Shown here piece by piece: positions 1 to 64,000 of a DNA stretch of 64,000 bases; position 1 is the first letter of the stretch, and each line of letters starts with the position of its first letter. A program made the position numbers and the translations under genes. Under the pieces are notes generated by a model. It did no database searches and was not told the DNA's origin. It worked only from the letters and a program-made list of their open reading frames with translations. Source of the DNA: an uncultured Thermoplasmata archaeon (GTDB taxonomy: Archaea > Thermoplasmatota > Thermoplasmata > UBA10834); assembly GCA_963719945.1 (NCBI GenBank), contig CAVRDX010000004.1:320001-384000 (forward strand), read 5' to 3'.

Positions 1-658
1 GTTCGTAATGGCTGATGCTTCCATAGTCGACCCATTCGAAGCCTATGCTTCTCAGATAATGTCTGATGGACGCTTTCTGTATCACGCCAGGGAGCGATCC
101 TATGAATGCTTCCCATATGAATGCGTAGAAAAGGCCGAAGAACACCGGCTTCTTGAACAGAACGCCCATGGATAGGAACAGTGCAGAATACACAACCGAA
201 CCAATGATGACAAGGCCTGTGAATGCAAGGTATATGCTCAGGCTATCTGAGTCGATCCCTTTCTGAGAGAAGAACGCAAGGAACCCTGCGGTGTTGATGA
301 TGATCATGGATATTGCGACTGCTATCACCAATGGCACGTAATAGCCGGCATACGAGTATGCTCGGTCGAGAGGCGCAGTGGCCACGTGCGTGATGCTCTT
401 GTCATCTATCTCGTCACGGATCAGTGACGAGCCGTAGATCATAGCCATCACAGGCATGAAGAACAGAAGTATGAGTGTGTCGAGGAGATTGACCCCCTCG
501 TCCAGTGGCTCAACATCCTGTGTGCCCGCATATCCCATCACGGCTGCGACGAACACCGCGACCAGCGCGGAAATCACTGCTTTTCGGCTGAACAGCAGCT
601 TCTTGATGGAGTACCGTGTTATCGCGATTATCCCGGTGAATGCTCTGTCAAGATCCAT
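1..658 (-). CDS. ABC-2 type transporter permease (3' end runs off the window)
   Basis: Hand-translated, not in the ORF track: ATG at 658, MDLDRAFTGIIAITRYSIKKLLFSRK...MAMIYGSSLIRDEIDDKSITHVATAPLDR. Hydrophobic, directly downstream of an ABC ATPase. Confidence 0.85.
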   Translation of the reverse strand, partial: MDLDRAFTGIIAITRYSIKKLLFSRKAVISALVAVFVAAVMGYAGTQDVEPLDEGVNLLDTLILLFFMPVMAMIYGSSLIRDEIDDKSITHVATAPLDRAYSYAGYYVPLVIAVAISMIIINTAGFLAFFSQKGIDSDSLSIYLAFTGLVIIGSVVYSALFLSMGVLFKKPVFFGLFYAFIWEAFIGSLPGVIQKASIRHYLRSIGFEWVDYGSISHYE

Positions 659-660
659 AT

Positions 661-1611
661 CTATCTCCCCACCAGGTATCTGAATATGGCTTCCAGGTTG
701 TCGTCAAGACTGTACATTGTGCGGACAGCGCAGCCGGACTGTTGGACTAGTTCGGGAAGCCTGTTGAAGAAGTCGTCTGGTCTCAAGACCTGGACGGTTA
801 TGCTGTTCCTGTCATCGCCGTACGCGACGGATACGGTGTAACCCTCGCCCAACAGTATCTTTGCCAGAGACTCTATTCCCTCGCCTTCCACGATAATGTT
901 GTGTGGATGCTTGTCGATCAGGTCCCTTATCTCTGAAATGTCTCCCGTCGCGACTGCTCGACCTTTGTAGATCAATACCACATCATGGGTCATCCTCTCT
1001 ATCTCGAACAGGACATGAGAGCTGACTACTACACTGTGACCATGGTCCTTGTTGAGGCTCTTTATGAGATCGATCAACTCTTTCCTCACGAGGGGGTCGG
1101 TGCCGCTCAACGGTTCGTCCAGGATCAGCAGGTCTGGGTCGTGTATCAGGGCTCCAGCGATCTTCATCCTCTGCTTCATCCCTCTGCTGTAGCCGCCAGT
1201 CTTCCTATCCAACGCACGCCTCATCTCCACGAGGTCGGACACCTCTGCCGTTCTCTTCGAGAGCGCGTCGCCCTTCATGCCGTGAAGTCCGCCTATCAGT
1301 CGTAGGTACTCTCGTCCAGTGGCTTCTGTCGGGAGCGACTCGTAATCCGGGCAGAACCCGATGGACGAATGCAGGGGGGCGTTCCTCCATGGTCTCTCGC
1401 CCAGCACAGTTATGTTGCCTGCATTCGGTCTTATGAGCCCGAGTGCAAGCTTGAACAGAGTGCTCTTTCCTGAGCCGTTGGGTCCAACTATGCCAGTGAT
1501 TCCTGGTCGGATCCTGAGGTTGAAATTGTTCACCCCTATCACCTCGCCGTACCACTTGCTGAGCGCGGCCGTTTCGATGACGGTGTCAGATTCGGATGCG
1601 CGTCCGGTCAT
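661..1611 (-). CDS. ABC transporter ATP-binding protein
   Basis: Walker A GPNGSGKST, signature YSRGMKQR, Walker B LLILDEP, H-loop SSH. Start ATG at 1611 overlaps the upstream stop (ATGA). Confidence 0.95.
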   Translation of the reverse strand: MTGRASESDTVIETAALSKWYGEVIGVNNFNLRIRPGITGIVGPNGSGKSTLFKLALGLIRPNAGNITVLGERPWRNAPLHSSIGFCPDYESLPTEATGREYLRLIGGLHGMKGDALSKRTAEVSDLVEMRRALDRKTGGYSRGMKQRMKIAGALIHDPDLLILDEPLSGTDPLVRKELIDLIKSLNKDHGHSVVVSSHVLFEIERMTHDVVLIYKGRAVATGDISEIRDLIDKHPHNIIVEGEGIESLAKILLGEGYTVSVAYGDDRNSITVQVLRPDDFFNRLPELVQQSGCAVRTMYSLDDNLEAIFRYLVGR

Positions 1612-2429
1612 TTTCCGATCACCTGCCTCTGTATCTTCATCCACACGATCACTGAAGGCACTACGATGAACGCTGCGATGAATGCGGCAAGCCCCGCTCC
1701 TGGGATCTCCGTCGGCAGACCAAATCCGAATATCCAGTCGATGGCATATGAGAGTGATTCTACGGGGCTCACCACGCCCCATGCTGGGTCGAAATCTGAG
1801 AATATCCCCGAGACCAGGGTCAGGGCGAAGAACGACATGAATGTCCCGACGGCTGCGTAGCTCTTGCGTTTGGTGAACGAGGAGATCATGAGACCGTAAG
1901 GTACGAAGAACACGGTGACCAGGGTTCCCGCAACGACCGTTCGTCCGAGTATGCCCGCGCTGTGCCAGTAGTCATCCCCCGTCTGAGTGGCTATTGAGAC
2001 GATTCCTACCAGGACGGGCGGGATGGCGCACAGAACGCCCATGACTATCAGTGCCGCCCCAGTCTTGCCGATGAGATAATCCCTGACCTTGATCGCCCTG
2101 GAGAAATAGAGCACAAAGGAGCTGTTGGCAAAGTCCTCCGATATCAGGTCGGATGTGAGGACAGCTGCGAGCAGCATGGCGAATACTGTGAGGATCCCGT
2201 CTCCCATGTAACTGCTCATGACGTCTCCCTCTAGTCCTTCATGGGGTGAGAATACAGTCGTGAGGATCTGCATGACGTGGACTAGGAAGAAACCGAGGGC
2301 AAGGAGCACTATTACACCGACGGATCTGATCTTGTGGTTCAAGATGCTTCTTGCGATCACGTAGAACCTGGCGTTCTGAGCGGTCCTCTGTCCTTTCCAA
2401 GGGCGGTACTCGATCGGGTTAATTCCCAC
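1608..2429 (-). CDS. ABC-2 type transporter permease
   Basis: About 6 TM segments, ISEDFANSSFVLYFSRAIKVRDYLIGK motif. GTG start at 2429 after GGAGGTGG. Confidence 0.85.
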   Translation of the reverse strand: MGINPIEYRPWKGQRTAQNARFYVIARSILNHKIRSVGVIVLLALGFFLVHVMQILTTVFSPHEGLEGDVMSSYMGDGILTVFAMLLAAVLTSDLISEDFANSSFVLYFSRAIKVRDYLIGKTGAALIVMGVLCAIPPVLVGIVSIATQTGDDYWHSAGILGRTVVAGTLVTVFFVPYGLMISSFTKRKSYAAVGTFMSFFALTLVSGIFSDFDPAWGVVSPVESLSYAIDWIFGFGLPTEIPGAGLAAFIAAFIVVPSVIVWMKIQRQVIGK

Positions 2430-3420
2430 CCGCACCACCTCCCTTGAAAGAGCTGAGGAACACATCCTCCAGACTCAGTCTATCCGGACGGAATCTTCTG
2501 ATCTGCACGTTGTTCTCGTGGGCGATCTTGAACACCCTCTTCCCATCCGAACACCCTCGCACGGTGAATGCGATCTGGTTCCACCCCTCCTCTTTTCTGT
2601 CCACGATTTCACAGATCTGCGCGAGCGCGTCGACGAATTTGGTCATGGCTTGTTCGTCTCCTCGCACGGTCAGTTTCTGGAGGTCTTCTTCACCGGCCAT
2701 GAGGGCTTCCATCTTCCCTTGTCGAACGAGCTTACCATTGCTGATTATGACCGCATATTCGCAGACTAATTCGACTTCTTGGAGGATGTGTGACGATACG
2801 ATGACCGTCTTTTCGGAGGCCCCTATCTTCTTGATCAGGTCGAGCATCTCCTCCCTTCCGTTCGGGTCCATGCCGCTAGTCGGCTCGTCGAGGAACAAGA
2901 GAGATGGGTCATGGATCACCGCCTGCGCCAGTTTGATCCTCTGCTTCATTCCGGTAGAGTATGATTTGATGAGCCTGTACCTCTCCTCACCGATGCCGAC
3001 GAAATCCAGCACCTCATGTGTCCGCTGTATGGCATCCTTTGAGGACATGCCGGAGATCTTGCCCATGTAGGAAACGAGCTCGACGGAACTCATGCTAGGG
3101 ATGAGACAATCGTGCTCCGGCATGTAGCCGATGTCGTCCCTTATCTGCAGATACTGTAGCTGTGAATCGAGACCGCTGACGGAGATTCTTCCCTTGTCGA
3201 GAGAAACGAGTCCCAAGGAAGCTTTGATGAACGTGCTCTTCCCAGCTCCGTTCGGTCCTAGCAGGCCGATTATACCTCTGGGAATGTCCACCGTGAAGTC
3301 ATCGAGAGCAACGACTGGACCAAACCGAACGGTCACCCCCAACGCCGAGAGATGGGGTGAACTGCTCCTATTCTTGTCCTCTGGTTGATGAGCCACTTCC
3401 CCTGGCATCAACAAGTGCAT
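2419..3420 (-). CDS. ABC transporter ATP-binding protein
   Basis: GPNGAGKST, YSTGMKQR, LFLDEP, SSH. True start is probably a few codons downstream. Confidence 0.95.
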   Translation of the reverse strand: MHLLMPGEVAHQPEDKNRSSSPHLSALGVTVRFGPVVALDDFTVDIPRGIIGLLGPNGAGKSTFIKASLGLVSLDKGRISVSGLDSQLQYLQIRDDIGYMPEHDCLIPSMSSVELVSYMGKISGMSSKDAIQRTHEVLDFVGIGEERYRLIKSYSTGMKQRIKLAQAVIHDPSLLFLDEPTSGMDPNGREEMLDLIKKIGASEKTVIVSSHILQEVELVCEYAVIISNGKLVRQGKMEALMAGEEDLQKLTVRGDEQAMTKFVDALAQICEIVDRKEEGWNQIAFTVRGCSDGKRVFKIAHENNVQIRRFRPDRLSLEDVFLSSFKGGGAGGN

Positions 3421-3465
3421 GGGCTCGGAGATATAAGCATTTAAGCAAGGATTGCGGAGGTCTAT

Positions 3466-4434
3466 TCAGGACAGTTCGATCGTTCCGATCACTCTGAGCT
3501 TCCCGCCTTCTAGATGTGCGACGATCCCCCTCGACCCCGGTTTGAATACGAGGTCCTTCTGCATCGTAAGTGTGAGTGTCAGGGATCTCCAATTTTCGCC
3601 TTCAGTTGATACATCGTCCACCCTAGCTGGCGAGAATTGCATCCAATGACCGATATGAACTACCATCCCGCTCTTGAGTTGCGAGGGCCAGTACTTCACT
3701 ACCTGGCACTTCCCTTTGAGCGATGATCTGCATACAAGGTCGTCGTCGGTCGTAAGCACCATACCCCTATCGAGGTCCCCTGCTGAGACACCCTTGAGCG
3801 CGAGACCGACACGGTCTCCCCTGACCGCCCAGTCATAATCGTCATCGTGCTTCTGTATCGACCTTACGATTGCCTGCTTGTCTGTTGGGAGGACCTTCAT
3901 CGAGTCATGTTTCTTCATGTGTCCGTCCGCGACTCGTCCGAGTACGACCGTTCCCACACCTTTGACGTCGAAGTAGTGGTCGATCGGGACGGAACCTTTA
4001 GATGCACCAGTTGGTTCGGACCCATCGAGTCCCTCCGCTTCCTTGAGCAAGAGTTCCCTTATCTTAACCGGATCATCTTCGATTATGTCGTATTGCTCCA
4101 GCGCAGTGCCCTTGATGAACGGTGCGAACTGTTCCTTCGTGATATAGTTGCGTGGGAGTATCCAACCCTTCTTGACCCCTGCGCAATCAAGCATGATGAC
4201 GCATTCGCCGAATGTATGGTCGATCTTGTCCACGACCAATACAGCGCAGTCCGCCATCGAAACGACATGGAACAAGGATGATAGACGGTCGGGGTACTTG
4301 GTCGGCTCCACGCAAGTGAGCGTGGTCTCCCCCTTCTTGACATCATAGAATGTCATATCTGACTCTGTCGATTTCTTGCCTATTCCCTTGGAGAATTCAG
4401 GGGAGCCAAGAATGGCCACTGTCAGGTTGCTCAT
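3466..4434 (-). CDS. EF-Tu/SelB-like translation factor-related protein with degenerate G domain
   Basis: Domain II motifs IDHYFDVKGVGTVVLG, VRSIQKHD and GDRVGLALKGV...LDRGMVL. No canonical GxxxxGKS/T P-loop. Confidence 0.85.
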   Translation of the reverse strand: MSNLTVAILGSPEFSKGIGKKSTESDMTFYDVKKGETTLTCVEPTKYPDRLSSLFHVVSMADCAVLVVDKIDHTFGECVIMLDCAGVKKGWILPRNYITKEQFAPFIKGTALEQYDIIEDDPVKIRELLLKEAEGLDGSEPTGASKGSVPIDHYFDVKGVGTVVLGRVADGHMKKHDSMKVLPTDKQAIVRSIQKHDDDYDWAVRGDRVGLALKGVSAGDLDRGMVLTTDDDLVCRSSLKGKCQVVKYWPSQLKSGMVVHIGHWMQFSPARVDDVSTEGENWRSLTLTLTMQKDLVFKPGSRGIVAHLEGGKLRVIGTIELS

Positions 4435-4533
4435 CTAGTCCCGTGTAGGATGCCCTGATAATCAATTTTTCTAAGCAACATATATGCAATATATCCGAAC
4501 AAGCGATTTGGGTACTGGAGCGGTGGTGTAGAG

Positions 4534-5574
4534 ATGGATGAGAAAGGGTTTGCCAGATTCTGCAAGACCAGCAAGCGGTTGCGAAGGCATCTGGACGATA
4601 AGGGCATAGCGGACAACATTGCGGCGGTCAAGGAGTTCGACTCGTTCCTGAGGAAGAATCGCAAGCGAAGGGGCATGGGCACCGCCACTGAGGCAGACAT
4701 CGAGGCGTATTCCGAGCATCTCATCAAGTCCGGGAAGAACACCTGGGACACTTACATATCGTTGCTTAGATACGCCCGGTTCTTGGATGCCAGGAAAGTC
4801 GAATTGTCGATTCTCAATCTCTTGGATGGGGTGAATGTCCTCCCCGATCTCTCTAACACCCTCAAGAAGAGGGTGGGTGCCAGGAGACAGGCGGAAATCC
4901 TGGGTGGGTTGGAATTGCCCACGCTCGGAAGCCCGAATACGGGCTGGCCCGTGATAACGAAGCAATTCATGGAACGTCTGGAAGGGAATCTCACTCAGAA
5001 GCGTTGCAGGAGTCTTCTGCTGACGGGACCACATGCCGGTCCACCAGAGGATTATCAGTTCGAACGGGAGCTATTCTTGAAGTCGAAGGACCTCGACGAT
5101 TTCTTGAAAAAGAGACACAGACAATCGGTCAAGACTCTGGAGACTCACATGAAGGAGAAGACTCTCTTCTACACTCAAGAGATAGACAAGAATGTGCTGG
5201 AGTTCGTCAGAGGGAATCAGGAGATAATGGGCGGAGTGAGGGTAGGCGATGTCATCTATGAGACAAAGATTCCGTACATGACCCGTGAATACCTCGCAGA
5301 AAGCGACACAAAGATGAAGCGGTATTACGGTTGCCACTGTCCATGGGCGCGCGAATCGATACTATCGGGCGTCAATATCCCATCCGATTTCTGTTACTGC
5401 AGCGCAGGATATCACAAGCGTCCATGGGACGTGGTGTTTGGTCAGCCAGTCTGGGTTGATGTGGAACAATCGATCCTTGATGGCGACACAATATGCAGAT
5501 TCTCGATCCACATTCCAAAAGAGTATTCGAAACCTCCGGCGAAGAAGAAACAGCGCCGGAAGGCACGTCGATGA
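4534..5574 (+). CDS. DUF6144-like Cys-rich (V4R-like) protein with helical N-terminal domain and basic tail
   Basis: GCHCPWAR...FCYCSAGY...SILDGDTICRFSI pattern. Confidence 0.7.
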   Translation: MDEKGFARFCKTSKRLRRHLDDKGIADNIAAVKEFDSFLRKNRKRRGMGTATEADIEAYSEHLIKSGKNTWDTYISLLRYARFLDARKVELSILNLLDGVNVLPDLSNTLKKRVGARRQAEILGGLELPTLGSPNTGWPVITKQFMERLEGNLTQKRCRSLLLTGPHAGPPEDYQFERELFLKSKDLDDFLKKRHRQSVKTLETHMKEKTLFYTQEIDKNVLEFVRGNQEIMGGVRVGDVIYETKIPYMTREYLAESDTKMKRYYGCHCPWARESILSGVNIPSDFCYCSAGYHKRPWDVVFGQPVWVDVEQSILDGDTICRFSIHIPKEYSKPPAKKKQRRKARR

Positions 5575-5608
5575 GTATTATGGTGGACTCCCGATGATCA
5601 TACGGTGA

Positions 5609-5929
5609 TCATCGGTACTTTGAGTATCTATCCAGAAGATCGAGGATATCGTCTGTGGTGTGTTCTGGAAATGAACCGAGCTTCTCCTGATCAAGGACAT
5701 ACTCTCTGGCGGCTGCAATCGAAATACGGGATGCCTTCGCTATCACGGATGCGACTACGGTGGAAGCGACCGCCTCGTCGATTTTGTGGTCGGTCATGAT
5801 GTCTCTTATCGCGTATCTGAACGTTGAGACCCTGTTCAGGTTCAACATCGGTATCCTCTCACTATCCGGATTTACGCGTCTTCTCACATTCGTGTTCTTG
5901 CGTCCCTGGTACTTCCTGCGATATGCCAA
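5609..5929 (-). CDS. hypothetical small basic protein
   Basis: TTG start after GAGGT, upstream TTTAAG TATA-like box, Arg/Lys-rich N-terminus. Confidence 0.75.
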   Translation of the reverse strand: MAYRRKYQGRKNTNVRRRVNPDSERIPMLNLNRVSTFRYAIRDIMTDHKIDEAVASTVVASVIAKASRISIAAAREYVLDQEKLGSFPEHTTDDILDLLDRYSKYR

Positions 5930-6015
5930 TAATACCTCTCCGTATGAATATCCATACTTCTCCTTGATACTTAAATATTGACTGGTTTTGTCCGGTGATT
6001 TGGGGCGTCAGCCTC

Positions 6016-8051
6016 TCAATATGTGACAAGCCCCATCTTCTTGAGATCGCTCATGAACCTCAAAGCATGTTCATGTGCGGTCGGTCCGAATTCTGCTGAG
6101 ACGACATCCATTATCTCTTGGAGATTCCTCTTTCCGTCGATGAGATTCACCATGTCGTAGGCTTTTCTCGAGAAATCGCGATCACTGCTCTTCGACCTCA
6201 TGGTACCATTGATAATCGTCCCCGAGTTCTTCGGCCATGTAATCCGAATCGACCGTACCCTTGAACAATCTCCTTGGAACGATGCCTCTGACTTCGATCT
6301 CGATCTCAGTCTCTTTCAATCTCTTCGGTATCATCACATTCTTGTCAGCCGTGATGGTATCGATGATGTGTTCGAACCTCAAGCTCTCTCGCGCACCATG
6401 TGTTTCGATATCGTTCACCTGCTCGGCGACAAAATCGCGCAAGGATTCAGAATCGTGTAATCTGCAGACAGATCTTATCGCACCTGCTTCCCGGGATGTG
6501 ATCTGTCGGATGCACATCCGGTGATGTCTGATGAGCTTCGCCAGCTCCTCTCCTGTCTTCTTGGACTGCTTCGGAGAATCGATCTTGGCGAACAGTTCCT
6601 CTGATGCATGCCGCACACGATCCGTCACCCTCTTCATACCTTCAGCACAGGTGTTTGCAGCCAACTCTATCGCTGTGCGCTCGTCCGCATTGGCTACCGT
6701 GAGAATGGCTGTCGCAGCAGCAAACCCAGCTCTCCTTAGGCTATCCTCGCTGACCTTATCCATCGTATCCATGCTGGTATGGTAGAACTTGTCCGGCCAT
6801 TGTGTGAGGCTTGCACACGGGACACCGGTCGTCGATTCGCAGAATTCGGAATGGTCGCTTCCTCCAGTATAGGGCGTTCGCGCATATCTGAAATTGCTGA
6901 TCATTCCGAGCTTGACTCTGTCATCGTACGCTTCGTTCGCCTTCTCTATCGCAGAGAAGACGAGATCGTTCAGATACGAAGGTATCGAATCTGGTGTGCA
7001 ATCAAGGCAGAGAGTGGACCCGCATAACTCCTGATTCTCACCCACCATGTCCAAGTTGATTGCCGCCAACAGTCTTTCTCTCATCTCAGGGTGCGTCGAT
7101 AGTAGCGCCACTGAGCCGACCGTCTCGGGCAACCACAGGAATCTGATGGTCCTTTTTGGTCGTTTCATCTTTCCTGATTTGATGAGTGCCATTAGAGGTA
7201 CGTGCGATTTCCATTAGCAATCCGCAACCTGATGCGTTATCGTTCGCCCCAGGTTTCGGATGACATAGATGTGCGACCAAGAGTATCTCTTCGTCAGGCT
7301 TCTCGGACCCCTTTATCGATGCAGAGAGGACCTCGTATTTTCCGAGCATCAGTTTCGCATCCACTTCCGCATGCAGTTTCACTGGCTTACCTGATTGGAG
7401 AATCTTGCGCAGCTCGTTCCCCTGGCGTTTGCTGATCGAGAATCCGAATCTTATCTTGTTCTTGTTACCTGCATTTGGCCATATGCCTTGATACGAATGC
7501 GCGTCAGGGATGTCTACATTCTCTCTGAATTTGGAGAACTCATAGGATAGGCTGTCAGTGATCACACCGGCAGCTCCTCTCTTAACCACGGCGTGCTCGT
7601 GCACCAGTTTCGCTCGGCCAGTCGCAAGGACGATCTTTCCCTTCACCTGCTTTCCCTTGTAGTCCTTGTCTGAGGTGCCCATTCCAACATCTATCAATCT
7701 CGCGGTGACACCGCCTTCTGGGGTTTTGTTGCTGTATGTGTGGAGTGATTGTGGGATGTCCCGGAACCTGGCAATTATTCTCTCCTCAGGTTCCAGCAGC
7801 CTGAGTTCCGCATCGTTCACTGACCATCCCAAAGTCGTCACATGTGTCCAATATCTGTGCTTACCATCAGCGACGAATCGCTCGACAAAGATATCTTCTA
7901 GGCCGATCCTGGAGAGTTCATCCTTCACATACTCAACAGCATCATGATACATCACGGATGCCTGAATCCTATGAAATTTAGTCAATCTCTCGACGAAGGC
8001 TTTTGCGCTCACGCCTGACAGCTCCGCCTTCAGAATCCTATCTGTTTTCAT
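6016..8051 (-). CDS. M28 family / DUF4910-like aminopeptidase with PA domain and C-terminal wHTH; split by two +1 frameshifts
   Basis: AHLCHPKPGANDNASG, PETVGS, INLDMVG, GGSDH and YHTSMD are spread over ORFs 7086-8132, 6182-7192 and 6016-6201. They join if one base is removed near 7196 and one in 6187-6201. Confidence 0.85.
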
Positions 8052-8185
8052 AGTCAGCCCAGATTGTGCAGAACACTCTTCCCCATATGAATATTTTGTA
8101 CCAGAACCATCTCCGTGGGTGTGTCGAGACAAATGCTCATCGCCAAGATACTCTTTATCTGGAATCTGAATGATACGGTCTGTCG

Positions 8186-9349
8186 ATGTCCCGCAAGATA
8201 TTGGCAGTCGTTATGATCTTCATCATATTCTTCGCAATGTTGATTGTTATCGCTCTGATGCAACCTTCTGGGAATAATGCGCAGACCACTCTGACCAGGG
8301 AAGAAACCATTCCTGAAGATGCAGTGAAAGGTACTCCCGTCAATGATCTCTACCCACCGATATTGAATTCCGATGAGTGGGAGACGCCCGTCCCCATGGA
8401 AGGACCGATCAACACAGCAGGTGCAGAGGATTCTCCTTTCATCACTCCTGACGGCGGAAGGTTCTTCTTCTTTTTCACACCAGATGTATCCGTACCTGTC
8501 GAGGAACAGCTCATGGATGGTGTGACAGGCATATGGTGGTCTCAGCTCTCAGGTGGCATTTGGACCGAACCCGTGAGGATATTGCTGAACGACGACGTGG
8601 CTCTGGATGGTTGTGCCTTTGTTCAGGGCAATGTCCTTTGGTTCGCATCCGTCCGTGTCGGGAACATCGGCGAGATCGATATCTACACTGCTAGTTACGT
8701 GAACGGTATATGGACTGATATTGAGAATGCCGGGACTGTGCTGAACGACGACCTCGATATCGGGGAGTTCCATATCACCGCAGATGGCAGTACGATCTAT
8801 TATGGTGGACCGGGAGAGACGGGCAGCGATCTTGACATTTGGTGCGCGCACAGATCCGGTGATAGTTGGGTCTCTCCCGCGAGAGTGCCCAACGTCAACA
8901 GCGACGGCAACGAGAATATGCCGTTCATTTCTGCCGATGGTGAAGAACTATGGTTCACAAGCGACAGCCACGAGTATCCAGGTCCCGCAGTGTTCCGTTC
9001 TCTGTGGAACGGGTCAGGATGGGATGCGCCTGAAGAGATCGTCACAAGATTTGCCGGTGAGCCGACCCTGGACGAAGACGGCAACCTCTACTTCATCCAT
9101 CACTATTTCGACTCTGATATGAACATGATCGAAGCTGACGTGTACGTAGCATACAAGAAGCAATCCGTGAGTGCGTTCGATCTCTACGATGTTTGTTCAG
9201 AGGATTGCGAGGATTCGGATGCATGCTACATCTGTGACTGCACATGCTGTGAGGAATCGTTCGATTCATTCTTGGTATGTGCAGTCTGGTCGATCAACGA
9301 TGCTTTCGAAGGGAGGACTGTTGATGAATTGTCCGAAGTGTGGGACTAA
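8186..9349 (+). CDS. Secreted/anchored PD40 (TolB-like) beta-propeller protein with Cys/acidic C-terminal tail
   Basis: N-terminal TM. Repeats INTAGAEDSPFITPDG, HITADGSTIYY and VNSDGNENMPFISADGEELWFTSD. Confidence 0.8.
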   Translation: MSRKILAVVMIFIIFFAMLIVIALMQPSGNNAQTTLTREETIPEDAVKGTPVNDLYPPILNSDEWETPVPMEGPINTAGAEDSPFITPDGGRFFFFFTPDVSVPVEEQLMDGVTGIWWSQLSGGIWTEPVRILLNDDVALDGCAFVQGNVLWFASVRVGNIGEIDIYTASYVNGIWTDIENAGTVLNDDLDIGEFHITADGSTIYYGGPGETGSDLDIWCAHRSGDSWVSPARVPNVNSDGNENMPFISADGEELWFTSDSHEYPGPAVFRSLWNGSGWDAPEEIVTRFAGEPTLDEDGNLYFIHHYFDSDMNMIEADVYVAYKKQSVSAFDLYDVCSEDCEDSDACYICDCTCCEESFDSFLVCAVWSINDAFEGRTVDELSEVWD

Positions 9350-9533
9350 GATGGAGCATGGATATCTCGCAGCCGGCAGCACTTCTTCAGGGGCCATGAC
9401 CCGGTTGGAATGGTTCGATCGCAAGCCGACGGTCCCCTTGGTGGGGTCAGTCCCACTGACAAGGTATGCCTCGATTGGCAATGCAGAAGGGTACAGGTGC
9501 GCGGGTTGTAGGATGGTCTTGGCATCTTATTGA
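9324..9533 (+). CDS. Small zinc-ribbon protein (PF20097/DUF6487-like)
   Basis: MNCPKCGTKMEHGYL...W...EGYRCAGCRMVL. GGAGG RBS upstream of ATG 9324. Confidence 0.8.
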   Translation: MNCPKCGTKMEHGYLAAGSTSSGAMTRLEWFDRKPTVPLVGSVPLTRYASIGNAEGYRCAGCRMVLASY

Positions 9534-9544
9534 TGGAGAACGGA

Positions 9545-10189
9545 TTATTCCTCATCGTCATCCTCAGGCGCTGGTCTCGTCCTCCTCCTGGAGATGATCA
9601 GCATCAATATGATGGACGCAGCGCTGATCAGGACGATCGCAATCGCGATGACTGTTGATAGATAGAACACGCTCTCTATGTCGATGTGGATTGACTGAAG
9701 CAATGGATCGAGCACGCTCTCTCCTATCGTGAGATGCGCACCCATGGAACCGGCTACCGAGATGGCGGCGTATGATGCAAACGTAATCATTACGAAAAGA
9801 CTCGACATGAGCGGGCTATTGTAAACGGCGATTCCGAACTTCGACCTGGTCACTACAACGATGCACCAGAGCACAGTCCCGAGCACTGTCAACATGATCT
9901 TATTCTGGACCAGTGGGGAATCGAGCAATGCATCGACTGGCCATGCTAACATGCCGGTTATTGCTGATAGAATGAGGCCGACGACTCCTGCGATGGATGC
10001 GACATACCCCGCAGCATCGGTATAGACGATCATCTTATCGAATCGTTCCGACCGATCGCTGGAGCATCTGACCCCTCGCCTCTTGATCATTGATGCAGCT
10101 GCTGTGACCAAGATGCAGGCGAATGCTAGGGTGAGGAATCCTGCATGGAGCTCTGCCGTCAGTGAATGGAGCGCGCTCATGCTCACCAA
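9545..10189 (-). CDS. DUF2231-like integral membrane protein (possible b-type heme protein)
   Basis: About 5 TM segments with LHSLTAELHAGFL, SAITG and AGSMGAHL, resembling the DUF2231 pattern. Abuts the upstream gene with no gap. Confidence 0.6.
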   Translation of the reverse strand: MVSMSALHSLTAELHAGFLTLAFACILVTAAASMIKRRGVRCSSDRSERFDKMIVYTDAAGYVASIAGVVGLILSAITGMLAWPVDALLDSPLVQNKIMLTVLGTVLWCIVVVTRSKFGIAVYNSPLMSSLFVMITFASYAAISVAGSMGAHLTIGESVLDPLLQSIHIDIESVFYLSTVIAIAIVLISAASIILMLIISRRRTRPAPEDDDEE

Positions 10190-11119
10190 CTAATCATCTC
10201 CTTCGTCCGTTTTTCCATGCATTATGCCCATCATCGCTATTGTCGCGACACAAAGGGCGATCGCCGCAGCAGAGATTGCGATGATCGTCAGAACCCACGA
10301 TGTCATCTCCTTGTCGTTGTCGAATATCACCTGGATATCAGTCCAGCCTACTCGGCCAGCAATATCAATGGCGGTTATGTTGAGTTCATGAGAGCCATCC
10401 GAGTAGAGGGTCGTATCGATGCTCCATTCAAATGGTTCATCCGATAGATTACTCACCATCACGCCATCGATTCTGAGGATAACATACTCGACATCATCGT
10501 AGCTCTGTATCGTAGCAGCCAATTCGTCTATGCCTTCCGCAGTCTGTCCACTTAGGTGCGATGTAATGGATATGTGCGGGGCCAATGTGCTTGGATCGCG
10601 ACTGTTCTCGAGCACTGTGAAAGTCAAGCCTTGGGCATAATCTGTCACATAGCTCCCGCCGTCCCCATGCATCTCTCTTGCATAGAGGGATACGGTGCAG
10701 TTGGCAACAGGGGCCATGAGGGTCCAGGTCATTGAGACGGATCCTGCATATGATGCCACTTGATAGTAGTTATAGCTCGTAATCCCGCCAGGATCTTTGA
10801 TTATTGTCCAGCCTTGACTTGCAAGGCTGCTGTTCTCGCCTCCAAGCGCGGAGAGTATCATGACACCTAGTGGCGTACCATCCGCTTCCGCTCCAGTCAC
10901 GTTGACCGTGACGTTGATCAAGTCGTGAGGCTCAATCAATCGAAGCGGAGTCCACATGGTGATCGTCGCGGAACTCTCATCATCGTGACACGACCCACCG
11001 CAACCGTAATCATAACTTCCTGGAAGTGGCCCTCCAGGATAGGCGACCATCGTAGGCGCCAAGAAAACGAACGCAGATGATATCGCGAGAATGATGATCA
11101 CAACGCTCCTGATTCTCAA
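10190..11119 (-). CDS. Membrane-anchored extracellular protein: Reeler/choice-of-anchor-V-like domain with CX3CH motif, Ig-like domain and C-terminal TM
   Basis: Signal peptide, then GCGGSCH, TWTLMAP, Ig-like WSIDTTLYSDGSHELNITAID and a TM helix. TTG start at 11119 after GGGAGG. Confidence 0.7.
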   Translation of the reverse strand: MRIRSVVIIILAISSAFVFLAPTMVAYPGGPLPGSYDYGCGGSCHDDESSATITMWTPLRLIEPHDLINVTVNVTGAEADGTPLGVMILSALGGENSSLASQGWTIIKDPGGITSYNYYQVASYAGSVSMTWTLMAPVANCTVSLYAREMHGDGGSYVTDYAQGLTFTVLENSRDPSTLAPHISITSHLSGQTAEGIDELAATIQSYDDVEYVILRIDGVMVSNLSDEPFEWSIDTTLYSDGSHELNITAIDIAGRVGWTDIQVIFDNDKEMTSWVLTIIAISAAAIALCVATIAMMGIMHGKTDEGDD

Positions 11120-11292
11120 ATCGGCCCTCCCATGCTGTTCGCGAGACTGGCATCTAATCGTTTGGATATGTTGAGCCACATGGTTGATTCGGAATAAAAA
11201 GCCCTGCTATTCCATGAAAACGCACTTCGAGCAATCCATGCGATGGTTTGATTTCCAACGATGTCAATCATCGCCCGAAGAGCTAGGGCCGT

Positions 11293-13327
11293 ATGGATCT
11301 AGGAAATCTGCTATTGGTCATCGCCGCCACCGCGCTGATATCCGGAATATTCACGCGCATCGTTCAATCGAGATTTGGTGGGATCCTGCCAGGCCGCGTA
11401 TCGACTTCATTGCTCCTGGTGTCTGTGTTCGCGATCTCATTGTCGTTGTTCTACACGTGTTTTCCTCTTCGCATCTTCCGACATGAGCTACGATTATGTG
11501 TGGTCAAAATCTTCTACAGATACCTCCCTTCCTTACAGGATATCCGCAGTTTGGTCCGGTGGGGAGGGTGCTGTGCTGCTATGGACCTGGTTCATGTCCC
11601 TGGTTGTTCTGGCCGGCATATGTTATGATCGACGAGCTAATCTCAACGCGTCCTACAGGTCTTTCTTCATCATCGTATCTGCATCGATAGTCCTTTTATT
11701 CGCTCTGATCCTCATAGGTATGGACCTTTTTGCAGCGACGGATTCGGCGGCACTCGCGTCGTGTCCGGACGGTTGCGGTCTCAAGCCTGTTCTCGCAACT
11801 CCGGAGATGGCATTGCATCCGCCAGTGATATTCGCTAGCTATGCGTCGTGTCTCGGACTGTTCGCGGCATCGATTTCCTTCTTCTGGGCGAGGGAGTCCG
11901 ATTGGAGTTCAATCTCGCTGTCATGGGGACGTGTGACTTGGATCCTGCTGACCCTCGGCATAGGCATAGGGTCAGTATGGGCGTATTACGTTATCGGCTG
12001 GGGTGGATATTGGTACTGGGACCCGGTCGAGACCGTCTCTTTGATTCCGTTCTTGCTCGTGAGTGCGTTCCTGCATACGCTCCGGAGGAATCGTGAAAAA
12101 AGGGAATACATGATGTCCGCGCCTCTCCTAGGTGCCCTGTCCTTCTGTTCGATAATATTCGCCACATTCGTTACGCGCACTGGAGGAATATGGGGGTCCT
12201 CCATTCACACATATGGTTCGTCATCTGATCTCCCCCTGGGATCTCGTTTGCTCGACGCGATCGGGAACGATCCAACCGTTATGGGCATATTCTCTTTGTT
12301 GGTCGTATCGATCTCTCTCACCGTCGTGTCTGCTGTGTTCGCATACAGATACACGGGAGCATCGACCAACCACGGCCATGCCAATCGATTGAGCGACCTC
12401 ATCAACGACAGGAACTCCATCATGGCATCAGTGATATTGCTCGTCACGATCGCCATCATGCTGGTCGCCTTTCTAGTCAAGAACGCCGATGCGTCCGCGA
12501 GCGATAATTATGCGGAACTCAATCAGAAGATGTCAGTATTCTTCTGCCTCCTCATGTTGACCCTAGCAGTGTCGTCTGTGTGGCGAGTCATCGGAAGGAG
12601 AAACGCCTTGTTGTTGTCCGTCGGAGCGTCATCGTTTTCAGTCATATTGGCAGCCTACTCCTATGTGACCGGCTCGTTCGACACGCTCCTCGCATTCACC
12701 GTTCCGATCTACGCGCTGGCAATCGGATCGATCATCGTCAAAGTGTCTAATATGAAATATCGTGGTCGGCTGAAGCCCCATCTATACAAACTGGGGCCCG
12801 AATTGGTTCACTTCGGCATTGCACTCATACTACTGAGTTCGATCGCATCCTCTCAGCTGGCTTCCCGACCCATTCAGGGCGAATGGACAAGCATAGACTT
12901 GGGTGGAGAGTTGGCGGCCGGCGGATACACGATCAGATTGCTGTCGCTTGAGCTGGTCGAGGACGAATACGTCGAATCTGGGTGGACGGTCACTGCGGAG
13001 GCTAGGGCGACCTTGGGCATAATGCGATCAGACGGCAGCGTTGGTGCGGTCGTTGTATTGAGGGATCTGTACGGTATCGCGGAAGGCTCAGGTATGGTGT
13101 CCAAGTTGGACAGCGATGTCTACGTCCATAGCTCGATTGTGTCCGACCTTTGCCTCGGTTTCGAATGGTCTACGGAGATGACGGCCATCGTCTACATGAA
13201 AGTGGTCCCTATGATGAGTGGTCTTTGGGTTGGGTTGGTCATCGCCGTGTCAGGCGCCACTATCCGTATGATGACGTGGTCTTCCACATCGACATCTAGG
13301 CAAGTGACGACCGTGCAAGAGGATTAG
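11293..13327 (+). CDS. ccmF: Cytochrome c biogenesis heme lyase CcmF/CcsA family (one +1 frameshift near 11460-11464)
   Basis: WSGGEGAVLLW, LHPPVIF, WWD domain GSVWAYYVIGWGGYWYWDPVET, LHT, FVTRTGG..SSIH and LVHFGIAL. The N-terminal TMs are in ORF 11293-11628 and join at TGT-TTT-C-CTC. Confidence 0.9.
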
Positions 13328-13448
13328 ACCCCAGCCAAGTCCGGAATGCCGTTCAAGAATCATGCTCTGCAACAATCGTTGATAGAAATGAAATGCGGAA
13401 CCCTGGTGATTCCAGGGTTCCTGGATTTTGATGGGTTTATCTTTTCGC

Positions 13449-14792
13449 CTATTCTGCTCTGTTCTTGTTGACGATCTTGATGCACTCTTCGAGTATCTCA
13501 AGACCCTTGTTGAGCAGTTCCTCGGGCACGTTCAGAGGAGGTATGTATCTCACGACGGACTTTCCGCACGGGAGCAGCATCAGACCCTTCTTGAACGCCA
13601 GCTCGGTGATCTTGTCCCTGCTCGCAGCTGCGTGCTTCTTCGTCTTCCTGTCCTGGACGAACTCATGAGCGAGCATCATACCGATACCTCTCGTGTCACC
13701 GATGATCTCGTACTTCTCCTGCATCTCGACGAGCCTCTTCTTCGTTTCCTTACCCAGCTTGGCTGCGCGGTCCAGGAGTTTCTCCTCCTCGATCACTTTG
13801 AGTGCCGCCAGACCTGCTGCGTGTGACAACGATGCTCCTCCGAATGTGTTGGAGTGCCTTCCGTACCTGTCGAAGTTCAACTTTGCGTCGACGATCGTCG
13901 CACCGAGTGGGAGACCGCCTCCGAGGGACTTCGCGCTGCAGATGATGTCGGGCGCGACATCGAAGTGTTCAGCCGCCCACATCTTGCCGGTCCTTCCTAT
14001 TCCGGATTGGACCTCATCGTCGATGAACAGACACTTGTGCTTCCTTGTCAGCTTGAAGACACCCTGCACGAACTCCTTTGGCGGGACGACATATCCGCCC
14101 TCACCCTGGATGACCTCCATGCTGATCGCGGCGAGGTCGTTCGGCGGGATCTGGTTCTCGAAGTACACATCCTCGATTGCGCTGACGCAGCGCATGTTGC
14201 AGCTCGGGTACTCGAGGTTGTACAGACATCTGTAGCAGTATGCGTACGGGACATGGTATACGCCGGGCATGAGTGTCGCGGTGTATCCCTCTCTCTGGAC
14301 CCACTTGCTAGCGGTCATTGACATCGCGCCGGTCGTCCTGCCGTGGAACGCGCCCATGAAATCCATGAGTACCTGCTTGCCAGTCGCGCGCTTCGCGATC
14401 TTGATCGCGGACTCGAACGACTCGGCGCCAGTGTTGGAGAAGAAAACCATCTTCTTGTTCGCGCCAGGAGCGGTCTTGGCAAGCCTCTCAGCCATCTCGT
14501 TCTGCAGTTTGCAGTAGAAGTCAGTACCCGCGACATGCGTGTACTTGTCGACCTGGTCCTTGATTGCCTGGACGACCTTCGGATGCCTCGCACCGACGTT
14601 CAGAACGCCGACGCCTGCATAGAAATCGATGTACTTGTTGCCATCAATGTCCTCTATGACGGTTCCCTCAGCCTTCTTGAATACCAGCGGCCAGGACTTC
14701 GTGGCCTTCACGATCCACTCGTCATCCTTGGCGACTGCCTTCTTTGCCTCCGGTCCCGGGGGCTCTACTTTGATATCAGGTACTTTCTCCAT
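13449..14792 (-). CDS. Class III PLP aminotransferase (4-aminobutyrate/acetylornithine aminotransferase family)
   Basis: FHGRT, EVIQGEGG, DEVQSGIGRTG, SAKSLGGG, HSNTFGG. Confidence 0.95.
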   Translation of the reverse strand: MEKVPDIKVEPPGPEAKKAVAKDDEWIVKATKSWPLVFKKAEGTVIEDIDGNKYIDFYAGVGVLNVGARHPKVVQAIKDQVDKYTHVAGTDFYCKLQNEMAERLAKTAPGANKKMVFFSNTGAESFESAIKIAKRATGKQVLMDFMGAFHGRTTGAMSMTASKWVQREGYTATLMPGVYHVPYAYCYRCLYNLEYPSCNMRCVSAIEDVYFENQIPPNDLAAISMEVIQGEGGYVVPPKEFVQGVFKLTRKHKCLFIDDEVQSGIGRTGKMWAAEHFDVAPDIICSAKSLGGGLPLGATIVDAKLNFDRYGRHSNTFGGASLSHAAGLAALKVIEEEKLLDRAAKLGKETKKRLVEMQEKYEIIGDTRGIGMMLAHEFVQDRKTKKHAAASRDKITELAFKKGLMLLPCGKSVVRYIPPLNVPEELLNKGLEILEECIKIVNKNRAE

Positions 14793-15024
14793 GAGAAAAC
14801 TCTCCCTTGTTTTTCCGTAAGCACATGCCTGATAAATCGATTATGGTAATACACAACTATTCGGGGTGAAAAATATCCGATTTCGAACCCGGGAATACGA
14901 AAACCGGATGAATTCGAAGAATTTGGCCGAATATGATCGTTTTCGGGGTTTCTTCTTCACCGCCTCGCGCGTTCGTTCATATTCCTCAAATAGGCGTGAT
15001 GGTCTCCCATACCTAGCAGGGGAC

Positions 15025-15041
15025 CCCAAACGTATATAAAG
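15025..15041 (+). promoter_or_regulatory. BRE + TATA box of the rpoK-rps2 unit
   Basis: CCCAAACG-TATATAAA about 40 nt upstream of rpoK. Confidence 0.65.
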
Positions 15042-15081
15042 GGGTCACATTTTAGGGGATATCTCCGCAGAGGCTGTAGAT

Positions 15082-15258
15082 TTGAGGTTTACCAGATTCG
15101 AGAAGGCACGGATTATCGGCGCTAGAGCGCTCCAAATCAGCATGGGAGCACCCGTGTTGATGGACATCGGCGACGATAGTATCATAGACCCGATCGAGAT
15201 GGCTATCCGCGAATACGACATGAAAGTCATCCCAATGACTGTCAAGAGAGAAGACTGA
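15082..15258 (+). CDS. rpoK: DNA-directed RNA polymerase subunit K (Rpo6)
   Basis: Hand-translated, below the ORF-track cutoff: TTG start, [26 protein letters not shown]...[10 protein letters not shown]...IPMTVKRED. Confidence 0.97.
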
Positions 15259-15267
15259 GGTATCACG

Positions 15268-15909
15268 ATGGATGAGGTAGTAGCAGAGACAACGACGACG
15301 ATTGAACCGCAGGGACAGCAGCTGCTCATACCAGAGGAGGTCTACCTCACTTCCGGCGTTCATATCGGAACCCAGCAGAAGAGCGCCGACATGAAGGATT
15401 TCATCTTCAAGGTCAGGACCGATGGTCTGTACGTTCTGGATGTCAAGAAGACGGATGAGCGCATACGCGTCGCCTCGAACTTCCTTGCGAAGTACGATCC
15501 GTCGAAGATCCTGTTGGTATCTGCAAGGCAGTACGGACAGAAACCCGCCAAGGTGTTCGCCAAGATCGTCGGCACACACGTGGTTGCAGGCAGATTCGTC
15601 CCCGGCTCATTGACCAACCCGATACTTCCGAACTTCGTTGAGCCCGAAGTCATATTCGTCACCGACCCCGCGGCAGATGAGCAAGCCCTCAGGGAAGCGC
15701 TCAGCGTGGGCATACCGATCGTTGGCATCTGCGATGCCAATAACGAGACGAGGAACGTCGACCTGGTCATCCCATCGAACAACAAGGGTAGGAGGGCATT
15801 GGCGACGATCTATTGGCTCTTGGCAAGAGAGGTCCTGAAGGCCCGTGGAGTCGTCAAGAACGACGAGGACTTCAAGCCTACAGTAGAGGAATTCGAGGCG
15901 TCCCTCTAG
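15268..15909 (+). CDS. rps2: 30S ribosomal protein uS2
   Basis: [40 protein letters not shown]. Confidence 0.98.
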
Positions 15910-15984
15910 TGGGGCCCTCTATCATTCCCATCCATTTCTTGGGCAAACTATTACATTGTCTAGCCGATATTCTACCATCGGGGT

Positions 15985-16809
15985 TTGTTGGTGGTCAGAC
16001 ATCCAGCCGTTGCCGGACAGTTTTACGAAGGTGATGAGCTCTCGCTCATCAGGCAGATCGAATCATGCTATCTGGGCAATCTCGGACCTGGAAAGCTGCC
16101 TGAATTGAGGAACGGTCCCAGACGGATCAAGGGAGGAATAGCCCCCCATGCCGGATACATGTTCTCGGGTATGGTCGCGGCCCATCTCTATGGGCGGATC
16201 GCACAGGACGGTCTTCCGGAGACCTTCATCATATTGGGCCCCAATCACACGGGCAGGGGCACTGGCATGGCTATCACTGCGGAGGATTTCGAGACGCCTC
16301 TCGGCACCGTCAGCGTGGACAAGGAGCTTGCGAAGGCGATCAGGAAGGATCTGATAGATGTCGATCCAGAAGCCCATTATTTCGAACATTCGATCGAAGT
16401 GCAGCTGCCGTTCCTGCAGCATCTGTCGAGGGGCATCAAGATCGTCCCCATATGCATGGGTTTTCAGGACTACGATGCCTCGAAATCGGTCGGCGAGATA
16501 ATAAGAGACTCAGCGAAGGGGAAGGATATCATCGTCATAGCATCCACGGATTTCTCACATTATGTCACGAAGGGCACTGCTAAGGTGAAGGATTCGAAGG
16601 CTCTCGACGCCATCATGTCGATGGAGCCTAAGAAGCTGTACGAGGTCGTCAGAGACGAGAACATCTCGATGTGCGGCTACGGTCCTGTCATGGCGATGAT
16701 GATCGCATCAGGAGCCAACAAAGGGAAGGTCTTGAAGTATGCGACCTCTGGAGACGTCCGTCCGATGAGGGACGTGGTCGGCTACGCGTCCGCGGTCTTC
16801 GAAAAGTAA
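15985..16809 (+). CDS. MEMO1 family protein (AmmeMemoRadiSam protein B)
   Basis: RHPAVAGQFY, APHAGY, GPNHTG, EHSIEVQLPFLQ, ASTDFSHY, SMCGYGP. Confidence 0.95.
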   Translation: MLVVRHPAVAGQFYEGDELSLIRQIESCYLGNLGPGKLPELRNGPRRIKGGIAPHAGYMFSGMVAAHLYGRIAQDGLPETFIILGPNHTGRGTGMAITAEDFETPLGTVSVDKELAKAIRKDLIDVDPEAHYFEHSIEVQLPFLQHLSRGIKIVPICMGFQDYDASKSVGEIIRDSAKGKDIIVIASTDFSHYVTKGTAKVKDSKALDAIMSMEPKKLYEVVRDENISMCGYGPVMAMMIASGANKGKVLKYATSGDVRPMRDVVGYASAVFEK

Positions 16810-16839
16810 CATTAGGCCGCATCGATATCAGAGGGTCCC

Positions 16840-17379
16840 ATGTTCAGACCGAAGATAACATCCGCTGCGATACTTCTGATGTTCGTGTTGACTTCGATCT
16901 GGCTCATACTTGTCATCGTCGCTCCTATGCTGGTCCCGAGCAATACGCTGACCAATCTGTCGGGACGGGTGGGATACCACGACAACGAGGCCCTCTTCTC
17001 GCAGCTCGACCCGATCCCGCATGCGATCTATTGGATCGGGGACGGAGAGTGTCACCAGCTGGCAGACAGAAGCTACTTCATAAACGGGAACCAGATGCCG
17101 TTCTGTGCGAGGGACCTCGGATTGTTCATCGGTCTCGCCTTAGGTTCGGGGGTCATGACCTTCTACAGATACAAGGTGCATCCAGCATTCGTCTTGATGG
17201 GTCTGGTTCCGCTTGCGTTGGACGGCGGCGTTCAATTGTTGACGGACTACGAATCCAACAACACGCTCAGGATGATAACCGGTTTCATCGCAGGCTTCGT
17301 CTTGGCGTTGCTCCTGGCGCACTTCATGTTCGCGTTGCAGGAAGATGCGCCTCGTGAATCGAGCAAACCTTCGCAGTGA
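16840..17379 (+). CDS. DUF2085 membrane protein
   Basis: CHQLADRS...QMPFCARD.G, PLALDG, SNNTLRMITG. Confidence 0.9.
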   Translation: MFRPKITSAAILLMFVLTSIWLILVIVAPMLVPSNTLTNLSGRVGYHDNEALFSQLDPIPHAIYWIGDGECHQLADRSYFINGNQMPFCARDLGLFIGLALGSGVMTFYRYKVHPAFVLMGLVPLALDGGVQLLTDYESNNTLRMITGFIAGFVLALLLAHFMFALQEDAPRESSKPSQ

Positions 17380-17462
17380 CGCGTGGAATTCCATGTGGAA
17401 ATATGATATAGTGTGGATCCGATGATGGCGCGGTCCAGCAGAGCCGACAATCGCCGGACCAT

Positions 17463-18011
17463 ATGGTGAACATCATGGAAAGACCTCCTGGAGTTGCCCC
17501 GTTCTTGGAACCATCTCCTCAGCCGGTACAGACACCTTCGAACCGAAACTGCATCACATGCGGTCGCGCTATCGCTTGGCAGTCGAATGTATGCCCATAC
17601 TGCGGTCACGACTATAGGCTCGCAGTGGGACCACCGCTAAAGCCCAGGTCTTCGAAGCCTGCGGTGGCAGGCGTCCTCATCCTCCTGGCTGGTCTCTTTG
17701 CGTTGGGCCAGGGCATGTTCCTTGCTATGGCGGACAATGCGTTCATAGAGAGCATGGATCAAGCCACTTTGAACGAGGCGGGCTATTCGATATCTGAGAT
17801 CAGAGAACTCATGAATGCCTGTGGCCTGATCGGCATGCTGTTCGGTGTGATAGCGATCATAGGCGGGGCGATCGCTTTCACCCGCAAGCATTACATGTTG
17901 GCCATGATGGGAGCGGTATTCGCGATCCTCGGATTCGGATTCATAATAGGTTCGGTCTTTGGCCTGATTGGTATAATACTGCTCGTGATGTCGAAGCAGG
18001 AATTCGAATGA
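17463..18011 (+). CDS. Zinc-ribbon membrane protein (paralog 1)
   Basis: CITC...CPYCGHDYR, 3-4 TM segments, C-terminal SKQEFE. Confidence 0.85.
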   Translation: MVNIMERPPGVAPFLEPSPQPVQTPSNRNCITCGRAIAWQSNVCPYCGHDYRLAVGPPLKPRSSKPAVAGVLILLAGLFALGQGMFLAMADNAFIESMDQATLNEAGYSISEIRELMNACGLIGMLFGVIAIIGGAIAFTRKHYMLAMMGAVFAILGFGFIIGSVFGLIGIILLVMSKQEFE

Positions 18012-18164
18012 ACCGAATGTCTAGATGATCGTGCCTATCAGTAGACTGGCAGATGTCCGTTTCGAGGGACAATAAAATCATAGAAACTGTTTTATAATTT
18101 CCTTTGCCATTTCATATTCGGACTGGTGGGGTGCACCCACCTATCCTATTCAGGAGGTAAAAAC

Positions 18165-18617
18165 TTGACATCAGCACCTGTTAGCACTCCCTCTAGGAAC
18201 TGTGTTTCCTGTGGTCGTTCGATTTCTTGGGACGCGAACGTGTGTCCATATTGTGGTCACGATTTCAGAGTGGCAATGGCTGGACCTGCAGGTATGCAGA
18301 AGAAGGACTCGTCGATGCCGCTCGTAGCTGGAATACTGTTGATAATCTGCAGCTTGGGATACTTCGGTATCGGGATATGGTTCATGGGCGCCGGGACATC
18401 GATCATGGGTTTGACCGAGGACGTTGGCGGAGACATATTTGCTGCTTGTGGCGCTCTGATTGCGGTCCTCGGCGTCATAGTGCTCTTGGGCGGCGTGTTC
18501 TCGATTCAGAAGAGGCATTTCGGCCTGGCATTGGTCGCTTCGATACTCTCCCTCGGGACAATGTTGGGGATCGTAGCCCTGATTTTGGTCATCATTTCGA
18601 AGGACGAGTTCACGTAG
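18165..18617 (+). CDS. Zinc-ribbon membrane protein (paralog 2)
   Basis: TTG start after AGGAGGT, CVSC...CPYCGHDFR, TMs, C-terminal SKDEFT. Confidence 0.85.
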   Translation: MTSAPVSTPSRNCVSCGRSISWDANVCPYCGHDFRVAMAGPAGMQKKDSSMPLVAGILLIICSLGYFGIGIWFMGAGTSIMGLTEDVGGDIFAACGALIAVLGVIVLLGGVFSIQKRHFGLALVASILSLGTMLGIVALILVIISKDEFT

Positions 18618-18747
18618 GAACCAGCGTCCGAAACCCCTTCAGTAAACCATTCCAGTTCATTTTCCAGAGAATCAATGTTGGAAAGCTATCTAGTCGCGAA
18701 ATCTCTTTCATTGTCAGAAGCAGCCGGACTATCTCAGAATCGGTGGT

Positions 18748-19137
18748 GTGCTGGTCATCATCTCGTCAATATTGACTCTCGTGTTCGTCATCTCACACCG
18801 ATCCTACTACGAGGACGATAACTCATCGTCTTTCTTGAGCGCATCCCAATCCCTGTTAGATGCCTTCCTATTCTTGCACTGCATCTCCGGGATTTCAGGA
18901 GTCTTTGGTGGAATACTCGCTCTACTGAAGACGAGATACCGATTGTCTCTGGCTCTATGTCTGATAAGCTCGCTCGGATTGGCTTTCATGTTGTCGCTCG
19001 CAGGCTCGGCGCTTATAGCCATATCAAAGAATGATTTCAGTGAGATGAGATTGAAGAAGAGTGTTGATTGGCTTGATAACAACCCTGCATCTGGAGACCA
19101 ACTCGAACATAACACGATGGTCCGCAGAGGTGGATGA
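18748..19137 (+). CDS. Membrane protein, paralog 3 without zinc ribbon (start uncertain)
   Basis: GGILALLKTRYRLSLA...AISKNDF aligns by eye with the TM region of its neighbours. Confidence 0.65.
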   Translation: MLVIISSILTLVFVISHRSYYEDDNSSSFLSASQSLLDAFLFLHCISGISGVFGGILALLKTRYRLSLALCLISSLGLAFMLSLAGSALIAISKNDFSEMRLKKSVDWLDNNPASGDQLEHNTMVRRGG

Positions 19138-19138
19138 G

Positions 19139-19639
19139 ATGGTGTCTTCACAACGCTGCATTGGCTGTGACCTGCAAGTGCCAGACGATTCCAGGTTCTG
19201 CCCGCATTGTGGCTTCAACCTCAGGGTCCTCACCGAAGACCTCGTTGCTCCCAACAAGGATGATAACTTGCTCAAGATATCAGGAGTCCTCCTCATACTC
19301 ATAGGCATATCGACCATCGTGAGTTCGGCACTCTTGATCTATTTCTACATCGATTTGGCGGGGAGTGATGATATCAGCGATGTGACCGCCCATCAGCTGA
19401 TGCTGCTGTCGGTGAATATGCTCGTTGGTGGAATCATAGTCACAGGCGGGATTCGCGCGATGACGGGCAACAACTTCGTCTTTGTGATCATATGCAGCGT
19501 CCTCGCCCTGTCGAACTCCTACTACGTATTATTATTGGCCTCGTACTTCAGCTCCAGCACATACGTATCCTTTAGCGGAGCGATCAGTCTGGCCGCTGTC
19601 ATATTCATAGTGTCCATCAGGGATAGATTCGTGAGTTGA
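19139..19639 (+). CDS. Zinc-ribbon membrane protein (paralog 4)
   Basis: CIGC...FCPHCG, TMs, C-terminal SIRDRF. ATG at 19139 after GAGGTGG. Confidence 0.8.
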   Translation: MVSSQRCIGCDLQVPDDSRFCPHCGFNLRVLTEDLVAPNKDDNLLKISGVLLILIGISTIVSSALLIYFYIDLAGSDDISDVTAHQLMLLSVNMLVGGIIVTGGIRAMTGNNFVFVIICSVLALSNSYYVLLLASYFSSSTYVSFSGAISLAAVIFIVSIRDRFVS

Positions 19640-19667
19640 GGTTCTCCGTGCCAGCCACACGACCCGT

Positions 19668-20606
19668 TCAGATCCTCTTTATCATGCCGAGCTCTGGCTC
19701 GTAGACGTCGCCCTTGTCTAGGAGGCTCGCGACGATCTCCTCAAGCCGCACCTTGTCGATCTTCTTCGACTTCGCGGCTTCCACCAGCTTGTCCCATTGG
19801 GCCCCTTTGCCTCCGGAGCTCAGGCCATCTATGAGCGCGAGCACGGTGCCATCCTCGTCGGTGCCGACCTCGACATCGCTCATCTCGTCCTCGCCAGAAG
19901 CTTTCTCCTTCTTCGCGGCTGCGGGCATGGCCTTCTGCTTCGGGACCGCTGGCGATGGTGCACTCTCCTCCGCGTGGTTAGACCACTTCTCTGGGAGGAC
20001 TGACCGGAGGGCTTCTCGGACCGAGTTCCTGAATCGTTCCAGGTCTATGTCCTTGTAGTACTCGACCGCCTTTACGACGCCGTCCGCCAGATTCTCGGGA
20101 TATCCGAGCTTCATCAGTTCGTTGACGCTCGGTTCGGCCATCTGCATCGCGTCCCTGACGGCGTCGATCCTGAGAAGCGTGCTCTTGGCCGCCTCGAGGA
20201 TCCAATGATCCCTCATCTCGGCGTCGACCTCGATGACGTTCTCGGGCCTGATGCTGAGGTACTTCACCCCTTCCTCCGGGGAGTACGCCCTGCTCTTCCC
20301 GACGACGGCGGCGAACGCCGGAGGCGACATCTTCGACAGGGACCTGGCCGCAGTCGGTTGATACTCGCCGGCTGATACGTAGAATGTACCTGTCGGATCA
20401 GTTATCTTCGCCCTGTACCTCGACTTACCTTCCCCACCTACCTCTTCTATGTCTGTGGCCACACCGACGATCATCATCCTGTTGACCTTCGCTCCGAGCG
20501 GGGTGATTATGTATGATGCGGGTTTCTCGCCCTCGCCCGTGTACTCCAATGTGGATGAGTTGTACTCCTCGGCGAATATCCGCCACGCGACCTCGCGGGC
20601 GTTCAT
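19668..20606 (-). CDS. RPA family OB-fold protein (RPA2/RPA-associated) with C-terminal winged helix
   Basis: REVAWRIFAEE, TPLGAKVNR, DPTGTFYVSAGEYQP, LLDKGDVYEP. Confidence 0.9.
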   Translation of the reverse strand: MNAREVAWRIFAEEYNSSTLEYTGEGEKPASYIITPLGAKVNRMMIVGVATDIEEVGGEGKSRYRAKITDPTGTFYVSAGEYQPTAARSLSKMSPPAFAAVVGKSRAYSPEEGVKYLSIRPENVIEVDAEMRDHWILEAAKSTLLRIDAVRDAMQMAEPSVNELMKLGYPENLADGVVKAVEYYKDIDLERFRNSVREALRSVLPEKWSNHAEESAPSPAVPKQKAMPAAAKKEKASGEDEMSDVEVGTDEDGTVLALIDGLSSGGKGAQWDKLVEAAKSKKIDKVRLEEIVASLLDKGDVYEPELGMIKRI

Positions 20607-21922
20607 CTGCTATCCTCCAGGTCGACAAGGAGTTTCTCGACTTCCTGTTTGACATCGTCGAATCCGAGCCTGGCGTCCCTGACTATCATAGAGAGGCCGT
20701 AATCGTCAGAAGTCACGTTCCCTGAGAGGGTGATGATCTTCAGCATCAGCCGCTCCTCCACTATGTCCTTGACGATGTCGAAGTTCATGGCCTGCTTCGC
20801 CTTCTCCATGCACTCGTCGAGGGTCGTGTCGGCCAGGTTCTCCGTGAGTTCGCGCCCTATGACCACGCTGACAGCTCCACTGCCGTCGTCAACTATGGCC
20901 TTGATCCTTAGGTCCGGCACTCCATCCACGCGTCCGTGTACTTTGCACATGCCCTTCTGGAGCGCGCGCTTGCACTCCGGGCATCTCATGATGAGCCCAG
21001 AGCCGTCACGCACCTCTATCAGGGCGCCCTTGATCGTCACATCGGCCGCCCCTCCCTTGGAGACTATGTCGGATATCATGGACATACCGGTCTTCTGGAG
21101 CTCTTCGATCGTCGGGAACTTCTCCTTCACCTTCGTGACGTCTGCGCGGTCGTCGAAGTTGAGCTGCGGGATGCCCCTCCAGCCTTTCACGGTCCCTTTC
21201 GATATCCTGAGTATGTCCCCTTGTTTCACTTTGAAATCAGACCACGCGGTGAACTGCACCTTGCCGGTCTCGTCAGCTATCACGCCAGAGAATATCTTCT
21301 TCGGCTCGCCCTTGACCACGACTTCCCTGTCCTCGACCGAGAGCACGCGGCCCTTGGTCTGCACATAGCCCATGCCCTCTCGGAGGTCGTTGATGGTAAC
21401 GATCTTCGGAGGACCGTCGGCGACCTGTATATCCCCGATCGTGGCCGCATCCTCCTTCTTGATGGTCACCCTGTTGCCGAAATTGATCTGCACACGTCCC
21501 TGGTACTCCCTCGTGTACGCACCCTTGACTGAGATGACCTCTCCCTTCGACAGCTGCAGCCCCTCGGTCTCCCAGGCGGTGTACGGAAGGGTCGTGGACT
21601 CGTCACCTATGAATCCGTAGATTATCCTCTTCTTCTCGCCCTTCGAAGTGATCTCCTTGTCATTCGCCGAGAGCACCTTAGCGACGAAATCGACGTTCGG
21701 CTCGTTGGGCCGTATCTCAGCCAACTTCCTCTGAAAACCCACGGAGAAGTCCTTCATCTCGCCACCGTATCTCTTCACGATGGTCTCCTTGGCCTTTGGT
21801 ATGCTGAGCCTGTAGACGTCGACGTATTTCTTCAGCTCTTCAGCGATCTCATCCTCAGACAACTTATCCCCGAGCGCCCTGGCGATCTCTTGTACGTGGG
21901 GCGCTAGATTTTCTATCTCCAT
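20603..21922 (-). CDS. rpa: Replication protein A large subunit (multi-OB fold plus Zn finger)
   Basis: GDESTTLPYTAW, ADETGKVQFTAW, RCPECKR...CKVHG...DLRIKAIVDDGSG. Confidence 0.92.
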   Translation of the reverse strand: MEIENLAPHVQEIARALGDKLSEDEIAEELKKYVDVYRLSIPKAKETIVKRYGGEMKDFSVGFQRKLAEIRPNEPNVDFVAKVLSANDKEITSKGEKKRIIYGFIGDESTTLPYTAWETEGLQLSKGEVISVKGAYTREYQGRVQINFGNRVTIKKEDAATIGDIQVADGPPKIVTINDLREGMGYVQTKGRVLSVEDREVVVKGEPKKIFSGVIADETGKVQFTAWSDFKVKQGDILRISKGTVKGWRGIPQLNFDDRADVTKVKEKFPTIEELQKTGMSMISDIVSKGGAADVTIKGALIEVRDGSGLIMRCPECKRALQKGMCKVHGRVDGVPDLRIKAIVDDGSGAVSVVIGRELTENLADTTLDECMEKAKQAMNFDIVKDIVEERLMLKIITLSGNVTSDDYGLSMIVRDARLGFDDVKQEVEKLLVDLEDSR

Positions 21923-22102
21923 TATAAATCCCCCAATGTTGTGGAGCAGCCGTTTTGTTCTCTGCTGCTGAGTATGGGAGTGTGGATTGCTCATATAAAT
22001 GGGTCTGTTAGAGGTACGCGAAAGTAGGGGGTCAGTACGCATGATTCCGAGCAAAGGTTATTGAAATGGAGGGGTATCACGGTCTAGTCGGGGGATACTA
22101 GC

Positions 22103-23347
22103 GTGAGGTTTAGGAAGGGGAGATTGGCAGCCTGTATGTTTATCGGACTCTTGATCATGATGCCCGTGAGCGTCCTGGGTCTGCCACAAGCGAACGATGA
22201 TGATGTCAAGGAATGGACGATGCTCGTGTTCTGGTGCGCAGACAACAACCTGGAGTTCTGCACTGAGTTCGCGATGGACGCTTGGGAGCGGTCGCTCACG
22301 AGCAATGAAGAGGTCAACGTGGTCGCGATGGTAGACCTCCTCTCTGTCGAAGGCACCTGGATATACGAAGTCAAGGACGGGGATTCGAAAGTGGTCAAGG
22401 AATATCCAGAACTCAACACTTCGGATCCGGCTGTGCTGAAGATGTTCGTGAATTATGGACTGGACATGTATCCTTCCGAGAAGACCCTATTGGTCGTGCA
22501 GGACCACGGCTATGGATGGCGTGGGATGTGCAAGGACGAGACCAACGGTAGCTCGTTGATGTCGGTGGACGGTCTCGCGAACGCCCTGCTCGACGTCAAG
22601 AACGACCGGGACGGCAAAGGCGTCGACATCCTGGCGTTCGATGCATGCAGCATGTCGACCATAGAGGTCGCCTACGAATTCAGGGACGCGGTATCGTATC
22701 TGGTGGCCTCGCAGACAGTGGTGCCATACGACGGCCTTCCGTACATGATGACGGTGAGCGACATGGTCGCATATCCAGAGATGTCTCCCGAAGAACTCGC
22801 AGCGGACATCGTGGAGGATTATGTCGAGTATTACAGTGACAAGCAGGCCTACGAGCACATCTATTCATATAATCAGGATTTCTCCACAGTCGCCGCGCTG
22901 AACATGTCCTACATGGGGGATGTCGGAGACGCGTTCATAACGTTCACTGAGGTGTTGTCATCCGAGATGGACAAACACCTGAAGCATGTGATGTCTGCCC
23001 GCATGGACGCCACGCTCGGCATCTGGGCGAACATAGGCGGATGGGAGTGGCAACCGGACCTCGGTGTGTTCATGGAGGATCTCGTGGGTGTGATCAGTCC
23101 GGAACTCGATGCTGCAATCGAGGACTACTTCGAGGCGCTAGACGACGCGATGGTGCTCGAGGCACACAGTGACAGGTACGACGACAAGGTCCATGGCCTG
23201 AACGTGTTCTTCCCGCCGTCTCAGTCGATGTATGATTCGTGCGCCTATTGGTGGGCGATGCAGTTCGTGTACCACGAGAGCAATCTGGACATCGTCTCGG
23301 AATCTCAATGGTACCAGTGCCTGATGACATACTACGGCACGGTCTGA
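22103..23347 (+). CDS. Secreted clostripain-family (C11) cysteine peptidase
   Basis: Signal peptide, WTMLVFWCADNNL, QDHGYGW (catalytic His), FDACSM (catalytic Cys). Confidence 0.92.
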   Translation: MRFRKGRLAACMFIGLLIMMPVSVLGLPQANDDDVKEWTMLVFWCADNNLEFCTEFAMDAWERSLTSNEEVNVVAMVDLLSVEGTWIYEVKDGDSKVVKEYPELNTSDPAVLKMFVNYGLDMYPSEKTLLVVQDHGYGWRGMCKDETNGSSLMSVDGLANALLDVKNDRDGKGVDILAFDACSMSTIEVAYEFRDAVSYLVASQTVVPYDGLPYMMTVSDMVAYPEMSPEELAADIVEDYVEYYSDKQAYEHIYSYNQDFSTVAALNMSYMGDVGDAFITFTEVLSSEMDKHLKHVMSARMDATLGIWANIGGWEWQPDLGVFMEDLVGVISPELDAAIEDYFEALDDAMVLEAHSDRYDDKVHGLNVFFPPSQSMYDSCAYWWAMQFVYHESNLDIVSESQWYQCLMTYYGTV

Positions 23348-23362
23348 TACGAGGGTGACAGT

Positions 23363-24124
23363 TCACTCGTCCGGGATGGAGCCGAGTCTATCGGCTTGCC
23401 AGCCAACGAGGGAGATCCGCTCCCTACCCATCAGCTGGTCCACTCCATCGTATCTTTCCCTCATGGCCTCCATGGCCTGCTCGTGCACATCGTCCGGGAC
23501 GTCCCATTGGTCGGAGAAAGTCCTGGTCTGGTAATTCTCGATCATCACGCCCGCATGGACGGGGTGGATGTGCCTTGCGATCTCCCTGGATGTGTCCGGT
23601 TCTAGCACCTCCGTGAGCTCGATCTCCCTGAGTCCCAGGTCTATCAACGGATACCCTAGCTCTTCGCAAGTGTCCGCGTAGAACCGTCTGAGATCCTCCA
23701 CTTCGGAGTCCTCTTTGGAGAAAACGACCGAGAGCATCCGCCCTGTGGTGACCCTGGCGATCTCCTGCAATGCGCCCTCCCAGTCCGATATGAGATGCAT
23801 GACATGGACGCTTATCGCGTCCTCGAAGGAATCGTCGGCGAACGGGAGACAGCACATGTCCGCTCGGACGAGGTCGGCCGTCCCCTTCTGAGCCGCCTTG
23901 CCCAACATGCGTTTCGATAAGTCCACCCCGATGACGGAGAACCCCATTTCCTGGAGCGGCTTCGCGAACCTGCCAGTACCGACTCCTGCATCCAATGTCC
24001 TGCCGTCCACGCTGAGTTCCTGTTCGAGCGCTCTGACGATGGTCGTCATGATGTCGTCAGGGTACTTCCTCGTCTCGTCGAACTTGTCGGCGACCCGGTC
24101 GAACGATTTGGAATTATCCGTCAT
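23363..24124 (-). CDS. Class I SAM-dependent methyltransferase
   Basis: LDAGVGTG, GVDLSKRML, LPFADDSF. Confidence 0.92.
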   Translation of the reverse strand: MTDNSKSFDRVADKFDETRKYPDDIMTTIVRALEQELSVDGRTLDAGVGTGRFAKPLQEMGFSVIGVDLSKRMLGKAAQKGTADLVRADMCCLPFADDSFEDAISVHVMHLISDWEGALQEIARVTTGRMLSVVFSKEDSEVEDLRRFYADTCEELGYPLIDLGLREIELTEVLEPDTSREIARHIHPVHAGVMIENYQTRTFSDQWDVPDDVHEQAMEAMRERYDGVDQLMGRERISLVGWQADRLGSIPDE

Positions 24125-24225
24125 GGTCCCATTGGGCAATCATGTGCCTGGTAATTCAATGATGCGATTGCGACGACCTAGCTCGCGCTGGAATATCGAG
24201 ATAATAAAAGATGAAGTTTGAGAAC

Positions 24226-24831
24226 TCACTGCGTGAATGTCTCGCCCTTCTCGTACTTCTCCCTGAGGTGCTTGAGGATGATCTCCCTGTCCCTCCTCAG
24301 GTGGCTCTCGTACCAGACCTTGATGACATCCGCGAGTATCTCGTGGTACTTCTTCTCGTCGAACTTGGCGATCGGCAAGTCCATGAGCACGTAGTTGCTG
24401 AAGATCCTCTTCCATCCAGCGTACTTGTAGTAGTGCTCTCCCTCGCAAAATTCGAATGCGAGCCTGAAATTGGTCTGGCTGTCGACACTGTAGAACCATG
24501 CCTTGAGCGAGTCTCCGACCCTTCCCTGGGTGCGGTCCGTGAGCGCGACGTTCTCTACGCCGCCGAAGTTGAAGTCCGGCTTGAGGTCCCACTGCTCAGG
24601 ATACACGACGAAGTGGGCGAAATTGGACGGCTCGGGCGACATCGTGTAGTGCACGTTGATCTTGTTGAACCTGATCCAGATTCTGAAGAGGTCCTGTAGT
24701 AGGTTCCTGTTGATCGCTATCTTTGATGTGTTCTGCTCGACCAGGTTGTCGGTGATCTGGAGTGTCTTCTTCTCGAGCTCCTCGTCGAGCGTTGCGAACC
24801 AATCAGCTTCTTTCTCTTCGGCCTTGGCCAT
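24226..24831 (-). CDS. hypothetical protein
   Basis: About 200 aa ORF with coding-like codon usage; no family recognised. Confidence 0.8.
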   Translation of the reverse strand: MAKAEEKEADWFATLDEELEKKTLQITDNLVEQNTSKIAINRNLLQDLFRIWIRFNKINVHYTMSPEPSNFAHFVVYPEQWDLKPDFNFGGVENVALTDRTQGRVGDSLKAWFYSVDSQTNFRLAFEFCEGEHYYKYAGWKRIFSNYVLMDLPIAKFDEKKYHEILADVIKVWYESHLRRDREIILKHLREKYEKGETFTQ

Positions 24832-25003
24832 GCGCATCCCTTTGAATGGTCATGATATTACATGAATATAAGACTTTGGTATTTATTCAGAACGACGATT
24901 ATTTTTCTGGCTACCCCTGATTTGCCGTTCGGAAGGGTCTTCGCGCAAACGGCTTCCCACAGCAACGTAGAAGTAACCAAATCTGGTTCACGGAAGAGAT
25001 ACC

Positions 25004-25513
25004 ATGGACTTCTGGGATTCGCTAATCACTTGGTTGGACCAGTATCAGGCAGATCCCGTCACCTACCTGTTCCTTTTCTTCCTCTTCTGCATCGCCGCGG
25101 CAATCATACTCCCGATACCCGTGGAGATACTGCTGGTCGTGCCAGGCGTCCCATTCGTGTACAAAGCGATAGTCATGGGCCTCGGGAAAGGTGTCGGGGC
25201 ATTTGCCGTATTCTACATAGGTGGGGAGATCGAACAGGTCGTGCGGAGGTTCTCTCGATGGCGATGGTTCAAGTGGCTTCTAGATAAGAGCGAGATATTC
25301 GTCAGAAGGTACGGGTATGTCGCGATGTATCTGATAATGTCCATACCTGGCATGGTGGACACCATACCCCTCTACATATTCTCGATCCTGAACAAAGAGG
25401 GCGAGCTCATGACGCTCAAAGGCTTCGTCATCGTCAATGTGATGGCTGGGATGACCCGGGCGGCGCTGATCTACACACTGTTCTTCATCTTCGACATACA
25501 GCTCTTCGGCTGA
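25004..25513 (+). CDS. DedA/VTT (SNARE-associated) membrane protein
   Basis: ILPIPVE, GKGVGA...YIG, FVRRYG, RAALI. Confidence 0.8.
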   Translation: MDFWDSLITWLDQYQADPVTYLFLFFLFCIAAAIILPIPVEILLVVPGVPFVYKAIVMGLGKGVGAFAVFYIGGEIEQVVRRFSRWRWFKWLLDKSEIFVRRYGYVAMYLIMSIPGMVDTIPLYIFSILNKEGELMTLKGFVIVNVMAGMTRAALIYTLFFIFDIQLFG

Positions 25514-25572
25514 TAATCTATCAGAAGCCTTTAATTGCGTACAGGGTGATTCTCGGCCGTCGAGGTATCTGG

Positions 25573-25932
25573 ATGGATGTCGGCGCTCCCGAGGCAGGTC
25601 TGCCTATCGGCAAGGATATGATCGCGGTACTGGGCATGCACGAGGTGCTCGTGAGGAAGTATGAGGCATCTCCTATCAAGCTCAAGTTCGTCCTGGATTC
25701 ACAACGCAGGGAACGAGTGGACGGCCATTTCGAGATGGAGTACGAGTTCAGCAGCGGCTCCGAGCTGTCCATACGCGCGAAACTGAACGGGAACGATATG
25801 GTGTTCGAAATCTACAAGGCCCGTGGCCGGTTCAACTTCTCGATCGACATCCGCAAGTGCGTCAGCGACGACCTGGTGCCGATATCAAAGTCAGAATACG
25901 AGGACATGGTCGCCCACTGGCTCCGTGCTTGA
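25573..25932 (+). CDS. hypothetical protein
   Basis: ATG at 25573 after GAGGT; beta-rich sequence. Confidence 0.7.
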   Translation: MDVGAPEAGLPIGKDMIAVLGMHEVLVRKYEASPIKLKFVLDSQRRERVDGHFEMEYEFSSGSELSIRAKLNGNDMVFEIYKARGRFNFSIDIRKCVSDDLVPISKSEYEDMVAHWLRA

Positions 25933-25936
25933 ACGG

Positions 25937-26689
25937 TCAGGTGATCTTCTCAACGGTCTTCAGCATCACGAGGTTGTTTTCCATCTCCAGTTCGAAGAGC
26001 TTCTGCGGCACGGTCGTCATCCTCATCTTGGGGATGCTCAGATAGTGCCTCATCCTGTCTCCTGAGCGGTCGGTCCTGATCTCCATGACGCCGTCGAAAT
26101 CGTGGGCCATCATGCTGAACAATTCCTCCCTGATGCCTATCGGGAACGTATGAAAGACGACGGTCTCGAACGCCCGGAGGTCGGCGAAAGCTCTCCTTCC
26201 CCACCGCATGATCTCTATCGGCGATCGCCCTGTCAGTGTGCCGGGGACGCTCTCGCAGACCGCCCTCAGACCTTTCAGGTTCGACAGCCGCTCAACGGCC
26301 GTCGCCAGACCGTCCTGGAGCATGCGCTCGTCGTCTACCTCTGTGACGGGTATTATCTTGTGCTGTATCTCCTGCTCGACGCCCATGGCAGAAGTCCGCT
26401 TGTGAAGGGAGTAACAATCGAGTATGATGAGCTGGTCGTTCGCGACGGCTTCCAGCATATCGAACCCCTGCTGCTTCATGCTCCTCATCAGGCTTGCGAC
26501 AGGTCGTGACAGACAGCAATAGATCGCGGGGAAACCGTGCTTCACGCCCTCGGCTATGAACTGCTGTAGAATACATTCCGTGAAATTCGACGGCTCCGCC
26601 CTGATGGCGACCGTCGAATTGGTCGGTATCCCACCCTGCAGAAGCGTGTCCAATCCATGGACGCCGCATGGCACCCTTGCGATTATCAT
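25937..26689 (-). CDS. RAD55/KaiC-like RecA-fold protein with degenerate Walker A
   Basis: GVHGLDTLLQGGIP, IILDCYS, DGVMEI, LSIPKMR. The P-loop position reads AEPSNFTE. Confidence 0.85.
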   Translation of the reverse strand: MIIARVPCGVHGLDTLLQGGIPTNSTVAIRAEPSNFTECILQQFIAEGVKHGFPAIYCCLSRPVASLMRSMKQQGFDMLEAVANDQLIILDCYSLHKRTSAMGVEQEIQHKIIPVTEVDDERMLQDGLATAVERLSNLKGLRAVCESVPGTLTGRSPIEIMRWGRRAFADLRAFETVVFHTFPIGIREELFSMMAHDFDGVMEIRTDRSGDRMRHYLSIPKMRMTTVPQKLFELEMENNLVMLKTVEKIT

Positions 26690-26759
26690 CTTCCTCTGCG
26701 TGGGATGGCCGCCGTGAGTATTTGCCGTTTGCTGCAGCCTGCGACGTTGCGGGTGCCCC

Positions 26760-27722
26760 TCATCTGCTGGGCGGCGACTCTATCACGGTCTCGGGTTCGT
26801 CCTTGTGTGCGAACCTGATGAGCAGGACTGCCGTTATGACGAGGGCGATGCCAGCGATCTGTATCCCGTTGATCGCCTCGTTTATGATGATGACTGCGAG
26901 TATGACGCCAGCGACAGGCTCGATGCCTGCGATTATGCTCGCCTTGCTGGCCTCGATGTGTCCGAGTGCCATCATGGCCACCACGAATGCGATCGTGCCT
27001 GGCACCAGTCCGATGAGGAAGATGTACAGCCAGGCATCCGTGCTGAGAGAAGTCTCGATCAGAGCGAAAGGATTGACTATCACGATCAGGGCCGGAAGCA
27101 TCAGTATGGACATGTACAGCGCGACCGTGTTGGACGAGTACTTCACCATGAACTTCTTCGCCCAGAGATAGTAGACCGCCGCGGCTACTGCCGTGAAGAG
27201 GCCGAGTCCTATCCCCCAGATGTTGAGCCGCATGTTTTCGAGGTCGTAGGCCCCAGCGATCAGGATCGCTCCTATGAATGTCAGTGGGAGCGCGACCGCC
27301 TTGACCGCCGTCATCTTCTCACCGAGGAGGAACACCGAGGCGACGGTGACCATGCTGGGATAGGTGTACAGGAGTATGACTGCGGTCGCGACCGATGTCA
27401 TGTCGATCGCGTTGTACCATGCGAGCGAGAAGAGCGCACCCGTGATGGTTGCGAATATGAACAACGCAGGGAGGTCTCGCGCGCTCACCCTGAACGCCTT
27501 CTTGTCGAACACGGCGAGGATGACTATGAGCACAATCGTGCCTGACAGTGCTGCGAACACGGCCACCTCGTTTGCAGTCGCACCTTTTTCGTCTATGACG
27601 ATCTTCGTCAATGTGCCCGAAGTGCCCCACAGCACTGCCGCTGCTGCCATCATCCCATATGCCATGTTCTTGGTTATCTTCACCACAGCGGGCACCTTTG
27701 ACAGGGGTACGGCAATTCCCAT
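26760..27722 (-). CDS. EamA/DMT family transporter
   Basis: LWGTSG, ILLYTYP, ASKASIIAGIEPV; about 10 TM segments. Confidence 0.93.
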   Translation of the reverse strand: MGIAVPLSKVPAVVKITKNMAYGMMAAAAVLWGTSGTLTKIVIDEKGATANEVAVFAALSGTIVLIVILAVFDKKAFRVSARDLPALFIFATITGALFSLAWYNAIDMTSVATAVILLYTYPSMVTVASVFLLGEKMTAVKAVALPLTFIGAILIAGAYDLENMRLNIWGIGLGLFTAVAAAVYYLWAKKFMVKYSSNTVALYMSILMLPALIVIVNPFALIETSLSTDAWLYIFLIGLVPGTIAFVVAMMALGHIEASKASIIAGIEPVAGVILAVIIINEAINGIQIAGIALVITAVLLIRFAHKDEPETVIESPPSR

Positions 27723-27893
27723 GATGAACCTACCCCTGAGTCCTTATGAACGTGAGGCTGTAAGGCAACAGTGTTATAAGATATCACGGTGTTTACGGAC
27801 ACCGCGCGGGATTGCAGATCTTTTGGGGGAGAAGCATGGCGAACACCTCGATTCTGGTTCGTGGTGTCAGCTCTGGAGCTAATCGATGACTCA

Positions 27894-29180
27894 TCATTCC
27901 GCGGCATGCATCTTCTTGCCAACACTGTTCTTGCCCAGTATCAGCAGCAGCGGTACCGCGACCAATGCCATGACTGCTCCGTATGTGAAGGTTGCAGACG
28001 GTCCGTAACCGTCCCAGAGGAGCCCAGCTATTATGCCTCCTGGGAGCATGACAAGCCCCACTGCCGTGTGGAACGCTCCTAGTGCGGAGCCTCTGAGGTC
28101 CCGTGGGACGAAATCCACCACATATGCTTTGAGCACACCCTCAGACGATCCTTTGTAGACACCGAACAGCGAGAAGCCAAGTATGAGCAGCAGCAGAGAG
28201 TGCGCCGAGGCCATTACCATCGATGTGACGGCGAACAGCAGGAAAGACACCACGATGACCGGTTTTCTCCCGATCCTGTCCGATAGGCTGCCTGATGGTA
28301 TGGCTACGAGGACGAAGACTATGTTGAACAGGACATAGAGGAGGATCGCTGTGACATTTGAGAACTCTGAGTCGATCGCCTGGAGGATGAAGAAAGCGTA
28401 GCTGATCTCGCCGATATAGAAGACCATCACGACAACGATTATCGACCAGAAATCCTTGCTCAGGCCCCGCATCTCAGCGACGAACTTGCGCTTTCTGGTG
28501 GTTCGTGCGCCCGCCTTCTCCTTGACGAACAGTGCGACGAGGACGGCGGCGAACGCGGGTATCGTTGCGAAGATGAATATGAGTCTGTACTGGGAAAGCT
28601 CCTCCATACTGGATGCATAGGCGAGTATTATCAGCGCGATGATCGGGCCTATCACTGCGCCCGTCGAATCCATCGCCTTGTGGAACCCGAATGCCTTGCC
28701 CATCTTCTCAGGCGCTGTCGAATCCGCTATGAGCGCATCCCTGGGTGCGCTCCTTATCCCCTTCCCTATGCGCTCGGTGATCCTGATGCCAAGGACCTGC
28801 CACGGCAGGGTGGCGAGTATCAATCCTGGTTTGACCGCCGAACTTGCCCCGTATCCTCCCAGTATGAATGGCTTGCGCCGGTCGAACCTGTCAGAATACC
28901 ATCCAGAGGCGACCTTGATCAGGGATGCGGTAGTCTCCGCAGCTCCCTCTATCAGCCCGATTACGAGGCCCGTGGCCCCTATGGCCGTCAGGAACATCGG
29001 GAGGATGGGGATGATCATCTCGCTGCTCATGTCCGTGAGCAGGCTCACGATACCGAGGATCAACACGTTCGTGCTGACTCCTGTGAGCAGCCGTTTCTTG
29101 GTCTTGCTGCCTCGAGCGCCTTCACCCTCGACGGTTATGTTCTCGCCCTCTTGTAGATCGGTGAGGGTTGAGCGGCTCAC
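27894..29180 (-). CDS. MFS transporter
   Basis: SLLTDMSSEMI, GWYSDRFDRRKP, GSLSDRIGRK. Confidence 0.95.
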   Translation of the reverse strand: MSRSTLTDLQEGENITVEGEGARGSKTKKRLLTGVSTNVLILGIVSLLTDMSSEMIIPILPMFLTAIGATGLVIGLIEGAAETTASLIKVASGWYSDRFDRRKPFILGGYGASSAVKPGLILATLPWQVLGIRITERIGKGIRSAPRDALIADSTAPEKMGKAFGFHKAMDSTGAVIGPIIALIILAYASSMEELSQYRLIFIFATIPAFAAVLVALFVKEKAGARTTRKRKFVAEMRGLSKDFWSIIVVVMVFYIGEISYAFFILQAIDSEFSNVTAILLYVLFNIVFVLVAIPSGSLSDRIGRKPVIVVSFLLFAVTSMVMASAHSLLLLILGFSLFGVYKGSSEGVLKAYVVDFVPRDLRGSALGAFHTAVGLVMLPGGIIAGLLWDGYGPSATFTYGAVMALVAVPLLLILGKNSVGKKMHAAE

Positions 29181-29399
29181 GAGATATTAGGTTATGGCTT
29201 CTGTAAGGGTGGCCACGGTCTTGATACGAATGCCCCGGTCCTGACCACAGTTCTCAGCAAGATGGACACCTCTTCTCGGAAGCCAGAACATGAGATGCTG
29301 AAGGAAAAGCCAGTACTCGATTCTATGGTGCTTCTTCTTACCAGGTTTATAAGTCTATAAAGGACAAGCTTTAAATCAATCAATAGAATATGTGCGACA

Positions 29400-30470
29400 A
29401 TGGTTCCAAGGGAACGCATCCAGAAGATACTCGAGAGCTACGATAGGAACAAGCTCACAATAGCGACAGCGTGCTCTCACACATCTCTTCAGATTTTCGA
29501 CGGTGCCCGAAAAGAAGGTCTTAAGACGCTGGGCATAACCGTCGGTCAGAACACCAAGTTCTACGATGCCTTCCCTAAGGGCAAACCCGATGAGTTCTTC
29601 AAGGTCAAGTCCTACCTCGACCTTCTTGACATGAAAGACGAGCTACTGGCCAGGAACGTCATCATCGTCCCCCACGGCTCGTTCGTCGAGTACATGACTC
29701 CCAGGAACTTCGAGGAACTTGAAGTCCCCACATTCGGGAACAGGCGTGTGCTCGAGTGGGAGAGCAACCGTGAGATGGAGCGCGAATGGCTGACATCCGC
29801 CGGAGTCGAGATGCCGAACAGGATCGAGGACCCGAAGATGATCGACCGGCCTGTCCTCGTGAAGTACGATGGTGCGAAGGGTGGAAGGGGCTTCTTCATC
29901 GCGAAGGATTATCCCGACTTCAAGCTCGGCATAGATCACACGCAGCGCTTCACGATACAGGAATACATCCTCGGCACCAGGTACTACATACACTACTTCT
30001 ACTCGCCAATAAGGTCTGAGGGGTATCAGCTCAAGAAGGGTATCCTCGAGATGCTCAGCGTCGACAGGAGGGACGAGTCGAACGTAGATGAGATGTACAA
30101 GCTAGGCGCGCAGGAAGAACTGAAGAAGCTGGGGTTCTATCCGTCGTTCGTAGTCACCGGCAACATACCGGTCGTCGTGCGCGAGTCATTGCTGCCCAAG
30201 CTCTTGGAGATGGGCGAGAGGATCATCGAACGCTCGATCGATTTGTTCGGCGGCATGATCGGTCCGTTCTGCATAGAGAGCATCGTCACTGATGACCTCA
30301 AGATCAAGGTGTTCGAGATATCGTCCAGGATCGTCGCGGGGACGAACCCGTTCATCTCGGGGTCGCCATACGCGGACCTGATCGAGCCTGGTCTGTCGAC
30401 TGGACGCCGTATCGCCCAGGAACTGAAGTTGGCCAACGAGAAGGACATGCTCATGGAGGTGCTGTCTTGA
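29400..30470 (+). CDS. purP: Formate-phosphoribosylaminoimidazolecarboxamide ligase (ATP-grasp)
   Basis: CSHTSLQIFDGARKEG, PHGSFVEY, GAKGGRGFF, FEISSRIVAGTN. Confidence 0.95.
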   Translation: MVPRERIQKILESYDRNKLTIATACSHTSLQIFDGARKEGLKTLGITVGQNTKFYDAFPKGKPDEFFKVKSYLDLLDMKDELLARNVIIVPHGSFVEYMTPRNFEELEVPTFGNRRVLEWESNREMEREWLTSAGVEMPNRIEDPKMIDRPVLVKYDGAKGGRGFFIAKDYPDFKLGIDHTQRFTIQEYILGTRYYIHYFYSPIRSEGYQLKKGILEMLSVDRRDESNVDEMYKLGAQEELKKLGFYPSFVVTGNIPVVVRESLLPKLLEMGERIIERSIDLFGGMIGPFCIESIVTDDLKIKVFEISSRIVAGTNPFISGSPYADLIEPGLSTGRRIAQELKLANEKDMLMEVLS

Positions 30471-31258
30471 ACAGACAATTCTTCTTCATAATTGCGGATT
30501 CTGAACTTGAACTGATTCCTGAGGAGCTGTTGAATGAACGATGCATATTGAACAACGCGCGCGCTCGTGGCAAGGCACCGGAGAAGATACTTCTCGACGC
30601 CTCGCATCACCATCCTGCGTTCACCAAGCTCAGGGAATCCGACAGGCGTGGAAGACCCGATATCATACATTTCTACCTCATGCTGTGCCTCGACTCCGAC
30701 CTGTCCGCTCAGGGCAGGCTCAGGACCTTCGTGCATACGAGGAACGACGATGTCATCGCCATCAACCCGGAGACGAGACTTCCTCCGAGCTTCCCGAGGT
30801 TCGTCGGACTCATCGAGACCGTCTTCGAGAAACAGATAGTCCCGTCGACCGAGAACCCGCTTCTGGAATTGAGGCAGAAAGTCCCTCTCGCGACGCTTGT
30901 GCAGGCGCTCAAGCCAGACACTGTCATAGTGATGGACGACAATGGCGAGAAGGCTGAACTGCTCCCAGAGAAGTTCGCCAACCTCGAAGGAGAGCGCGTA
31001 GTCGTGATCGTCGGAGGTTTCTCGAAAGGGACGTTCCGATCCGATCTTTCGAAACTGAAGCCCATCAGATATTCTCTCGGAGACAGGTTGATGAAGGTCT
31101 GGACGGTCACTTCAAAAGTGCTCTGCGCGATAGACATGTCGGAGAAGATGGCCGATGTGTTCGTGAAGAAACCGGAGTCGGAGCCCAAGCCCAAGGAGAA
31201 GGCAAAGCCTAAGAAAGCTTCAAAACCTCGTCCCGCTCCGAAGAAGAAAGCGGCATAG
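30467..31258 (+). CDS. nep1: 16S rRNA pseudouridine N1-methyltransferase Nep1 (SPOUT)
   Basis: LLDASHH, RGRPDIIH, RLPPSFPRFVGL, VGGFSKG. Confidence 0.93.
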   Translation: MNRQFFFIIADSELELIPEELLNERCILNNARARGKAPEKILLDASHHHPAFTKLRESDRRGRPDIIHFYLMLCLDSDLSAQGRLRTFVHTRNDDVIAINPETRLPPSFPRFVGLIETVFEKQIVPSTENPLLELRQKVPLATLVQALKPDTVIVMDDNGEKAELLPEKFANLEGERVVVIVGGFSKGTFRSDLSKLKPIRYSLGDRLMKVWTVTSKVLCAIDMSEKMADVFVKKPESEPKPKEKAKPKKASKPRPAPKKKAA

Positions 31259-32207
31259 AGACACCGCCACTTATGGCCACGGACCGGTTCTTTCCGCGGA
31301 CGACCCTGCCGATTATCGCAGCGTCTATCTTTCTTCTATTGAGCGCTCGCACGAAGCGGACGGCATCATCCTTTGAGAATGTGGCGAGGAGTGCCCCGGA
31401 GCCCAGCAGTCCCAGCGGATCGATCCCGTAATGAGCGCAGATCTTGCGCGTCTCATCCAATATCGGCACCTCGTCGATCCAGAGCTCGACCGATTTTCCA
31501 GATGCATCCGCGAGCTCGTTCACGCCCATAGCAACGCCGCCCTCGGTAGGGTCGTGCATCGCATGCACGTGATATTCAAGCGCGAGCAGAGCTTCTCTCG
31601 CGATGGACAGGCCAGGATCCGTCAAGAACCGGGAAGCACGGTCCACGGTCTTCTTGCCGAGAACGCTCAGGAGTTCGGTTCGCCTCTCTCTGGCGATCAG
31701 CGCAGTGCCTTCGATCCCCGCGCCCTTCGTGAGGATGATCGAGTCCCCGACCTTCGCTCCCGAAGTCAATATCGGTTTCCGGCCGATCAGCACTCCGTGC
31801 ATGTCGCCGACGACTATCGGATGATCTATCCCCGGGGTCACTTCGGTATGCCCACCGGTGACCGCCACCCCGAGACCCTTTGCAGCGGACGAGATCTGTT
31901 TGAATATCTCTTCGACGAGTCTCTCATCCGATCCTTCGGGCAGCAATATTGTCGCCTGGAACCAGCAGGGCTTCGCGCCCCTTGTCGCCACATCGTTCGC
32001 GTTGACATGTACGGCGTACCATCCAATCATGTCCGAGGCGTATGTGACGGGGTCCGTTTTCAGCACCAGAATCTGTCCACCTATCCTCACGAGTGCGGCA
32101 TCCTCTCCGAGCTTCGGACCGAGGATCACTCTCGGGTCACGTGCTCCTGTGTGCTTGAGCATCTTCTTCAGAACCGATGGTGGAAGCTTACCCGTTTGCA
32201 GAGGCAT
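31209..32207 (-). CDS. AIR synthase-related (HypE/PurM-like) protein
   Basis: GKLP, GEDAA, TDPVT, NANDVATRGA, GGHTEVT, MHDPTEGG. Confidence 0.9.
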   Translation of the reverse strand: MPLQTGKLPPSVLKKMLKHTGARDPRVILGPKLGEDAALVRIGGQILVLKTDPVTYASDMIGWYAVHVNANDVATRGAKPCWFQATILLPEGSDERLVEEIFKQISSAAKGLGVAVTGGHTEVTPGIDHPIVVGDMHGVLIGRKPILTSGAKVGDSIILTKGAGIEGTALIARERRTELLSVLGKKTVDRASRFLTDPGLSIAREALLALEYHVHAMHDPTEGGVAMGVNELADASGKSVELWIDEVPILDETRKICAHYGIDPLGLLGSGALLATFSKDDAVRFVRALNRRKIDAAIIGRVVRGKNRSVAISGGVSMPLSSSERDEVLKLS

Positions 32208-32337
32208 TGATCGTTCGAAAGCGATAGCGAGATAATAGTGTTTCGCGTGGTTTCGACAAATGTCCGGCAAGTTGACGAAACCTGAACACCAATGCTTTAT
32301 ATCGATGGGATTCCTGACACCCTTTCGGGCGAGAACA

Positions 32338-33489
32338 ATGATAGCAGAACGCATACAACGTGTGAAAGAGTCAGGCACGATGAAGATGAAGGAGCTGGCC
32401 GGCCAGAAGAAGGCAGAGGGCAAGAAGATCATCTCCTTCACCGTCGGAGAGCCGGATTTCGACACCCCAAAACACATAGTAGAGGCAGCGAAGAAGGCAT
32501 TGGACGAGGGCAAGACAAGGTACCTCGACGGTCCCGGACTGCCTGCGCTCAGAGAGGCGATCGCCAAGAGGAGCAAGGCAAATAACGGCATCCCGTGCGA
32601 GACCTCTAATGTTCTAGTCACGCCTACGAAGCAAGCCATGTTCGAGACGATCATGGCTACCATCAACCCGGGAGAAGAGATGATAATGCCGGACCCTGCC
32701 TGGGTGTCTTACGAGCCTGCCTGCGCACTCGCAGGCGGAAAGGCGGTACCAGTGACGACCAAGGAAGAGACCGAGTGGAGGGTGCTTCCCGAGGATGTCG
32801 CTGAGCTGATCACTCCGAAGACGAAGATGATTCTGTTGAACTCACCATCTAACCCCTGCGGGTCCATCGCTACCAAGGAAGACGTCAAGGGAATCGCGGA
32901 CCTCGCGAAGGACCACGACCTCGTCGTGTTGTCCGATGAGGTTTATGAGAACATCGTGTTCGACGGGCACAAGCACTACTCCATCGCAGCAGAGCCCGGG
33001 ATGTTCGACCGCACGGTCACGATAAGCGGATTCTCGAAGACCTATGCCATGACCGGCTGGAGACTGGGCTGGCTGGTCGCACCGAAGCCGTTGTTCAAAG
33101 CCATCAGCAAGATCCAGCAGCACTCGATCACGCACGCCACGACATTCGCACAGTACGGCGGGCTCGCGGGGCTGACGGAGTCGCAGGACTGCGTGAAGGC
33201 GATGGTCAAGGAGTTCAGCGAGCGCAGGGACCTCATCATAAAACTCATGAAGGAGATACCCCAGCTGCACTGCGACACTCCGAAAGGCGCGTTCTATGTG
33301 TTCCCCAGATACGAGGGGGACAAGGACACGATGGAGATGGCGCTGTACCTGATGGACAAGGCAGAGGTCGCGGTCACGGGCGGTGAGGCGTTCGGTGAGG
33401 CGGGCAAGCAGCACCTGAGGATCTCATACGCCACGGGCAAGAAGAACATCGAGATCGGCATGGAGCGCATCAAGAAAGCGCTGGCCTGA
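32338..33489 (+). CDS. Class I/II PLP aminotransferase (aspartate aminotransferase-like)
   Basis: GEPDFDTP, NSPSNPCG, SDEVYE, GFSKTYAMTGWRLG. Confidence 0.95.
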   Translation: MIAERIQRVKESGTMKMKELAGQKKAEGKKIISFTVGEPDFDTPKHIVEAAKKALDEGKTRYLDGPGLPALREAIAKRSKANNGIPCETSNVLVTPTKQAMFETIMATINPGEEMIMPDPAWVSYEPACALAGGKAVPVTTKEETEWRVLPEDVAELITPKTKMILLNSPSNPCGSIATKEDVKGIADLAKDHDLVVLSDEVYENIVFDGHKHYSIAAEPGMFDRTVTISGFSKTYAMTGWRLGWLVAPKPLFKAISKIQQHSITHATTFAQYGGLAGLTESQDCVKAMVKEFSERRDLIIKLMKEIPQLHCDTPKGAFYVFPRYEGDKDTMEMALYLMDKAEVAVTGGEAFGEAGKQHLRISYATGKKNIEIGMERIKKALA

Positions 33490-33513
33490 TTCCGAACTCT
33501 GGCCAAACCCCTT

Positions 33514-34092
33514 CTATCTCAACTTTCTCGACGATTTCTTGTCCTTGCTCTTGACAACTTTCTTACGGACGACCTTCGGCTTCCCTGCTATCATTTCCTT
33601 GGCCGGGTACTTGTCGAGGTCCATCCTCTTCATGATCATGTGGGGTTTGAATCCCATCTGGCCCCAGGCAGCCCTCGCCTCGAAGTTCGCGGCGGCGACG
33701 CTCAGATTGGCCGTCCTGACCTTGTTCTTGTAGAACCATTTGAGACAGATCTTGAGCATCTCCCTCGTGATGCCCTTCTTCCGCAGCTCAGGTTTCACAT
33801 ATGCATCTGAGATGGTCCCCAAGGTCTTCTCTTTGAAGATGGGTGCGTTCGGCGACAGCATGCAGAGCATGAAACCGACGATCTCATCGCCCTGCTCGGC
33901 CACCACCAGTTTCGTGCTCTTCTCGGAGAACTTCTTTGAAACGTAATCGGACCATTTCTTGCGGCCGTCCTCTGCCGGAAGGAAGTGGATCGAGAGATCA
34001 GAATGATGTGCGACCAATTCCTCCCAGAGGTCTACGACCTGCTCTAGGTCCTCCTTGCGCGCTTCGCGTATCTCTATCTTAGTCCGAGCTAT
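33514..34092 (-). CDS. GNAT N-acetyltransferase (probable ATA start)
   Basis: IEIREARKEDLEQVVDLW lies upstream of the called ORF. Also YVKPELRKKGI and ANFEARAAWGQMGF, plus a basic tail. Confidence 0.88.
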   Translation of the reverse strand: MARTKIEIREARKEDLEQVVDLWEELVAHHSDLSIHFLPAEDGRKKWSDYVSKKFSEKSTKLVVAEQGDEIVGFMLCMLSPNAPIFKEKTLGTISDAYVKPELRKKGITREMLKICLKWFYKNKVRTANLSVAAANFEARAAWGQMGFKPHMIMKRMDLDKYPAKEMIAGKPKVVRKKVVKSKDKKSSRKLR

Positions 34093-34139
34093 ATTCTCAC
34101 CTGCTGCTCCTGGTTATGCAGCGATGTGATTCATGCCAC

Positions 34140-35708
34140 TTAAAGCCTGATGTAGGTGGCGGAGGTCAGGTCAGTGATCGCCTTGACCTTCTCGAGCACT
34201 TCGGGTGATACGGACTCGTCTATCTCGAGGATCATCATCGCCGGCCCTCTGGTCTCCTGTCTGGCGACTTCCATGCTCGCGATGTTGACATCATTGTCTC
34301 CGAGCACGGTGCCCACCTTTCCGATCATACCTGGCTTGTCCATGTGCGATATGAGCAGCAGGTTTCCTTCAGGCACGATGTCCACTTTGTTGCCGTCTAT
34401 CTCCACGAGTCTGGGGCCCTTGTCCGCGATGAGCGAGCCTGCCACGGAGGTCGTGTGGCTGTTCGTGTGCATCGTGACCCTTATCAGGTTCTTGAACGGG
34501 CCAGCGTCATCCGAGGTCGATGTGACGATCTCTATGCCCCTCGTCTTCGCGAAGTTGAGGGCGTTGATGTAGTTGACATTGAACTCTTCGGATATGGGGT
34601 TCAGCAGCCCGGTGACGACGGAAGCGGCTATTATCTTCGTATCCTTCTGTGCCAGCTCCCCTCTGCACGATATCTCCACTTTGCCCGTCCCGCACTTGCC
34701 CAGCTGGCATATGAATGTGCCCAGCGCCTCGGCCAGAGGCATGTACGGCACTATCTCCGGGTCGAGCTTTGCCGGCAGGTTGACCGCGTTCTTGATCACA
34801 TTGTCTTCCAGGTACGCGATGACCTGCTCCGCGATCTCGGAGCCCACATCCTCCTGAGCCTCGTTCGTGGTGGCTCCGAGGTGCGGTGTGAGCACGACGT
34901 TGTTCAGGGTGAGCAACTTAGAACCCTTCGGTGGCTCCTCGGAATAGACATCCAGAGCGGCACCGGCTATCCTTCCTTCGGAGAGTATCTCGTAGAGTGC
35001 GTCCTCGTTCACGACGCCCCCTCTCGCGCAGTTGATGAGCATGGCGCTCTTCTTCATGTGGGACAGCTCGGTCTTTCCGAGCAGGTCCTTCGTCTGTGGT
35101 GTGAGTGGGGTATGGAGCGATACGAAATCCGATTCCTCGAGGAGCCGGTCCAATGTGACGAGCCTCACATGCAGCTTGATGCCCACTTCAGGGGACACGA
35201 GCGGGTCGTACGCGATGACCTTCATGCCCAAGGCGCCTGCGCGTCTGGACACTTCAGCACCGACTCTCCCGAGTCCGATTATGCCGAGCGTCTTGCCTGA
35301 GACCTGCAGTCCCTTGAGCTCCTTCCTCTTCCACTCCCCCTTCTTCATGGAGGCGTCCGCTTCCGCTATCTTCCTCGCAAGAGCGAATATGAGTCCTATG
35401 GTGAGTTCAGCGGTCGATATGACGTTACCTGATGGTGCGATCATTACGAGTATCCCGCCCTCGGTCGCCGCCGGCACATCCACATTGTCTATGCCTATGC
35501 CGGCTCTTCCGATGACCTTCAATTTAGATGCCTTGATGATATTCTTCGTCACCTTGGTCGCGCTTCTGACTAGGATCACGTCGTAGTCCTTGATGATCTT
35601 TATCAGTTCGTCTTCTTTCAGGCCAGTCTTAACGTCTACCTTGTAGCCCTTGGCCTTCAGCATGTCCACGCCGCTCTTTGAAATCTCGTCTGCGACGAGT
35701 ACTCTCAT
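34140..35708 (-). CDS. serA: D-3-phosphoglycerate dehydrogenase (ASB and ACT domains)
   Basis: GRAGIGIDNVD, GLGRVG, NCARGG, TPHLGA, C-terminal DKPGMIG ACT domain. Confidence 0.97.
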   Translation of the reverse strand: MRVLVADEISKSGVDMLKAKGYKVDVKTGLKEDELIKIIKDYDVILVRSATKVTKNIIKASKLKVIGRAGIGIDNVDVPAATEGGILVMIAPSGNVISTAELTIGLIFALARKIAEADASMKKGEWKRKELKGLQVSGKTLGIIGLGRVGAEVSRRAGALGMKVIAYDPLVSPEVGIKLHVRLVTLDRLLEESDFVSLHTPLTPQTKDLLGKTELSHMKKSAMLINCARGGVVNEDALYEILSEGRIAGAALDVYSEEPPKGSKLLTLNNVVLTPHLGATTNEAQEDVGSEIAEQVIAYLEDNVIKNAVNLPAKLDPEIVPYMPLAEALGTFICQLGKCGTGKVEISCRGELAQKDTKIIAASVVTGLLNPISEEFNVNYINALNFAKTRGIEIVTSTSDDAGPFKNLIRVTMHTNSHTTSVAGSLIADKGPRLVEIDGNKVDIVPEGNLLLISHMDKPGMIGKVGTVLGDNDVNIASMEVARQETRGPAMMILEIDESVSPEVLEKVKAITDLTSATYIRL

Positions 35709-35949
35709 CTAGGTCACCCTCTCTTCGCCAAATCTATTCGGCAAAATGGGAACTGAGACTCCCCAATATCAATGTGTTGGACGTAGCCAGCGTTCAAGTG
35801 TTCCTTTTTGTGCTATGATATGGCGCATCGTGTCGAACAGTGATTGCAGGATGACGCTATTCGAATGCGCGCCCCCGTCACTTTCGGTTCTGCGTTTTTC
35901 CAACATAACCCCTATATATCTACCGTATGTTGTGGAGAGGTGGAGTTCA

Positions 35950-36420
35950 ATGCCCGCGATAAAGCGTCGAGCCTCGATCAATTGTAAGCTCAGTGACGCT
36001 TTCGAGTATGTCGCAGACTGGAGGAATTTCGCCAACTACATACCGATGTTCGTCAAGATCGAGCCGACCAGTCTCGTACAATATGGTCCTGGTACCTCCC
36101 TGGACATGACCATGATGCTAGGTACGCGAGTCGTCATGACTACCACTCTTGACGTAGTCGAATTTCTGAAGAACAGGCTCATCGTCATGAAGTCCCATCG
36201 GGGCATAAGGACCAAGACGAGATGGGAGTTCAAGGACATCGGCGGAAAGATACTGGCCACACTCGATTTCGAATTCGAGCTTCCGACCGGGTTGACTCTC
36301 AGGGAAGGCGAGATAAACATGCTGGAGAAGGATCTGGAAGATTCCTGGGCCAAGAGCCTGGATATGCTGAAATGGATCCTAGAATCGCAGCCGCCCAGCC
36401 CCGATGAAGACGATTATTGA
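35950..36420 (+). CDS. SRPBCC/START-like (polyketide cyclase) protein
   Basis: AFEYVADWRNFANYIP. Confidence 0.8.
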   Translation: MPAIKRRASINCKLSDAFEYVADWRNFANYIPMFVKIEPTSLVQYGPGTSLDMTMMLGTRVVMTTTLDVVEFLKNRLIVMKSHRGIRTKTRWEFKDIGGKILATLDFEFELPTGLTLREGEINMLEKDLEDSWAKSLDMLKWILESQPPSPDEDDY

Positions 36421-36422
36421 GT

Positions 36423-36602
36423 TCATGCGCCTGGAGGCAACATGTTCGGTATGCCGTCCTCTATTGGGTAATCGATCTTGCACTTGGCGCATCTGATGCT
36501 CCCCGCGAGCACTTCCTTGGCGTCCTCCTTGTCTATCTTGAGCTCGAGCGGATGGTGCTTGCAGACGGGGCATGCGAGTATGTCCATGAGGTTCTTCTTC
36601 AT
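36423..36602 (-). CDS. trm112: Trm112-like methyltransferase activator
   Basis: Hand-translated: [21 protein letters not shown]...[22 protein letters not shown]. Confidence 0.95.
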
Positions 36603-36701
36603 ACCTTACACCAGGACTGTATGGTGAAGTGATAATAAGTCTTTCACGGAGAAGACTGTCCTTGCCAAGGATTAATAATGCGGTATGGGGATTTGCTGCG
36701 C

Positions 36702-37679
36702 ATGCGCATAGGGGTCATAGGCGTCGGTTCGATGGGCCAGAACCATGCGAGGATCCTGGCGGACATGGGTCTTCTGGCTGGTGTCTCGGATATCTCGCCC
36801 GAGGCGGCGAAGAAGGTGGGCGACAGGTATTCGGTCCCTCACATGACCAATTACTCCGATCTTCTCAAGGCAGACATCGATGCCGTGGTGGTCGTGACGC
36901 CCACGACCACGCACAAGAAGGTTGCATCGAGTGCGTTGCGCGCGGGGAAGCACGTGCTTCTCGAGAAGCCGATGACCGGCTCGTCCAAGGACCTCGTGGA
37001 ATTGAACCGCCAGGCCTCGCGTTCCAAACTCGTTCTGGCAGGCGGTTTCGTCGAGAGGCACAATCCTGTCGTATCGTTCGCCAAGACCAGTCTTCAGAAG
37101 GGTGATTTCGGTACGCTCATCACTGCTGCGACCAGGCGCGTGTCCTCGCTGCCTACTAGGATAAGGGACATCGGCGTGGTCATGGACCTGGGCATACACG
37201 ACATGGATGTCGTGCAGCACGTGGTCGGCGAGCGCGCACTGTCCGTGTACGCCCTCGGCGGGACTGGCAAAGGTATCAAGTTCGAGGACCACGCGAACAT
37301 ATTGATAGATTTCGAGAAGGGCGCGACTGGGTTCATAGAGGTCAATTGGCTCACTCCGATGAAGGTGAGGAAGCTCGCCCTGACCTGCGACAAGAACTTC
37401 GTCGAGGTGGATTATATGGATCAGAGCGTTCAGGTCTGCTCGTCCACATTCAAGCCTTTCGAATCGGGCAACCTGTTCAATGTGCCGCTCGAGTTCGACC
37501 TGAGGCGTATCGCCCTAAGGAAGGAAGAGCCGCTCAGACGGGAGCTCAACGATTTCATATCCGCCATTAATGATGGCAAGGACCCGCTCGTCACAGGTGA
37601 GAGCGCTGTCCACACCCTGAAGATCGCAGAGGCTGCCCTTAGATCCATGAAGTCCGGACGGAAGGAACTGGTGCGCTGA
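36702..37679 (+). CDS. Gfo/Idh/MocA oxidoreductase (UDP-sugar 3-dehydrogenase-like)
   Basis: GVGSMGQNHAR, HVLLEKP, ERHNP, DLGIHD, WLTPMKVR. Confidence 0.9.
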   Translation: MRIGVIGVGSMGQNHARILADMGLLAGVSDISPEAAKKVGDRYSVPHMTNYSDLLKADIDAVVVVTPTTTHKKVASSALRAGKHVLLEKPMTGSSKDLVELNRQASRSKLVLAGGFVERHNPVVSFAKTSLQKGDFGTLITAATRRVSSLPTRIRDIGVVMDLGIHDMDVVQHVVGERALSVYALGGTGKGIKFEDHANILIDFEKGATGFIEVNWLTPMKVRKLALTCDKNFVEVDYMDQSVQVCSSTFKPFESGNLFNVPLEFDLRRIALRKEEPLRRELNDFISAINDGKDPLVTGESAVHTLKIAEAALRSMKSGRKELVR

Positions 37680-37727
37680 TAGGTGGTATATTCAGATGGT
37701 CTCGTTCATGCTCAGGCCGGTGGCTCA

Positions 37728-38624
37728 ATGAAGGTGCTCGTCACTGGATCGTCAGGTCAGCTAGGGTCTTACGTGTGCGAGCTGCTGCTGGATAGACACG
37801 AGGTCTCCGGTATCGACAACAGGCCAGCGGTCTATGATTCCGTGAAGTCGCTCACCAGGAAGGGAGACATCCGCAGGATGGGTGATGTGGAGTCCATCAT
37901 GGCCGGCGTGGATGTGGTCGTGCACTGTGCCGCGCAGGTGAGCGTAGAACGCTCGACCGAGGACCCCATCGCCGACGCAGAGACGAACGTCATGGGGACC
38001 ATCAACCTGCTTCATGCCGCATCCAGAGCCGATGTGTCTCGTTTCATATACATCAGCAGCGCAGCGGTATACGGCAACCCACTCAGGACACCTATCGACG
38101 AGTCTCATCCGACAGAGCCGATGAGCAACTACGGTGCCAGCAAACTGTCCGGCGAGAAGTTCTCCCTGGCCTTCGCTCACACGACTTCTATGGAGACAGT
38201 CGTGATCCGTCCGTTCAATTTCTATTCGGAGAGGGCTGATCCCAAGAGCCCTTACTCCGGAGTGATAACGAAGTTCGTGGCTCGCGTTCGCGCTGGCGAC
38301 CCGCCTGTGATAGAAGGCGATGGCACGCAGACCAGGGATTTCATACACGCTCGTGATGTAGCCCGCATGGTCGAGATGACCCTGGACAAGAAGGGGATAT
38401 CAGGCCTCGTCATGAACTGTGGTTCGGGATCGTCCACGAGCATCGCTGACCTGGCGAATCTGACAATCGCGGCCTCTGGGAAGCCAGATCTCAAGCCGGA
38501 GTTCGTCGCTCCGCGCAAGGGAGACATAAAACACAGCCTGGCAGATGCGCGACTAGCAAGAGAGAGGCTGGGCTTCGGCACAAAGGTGTCCATGAGGGAC
38601 GGCATCGCGGAACTTCTCAACTGA
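37728..38624 (+). CDS. NAD-dependent nucleotide-sugar epimerase/dehydratase
   Basis: TGSSGQLG, SSAAVYG, YGASK, GDGTQTRDF. Confidence 0.93.
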   Translation: MKVLVTGSSGQLGSYVCELLLDRHEVSGIDNRPAVYDSVKSLTRKGDIRRMGDVESIMAGVDVVVHCAAQVSVERSTEDPIADAETNVMGTINLLHAASRADVSRFIYISSAAVYGNPLRTPIDESHPTEPMSNYGASKLSGEKFSLAFAHTTSMETVVIRPFNFYSERADPKSPYSGVITKFVARVRAGDPPVIEGDGTQTRDFIHARDVARMVEMTLDKKGISGLVMNCGSGSSTSIADLANLTIAASGKPDLKPEFVAPRKGDIKHSLADARLARERLGFGTKVSMRDGIAELLN

Positions 38625-39918
38625 GCCTCTTGCCTATGCCGGAATATGCGATTCCAGCCTTCTTCATCTTCTCAGTCGAGAAGATGTTTCTCCCATCCAC
38701 CACCCTCGGTGTACTCATGAGCTTCTTCATTGCGGCCGGTGTGATCCTCGCGTATTGGCTGTGCGCTACCATGAATATGGCGATGTCCGCGCCTTCGAGC
38801 GCGCTCCTGAGGTCGCTGACCACTTCGACCCCGTCGATCTCTGAGACATAAGGGTCGTGGACCGTGAGCTTCGCGCAGCTTCTGAACGCGCTCATGACGG
38901 GTATCGTCGGCGAGTTCCTGATATCTCCGCTCTCCTGTAGGAACGATGCTCCGAGGATCGTCACGCAGGCATCGCGCTTCTCTATCTTTGCGTCGGCGAG
39001 CATCTTCATGGCGAGGTCAACGATGTGCAGTGGCATGCCCTCGTTCACCTCCCTGGCGATCGGTATCAGCTTCGGCTTCGCTGCCTTGCCCCCGTGGACA
39101 AGCAGCCACGGGTCCTTGGGGAGGCAATGTCCTCCGACCCCCGCTCCAGGAACGTGCATGTCCCTGAACGGACACGAGTTCACGAGGCGCCTGACCTCGA
39201 ACGCGTCGATGTCCAGCGCTTCACACATGAGCGCGACCTCGTTCGCGAACGCGATCTGCACATCCCTGTATGTGTTCTCCGTCGTCTTGACGACCTCTGC
39301 GGTCGTCAGGTCGGTCGGGTGCAGCTTGCCTTTCATGATGCGCGAGTAAATGGAACTGGCCCTTGCGATGCTCTGCTTGTCCAGCCCTCCGAGCACTCTA
39401 TCGTAGTTCCTCAGATTATAGAGCAATCGTCCTGGCATCACCCTCTCCGGGCAGTGGGCCAACTTGAAATCCTTTCCCATCTTCATCTTCTTCGATCGTT
39501 CCAAGGCCGGTGCGACCACGTTCATCATGGTGCCTGGAGCGATGGTAGATTCGATGATGACCAGGGTGCCCTTCCGCATGTTCTCCCCTATGCTCGTCAT
39601 TGCCGCTATCAACTTCGAGTTGTTGGGCTTGTGCGATTCATTGATGGGCGTGTCGACGCAGACGAATATCGCGTCCCTGTCGGAGCACATGGAGAAATCG
39701 GTGGAGGCTCTGAGCTTGCCCTTCGCGACGGCCTTCGCTAGGAGTTCGTCGAGTTCGGGCTCGTCCCCTTTCAGCGGAAACACACCCTCGTTGATCTTCA
39801 TCGCGCGCTCCGCGGAGACGTCTATGCCTACGACATCGAAACCCTTGTCCGCCAGAAGGACGGAGAGTGGAATGCCGACATAGCCCAGGCCCACAATCGC
39901 CAATTTCTCTTTTGGCAT
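38617..39918 (-). CDS. UDP-N-acetylhexosamine 6-dehydrogenase (WecC/WbpA-like)
   Basis: GLGYVG, ESTIAPG, CPERVMPG, GVGGHCLPKDP. Confidence 0.93.
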   Translation of the reverse strand: MPKEKLAIVGLGYVGIPLSVLLADKGFDVVGIDVSAERAMKINEGVFPLKGDEPELDELLAKAVAKGKLRASTDFSMCSDRDAIFVCVDTPINESHKPNNSKLIAAMTSIGENMRKGTLVIIESTIAPGTMMNVVAPALERSKKMKMGKDFKLAHCPERVMPGRLLYNLRNYDRVLGGLDKQSIARASSIYSRIMKGKLHPTDLTTAEVVKTTENTYRDVQIAFANEVALMCEALDIDAFEVRRLVNSCPFRDMHVPGAGVGGHCLPKDPWLLVHGGKAAKPKLIPIAREVNEGMPLHIVDLAMKMLADAKIEKRDACVTILGASFLQESGDIRNSPTIPVMSAFRSCAKLTVHDPYVSEIDGVEVVSDLRSALEGADIAIFMVAHSQYARITPAAMKKLMSTPRVVDGRNIFSTEKMKKAGIAYSGIGKRLS

Positions 39919-40068
39919 CGGATGCACAATCGCCGAGGAGTGTATAAGACTTTCTCAGCCTGGTCCAGGCCGTCTTCGAAGAACGGGTCCAGCACCATGG
40001 CCATGCGAGGAAAAATCAGAAATGAAAGGGATTTCGTAAGAGGTTTGAGTCTGATCTCCTTCAGCGAC

Positions 40069-42474
40069 CTACTGTGGTGGCCCAGGTTCCTCAGGTGGTG
40101 GCGCGTGGTGGGTCATGGTCTCGGGCCTCTTCGGCTTCGATCCCATCTTGCCCTTCGCGAACGGCACGACTATGAGCAACACTATCATGACCAATATCAG
40201 CATCATGATGGTGAAGTCCGTCATGCTCATTCCGGCCACATCCTTCTCCCAGAGACCCTGGTCGGATTGCACGCTCATCGGCGTCCAATCGCTGGAGAGC
40301 CAAGCACCACTGACACCGTCGTATACAGTGGCCCAGACATCATAGCCTCCATCAGGTAGGTTCTGTGGCACCTCGATCGTGAATGTGCCGCTCGAAACAG
40401 TCGTCAGGAATGACCAGTCCTGGTCCTCCATGTCTGACGAGAACCATATCTCGTATACCGACAGCGGAGTCGCACCATTCGTCGTGATCGAATAGCCGAA
40501 GGTCACCACATCACCGGGCTCGAACGCTCCGGAGACGGTCTTAGAGCTGCTCTCGACCCAGATGCTGAGCATGTAGTCGTTCATCAGATAGACGGTCGCA
40601 CTTGCATCGACATTGTTGCCCAGTCCATCCTTCACCATTACAGTTGCTCTGTACCAGTTGGCCGGCTCTTCATCTGGGACTTGGTAGCTGAACGACCCGC
40701 TCTTCTGGAAGCTCAGAGCCGCCGAGGCGACTATGTCTCCCGAGTTGTCAGCGATCTCGTATGACAAAGACCCATTGGTCATTGCCGTGACAATCTGGTA
40801 GGTCCAGGTGACGATATCTCCGCCCGAATACATGTAGGTGCTAGGAGTGACTGCGAGATATGCCTTTTCGACATTCGCGTCATCCCAATTGCCCATCATG
40901 TAGCCGTTGACCATTGTGCCAGCCTCGACATATAGGCCACCGACATAGTCCGCCGGTATCTGGAAGACCACGCTGCTCATGTTCGTGTTGGCAGCCTCGA
41001 TGACCCCGTAGTCTCCTGAGATGATGTAGAAGATCGAGTTCTCGGTTATCTTGTCAACGCCCCAGTAGGTCTCGAATGTAACCGTCGCGCTCTGTCCGCT
41101 CCAGTAATCCTCAAGGTCAAAGCTGACTGCGAAGCTTCCATCCAATCCGACATCGAAGCTAGTCATCACGGTCATGGTGTTGCCTACCTTGGACACGGTC
41201 GCGGTTACGAGGTATGTGCCGGCATCTGCGTCCGTCGACAGAACGAACTCATGCTCGACCATTCCCTCGACGCCGGTCATGAGTTCGGTCGCACCGTACT
41301 CATCCAGCTCGACACCGTTCTTCTCGACCATGATCTCTACCTCTGCATCAGGCAAAGGTTCTGACCAGGTGCTGACCACGTCAGCGGACACGCTCACGAC
41401 GACCTTCTCGCCTGCGAGGTACATCTCGCTATCAGTCTCGACAGACACATCCATCATGCCTACCGAGAAGCTGATGTATGCTTCCTGGGACCTGTCATCT
41501 GAATCGTTCGCCCAGAAGGATATCTCGTAATCGGAGGTCAGGTTGATTCTGGCTGGTATGGTGAAATCCTCCGTTCCGTAATAGCTGGGTGAGAGATCGC
41601 CGGTCGCGTTGATCTGGACACCAGTGTCGTTGAACCAGCTGGCGGTCCACTCGATCCCGACATCTGTGTAGAATGCCAGTGTGGCCAAGTCGACCACCAT
41701 GTATTCCACGGTCACGCTCTCTCCGGGCAGGGCATATGACCTGTCCGAATCGATCATGAGCATGTACTTCATTACATCGAAGTAATCGTGGTACCATTCG
41801 ACATCCGTGACTTCCCACGTGACACTTATCCTGTACTCTCCATCCTTTGCGTCATCGGGAACAGTCCACACTTCGCTCCATACGCCTTCGTCATCGGCGG
41901 TCTGGAAGTCCCAGTGTTCGACCATGTGGTCGGTCTCGTTGGTTATCTCGACCCTGAATGCCTCGGTCTCACCGGTCAGGACGTTTATGGTCACTTCCTG
42001 TCCCGGGTAGTATTCGTACGAGGCCGGGTCAAGAGTCACGCCGCTCTTCTTTACTATGATCTGCGTGCTGGCAAATTCGACCCATCCGTATATCCCGTTG
42101 ACGAGCACGACGACATCGCATACCGTCATGTCTCCATCAATCCATACATCAGCGGTCAGCCACTCGCCGACATCAGAGCTGTTGTAATATCCATCGACTG
42201 GCTCGTTCGAGATCGCGTACAGATTGTCCTCGATCCATCCCTCTTGGCTGACAAGGTTAACCCTTATGTTGTCCGCCGTCAACGCGCCATCGTAGTAGAG
42301 TTCGACGTTCACATATACATGGTCGCCCTGGAAGAACACGTCTTTCAGTTCGCCAGAATCGTCTGTCGTCTGCACAGAGCCTGTGTAGTATATCTCTCCC
42401 TTAGTGGGGACAGAGACGAAAACCACAGCGACCATGCACAGCGCCAGCGCTATACTCAGAATCCTATTTTTCAT
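40069..42474 (-). CDS. Large acidic surface glycoprotein (S-layer-like) of tandem Ig/MG2-like domains with C-terminal TM
   Basis: Signal peptide and repeated 'D...Y.PG..V.' beta modules. Many N-X-S/T sequons (NSS, NET, NDT, NAT, NLT, NDS, NMS, NGS). TM followed by a Pro-rich tail; strong promoter upstream. Confidence 0.75.
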   Translation of the reverse strand: MKNRILSIALALCMVAVVFVSVPTKGEIYYTGSVQTTDDSGELKDVFFQGDHVYVNVELYYDGALTADNIRVNLVSQEGWIEDNLYAISNEPVDGYYNSSDVGEWLTADVWIDGDMTVCDVVVLVNGIYGWVEFASTQIIVKKSGVTLDPASYEYYPGQEVTINVLTGETEAFRVEITNETDHMVEHWDFQTADDEGVWSEVWTVPDDAKDGEYRISVTWEVTDVEWYHDYFDVMKYMLMIDSDRSYALPGESVTVEYMVVDLATLAFYTDVGIEWTASWFNDTGVQINATGDLSPSYYGTEDFTIPARINLTSDYEISFWANDSDDRSQEAYISFSVGMMDVSVETDSEMYLAGEKVVVSVSADVVSTWSEPLPDAEVEIMVEKNGVELDEYGATELMTGVEGMVEHEFVLSTDADAGTYLVTATVSKVGNTMTVMTSFDVGLDGSFAVSFDLEDYWSGQSATVTFETYWGVDKITENSIFYIISGDYGVIEAANTNMSSVVFQIPADYVGGLYVEAGTMVNGYMMGNWDDANVEKAYLAVTPSTYMYSGGDIVTWTYQIVTAMTNGSLSYEIADNSGDIVASAALSFQKSGSFSYQVPDEEPANWYRATVMVKDGLGNNVDASATVYLMNDYMLSIWVESSSKTVSGAFEPGDVVTFGYSITTNGATPLSVYEIWFSSDMEDQDWSFLTTVSSGTFTIEVPQNLPDGGYDVWATVYDGVSGAWLSSDWTPMSVQSDQGLWEKDVAGMSMTDFTIMMLILVMIVLLIVVPFAKGKMGSKPKRPETMTHHAPPPEEPGPPQ

Positions 42475-42489
42475 GGGCTATCCCATCCA

Positions 42490-42525
42490 AGTCCATTATT
42501 TGATGGACTATATATATACGTTTCG
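42490..42525 (-). promoter_or_regulatory. BRE/TATA promoter with downstream 7-bp inverted repeat
   Basis: Minus strand CGAAACG-TATATATA, followed by AGTCCAT-N6-ATGGACT (42490-42509). Confidence 0.6.
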
Positions 42526-42663
42526 TAAAAGAACACCTGACTATATAAGTGCCCCGAGTTCGCCGTAGGTTCCATAAGGCAATTGCAGATGTCGTTTTTG
42601 ACCACGGATTTTGTGCATAGTCACCCGCACGTAGCTGCGCGCACGCGAACTGAAAAGCACTCC

Positions 42664-43926
42664 TCATTCATCGTGATGATGATGGTCGTCCCGCTCTTTG
42701 TGCCCCGCGGTCGACCTCATCTCTTGGAGGTTCTCGGGACTGAACGGTGACATCGCCCTCAGCTTCTTCACGATGCCTGGCACCACCTCGATCACGTAGT
42801 CGATGTCATAATCGGTGTTGCTCCTCCCGAGGGTGAACTGCACTGCGCTCTGCGCCTCCTCGGTCGGTATGTCGCACGCCAGCAGGACGTGCGAAGGCAG
42901 GAGGCTCTTCGATGTACACGGAGAACTCGATGAGACGGATATGCCCATCATGTCAAGGTTGAGCAGCATCGACTCACCTTCGACGTATCTGAACCTGAAG
43001 TTCGCGTTGTTCGGCAGTCTCTTGGTCGGATGTCCGTTGAGGAACACGTCCTGTACATTGTCGCGCATCCCCTTGATCAGTCGGTCCCTTAGTCTCCCTA
43101 GCCTAGCACCTTCTTCCACCATCTCATTCGCTGCCAACTCGGCCGCGGTTCCGAACCCTACTATGCCTGGGACGTTCTCGGAGCCGGACCTCAGACCACG
43201 CTCCTGTCCGCCTCCCTGTCCCACCGCTTCGACTGATACACCGTCCTTCACGTATAACGCTCCCACACCCTTCGGCCCATACATGTCGTTCGAGGAGATC
43301 GTCATGAGATCCACCCCAAGGCCGCGCACGTCTATCGGCACCCTGCCCGCCGCGGCGACGGCGTCCACGTGGAACCTGATATCCTTCCCTCTGATCATGT
43401 CGCCGATCTCGGCTATCGGTTGGATCGTGCCTATCTCGTTGTTCGCGTACATCACGGAGACGAGGATGGTATCATCCCTGATCGAGCCCCTGAGCTGGTC
43501 TATATCGACGAATCCTTCAGGGGTGGGCGGCACGAAAGTCACTTCGAACCCGTTCTTCTGAAGATACTTCATGATGTTCAGGACTGAGATGTGTTCTATG
43601 GCAGAAGTGATGATGTGCATGCCCTTCTTCTGCATCCTCAACGCGGCGCCTTTGATGCCAAGGTTGCTCGCCTCAGTCCCGCCGGAGGTGAATATGATCT
43701 CTTCACATCTCTTGGCGTTGATGAGTCCTGCGACCTTCCCTCTGGCAGTCTCGACAGCTTTCTTCGGATCCCTACCCGAACTGTGCAAGGACGAGGGATT
43801 CCCGAAATTATCTGAAAAATAGGGCATCATCTCGCTGAGGACCCTCTCGTCCACAGGCGAGGCGGCTGCATAATCCATGTACACCTTCCTCTTCGTCCCG
43901 CTCTTATCGATGGATATCGTGCACAC
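42664..43926 (-). CDS. iscS: Cysteine desulfurase (IscS/NifS type) with His-rich tail
   Basis: FGNPSSLH, FTSGGTE, ANNEIGTIQ, HVDAV, RSGSENVPGI, catalytic loop SSSSPCTS. Note SSNDMYGPKG in place of the usual SxHKxxGPKG. Confidence 0.85.
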   Translation of the reverse strand: MCTISIDKSGTKRKVYMDYAAASPVDERVLSEMMPYFSDNFGNPSSLHSSGRDPKKAVETARGKVAGLINAKRCEEIIFTSGGTEASNLGIKGAALRMQKKGMHIITSAIEHISVLNIMKYLQKNGFEVTFVPPTPEGFVDIDQLRGSIRDDTILVSVMYANNEIGTIQPIAEIGDMIRGKDIRFHVDAVAAAGRVPIDVRGLGVDLMTISSNDMYGPKGVGALYVKDGVSVEAVGQGGGQERGLRSGSENVPGIVGFGTAAELAANEMVEEGARLGRLRDRLIKGMRDNVQDVFLNGHPTKRLPNNANFRFRYVEGESMLLNLDMMGISVSSSSPCTSKSLLPSHVLLACDIPTEEAQSAVQFTLGRSNTDYDIDYVIEVVPGIVKKLRAMSPFSPENLQEMRSTAGHKERDDHHHHDE

Positions 43927-43956
43927 ATCCTCCGAGGTAGAGATTCCGATCGTGAC

Positions 43957-44325
43957 CTAAAAGGTTAGCACCGCATCAGCTTCCAATGCGAGGTCGTTCA
44001 GCGTCGCCGCGCCCACTATCCTCGATGGTTGTTCGAACTCCTCGGGGGCCGCCTTGCTGCCCCACAGCTGCGCGCTCTGCGCACAGATCAGCATCTCCAC
44101 GCCAGCATTCGTGGCCTGGTCCATCACTTCCTTTAGGCTCGGGAAGCTCCCCATCTTGATCTTCTGAGGCTCCCCCTTCTTGATCGACAATATTCCTTTC
44201 GCGAGGAAGTACACGGTCGCATCGATGTTCATCGCGCGCGCCGTGGTCGCGAGGACGAACGGCGAGTATAGTCGTTCAGGCGTGTCGGGTCCTGATGTCT
44301 GAACGTACAGAATCTTCTTGCCCAT
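43957..44325 (-). CDS. DsrE family sulfur-relay protein
   Basis: SPFVLATTARAMNIDATVYF, ICAQS, VGAATL. ATG at 44325 after GGAGG. Confidence 0.88.
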   Translation of the reverse strand: MGKKILYVQTSGPDTPERLYSPFVLATTARAMNIDATVYFLAKGILSIKKGEPQKIKMGSFPSLKEVMDQATNAGVEMLICAQSAQLWGSKAAPEEFEQPSRIVGAATLNDLALEADAVLTF

Positions 44326-44353
44326 GACCAAATCCTCCATGAATCTCCGAGGC

Positions 44354-44608
44354 TCACGAAGTCCTCTTGATAAGGAATCTGAAGCCTTCGTCCGTCTTCT
44401 CGACGGATAATAGTTCGTGGCCCGTGTGTTTTGCCCAACTCCGGATATCAGATTCCGAGGCTGGGTCGTCTGCCAAGACCTCCAGGATCTGTCCAACCTG
44501 GACCTTCGAGATATCCTCTCTGGTCCTGAACACCGGCTCCGGACAGTAAAGACCGATGCAGTCGAGGGTCTTGGTGGGTCGGGGGAATCCATTGCCTCTA
44601 CCAGGCAT
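44354..44608 (-). CDS. tusA: Sulfurtransferase TusA family
   Basis: LDCIGLYCPEP, VLADDP..ESDIRSW...GHELL. Confidence 0.95.
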   Translation of the reverse strand: MPGRGNGFPRPTKTLDCIGLYCPEPVFRTREDISKVQVGQILEVLADDPASESDIRSWAKHTGHELLSVEKTDEGFRFLIKRTS

Positions 44609-44677
44609 AATTGTCCTCGAGTCGCCTCGGCAGACGACGTCCGTTTTAGTAACGGCGTTTAGGGATGGCCTTCTGTG

Positions 44678-44696
44678 TTGATAAGGGTTTTCCCAT
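44678..44696 (-). promoter_or_regulatory. BRE/TATA-like promoter for tusA-dsrE-iscS
   Basis: Minus strand GGGAAAACCCTTATCAA between the larC-like gene and tusA. Confidence 0.45.
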
Positions 44697-44728
44697 CCTA
44701 GTGTGGTGTTGGAGCCCTGCTCGTCTGA

Positions 44729-45457
44729 TCAGACTAGTCTGAGGGTGGTCCTTCCCAGCCTGCCCGCGAACCTCTTCGTTCCGAAGCCGATGCTCTTCCT
44801 CAAAGGATTCTCGGGCACATCGTCCGTCTGCCCGTTCATCAATGCGGAGATGGCCGCGACGCCCGTCGGGGTCGCCCTCTCTCCCGGACAATCTCCCGGC
44901 ACGTGGTCCAATGCCTTCAGCAGATGGGTCGTGGCAGGTGCTGGAAGCCTCATGGTGCCGTGTCCAGTCACCACGATCCCTCTTCCCGTCGTCACTGTGG
45001 AGGCCACGAACCCTCCTGGGAATTCCTTCTCCAGCAGGGTTGCGACGGCTCCGATCCCAGCTATGTTCATCATGGCCTGCGGTCTGCCTATCTCGTGCAG
45101 ATGAACCTCTTCAGGAGGGACGCCGTGTGCCGCGGCTTCGGCCTCGAAGATCCTGTCGAGGATGGCATGCGACGACTCTCTCCCGGAGCCCAGGCGAGCT
45201 GTTATGTCATCAATACATCTGTAGGCATCGAGGTATTCGGTCGTGCCTTCGCTCTGCATCTTCTGAACATATGAGATGCCTATGCCCTTGTCTCCAGAAT
45301 CCTCGACGTCGATGATGTGCATCGACAAACCCATCTCATCGGCTGCTGAGACAAGCTTTCGGATCGCGTCCTCTTTCACCGCTTCGGGCAGAAGATCGAT
45401 CATCGCTGCGAGCAGCATGTCGGCGGATATGCCCTCTCGCGCATCTATGTGAATCAC
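44729..45457 (-). CDS. larC: LarC-like nickel insertion protein, N-terminal domain only (DUF111)
   Basis: GISADMLLAAMID, AEAAAHG...VHLHEIG, HG..LPAPAT, ATPTG, GFGTK. Confidence 0.85.
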   Translation of the reverse strand: MIHIDAREGISADMLLAAMIDLLPEAVKEDAIRKLVSAADEMGLSMHIIDVEDSGDKGIGISYVQKMQSEGTTEYLDAYRCIDDITARLGSGRESSHAILDRIFEAEAAAHGVPPEEVHLHEIGRPQAMMNIAGIGAVATLLEKEFPGGFVASTVTTGRGIVVTGHGTMRLPAPATTHLLKALDHVPGDCPGERATPTGVAAISALMNGQTDDVPENPLRKSIGFGTKRFAGRLGRTTLRLV

Positions 45458-45527
45458 GGATATCTTGAATGCGAATGTCCGAGATAATCGTTCTGTAGCC
45501 TCAGAAGTGGATGGAACCGGTCGACCA

Positions 45528-46397
45528 TCACTTGGCCTTGACCTTCCTGGTCTTGAGTTTCCGCTGCTTCGGTTTCTCGGCCGGAGCCGTCTCAGGCTCC
45601 TTCTTCTCGACTTCTTCTTCCTTCTCCGGAGGCTCCTCTTGACGAAGCTCTTCGACTGGTTCAGGTTCCTGAGGTACGATCACCGGCTGGTCTACCTCCT
45701 GGGCAGGTTCCACCGGCTCAGGTACGGCCACGGGTTCGATGATCTCCGCCGGTGGCTCGGGCCGTGGTTCTTCCACCGCTTCGGCCCTCGTCTCCTCCTC
45801 TATCTGCGGAACAACGACCTCTTCCTCGGTCGCCACCTCGACGACCTCAGGCTCGAGATCCGATGGTACCTCGGCTTCATGGATGATAGTCTCAGCGACG
45901 ATCTCTTCGGGGCCGGTCTCTTCCGCAATTTGCCCGATGGATGCGAAGTCAGAGCCGCACTCATCGCATTTTAGAGCCTCTGCTGCGACCAAGGCCGCGC
46001 AGATCGGACATTGGTAGCTCACGTTATCATCGAATGTCGCGCCGCACTTCGGACATCGTGCTTCCGTCCCGTCGAGCATCCACGAGCAACTGGGGCAGCT
46101 GAGCTTCTTGTCCTCCTCCCTGACCTGCTGCGATTCGATTGCGATTATCTCGGTCAGCAAGATGTCTATGCTCTCGTCCGTGTTCCTGCTATCCGACTTC
46201 GAATAGAACTCTCTATAGGCGACATGACACGATGGACAACTCACGGATGTCGGGTCCACATGCTCTCCGCAGAACGGGCACTCGAAAAGCGTGTTCTTGC
46301 CATATCTGACGCTGCACCTCGGGCACGCCTCCTCGCGACCTGTCACTCTGAAGCCGCATGTAGGGCAGCCAAACAGTTTCTTCCCGTCAATAGCCAT
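45528..46397 (-). CDS. Multi zinc-ribbon protein with acidic Pro/Glu linker and basic tail
   Basis: Eight CxxC motifs (CPTC, CPRC, CPFC, CPSC, CPSC, CPKC, CPIC, CDEC). Confidence 0.85.
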   Translation of the reverse strand: MAIDGKKLFGCPTCGFRVTGREEACPRCSVRYGKNTLFECPFCGEHVDPTSVSCPSCHVAYREFYSKSDSRNTDESIDILLTEIIAIESQQVREEDKKLSCPSCSWMLDGTEARCPKCGATFDDNVSYQCPICAALVAAEALKCDECGSDFASIGQIAEETGPEEIVAETIIHEAEVPSDLEPEVVEVATEEEVVVPQIEEETRAEAVEEPRPEPPAEIIEPVAVPEPVEPAQEVDQPVIVPQEPEPVEELRQEEPPEKEEEVEKKEPETAPAEKPKQRKLKTRKVKAK

Positions 46398-46605
46398 CGA
46401 TTCTAACCTAGACTTCTGATGGCTCTGCCCTGCCTAAACATTTTCGGTAGTCTCGGGTCGAAAAGTCCACCTAGGTCAAGTGAGCACGATGTGCAGCAAG
46501 TGATATATCATTCACAGTCCATAACGCACTGGTACCGACACGTTGCAGGTGGGTTGGTTCGCGCCCGCAACTCTGAACGAGAGATTGACTTGTGAGGTGT
46601 CTTCC

Positions 46606-47332
46606 ATGGGTTCTGGACGGTCATGTCGGAGACTATCGCTTCTTATCATGGCAGTGGCACTGTCCTCGATGTTCGTCTTCGTCTCGGTCCTTCCTGGTCG
46701 TTCGGACGATGTCAAGCGAATGGTCACGCTCGATGAACCACCAGACCCAGTAGCGATAATCGATCCATTGAACGATGTTGTATCGATCGGCAGCTGGGGG
46801 GTTTTGAACAGCTCGCAATCGTATGACCCGGGTGGCGGCATCATCACGAACAGGACCTGGATGGTCACATACAACAACACTCATGAATTCAACTACTCAT
46901 GGTACTTCCAGTACAAGTTCAGGGAACTGGGTCTTTACAAGATACAGCTGACGGTTACCAACGCATTGGGGCACACAGGCACCAATTTCACAGCAGTGAT
47001 ATCGGTCATCGATTACGACCATGACGAGCTCCCGGACTGGTGGGAGAATGCATATTTCGGCGACATCGCGCAGAATGCCAGCGATAATCCGGATGGGGAC
47101 AGTTACGACAATTTCCATGAGTACATAGTCCGACACCAACCCTTTGGTGTTTGACGAAGCCATCCCTCCCAGCTTCTTCGAGAAGTACTGGTCATACATC
47201 GCAGGTTCCGCGGCTGCGGCCCTGGCTGCATTCGCCATTCTCTACCCACGATACCGTAGGAAGATGAAGGATACGGAGCGCAAGAAGATGGAATATGCGA
47301 TCGAGATCGAGAAGTCCCTGGACGAGGAGTGA
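46606..47332 (+). CDS. PKD-domain surface protein with Ca-binding DxDxD repeats and C-terminal TM (one +1 frameshift at 47130-47131)
   Basis: SYDPGG...GLYKIQLTVTN, DYDHDELPDWWE, PDGDSYDNFHEY. Continues as DTNPLVFDE...TM-RYRRK in the next frame. Confidence 0.8.
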
Positions 47333-47340
47333 ACCATCCG

Positions 47341-48135
47341 TCAGATCGTGAATGCGATCACTATCGATCCGAGGATCGCACAGTACGCTCCAAAGATCCA
47401 CAGCCTTCCAGACTTGACCGCTTTTAGAAGGAACCCGATGGATGCGAGCCCGGTCAGGAAGGCGGACACGGCGCCGATCGACATGATGATCACATCAGAA
47501 TCGTAGCTGTCCAGGTTGACCATCCCGTATGCGAACGCTGCCACGAGCGCTGGTACGGACAGCAGGAACGCGAATGTCGCTGCGACCTCCCGCTCCACTC
47601 CTGTGAAGAGCCCTCCGGATATGGTCGATCCACTCCTGGATATGCCCGGAACTATCGCGACCGCCTGAAATATGCCTGCGACCATGGCCTCGACGAACCC
47701 GACGCTCTTCTTCACATTCTTCGTTCCTGACCTCTCCGCGAGTACCAGGATGGATGCGTTGATGAGTAATGCGACTCCGACTAGCTGCAGTGTGAAGATC
47801 TCCTCCACGACATCGGTGAGCAGTATTCCTGTGATCCCCACGGGAATCGTGGCGATGAGTATGAGGTATCCGAGCTTGCGGAGCTGATCGTCGTTCTTGT
47901 TCCGCACTTCCTTGCTCATGAACATCGCCGAGAAGATCTTGAGTATCTCTCTTCGGAAATACACGCACACCGCAGCGAGAGTACCTGCGTGGACGAACAG
48001 GTCGAATAACAGGTTCTCCTCAGCCGACATGCCGAGCAGCTCCTGTGCTATGACCAGGTGGCCCGAGCTTGATACAGGTAGCCATTCGGTGATTCCCTGG
48101 ATGATGCCGAGCAGCAGTGCGTGGATCAGGTCCAT
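47341..48135 (-). CDS. uppP: Undecaprenyl/polyprenyl-diphosphate phosphatase (BacA)
   Basis: QGITEWLPVSSSGHL, HAGT, PGISRSGSTI, FAFLLSVP. Confidence 0.96.
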   Translation of the reverse strand: MDLIHALLLGIIQGITEWLPVSSSGHLVIAQELLGMSAEENLLFDLFVHAGTLAAVCVYFRREILKIFSAMFMSKEVRNKNDDQLRKLGYLILIATIPVGITGILLTDVVEEIFTLQLVGVALLINASILVLAERSGTKNVKKSVGFVEAMVAGIFQAVAIVPGISRSGSTISGGLFTGVEREVAATFAFLLSVPALVAAFAYGMVNLDSYDSDVIIMSIGAVSAFLTGLASIGFLLKAVKSGRLWIFGAYCAILGSIVIAFTI

Positions 48136-48323
48136 TACGTGGTCAAAAGAGATTCTCCCTATTCAAGCTTCTCCAAACCTGACGGATATATCAAACTAGA
48201 TAACAGAGGGAAAACGTATTTATCGCTAGGAATGGCTTGGATGCCCTTGGAATCGATCAGTTGAATCTCCTTGCTCTCGGCAGCTAGATAGTCTGTCGTT
48301 GCAGGAATCTCAGGGTAGTTTGT

Positions 48324-50504
48324 ATGAGGATGACCATTTCGATATGCGTGTTGTTGGTTCTGGCGATAATGCTCGTCGGGCCTTCGCAACCAGTCCAATC
48401 TGGGTCACACATGCAATCTGTCTCCTCAACTGCATCCATATCCGTACTCCCCGGGTCGACGGACCTCATAGTCGAGGTTATCGGGTCGGATGTGTTCGAC
48501 GAAGTCTCAGCCATCGTGACCGGCACGGGGTCTATCATCACATTCTCGAGCAGGGATACTGGGATATTGTCGTTCACAGCTGCCGAGGACGCTGAATCGG
48601 TCGCCGAGACCCTCTCGCTCATTCCAGGAGTAGTGAGTGTATCTTCTGAGATGAGGGCGAGCACATCGTTCGTACCTAACGATTCTGGATTGGAATACCA
48701 ATGGGGCCTTGACACGATTGATGCATACGAGGCCTGGGACATCACTCTGGGCACTGAGGATACGATCATCGCAGTCCTGGACACCGGCATAGACTGGAAC
48801 CATCCGGACCTGACTGCGAATATCTGGACCAATGCTCAGGGCTATCATGGTTACAATTTCATCGACGACAACTGGTTCCCGATGGATGACAACATAAACG
48901 GCTATGATGAAAATGGGGACTATTTATCGAACATCTACACATATCACGGCACGCACGTGGCAGGCATCATGGGTGCCACCATCGACAACGCGCTCGGCAT
49001 CGCAGGCATCGCTCAGGTCAAACTGATGGCCGTCAAGGTCATGAACGATTCCGGCGAAGGCACCGATTCGACCGTCTCGAGCGGAGTGAGGTGGGCGGTA
49101 GACAACGGCGCTCATGTGATCGTGATGAGTCTGGGGTTGGATGGGCTGTCCACGCCGCTGCAGAACGCGGTCAACTACGCTACCAGCCGAGGCGTGGTCC
49201 TTGTGGCGTCCGCAGGCAACAGCGGCACTAGCGTGCTGAGTTATCCCGCGGCTTTCCCCAACGTCATCGCGGTGGGGGCTTCGGACAACCTCGATAGACG
49301 AGCGTCTTTCAGCAATTTCGGTCTGAACCTGGACATCATGGCACCAGGTGTGGGCATATACTCCACGCAAGGTGGAGGCAGCTACCAGTCGCTTTCAGGG
49401 ACGTCCGCTGCCGCTCCTCATGTGGCTGCTGTCGCAGCCTTGATGCTCACATTGAATCCCGCGCTCACCACGACCGAGGTCGGCGACATCATCAACTCGA
49501 CTGCCACGGACATTTCGAGGGTCGGGTATGACACATCGACCGGCTGGGGCATAGTCAACGCGTTCCGCGCCGTCGAATCCGTCGCGGATCCAACGGTCAC
49601 TATAACCGAGTTTCCTGAGCAGGTGGACCTGAACGCGACAATATCCGTCTCATGGATGGTCAGCGGCGGAGACCCAGGTGACATTGAATCGACATATCTC
49701 ACATGGGGCTATTCTGAGACCGAACTCGTCTATCAATCCGACATATTCTCTGGCACGACGTGGGCTGAATTCTCGGTGACTAACATACCATCTCTACCGA
49801 CAAATGGCACGGTCTATCTGAAGGCCTACGCGGTCGTCGACGGGTTAGAATGCGAATCCGATATCGAGATGGTTTCTGTGACGGAATCCATAGCAGACAA
49901 CCTCTTCATGCAGTTCTTCAAGGACATCCAGAACTTCATATTCAACGACCTTGGCCTCATCAACTTCCTTCTCCTGATGTGCGTGCTCATAGCGATTCCA
50001 GTCATCGTGGTCGCGGCAAGACCGAAGAAGCGCAAGGTACAGGCCCAGACCATTGCGACGGCTCCAGCGCCCGGCAAGCTGGACCATTACCAGCCCGTGA
50101 CTGGTGTGCATCACTTGCCGCCCCCACCACCGCCACCGCCTCGTTTCGAGGCATATGTGGACATCGTGGGCAACAACATCGTGCCCGAAGTGGTCAAGGT
50201 GGTCGAGGGGACGAAGGTCATATGGGTGAACCGTACATGGGCAGCTCCTCCAGGAGTGGGCATCAGATCCGGCGGATTCGATTCCTCTGGCGAGCATCCG
50301 GACGGACTGTTCCAGAGCGGTCTGCTCATCGCGCCGGGGGATTACTGGAGCTGCACGTTCCACAGGTCCGGGGTGTACCAGTATTACCTGACCGCTGTTT
50401 GGGGCAAGGCGAAGATAGTCGTCGAACCGTACAAGAGCAGCAACAGTCAATCATCGAAGAGCGGGGAGCCAGCGACACATACGAAATCTCCTGTGAGCCG
50501 ATGA
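48324..50504 (+). CDS. Membrane-anchored subtilisin (S8) protease with C-terminal cupredoxin-like domain
   Basis: Catalytic triad LDTG / HGTHVAG / GTSAAAPH. TM followed by ARPKKRK, poly-Pro and a cupredoxin-like tail. Confidence 0.9.
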   Translation: MRMTISICVLLVLAIMLVGPSQPVQSGSHMQSVSSTASISVLPGSTDLIVEVIGSDVFDEVSAIVTGTGSIITFSSRDTGILSFTAAEDAESVAETLSLIPGVVSVSSEMRASTSFVPNDSGLEYQWGLDTIDAYEAWDITLGTEDTIIAVLDTGIDWNHPDLTANIWTNAQGYHGYNFIDDNWFPMDDNINGYDENGDYLSNIYTYHGTHVAGIMGATIDNALGIAGIAQVKLMAVKVMNDSGEGTDSTVSSGVRWAVDNGAHVIVMSLGLDGLSTPLQNAVNYATSRGVVLVASAGNSGTSVLSYPAAFPNVIAVGASDNLDRRASFSNFGLNLDIMAPGVGIYSTQGGGSYQSLSGTSAAAPHVAAVAALMLTLNPALTTTEVGDIINSTATDISRVGYDTSTGWGIVNAFRAVESVADPTVTITEFPEQVDLNATISVSWMVSGGDPGDIESTYLTWGYSETELVYQSDIFSGTTWAEFSVTNIPSLPTNGTVYLKAYAVVDGLECESDIEMVSVTESIADNLFMQFFKDIQNFIFNDLGLINFLLLMCVLIAIPVIVVAARPKKRKVQAQTIATAPAPGKLDHYQPVTGVHHLPPPPPPPPRFEAYVDIVGNNIVPEVVKVVEGTKVIWVNRTWAAPPGVGIRSGGFDSSGEHPDGLFQSGLLIAPGDYWSCTFHRSGVYQYYLTAVWGKAKIVVEPYKSSNSQSSKSGEPATHTKSPVSR

Positions 50505-50728
50505 GTCCGCCCGTGATTTATCGAGTTCAGAATTCAGAAGTGTTTTGTTTTCGGGTTTTGGGGGAGTTTGGGGAAGCGAGTCCGGCCAGACAGAGGAACG
50601 AGGGTTCCTGACACGCGTTCGGACCACCACGAGGGCGTTCACACCCTTCGCCAGCGCGTCTCGCTGCGGTCACTCCAGCGCGTCGATCTTCCTCTTCTTT
50701 GTTTGGTTGCGGACCCGACTTCATTTGC

Positions 50729-51571
50729 TTAATTATCGGATTGACCCTTTCCCTTGGGTTCGTCTGCGGGATCATCGTCCGAGCTGCTGTCATCTTCCTG
50801 AGGGTCGGCGTTTTCATTGCCCTGTCCCTCATCGTTGTTACAGCCGTTGTCCACCGTCTGTTCGAGCTGTGGTTCTTCTGGCTCGACTGCCTGGTTCATC
50901 TCCTTGTTCATCTCAGGTTCGCTGGCCTCAACCATCTGCTCCTGTGGTTCCTGTGCTGCCTGCTGCTCGTTCTTACATCCCTCGTCTGAACCCTTCTCCT
51001 CGGCCTTGGCGTCTAGAGATTCGACAGAGGATTCGTGGTCCTCAGAGTGTTGATTCTGGTTCTGAGTGCTGTCGCCCTGTTCTCTCTCACGGTGACGGTA
51101 GCAGTTGCCGTTCTGTTCTCCGTTGCCTTCCTGCTCGTCATCGTCCTGGTCGTCATCACCCTCATCCTCGTCATCCTGATCGTCGTCATCATCATCCAGA
51201 TCGTCATCGCCTTGATCATCATCGCCCGAATCGCCATCATTATCGTCGAGGTCGTCATCCGATCCACCCTCGTCATCACCGTCGTTGGTCTGATCATCAT
51301 CATCAGTACCATCATCGGATGAATCGTCGTCAGTAGTATCATCTGATGAATCATCAGATGTGTCATCCTCGCTGTCATCGTTCGATGTATCATCATCGGC
51401 CGGGGTCGTGTCATCCGTTGTATCATCGGGTGATTGTTCATCTTCCGGCGGGATATCGGCCGAGATATCAGGCTTGTCATTGCCTCCTATCAACGCCACT
51501 ATCAGAACTGTAGCGATAATGAGTATCGCTGCCACAGCCACCGAAGTGAGCAATCTCTTGCTAATTCTTAT
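50729..51571 (-). CDS. Membrane-anchored extremely Asp/Glu-rich low-complexity protein (probable ATA start)
   Basis: N-terminal TM, long D-rich tract of DDxx repeats, Q/E-rich C-terminus. GGAGGTGA RBS 5 nt before ATA at 51571. Confidence 0.75.
   Translation of the reverse strand: MRISKRLLTSVAVAAILIIATVLIVALIGGNDKPDISADIPPEDEQSPDDTTDDTTPADDDTSNDDSEDDTSDDSSDDTTDDDSSDDGTDDDDQTNDGDDEGGSDDDLDDNDGDSGDDDQGDDDLDDDDDDQDDEDEGDDDQDDDEQEGNGEQNGNCYRHREREQGDSTQNQNQHSEDHESSVESLDAKAEEKGSDEGCKNEQQAAQEPQEQMVEASEPEMNKEMNQAVEPEEPQLEQTVDNGCNNDEGQGNENADPQEDDSSSDDDPADEPKGKGQSDN
51140..51435. repeat. Low-complexity (TCA/TCG)n-like tract encoding poly-Asp
   Basis: Imperfect tcatca/tcgtca repeats on the + strand, read as GAT/GAC codons on the - strand. 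Confidence 0.85.
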
Positions 51572-51760
51572 CCTTCTCACCTCCCATTGCTCCGCAACCC
51601 TTTTGAGCCTAAGGACGTCATCTGCTAATCTACTATTTAATGCTCTTGCGTCAGACAGCGACTCCTGGCTTAGGACCTCACTGTCAGACGCAGGCTATTC
51701 TAAGCTAGTCGCTCGGCATCCCCCGACTCATCTGATTACATAGTAATCACGGATGATGTC

Positions 51761-53206
51761 TCATGGGATTTCGGGCAGCGGTGTGCCTCCCAGGCACTCG
51801 ACAACGCTCGCATAACCCGTGTATAGAAGAGTGATTCCATCATCGCTCAGGTGCCCGCTCATGAACAGACCGTGCAACTGGTTGTAGAAGTCCTCCATGG
51901 TCTCGAGGCACAGCGCAATGTCCCCTGAGTCCAGGGCATATTGCGCGACGATCAGCTTGGCTATGAGTCCGTTCTCCGAGTGTCCTCTCAGCTCGTCAGC
52001 GACCGAAAGGACGAGCGGCACCAGGTCGATCGGTCGGCATAGCTCGGTCACGGGTGGCTCCACCTGCGTCTCCACCAGGATCTCGACGGACGAGAGCGGA
52101 ACCTCTCCGGACTTGCCACCCATCACGCACACTGAACCATTGGTCATCATGACGGCTCCGTGGGCGCCCCTGTCCCTGGTCATGTCCGCACTCGCGCTCC
52201 ATTCCATCTTCTCCGCGCAGAATATCTCTGTCGACTCGGTGCTCCCGACAGAACTCGATGATCCCGCAGCTATCAGCTTCCCATCGGACAGACATGTGAG
52301 CGAGAACCGCATCCTGGGCATGGTCATGTATCCGGCAGATGTCCAAGAGTTCGAGGTGGGATCATAGATCTCTGCAGATGACAGGACCACGCCATCGTCC
52401 ATGCCTCCCGCCACCATCATCCTTCCATCCTCCAGCTCTGCATCGGCGAACTCGTATCTGCTGCAGCCCATCGAGACCGCATCGCCCCAGACGCCTGTCG
52501 ATGGATCGAATATCTCGCTGGTCCCAGCCGCATCCCCTCCCACTGCCAATACATCGCCGTTCGCGAGCGAATGCATCGTGAAAAGCATCCTGGCATGTTG
52601 CATCGATCCTGCAGGCTCGAACGAATGCGTCGATGGGTTGTACGCCTCGGCCTGGTACCAAGTCCCTGATGTCCAGTCCGTGCCACCGCTGATGAGGACT
52701 CTGCCATCCGGCAGCTGCGAGGCGGCGTGACCCGACCTCGCGAAATACATGGATCCTACTGAAACGGAACTCCCGTGCACGACATCTACTATCTCTGCAG
52801 AGGAGACCGTCCCTTGTCCCGACTCCCCACCTGCTACCAGCACGGTCCCATCGTCCAGCAATGTGGCGGTATGGCCGACACGCGCGGAGTTCATTGTGGG
52901 TCCCGGCTTCCAGACGAGCGCCTCGGAATCGAAGATCTCCGTGGTCGCGGTGGGACCGTTCGTGGATATCCCACCGATGACCAGTATGTCCCCGCTCGTC
53001 AGGACGAGTGCGGCTGGCGAGATTCTAGGGAGTATCATCGAACCTGCACTGGACCATTCATAGACGACGGATGGCTCAGATGCGCCTTGAGTCGCCGATA
53101 GGATCGATATCAATGAGGCGCTGAAGCCCGTTGAGAATACCAATAGGACGACGACTAACGCTGTCCACGAGCCTCTGAGTTCTCCACTCCCAGAGAGTGC
53201 ATCCAC
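51761..53206 (-). CDS. Secreted Kelch-repeat beta-propeller with C-terminal FIMAH-like helical domain
   Basis: About 6 repeats of the type R.GH.A..L.DG.VLV.GG...AEIYDP...W, plus a C-terminal helical bundle (GLIAKL...FYNQL..L). Confidence 0.88.
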   Translation of the reverse strand: MDALSGSGELRGSWTALVVVLLVFSTGFSASLISILSATQGASEPSVVYEWSSAGSMILPRISPAALVLTSGDILVIGGISTNGPTATTEIFDSEALVWKPGPTMNSARVGHTATLLDDGTVLVAGGESGQGTVSSAEIVDVVHGSSVSVGSMYFARSGHAASQLPDGRVLISGGTDWTSGTWYQAEAYNPSTHSFEPAGSMQHARMLFTMHSLANGDVLAVGGDAAGTSEIFDPSTGVWGDAVSMGCSRYEFADAELEDGRMMVAGGMDDGVVLSSAEIYDPTSNSWTSAGYMTMPRMRFSLTCLSDGKLIAAGSSSSVGSTESTEIFCAEKMEWSASADMTRDRGAHGAVMMTNGSVCVMGGKSGEVPLSSVEILVETQVEPPVTELCRPIDLVPLVLSVADELRGHSENGLIAKLIVAQYALDSGDIALCLETMEDFYNQLHGLFMSGHLSDDGITLLYTGYASVVECLGGTPLPEIP

Positions 53207-53330
53207 TAGACTCCCTCCCCCTTTTCTTGACAGGATACTGCGAAAACCACTCCCCCGAGCAGCGCGCGACCCCTGTCTAGTCTCCTTGTCTGAGGGTCCG
53301 AAGGGCGTTCCCGATTAAGGGCTTTTCGGA

Positions 53331-53352
53331 TACTGACTACCTCTAGTCAGTA
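53331..53352. promoter_or_regulatory. Perfect 9-bp inverted repeat (putative operator) abutting the BRE/TATA of the Kelch gene
   Basis: TACTGACTA-CCTC-TAGTCAGTA, directly upstream (minus strand) of CCGAAAAGCCCTTAAT. Confidence 0.55.
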
Positions 53353-53390
53353 CGGATGTATAGATGGGGACGTTGGGTAGTGAAGGACAA

Positions 53391-54611
53391 CTACGCCTGC
53401 GCTTCCGCCTTCTCTTCCTCAACATCGTTATCGAGGGACTCGTACGGTTCGACTACCTTCGCCGACCTTTCCATGAGGGCCAACTCCCTTATGTTCAGGA
53501 CACGTGGGTCTATCACGAGCATGATGGCGCAGTCATAGGCAAGCACGAAATCGTGCAGATGGTTCACGAACCTGAGCACGGTCTCGAAATCGTTCTGCGT
53601 GATCATGTACTCGAGACCTTCGATCATCACCACGGCCTTCTTGTGGGTCTCGACGAATTTTGTTATCAGGAGCGTCACCAGGCTCAGCTCCGTCGGGTCG
53701 ACATAATCCTTGCCTGCCCTGCGCGTGAGCCACAGTATCTTCTCGGCCTGGAACTGGATGACCTGCCTGAGCCTGTCCGGATGCTCCCTGACGACCAGCA
53801 TTCCTTTGGCGCCTTGTTCGACGGCCTCGTTATACATGGTGAACGATATGCAAGGCCTCTTCTCTTTCACGAGGTAGATGAACCCATTCTCGACCGGGAT
53901 GTGTTCTCCGGGGACCGGACGTATCGTCGGGAATGCCTCCTCGGGTGTGATCGTGTTCATGACCGACGCGGTCTTCGCGTCATCGTATTTGCCGCCCCCT
54001 CCGCTCCGTCTGTGATACATGACCGCACCGAGCGCGCCGATCGAAAGGACGACCGCGAAGAACGCGAGATACGGGGTGTAGTCGACTGCGACGGAGGAAT
54101 CCTCTACGGCCAGCTGGGTGGCCACTTCGAAATCACCGTAGGTCGTGCCCACGCCCCAGAAGTATGAGATGTTCCCCCAGGCCGTGTGGACCAGGTATGT
54201 GAGCTTGAAGTAGTAGCTGTAGCTCTGATCCATCGCGTTCTCGGGCACGCAGAAATCCACTGCGTAAGTGCCGATCCCTTCGCCATCAGGAGCGAGCCAT
54301 TCAGATGAATTCGATACATCTGTCCATGCGAACTCGTTAGGTGCCATCCAGGACAAGTGGATCGACACGTTCTGTACCTTGACCATGTACGCGAGGTCAT
54401 CGTAGACATAGTCCCCGGCCGGCATCGCGTTGACGACCATGACCCGGACATCGAGCATATCACCGGGACAGTAATGCGACTTTCCAGGGACGAACTCGAA
54501 GCTCACATCTATCGTATCGGCCGCCATCGCTGCCACTGGTGCACAGCAGAATGCGCTGATAAATAGCGGAATCAAGACGCTCGATAAGACGAGCCTTGAC
54601 TGATAGCCCAT
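53391..54611 (-). CDS. Membrane sensor-like protein: extracellular beta domain, TM and cytoplasmic DUF835
   Basis: GMLVVREHPDRL, ILWLTR, VDPTELS, VVMIEGLEYMITQNDFETVLRFV..LHD. Confidence 0.9.
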   Translation of the reverse strand: MGYQSRLVLSSVLIPLFISAFCCAPVAAMAADTIDVSFEFVPGKSHYCPGDMLDVRVMVVNAMPAGDYVYDDLAYMVKVQNVSIHLSWMAPNEFAWTDVSNSSEWLAPDGEGIGTYAVDFCVPENAMDQSYSYYFKLTYLVHTAWGNISYFWGVGTTYGDFEVATQLAVEDSSVAVDYTPYLAFFAVVLSIGALGAVMYHRRSGGGGKYDDAKTASVMNTITPEEAFPTIRPVPGEHIPVENGFIYLVKEKRPCISFTMYNEAVEQGAKGMLVVREHPDRLRQVIQFQAEKILWLTRRAGKDYVDPTELSLVTLLITKFVETHKKAVVMIEGLEYMITQNDFETVLRFVNHLHDFVLAYDCAIMLVIDPRVLNIRELALMERSAKVVEPYESLDNDVEEEKAEAQA

Positions 54612-54698
54612 CTCCCTTCCCCGAGACCATGCGGCCTCGTTACCTCTATCTCCACAGCTCTACATAACAATTCGCAGTCAGTATGGTGCTAAACGTCG

Positions 54699-55175
54699 CT
54701 ATACGAGCACTCTCTTCTCGTCCTTCGTGATGTTGAGGACGACCTGCGTGTAAGTCCTGTCGACGTTCTCATGGTCCAGGACCTTCTTGACGAAGGAGTT
54801 CAGCTCGGTCCTGCTCTTGAACCGGGCCATGACGATGGCGTCCCATTCTCCGGTGGAATCGAACACTGCGAACACCCCAGGTCCTTTGGCCAGGTCCTTC
54901 TCGGTGTCCACGATCTTGCCATGGATGACCTTGATCCCGATGACGGCCATGATGTCGTACCCGAGCTTGGTCGCGTCTATCATCGGCATGTATCCTTGGA
55001 TGACTCCTGCACGTTCCATCGCCTTCACTCTGTTCGATACGGTCGTGAGCGAAACCTGCAGTTCCTTGGCGATGTCCCTGAAGCTCTTCCTCGCGTTGTC
55101 ATTGAGGCTTCTCATGATGTCAATGTCAAGTTCATCGAGCTCCATCATGCCAGCATCCTTGTTTTCAGGGACCAT
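54699..55175 (-). CDS. Lrp/AsnC family transcriptional regulator
   Basis: LDELDIDIMRSLNDNARKSFRDIAKEL...TV.NRV, TGEWD. TTTATAAAAG about 22 nt upstream suggests a leaderless start. Confidence 0.95.
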   Translation of the reverse strand: MVPENKDAGMMELDELDIDIMRSLNDNARKSFRDIAKELQVSLTTVSNRVKAMERAGVIQGYMPMIDATKLGYDIMAVIGIKVIHGKIVDTEKDLAKGPGVFAVFDSTGEWDAIVMARFKSRTELNSFVKKVLDHENVDRTYTQVVLNITKDEKRVLV

Positions 55176-55341
55176 TGAGTGTGCTCAAGCACTTGCTTTT
55201 ATAAATAACTTGCATACTTGAGTGAACCGAATGGTCAATATGCGCGAAATAACGCCATAATGTGTTCATCTGTCTAGGATTGTCGAAATAACTTTGATAT
55301 ATGGTCACAGACATAAGGTATCTAGCAGGAGGTCGACAACA

Positions 55342-55482
55342 ATGCCAGGAGAATCTATGTGTTATGATGCTCGGATTCGATATTGGGAAGAGGAATGGGT
55401 ATCTCAGCTCCTAGCAGAGGCCTTAAGACTCAAGGGCGAGACCTCCTCTTCCGAAGAGACTCCCGCATCCGATAAATCATGA
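55342..55482 (+). CDS. Small hypothetical protein (about 46 aa)
   Basis: AGGAGGT RBS, then MPGESMCYDARIRYWEEEWVSQLLAEALRLKGE; divergent from the Lrp gene. Confidence 0.5.
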   Translation: MPGESMCYDARIRYWEEEWVSQLLAEALRLKGETSSSEETPASDKS

Positions 55483-55615
55483 TGGACCCCTGAGTGGTCG
55501 GTCCGGTCTCTCTGAACAACCGCAGATCCTTCATCGCGGTTTGAGTTCTTTGCTGTTCCCCTGATCAAGTCTAAACTGCATAAGACCGGCCCCACTCAGT
55601 TACTTTTTCAGGCGA

Positions 55616-56902
55616 TCATACTTTCTTCGCGATCACTTCGGAACCCGTGTCTTTTACATTCCTGAAGCAGAAGTAGAACGCAAGCGTGCCCATCAGGTAG
55701 AATATGGCACAGTACAGGAACGGCTCCGTTCTGGTGTAATCGTTGTCCCATACGTAGCCAGCGACGACTTCTGAGATCAGGAACGCGATAGTCCAGACCA
55801 GGGTGGTTATCGCGTAGAACGATGCGCGTATCCGTTCGGTCACTATGTTCATGAGATATGCGTTCAGCACAGGCATCGGCACGAGCATCAGGAGGGATCT
55901 GACCGCATACAGCACGGCCGCTATGAGCAAGGTCGGGGAGTATGGAATCAGCACGAGGAACCCGATCGATGCGAGCTGTGACACGCTGATGAGCGCGACC
56001 GCCCCTCTCGTCCGTGCGAGCGCCGGGACTATGAAGTATCCTGCGACCAGCATGATGTTCGAGAGCGTCAGCATCAGTGCCAGATCCGTCTCCGTGGCTC
56101 CCATGCCATCGGAGAAGATGATTGCGATCCACGGCATCACGAGCCCCGCCCCGAACCCGATGAGCGCGTTCTGTATGGAGAACATGACGAGCTTCTTCTG
56201 CATGGGTCGGTCGAAGTCCAACAGGAGCTTCTCCGGTTTCGTCTTGACCTCTTTGACTCTGAACGCGTAGAGCACCGGCAGGATCGCCACGAGCGTGGCG
56301 GCGGCGTACACGCACCTGTATCCCGTGATGAGGTCGGAGCCAAGAAGGCTGCTGAGCAGGTCTGGCATCATGAAGCCAACCATCGTCCCGACCGTCAGAC
56401 CTATCGTGTTGGAGACGGACTGCATTCCATAGAGATACTTCAGCTTGGACGGAGTGGCCTTCGTGGACAGCAGCGCGATTATCGAAGGTCCGGTGATGGA
56501 CCCTGCCATGCTCACGATGACGCTGGCTGTGGCGTACAGTGGCAGGTTCTTTTCTGCCAGGAACATCGCGATCCCGACGACGTCCAAGATGAGGCCTATC
56601 ACCAGCAGGTTCTTCCTGCCGAACTTGTCCGCGAGGAACCCGCTGGCGAGAAGCGTCAAGGCGCTCGATGCGGATCCGATCGCGAACATCAGCCCTATTT
56701 CGAGGGATGAGAACCCAAGCTTGTCCCAATATGTCGATAGGATGTACCATAGGACCGAGCTGGTGATGCCCATGAACAGGGCGACCTTGATCAACCTTCG
56801 TTCGTCAGCTCCGCTGTCTGCATAATAGCCGAAGGTTCCTTTCACCCCGTCCTGGCCAGTGCGTGCCAGCCCGCGGATGCCCGTTCCGAGCTTGGAAGTC
56901 AA
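55616..56902 (-). CDS. MFS transporter
   Basis: GFLADKFGRK and about 12 TM segments. TTG start at 56902 likely (the ORF track extends it to 56923). Confidence 0.92.
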   Translation of the reverse strand: MTSKLGTGIRGLARTGQDGVKGTFGYYADSGADERRLIKVALFMGITSSVLWYILSTYWDKLGFSSLEIGLMFAIGSASSALTLLASGFLADKFGRKNLLVIGLILDVVGIAMFLAEKNLPLYATASVIVSMAGSITGPSIIALLSTKATPSKLKYLYGMQSVSNTIGLTVGTMVGFMMPDLLSSLLGSDLITGYRCVYAAATLVAILPVLYAFRVKEVKTKPEKLLLDFDRPMQKKLVMFSIQNALIGFGAGLVMPWIAIIFSDGMGATETDLALMLTLSNIMLVAGYFIVPALARTRGAVALISVSQLASIGFLVLIPYSPTLLIAAVLYAVRSLLMLVPMPVLNAYLMNIVTERIRASFYAITTLVWTIAFLISEVVAGYVWDNDYTRTEPFLYCAIFYLMGTLAFYFCFRNVKDTGSEVIAKKV

Positions 56903-57007
56903 CGATCGCCCTCGTCTAGGCATAAAAATTCATGTGTATTAACTACGTGTTCAAACCAGGTGGCCTCTTAGGTTATCTTTATCCGAACGCAGTCGGTTCC
57001 GATAACG

Positions 57008-58021
57008 ATGATGTCTCTTCCGGACCGGATCTTATCCTTGATCGACCGTATGTTACCTCTCGATAGTTCTCGAAGGAAGGTTCTTCGGATCGTATCTATC
57101 ATCCTCTTCATTGAAGGTCTATCTGTCATCGTATTGTTCTCTTATGTCGGGCTCATCATGGGTGTGGTATCCCTCGTGATTGGCCTACTATTGATGATTC
57201 TGCTACATAGGCCGCCTGAACCTGCGCCAGAGGTTGACCAGGATTCTCCAGGGATCCGCCTGATTGACTCCTTCCTTAGAATTTTAGGCGGCGATTATGT
57301 CGTAATGTTGCTCGGCGCATTTTTGATTCTAATCGTTATGATTTACAACATGTATGTGTCGCCGAGACCGGAGTTCGGAGACACAGACACGCTCTCGATT
57401 CTCTTCGGTGCCATGCTCCTGGTATATCCCGTGATTGCTCCCAGGATGAAATTGGAGGCATCGTTCGCTATCATCTTCATAGGTTTCGTAGTCCTCTTCC
57501 TAGTCATTCCTCAGATAATCATGTCAGCGACCGCGGATGGACAGACGACCTCGTCGATCGGCAACTGGTATGTCCATTACATGCTTGCGGCTCCGTTCTC
57601 TGGAATGCTCGATCTCATCGGGGTGCAATCGAGTTCGGTCGGCAATTTCGTGACGATCGTATTCCAGGACGGCAGCATGCACACGCTCGAGATATCCGCT
57701 TATTGTGCAGGGCTTTATTCGTTCTCCATATTCATTTCCGCATTCTTCGCATTCGTTCTGGTGTTTGAGAGGATGTCTAGGAGAATGCTCACATCGGTGC
57801 TCTTGCTCGGACTGTTCATCGCCTATCTAGGGAATCTGATCAGGATGGTCGTGATCGGTCTCGTCGGATACTACTGGGGATTGGATGCACTGCATTGGAC
57901 CCATGAGAATGTCGGGTGGGTGATTTTCCTCGCATGGTCGTCGTTGTTTTGGTGGGTGATACTCGGATACACCTCAAGACATTCGGAAGATCGACCAGCG
58001 CATGACACCGAAGCCAATTAA
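57008..58021 (+). CDS. Archaeosortase/exosortase family transpeptidase
   Basis: Catalytic-type Cys (ISAYCAGLYS), Arg (GNLIRM) and His (HENVGW) in a multi-TM protein. Confidence 0.88.
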   Translation: MMSLPDRILSLIDRMLPLDSSRRKVLRIVSIILFIEGLSVIVLFSYVGLIMGVVSLVIGLLLMILLHRPPEPAPEVDQDSPGIRLIDSFLRILGGDYVVMLLGAFLILIVMIYNMYVSPRPEFGDTDTLSILFGAMLLVYPVIAPRMKLEASFAIIFIGFVVLFLVIPQIIMSATADGQTTSSIGNWYVHYMLAAPFSGMLDLIGVQSSSVGNFVTIVFQDGSMHTLEISAYCAGLYSFSIFISAFFAFVLVFERMSRRMLTSVLLLGLFIAYLGNLIRMVVIGLVGYYWGLDALHWTHENVGWVIFLAWSSLFWWVILGYTSRHSEDRPAHDTEAN

Positions 58022-58065
58022 TACAATCAACGCCTTCGAACCAAATTGCGATTGGACCGATTCCG

Positions 58066-59787
58066 GTGAATCATATTATGACGCTCTTCTCTAAACGAAC
58101 GGTGTTGTTTTTGCTTGTAGCATTGGTAGTCATATCCATCGCTTTCCGATATCCTTTGGTGGAACACGAACGATATCAAACCGATTCATACTACATCCAC
58201 CTCCTATCGGATTCGATTATCAGGGATGGGAGTGCGCCATGGGTGTTTCATCCTCTTTCCTACTTCGGCTATTTCCCGTTCTCATATCCCTCTGGGGTGC
58301 CATTCGTAATATCGGAATTCTCCATGATATCTGGTCTCAACATAGAGTGTTCAATACTGATTTTGGATATGATCATCGCGATGATATTCTGTCTTGGAGT
58401 GTTCATGTTGGCCAGGCAATTCGTCACGAGGTCCGAACATGCTCTCTTCGTGGTGTTCTTCGCTATGCTTGGAGCAAGATTCATTGACACATCCTACTTC
58501 GATGGTAGCGCGCGCGGTCCTATGATAATACTCATCACACTCAGCCTATTCGTGATCTTCCGTGCGAATCAGATGAGATGCTGGAAATTGTACGCACTCG
58601 GTTTTATCTTATGCTTAGGCTGTCTAGCAACCCATCACATGGCTGTCTTATTGATACTCTTCGCCGCCGCATACATGATATCCATTATTTCGACCCACCA
58701 TGTTCCCATGATCCTGCATATCAATAAGCGATTGGCTGTTGTCAGCGCTCATATATTGATATTCATGGGCGTCTTCTCGGTGGCATTTTTGGCGTTCGAC
58801 TTCTTTGGAAACCTTGCATTCAGGAATCTCGAGACCACTTCTCTTTTCGATATCGACCCTCCTACACTCTCCGTGTTGCTGAACATGGCAGCGAGCTATA
58901 CTAATCAGATCGGTTTCATTCTGCCAATTGCGCTAATCGGTCTCGTCTATACTCTGAGGTACTCCAATCTGACGCCAAAAAGCATGTATCCCTTGGGAGT
59001 CTTGATTGCATTCGTCCCCATCCTTGGCAACACTCTGTACGTGTCGATGATCATTGCTCCATTCGTCGCGATTCTCGGGGTTCAGATGATAGATCGGATG
59101 ATGCACGGTCAGGGATTTCGCCGTATGAAACAGATATTTGTGATAGCACTGATCATCGCCACCGTGGCGCTACCCATATTGTCCGTAGATAGATGGAATG
59201 ATGTAGCCTTCTTGAGTGGGGATAAGGTGGAAGTCAGTAACCAGGTCTTCAACGACGCTGCCTACCTTAGAGTCGAAAACGATGGTGATTATGCGATCGC
59301 TAATGTCAACACTCAAACCCTTAGTCTATTCTCTCTCAGCAGGACGAGGTTCCTGAGTTCAGGTATCTACCTAACGATAAATGGTGATTTAACCAGCAAG
59401 GACGTCCGCGATAATATCACCTGGCAATCATCGATTTTTCCTAGCAATCTATACAAATGGTTCGAGTATCCCGACGAGCCCAACGTGGATTCGTATGTTC
59501 GTGGATTGATGACCATCGGTTTGGGTTCCCTGTCCGGACCAAGTAGCTCCAAATCTACGTCGGATTATTTTGCTGCTCACAGCCGATTGATTATCGTGGT
59601 GGACACAAGATGGTCATCCGAGTTCATAACCAGCTATTCGATACTTCCAGCCAACTTTCTATCCGAACTACAGATGAGCCATTCACAATTGAGCACGGAA
59701 GATGGCGATTCATCCAAGACATTCCAGAGCTACTCTTACTACTCAAGTGGAGGAATGACTGCCTATATGGTGCAGCTCCCGCTGTGA
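58066..59787 (+). CDS. Polytopic membrane protein, GT-C/Wzy-like
   Basis: About 12 TM segments, TDSYYIH, HPLSYFG.FP.SYPSG, THH; located in a glycosylation cluster. Confidence 0.6.
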   Translation: MNHIMTLFSKRTVLFLLVALVVISIAFRYPLVEHERYQTDSYYIHLLSDSIIRDGSAPWVFHPLSYFGYFPFSYPSGVPFVISEFSMISGLNIECSILILDMIIAMIFCLGVFMLARQFVTRSEHALFVVFFAMLGARFIDTSYFDGSARGPMIILITLSLFVIFRANQMRCWKLYALGFILCLGCLATHHMAVLLILFAAAYMISIISTHHVPMILHINKRLAVVSAHILIFMGVFSVAFLAFDFFGNLAFRNLETTSLFDIDPPTLSVLLNMAASYTNQIGFILPIALIGLVYTLRYSNLTPKSMYPLGVLIAFVPILGNTLYVSMIIAPFVAILGVQMIDRMMHGQGFRRMKQIFVIALIIATVALPILSVDRWNDVAFLSGDKVEVSNQVFNDAAYLRVENDGDYAIANVNTQTLSLFSLSRTRFLSSGIYLTINGDLTSKDVRDNITWQSSIFPSNLYKWFEYPDEPNVDSYVRGLMTIGLGSLSGPSSSKSTSDYFAAHSRLIIVVDTRWSSEFITSYSILPANFLSELQMSHSQLSTEDGDSSKTFQSYSYYSSGGMTAYMVQLPL

Positions 59788-59900
59788 GCCAACTTCACGT
59801 TCTTTCCCCGCGATTATCGATTCGTAAAACGCTTCGTTTATGCCGGTGACACTATCCTGATTAGTCATCTTATCCTCGATTTTCGGAGGCTTCGCCCTCT

Positions 59901-61082
59901 TTACTGAAGTGCTTCCTCGTATATTCTCTTCAGTTGCCTATTGCGTTCTCCTATGCTGAACCTTCCATTCGTCGCCATTTCGAGGGACTTCCTGGACATC
60001 TTCTCTCTCAGCCTACTGTCGTCTATCAGAGTCCTAAGATGCTCTTCGATTTGATCCACAACAGGTTCGAATATCTTCTCTGATAAGATTGCGCTCCGGT
60101 ACCTCTCCACGCTTCTTTGTGTTCTGACTTGTGGTTGTCCTTCGAATGCGCAGATGGGCGCAGTAATCAGATACCCGTTCATTCCGTGATTGACAATCTC
60201 GCGCTGGGCGTAGACATTAGCTGCAATGATCGGCAGTCCACACGCCATGGCTTCGATGAATACGAAACCAAACACCTCCATGTAGGAGCACATTGCAAAC
60301 ACATCAGCTGCAGGAAAGAACTCTTCTATCAATCGTCTTCTACTTACACCGGGAACGTACCAATTGGCCCATGGCGCCTTGTTGTGTTTCATGAATTCTT
60401 GAAGCGCTTCTTTGTGATGTGGCGGTGCATTGGTCACGATATCCAACGCGATGTCGTATTTTGGCGCGAGCCTCTCAACGGCCCTGTAGATGTCCCTTCC
60501 ACCTTTATCGAAGAAATGGTTCCCAATGAAGAGTATTCTGAACGGTCCGTTATCTCTATCCCTTCGTTGTATGAATCTCTCAGGATTTATCGCGGGATAC
60601 ATTACTTCAAATTTGGATGAGATGGATTCATCCAATTTCATCCCAAAGCACCATTTCAATCCATTGAGCGTGGATTCCGAGAAACATGTGATCTTCTTGC
60701 AGTTGCTGGATCCGAGAGTCTTTCTCAGTATCCATCTTCTCCTTCTGGACGTGTACCATTCATCGTTTAATCCAAAGAACGATGATGGCATGGAGATGGT
60801 AGTGACCCATGGTCTCGGAACTGTTGGGACAAGACCGCTTATCGTATGGATGATGTCTGCCTTCGAAAGCGTTGGGAGAAACCTCGGGATTCCAAGGGCG
60901 TACACTGCTCGGTCCGCGAACTTCTTTGCCTCATCAGGAACCACAAACATTCTTTCTCCGGCAGCCTCTCGATTCTTCTGGACGAAGGCCTGGGCATTGG
61001 AGATGATCTGTACGCTCTCGGGCGGCTCCAGGAATAACGACTCGGCGATGGTGTGGCCGCCTGTCCATACTTGCACTCTCAT
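59901..61082 (-). CDS. Glycosyltransferase family 4 (GT-B)
   Basis: ILFIG...KGG, ADVFAM.S..EVFGFVFIEAMACGLPII. Confidence 0.93.
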   Translation of the reverse strand: MRVQVWTGGHTIAESLFLEPPESVQIISNAQAFVQKNREAAGERMFVVPDEAKKFADRAVYALGIPRFLPTLSKADIIHTISGLVPTVPRPWVTTISMPSSFFGLNDEWYTSRRRRWILRKTLGSSNCKKITCFSESTLNGLKWCFGMKLDESISSKFEVMYPAINPERFIQRRDRDNGPFRILFIGNHFFDKGGRDIYRAVERLAPKYDIALDIVTNAPPHHKEALQEFMKHNKAPWANWYVPGVSRRRLIEEFFPAADVFAMCSYMEVFGFVFIEAMACGLPIIAANVYAQREIVNHGMNGYLITAPICAFEGQPQVRTQRSVERYRSAILSEKIFEPVVDQIEEHLRTLIDDSRLREKMSRKSLEMATNGRFSIGERNRQLKRIYEEALQ

Positions 61083-61477
61083 TCACATCAAATCCCATTC
61101 ATCTGAGAAACACATCGATTGACGATAATTCCGATTCTAAAGCTAATCCGATGTCAATCTCCCCATTCATCGGATTCTCTTCATTGTATCGAATCAATCG
61201 GCTCCCAGATATGGATTTGGATAATTATGCTTTGTCAGGTGCCCTCGTCCACTGTCTTCTCTACAGGACGTGGGTTGAAATCCAACAGTCTTGTCGCAGC
61301 AATCGCGTTCCAATCGCTCTCAGGTCATGACATATTATCGACACTACAAGCCCCAGCCAACAGTATGATCGAAACCCCAACAGCTTCATGCACATTCAGC
61401 CAACCGAAAACTATAACCTATGAACACATGTCCCCTCACAAGCACATTTCCCAGCGAAGCTGTTTGGATGGAAAGTC

Positions 61478-62953
61478 ATGGTGTCGCGACAAGATTCAAG
61501 CATGGGAACGATTGCAAAAGCCTTCACAATCACTGGTTTCGGAATGATAGCTGCAAGCGCTATCGGATTGGTCAAGACGAGAGTCATTGCCACACTCCAG
61601 GGAACCGAAGGAGTAGGACTCCTTGGCCAATTCTTGAGCCTTCACGCCCTGATAGCTGGAATCGCAGCTCTTGGCCTGGGAACGGGGCTCATAAAGTACC
61701 TGAGCCAGTACTTGGAGTCAAATGAATATGACCGGATATCGAAGTCGGTCTCTTCTGCAATAAGCCTCGTGATATGTACCTCGATATCAGCTGCCATCAT
61801 TCTGATTGTTCTCTCCAAATGGATATCATCTCTCCTTGTGGGCGACGATTCTGCCTGGCTATACGTAACCATAATCGCGATTTCCATACCACTCGCATCC
61901 TTGACGACGATATTCAACAGCCTCATCAATGGTGCAAGAGCAATCAAACCTCTTGCGCGCGCCTCAGTGTACTCTCAATTTGTAGCTCTTCTCGTCGCAG
62001 TCCCTGCGGTCTACTTCTTAGGCAAGATTGGCGTGATAATCCAGATTGTAACTGCCGCGGCAATCGTTTTCATCATCAACTTCTCTATCAGCCGAGAGAT
62101 AAAGAAGACCTGGCCTGTCGACATTCGACCTTTTCGATTCGATGCAGAGGAATCCAAGCTCCTCTTACACTATGGGGCAGTCTCCACGCTAACTGGACTG
62201 ATGCTCCCATTGACATTATTGATAACGCAGACCGCCGTGATTCGCCAAGAAGGTCTGTCAGAGAACGGATTATTTACTGCTTCTTGGTCTCTGTTCTGGT
62301 TATATGTTGCATTTGCCACGACCTCGGTCGTCACATACCTGTTTCCCACGATGAGTGCCACGAAGGAGAATCGTGATCTATCCCTGCAGGTGAACAATGG
62401 TGTCAGATTCTTGGCAATCGCTACGACACCCATTTCATGTTTGATTGTCTTGATTCCTGGAACGATTCTAACCCTGCTCTACTCGCCGGAGTTCGCGGAC
62501 GCCTCGTGGTTGCTGCAGATGATGGCTATTGCGGGCGCATTCAGGATCATCTCTTTTCCGATATCTATCACTCTCGTAGCAAAGAAACGTCTGAAGGAAT
62601 ACCTCCCGATAGAAGTCAGTTGGTACCTTGTGTTCGCAGGAGTAGTGATAACACTACTCCCAACCATGGGCATTGAGGCGATTGGCCTTGCAGTGCTCGC
62701 AGCATATATCATCCATACTGTACTATTTGTTGTGTTTGTGAAGAGGATCCTCGGGCTTTTCTATTGGATGAAGAACTGGATAATCCTCACAACGTCAACA
62801 GTCTTGATCATCTCGTTATTCGTCGTGAACATTTATGATCCATTCGTATCCTACGTATTCGGGGCACTGACCGTTCCTATCTGGCTATATTATGCAACTG
62901 ATAAAGCTGAGCGAAGATGGGCAGTATCCAAACTGCTCAGGAAGTCCTCCTAA
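61478..62953 (+). CDS. Oligosaccharide flippase (Wzx/MOP family)
   Basis: LG.GLIKYLSQ, YLFPTMS, LLYSPEF; 12-14 TM segments. Confidence 0.9.
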   Translation: MVSRQDSSMGTIAKAFTITGFGMIAASAIGLVKTRVIATLQGTEGVGLLGQFLSLHALIAGIAALGLGTGLIKYLSQYLESNEYDRISKSVSSAISLVICTSISAAIILIVLSKWISSLLVGDDSAWLYVTIIAISIPLASLTTIFNSLINGARAIKPLARASVYSQFVALLVAVPAVYFLGKIGVIIQIVTAAAIVFIINFSISREIKKTWPVDIRPFRFDAEESKLLLHYGAVSTLTGLMLPLTLLITQTAVIRQEGLSENGLFTASWSLFWLYVAFATTSVVTYLFPTMSATKENRDLSLQVNNGVRFLAIATTPISCLIVLIPGTILTLLYSPEFADASWLLQMMAIAGAFRIISFPISITLVAKKRLKEYLPIEVSWYLVFAGVVITLLPTMGIEAIGLAVLAAYIIHTVLFVVFVKRILGLFYWMKNWIILTTSTVLIISLFVVNIYDPFVSYVFGALTVPIWLYYATDKAERRWAVSKLLRKSS

Positions 62954-63039
62954 TGAATACGAATTGACGATATCAAAGCAATCGCAGGGGCGAAAGGGTT
63001 ATGCGACCATTTGGTATTGAGGGAGACTGAGGACTCGAT

Positions 63040-64000
63040 ATGGCTGCCAAGAGCAAAGGTTCCAGAACGCATTTCAAACCAATACCAATCATGCGACCTT
63101 CTATGCCGCCAATTGAGAACTACATGAAACGAGTCCGAAAGATTTGGGACTGTCGCATGCTCTCCAACTTTGGCGAAAACGCAGCCGAATTGGAGGACGG
63201 GAGCTCGTAAATATCTTGGAAACAAGCATGTACTCTCAGTCTCCAGCTGCGACACCGCTCTGATCCTCGGCCTTGCGGCGCTTCATATACCTCCGGGAAG
63301 CGAATGCATTGTGACCCCGTTCACATTCAACTCGACAATCAATTCCATAATATGGAATGGACTCCGCCCCCGATTTGCAGACATAGATCCATTCACATTC
63401 AATTTATGTCCTGATGAAGTCGAGCGGGCAATCACCGAACAGACTAAGGCAATCGTAGCTACGCATGTCTTTGGAAACCCATGCGACATCAAGGAACTCC
63501 GGAGAATCGCTGATGAACACAACCTTCACCTGGTGTTCGATGCGGCCCACGCATATGGCAGTTTATACAAACGCAAGAAGATTGGCGCGTTCGGTGAAGT
63601 GGAGGCGTTCAGTCTCAGTGGTACCAAGCTCGTTACCGGTGGTGAGGGAGGGCTCTTTGCGACGACAGACGGCGAGCTAGCCGAGAAGTTCAAGTTCTTG
63701 CGCAACTACGGGTTCTACGGAGACTACAGTTCGATCTACGTGGGTTTAAACGGCAAGATGTCCGAACTGAATGCGGCCCTAGCATGCCTCACGATCGAGA
63801 CGATTGAGGATGCGATAGCAAGCCGAAACAGGATTGCCAGCGCATACATGAATGGTCTATGCGACATCGATGGCGTGGCGTTCCAGTCAATAGATGGGCA
63901 GTCTCGGTGCGCATACAAAGACTTCGGTATCCGAATCAAGAAAGGTCGTAATAGGGTTGAGAGGGCGCTCTCAGCGAAGATGATTCAAACGAAACGCTAC
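63040..64000 (+). CDS. DegT/DnrJ/EryC1/StrS sugar aminotransferase (partial; +1 frameshift at 63199-63201)
   Basis: Hand-translated: IPIMRPSMP...LSNFG...ELED(G)ARKYLG...VTPFTF...ADID...THVFGNPC...FDAAHA...FSLSGTK...GEGG. Confidence 0.9.

Follow-up and report, generated by a model that had tools for sequence, protein, structure and literature searches.

A conserved locus pairing CcmF with a CX3CH surface protein and a membrane partner in Thermoplasmata: a candidate minimal c-type cytochrome module

Introduction

Whether the heme synthase CcmF can obtain heme unaided is a question that the structure of the protein leaves open, CcmC and CcmE being held necessary for bringing heme to it. The locus analyzed here, from an uncultured Thermoplasmata archaeon, poses this question in an unusual form: a ccmF gene stands divergently beside a two-gene unit that encodes a surface protein with a single CX3CH motif and a membrane partner with five transmembrane (TM) helices (hereafter mem). 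The five-protein CcmABCEF set has been characterised as the core machinery in Methanosarcina acetivorans, the one archaeon studied genetically, and CcmD, CcmH and CcmI are missing from archaeal systems (PMC9084895). The archaeal system known so far needs CcmABCEF (PMC9084895), so that a CcmF acting alone would be unprecedented, which weighs against reading the present locus in this way. Here we analyze the composition of this locus, its distribution among relatives and the residues conserved in its three products, and we weigh the possible functions of the module.

Materials and methods

The source genome is a metagenome-assembled genome of 1.78 Mb in 4 contigs, 87% complete, and the window is the whole stretch of 64,000 nucleotides of it that was analyzed. 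The order-level comparison comprised 49 genomes, all of them metagenome-assembled, with those carrying CcmF only being 65-92% complete; one of the latter, G027, consists of a single 1.42-Mb contig.

Results

An ORF listing of the window located the three genes where the initial annotation had placed them (Table 1). The proposed abutment of the two genes on the reverse strand is exact, since the TAG of the CX3CH gene is followed at once, with a gap of zero, by the TTG-GTG-AGC-ATG of mem (MVSMSALH); a GGAG lies upstream of the mem start.

Table 1. Position of the genes, motifs and intergenic region of the locus within the window.
Feature	Position	Strand	Basis or remark
mem, 5-TM membrane partner, 214 aa	9545..10189	-	ORF
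H-x6-H of mem (LHSLTAELH)	10145-10171	-	outer end of TM1
CX3CH surface protein, 309 aa	10190..11119	-	ORF; other possible start GTG at 11179
C-terminal TM anchor of CX3CH protein	~10208-10315	-	
Big_7 Ig domain of CX3CH protein	~10379-10579	-	
REMHG with His151, candidate distal axial ligand	10664..10678	-	conservation
ITM with Met55, alternative candidate ligand	10955-10963	-	
CGGSCH, candidate covalent heme-attachment motif (C40, C44, H45)	10985..11002	-	conservation
Divergent intergenic region, CX3CH operon / ccmF, 173 bp	11120..11292	.	sequence read directly
ccmF 5' segment, 56 codons, two N-terminal TM helices, own frame	11293..11460	+	matches homologue N-termini
+1 frameshift site TGTTTTCC	11458..11465	+	T4 run at 11460-11463
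ccmF main body	11462..13327	+	frame open from 11375; homology from ~11459
ccmF P-His1	11810-11824	+	
ccmF WWD	11999-12031	+	
ccmF TM-His1	12068-12079	+	
ccmF P-His2	12200-12217	+	
ccmF TM-His2	12806-12826	+	

The ccmF product matches PF01578 with 93.5 bits (cut-off 29.9) and the CcmF/NrfE model TIGR00353 with 155 bits, far under the cut-off of 569; by its sequence, it is a member of a divergent clade. Its affinity to System I is nonetheless explicit in the alignment to CcmF of Thermus thermophilus (6ZMQ), which belongs to the same superfamily (PF01578/TIGR00353) and has in common with it the WWD domain (WGGYWYWDPVE), both periplasmic histidines (P-His1 in ALHPP, P-His2 in SIHTYG) and both TM histidines (TM-His1 in FLHT, TM-His2 in VHFGIAL). 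The description of a ccmF-type gene with an intact WWD domain and conserved histidines is therefore upheld. Unlike its System I counterpart, the assembled gene is frameshifted: a +1 shift at TGTTTTCC, near the 5' end, leaves codons 1-56 (MDLGNLLL...LFYTC) in the 11293 frame, with the remainder in that of 11375. Without one T the product would measure about 677 aa, and homologues from genomes that carry CcmF only measure 675-680 aa. The neighbouring M28 peptidase gene is likewise +1 frameshifted, and an ORF-overlap statistic of about 300 per Mb, alike in the source genome and its relatives, is non-discriminating for the frameshift rate.

As the initial annotation had stated, no specific homologue of ccmA, ccmB, ccmC or ccmE occurs within the window, and the search of the whole genome (87% complete) was likewise empty: tblastn with the proteins of relatives returned no match for CcmC, CcmE or CcmB, PF03100 is absent, and the count of ccm copies comes to a single PF01578 gene. 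Like other archaeal systems, the locus has no CcmH.

Distribution among relatives places this composition in context. The genomes with a full-length CX3CH protein and those with CcmF are an identical set, 15 of the 49 in the order, and mem is found in those 15 and in two apparent remnants, invariably directly downstream of the CX3CH gene where the latter is present. The ccmF gene is adjacent and divergent in five genomes, the arrangement of the source genome recurring in G014, G023, G042 and G046, and lies about 7 kb away in full clusters. At the level of the class, PF01578 is present in 25 of the 32 mem-bearing genomes against 15 of the 369 without mem. Judged by this synteny and co-occurrence, the three genes form a unit linked in evolution, in line with the three-gene module first proposed. 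An apparently fused CX3CH-mem gene in G046 was discarded as an artefact arising from a run of N.

The 15 genomes divide into two groups. Nine encode a full CcmABCEF cluster and a 9-heme cytochrome beside the CX3CH/mem pair, with Pfam matches to CcmE, CcmC, CcmB, CcmA and c7/c3/MtrC-like cytochromes; the operon in two other families reads 9-heme cytochrome, CX3CH, mem. The other six, the source genome included, represent six species in three genera and carry CcmF only. Exactly nine of the 15 genomes encode CcmC and CcmE and six lack them, and searches of the CcmF-only genomes found neither of them, nor a multiheme cytochrome. In contrast to the CcmABCEF system of M. acetivorans, six Thermoplasmata species thus have CcmF without CcmA, CcmB, CcmC or CcmE, which agrees with the earlier view of a self-contained module. 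In the CcmF tree, the CcmF-only genes of G014, G027, G042 and G046 group together with 100/100 support and have branches of ordinary length, which argues that the CcmF-only state is maintained.

The copy in the source genome has features that set it apart. The terminal branches of its three genes measure 1.6, 1.8 and 1.06 where the medians are 0.38, 0.24 and 0.30 (3.5-7.5 times the median), and its mem protein is without the two conserved Cys-containing cytoplasmic motifs, TCP and ETCQK..WDEP, that most mem proteins possess. Given the long branches and the loss of these motifs, this copy may be decaying. The trio would then be a remnant of a larger cluster of Ccm and multiheme genes which lost CcmABCE and the multiheme cytochrome, after which the three genes drifted, ccmF became frameshifted and nothing functional was made. 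The frameshifts of ccmF and of the nearby M28 peptidase gene point the same way, as do the apparent remnants in G015 (a truncated CX3CH gene and mem, with no CcmF) and in G036 (an N-terminally short mem alone). We nevertheless consider this course of events rather unlikely. Even at a divergence of roughly one or more substitutions per site, the some 1,200 codons of the three ORFs are uninterrupted but for a single base, and all catalytic or invariant residues are retained. The ccmF shift itself may be a feature of the assembly or of recoding instead of a mark of decay. A second sampled organism keeps mem (88% identical) and, of the CX3CH protein, three quarters or more from the C-terminal side (83% identical; N-terminal CX3CH region not recovered), and the same CcmF-only trio occurs on ordinary branches in five other species.

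The CX3CH protein consists of a signal/anchor helix, an N-terminal beta sandwich with CGGSCH, a Big_7 domain (E 2e-6) and a C-terminal TM helix. The motif lies 14 residues past the predicted signal cleavage site, and the AF2 model (pLDDT 92.6) contains two beta sandwiches and a terminal helix. HMMs and model together reproduce the secreted, anchored architecture initially read from the sequence (signal peptide, GCGGSCH, sandwich, Ig stalk, TM anchor). Within the subfamily (11 orthologous domains) both Cys and the His of the motif, as well as the His of REMHG, are invariant; among 83 wider relatives the Cys, Cys and His are at least 90% conserved, and the C-terminal Cys immediately precedes the His in more than 90% of the wider family. 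In other families of the class REMHG appears as RVHHG, and in degenerate CAGTSKH paralogues the distal His and the CH dipeptide have been lost together. The residues are thus conserved as anticipated, with a spacing that among orthologs gives CX2CH, CX3CH or CX4CH. Across the wider family it spans CX2 to CX6, and single-Cys, CXCH and C-x2-H variants also occur there. Invariant Cys, Cys, His and His151 around a variable spacer fit a heme site.

The variable spacing also bears on the claim that CX3CH demands a dedicated lyase, which we do not sustain. Orthologs carry CX2CH, CX3CH or CX4CH, every module-bearing genome has one CcmF, and in nine of them this CcmF, of the same clade, sits in a CxxCH multiheme cluster. 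CX3CH is, moreover, a recognised motif in ImcH/CymA-type cytochromes, which are matured by general systems (PMC6295460, PMC10734462). ImcH and some CymA homologues (PMC6295460) parallel the present case in being extracellular electron transfer proteins with a membrane-near CX3CH and a general maturation system; they are helical multiheme cytochromes, whereas the Thermoplasmata protein carries a single motif on an Ig-like sandwich and has a separate polytopic partner.

The N-terminal sandwich is a distant relative of the choice-of-anchor V (MXAN_6652) family, its match to NF041895 being sub-threshold (25.6 bits, E 1e-5, cut-off 42) and spanning profile positions 2-135 of 150. This model is matched by 52 of the 83 relatives, and its bacterial members carry a CGGSCH-type motif too. 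The Thermoplasmata proteins are an archaeal branch that differs in being linked to CcmF, in having an obligatory partner gene for a 5-TM protein, and in carrying a C-terminal TM anchor where the family has a sorting signal. A fold search with the candidate heme domain turned up no match beyond generic Ig, MG or cohesin folds (Z about 9), and profile searches of this domain and of mem against PDB sequences found nothing. The Reeler identity suggested initially had an Atlas score of 0.89 as its sole lead; it has been dropped for want of HMM or fold support, PF02014 giving no match at E<=1 in the CX3CH protein of the window and none at E<=0.01 in the 83 relatives.

The generic Ig-like fold and the proximity to a surface-protein family to which the libraries queried assign no cofactor would also suit a disulfide or metal (e.g. 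copper) site on an adhesin-like protein, with CcmF co-occurring merely through a common surface-protein or cytochrome island. The CXCH, single-Cys and C-x2-H...M variants of the wider family resemble Cys/His/Met metal loops and are unusual for heme c, which counts against heme attachment as the best explanation. The Cys-His dipeptide of more than 90% of members is, in turn, a signature of heme c, and a non-heme site would leave the CcmF of six genomes without substrate, yet conserved with intact active-site residues. In addition, mem-like genes of genomes without CcmF encode H..C in place of H..H and have no CX3CH-family partner nearby. On balance, a site other than heme appears improbable.

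The second protein, mem, is predicted to have its N-terminus outside and a four-helix bundle core followed by a fifth TM helix (AF2 model, pLDDT 86.6). It belongs to no Pfam or NCBIfam family, and its homologues form 64 clusters, all unnamed. H5 and H12, both on TM1, are invariant in 62 sequences and are the only invariant histidines, H150 on TM4 being replaced in several members. Matches in the PDB were limited to generic four-helix bundles (Z <13, under the noise level for helical proteins). With two invariant His on one helix and generic fold matches, mem does not bear out the cytochrome b assignment it had been given. The DUF2231-like label, which again had an Atlas score of 0.89 as its sole lead, was abandoned because it has no HMM support: PF09990 gave no match to mem at E<=1 and none in 151 class genomes, mem-bearing ones included. 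The pairing is reminiscent of the Reeler/DOMON and cytochrome b561 ferric reductases in joining an extracellular heme-motif sandwich to a His-bearing helical membrane protein, but neither sequence nor fold gives an above-background match to Reeler, DOMON, cytochrome f or b561, and the two invariant His of mem share a helix rather than forming two pairs on different helices.

Most mem proteins combine the two conserved cytoplasmic Cys motifs with outward-facing His, and co-occurrence with CcmF in the order is perfect. A mem-like gene in G150 abuts CcmE-C-B-A with no CX3CH gene present. These observations, and the absence of CcmD, CcmH and CcmI from archaeal systems (PMC9084895), allow for a different role, in which the CX3CH protein and mem would be accessory parts of maturation instead of an end-product cytochrome, serving as a heme or apoprotein chaperone or as a thiol/heme relay that replaces CcmH, CcmG, CcmD or CcdA. 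Such a role would leave nothing to mature: a census of the source genome found no credible secreted CXnCH protein, CxxCH included, besides the CX3CH protein, and no multiheme cytochrome homologue was found in the CcmF-only genomes. Furthermore, mem is missing from 15 of the 40 PF01578-bearing genomes of the class and is therefore no general Ccm component. We regard an accessory role as having little likelihood.

Heme supply is a further constraint. The source genome encodes a NarI/HdrE-type b-heme subunit, and ALAD and PBG deaminase were not found in it, so heme must come from outside. ALAD is missing also from six genomes with full clusters; heme auxotrophy alone therefore cannot explain the loss of CcmABCE, and has been ruled out as its sole cause. 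An AhbD/NirJ-like radical SAM gene beside the module of G014 was rejected as a component, a homologue of about 260 bits being present in most genomes of genus g3, module or not; true AhbD occurs only beside ALAD, in G010, G011 and G012.

Discussion

From gene content, linkage, co-occurrence and residue conservation, we infer, with a probability of roughly 55%, that the locus is a minimal conserved module comprising an anchored monoheme c-type cytochrome, a coupled 5-TM partner and a CcmF synthase. CcmF, the System I synthase, would attach heme covalently at the N-terminal CX3CH on an Ig-like beta sandwich, the putative distal ligand being His151 or Met55, and mem would be made by translational coupling to the CX3CH gene. 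In relatives the pair forms the tail of a multiheme operon within a full CcmABCEF cluster, which leads us to read CX3CH/mem as a possible membrane-proximal relay in an electron path to the cell surface. The extracellular electron transfer proposed initially fits this setting, since 9-heme cytochromes neighbour the pair in relatives; where the electrons would flow and to what end are predictions of the same kind, as is activity of the source-genome copy.

In the source genome and five other species, CcmF would have to do without CcmC and CcmE in loading heme. We tentatively advance, as a possibility that is still doubtful, a self-sufficient cytochrome c route for some Thermoplasmata that are auxotrophic for heme: CcmF, standing alone, would take up heme with no help from CcmABC or CcmE and attach it to a single client. 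Heme would be scavenged from outside, which the lack of tetrapyrrole synthesis in the source genome makes probable, or passed on by the His-bearing 5-TM partner, and the CX3CH protein would be the first member of a hitherto undescribed class of c-type cytochromes with an Ig fold.

The CcmF-only trio is unexplained by known rules of cytochrome c assembly. The CX3CH-protein family extends over 172 representative clusters from bacteria and archaea, unannotated and overlapping 'choice-of-anchor V', and, to judge by its conserved CXnCH, many proteins now classed as surface or adhesin-like may be cytochromes. A CcmF-only set with exactly one candidate client would constitute a natural experiment on whether CcmF can obtain heme alone, and would also bear on how heme-auxotrophic anaerobes make surface cytochromes.

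Results and discussion

The ccmF gene

All three open reading frames described in the initial annotation lie where it had placed them (Table) in the source genome (G000; 1.78 Mb, 4 contigs, 87% complete), of which the window is G000:C4:320001-384000. The ccmF product matches PF01578 with 93.5 bits (cut-off 29.9) and TIGR00353 (CcmF/NrfE) with only 155 bits (cut-off 569), and is thus a divergent CcmF/NrfE member. Alignment to Thermus CcmF (6ZMQ) agrees with the earlier description of an intact WWD domain and conserved histidines: the P-His1 HP motif, WGGYWYWDPVE, FLHT, SIHTYG and VHFGIAL are retained, comprising the WWD domain and all four His. Codons 1-56 (MDLGNLLL...LFYTC) agree with homologue N-termini and are read in the frame of 11293, the remainder in the frame of 11375, with a +1 shift at TGTTTTCC (11458-11465); removing one T yields ~677 aa, as long as the closest-type homologues. 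On its own, this shift is weak evidence of gene death.

Coordinates of the module genes, their neighbours and related loci
Feature	Location	Coordinates	Strand	Remarks
M28/DUF4910 peptidase gene	window	6182-8132	-	+1 frameshift mid-domain at GCA-C-GTA near 7195-7200, not a homopolymer; M28 profile positions 4-48 in one ORF, 51-191 in the next
TolB/PD40-repeat exported protein	window	8186-9349	+	directly downstream of mem, convergent; Cys-rich acidic tail (CSEDCEDSDACYICDCTCCEE)
DUF6487 zinc-ribbon ORF	window	9171-9533	+	other frame, overlapping the end of the TolB/PD40 gene
mem (five-TM partner, 214 aa)	window	9545-10189	-	
CX3CH protein gene (309 aa)	window	10190-11119	-	
ccmF	window	11293-13327	+	
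Genes following mem	L054 (CcmF-only relative G014)	6099-8237	+	MenA-like UbiA prenyltransferase and NirJ2/AhbD-like radical SAM/SPASM gene; the latter was rejected as a module part, not being module-specific
Two tandem pairs of CX3CH-family protein and mem	L070 (Methanomassiliicoccales MAG)	4122-9536		adjoin CcmABCE; paired family proteins carry GCAGTSKH, lacking the CH dipeptide and distal His; third family member carries CGFRPGCH
mem-like gene	L086 (G150)	5364-6005	+	H-x6-C, not H-x6-H; convergent with CcmE-CcmC-CcmB-CcmA and immediately adjacent to it; vicinity lacks CX3CH-family genes
Secreted post-CcmF protein	L051	4929-6704	-	
Secreted post-CcmF protein	L087	3934-5601	+	
Secreted post-CcmF protein	L088	10330-11694	+	
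Secreted post-CcmF protein	L089	11129-12490	-	

The CX3CH protein

From N to C terminus, the CX3CH protein consists of a signal/anchor helix, CGGSCH, a beta sandwich whose match to choice-of-anchor V is sub-threshold (25.6 bits, cut-off 42), a Big_7 Ig domain and a C-terminal TM helix. The CX3CH subfamily shows complete or near-complete conservation of C40, C44, H45, M55 and H151, and the spacer differs between orthologs (CATCH, CGGSCH, CGVDSCH), as it does in heme motifs. Across the wider family (172 representative clusters) both Cys and the His are at least 90% conserved, and among 149 members examined of 150 listed the spacing is CX3CH in 69, CX2CH in 18, CX4CH in 8 and CX5-6CH in 10; in paralogues with a degenerate CAGTSKH motif the distal His is also gone. 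The CX3CH spacing is nothing exotic in itself: ImcH and CymA-type cytochromes have it as a recognised motif, and counts of CXXCH routinely include it (PMC6295460, PMC10734462). Against heme binding, however, the wider family includes single-Cys, CXCH and C-x2-H variants, and the fold is Ig-like only in a generic way (MG, cohesin and pilin domains match with Z ~9). A non-heme Cys/His site appears improbable. A census of the source genome revealed no other credible secreted CXnCH protein, which leaves one plausible client for the intact CcmF.

The membrane partner

The mem gene starts at a TTG directly after the TAG of the CX3CH gene, with GGAG upstream. Its homologues form 64 clusters, all of them unnamed and devoid of Pfam domains, and its predicted structure (pLDDT 86.6), a four-helix bundle with an additional fifth helix, matches in the PDB only generic bundles under the noise level for helical proteins, mixing b561, STEAP, cytochrome bd and CcsBA segments with no distinction between them. 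Invariance is confined to H5 and H12, spaced seven residues apart in TM1 close to the outer face; the TM4 residue H150 is frequent, not universal. The proposed assignment as a cytochrome b is therefore not established, and the DUF2231 likeness found no HMM match. Where mem-like genes occur in genomes devoid of CcmF, their products carry H..C in place of H..H and no family partner lies nearby.

Linkage and the two gene-content states

Fifteen of the 49 genomes searched in the order encode the full-length CX3CH protein, exactly these 15 encode CcmF, and in every one of them mem immediately follows the CX3CH gene. Two further genomes look remnant-like, one (G015) with a truncated CX3CH gene and mem in the absence of CcmF, the other (G036) with nothing but a mem that is short at its N terminus. 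Over the class (401 genomes), 32 have mem and 25 of these PF01578 too; of the 369 lacking mem, just 15 have PF01578.

The 15 genomes split into two clean states. In nine, all of a single genus, the full cluster (CcmF, a conserved unknown protein of 591 aa, CcmE, CcmC, CcmB, CcmA and an 8-9-heme c7/c3/MtrC-like cytochrome with fn3) is transcribed divergently from the CX3CH-mem pair. The remaining six, from three genera and including the source genome, each have one PF01578 gene and no CcmE, and in five of them, the source genome among these, ccmF is adjacent and divergent to the CX3CH gene. The reported lack of other recognisable ccm genes extends genome-wide: tblastn of the source genome with relatives' CcmC, CcmE, CcmB, 591-aa protein and multiheme cytochrome returned nothing. 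The CcmF-only genes of G014, G027, G042 and G046 group in one 100/100 clade, on branches of ordinary length; the reduced state is therefore maintained and not a series of fresh wrecks. Since each genome has a single CcmF, and in nine of them it belongs to a CxxCH multiheme cluster, the idea that CX3CH has called for a lyase of its own is unsupported; CcmF in the source genome is dedicated by default only.

Two other families show the order 9-heme cytochrome, CX3CH protein, mem within large Ccm and multiheme clusters. That the CX3CH protein and mem are a maturation accessory and not the end product, we consider hardly likely. In full clusters of several Thermoplasmata families, CcmF is always followed by a secreted protein of ~450-590 aa with no Pfam/NCBIfam family, a candidate archaeal stand-in for CcmH/I that is absent from the source genome.

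State of the source-genome copy

Each gene of the source-genome trio has a long terminal branch, of 1.6, 1.8 and 1.06 where the medians are 0.38, 0.24 and 0.30, and mem has lost the TCP and ETCQK..WDEP motifs that are otherwise conserved on the cytoplasmic side. Together with the ccmF frameshift, these features favour a decaying remnant; yet the ORFs are otherwise open with all key residues kept, and a second sampled organism retains mem (88% identity), its CX3CH protein being recovered only as a 236-aa piece (83%) that lacks the N-terminal CX3CH region. On balance we regard decay as unlikely, if worth keeping in mind.

Heme supply and overall reading

ALAD and PBG deaminase are absent from the source genome, which encodes a NarI/HdrE-type b-heme subunit, so heme is probably scavenged; across the order, ALAD is encoded in just 3 of 49 genomes. 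External heme would render the export/chaperone branch CcmABCE dispensable, which would neatly account for CcmF-only systems. Six ALAD-less genomes nevertheless have the full CcmABCEF cluster and 8-9-heme cytochromes, so scavenging cannot be the whole story, and their gene content implies that multiheme cytochromes are built there with scavenged heme.

The observation in the initial annotation thus stands, its interpretation in part only. We favour, with a probability of roughly 0.55, a reading in which a monoheme Ig-fold c-type cytochrome and its five-TM partner would represent a surface electron-transfer cluster reduced to its minimum; the cytochrome would be matured by CcmF, which in six species would act without CcmABCE. 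The kinds of system involved, System I and c-type cytochromes, are known; what is surprising to a specialist is the CcmF-only configuration.
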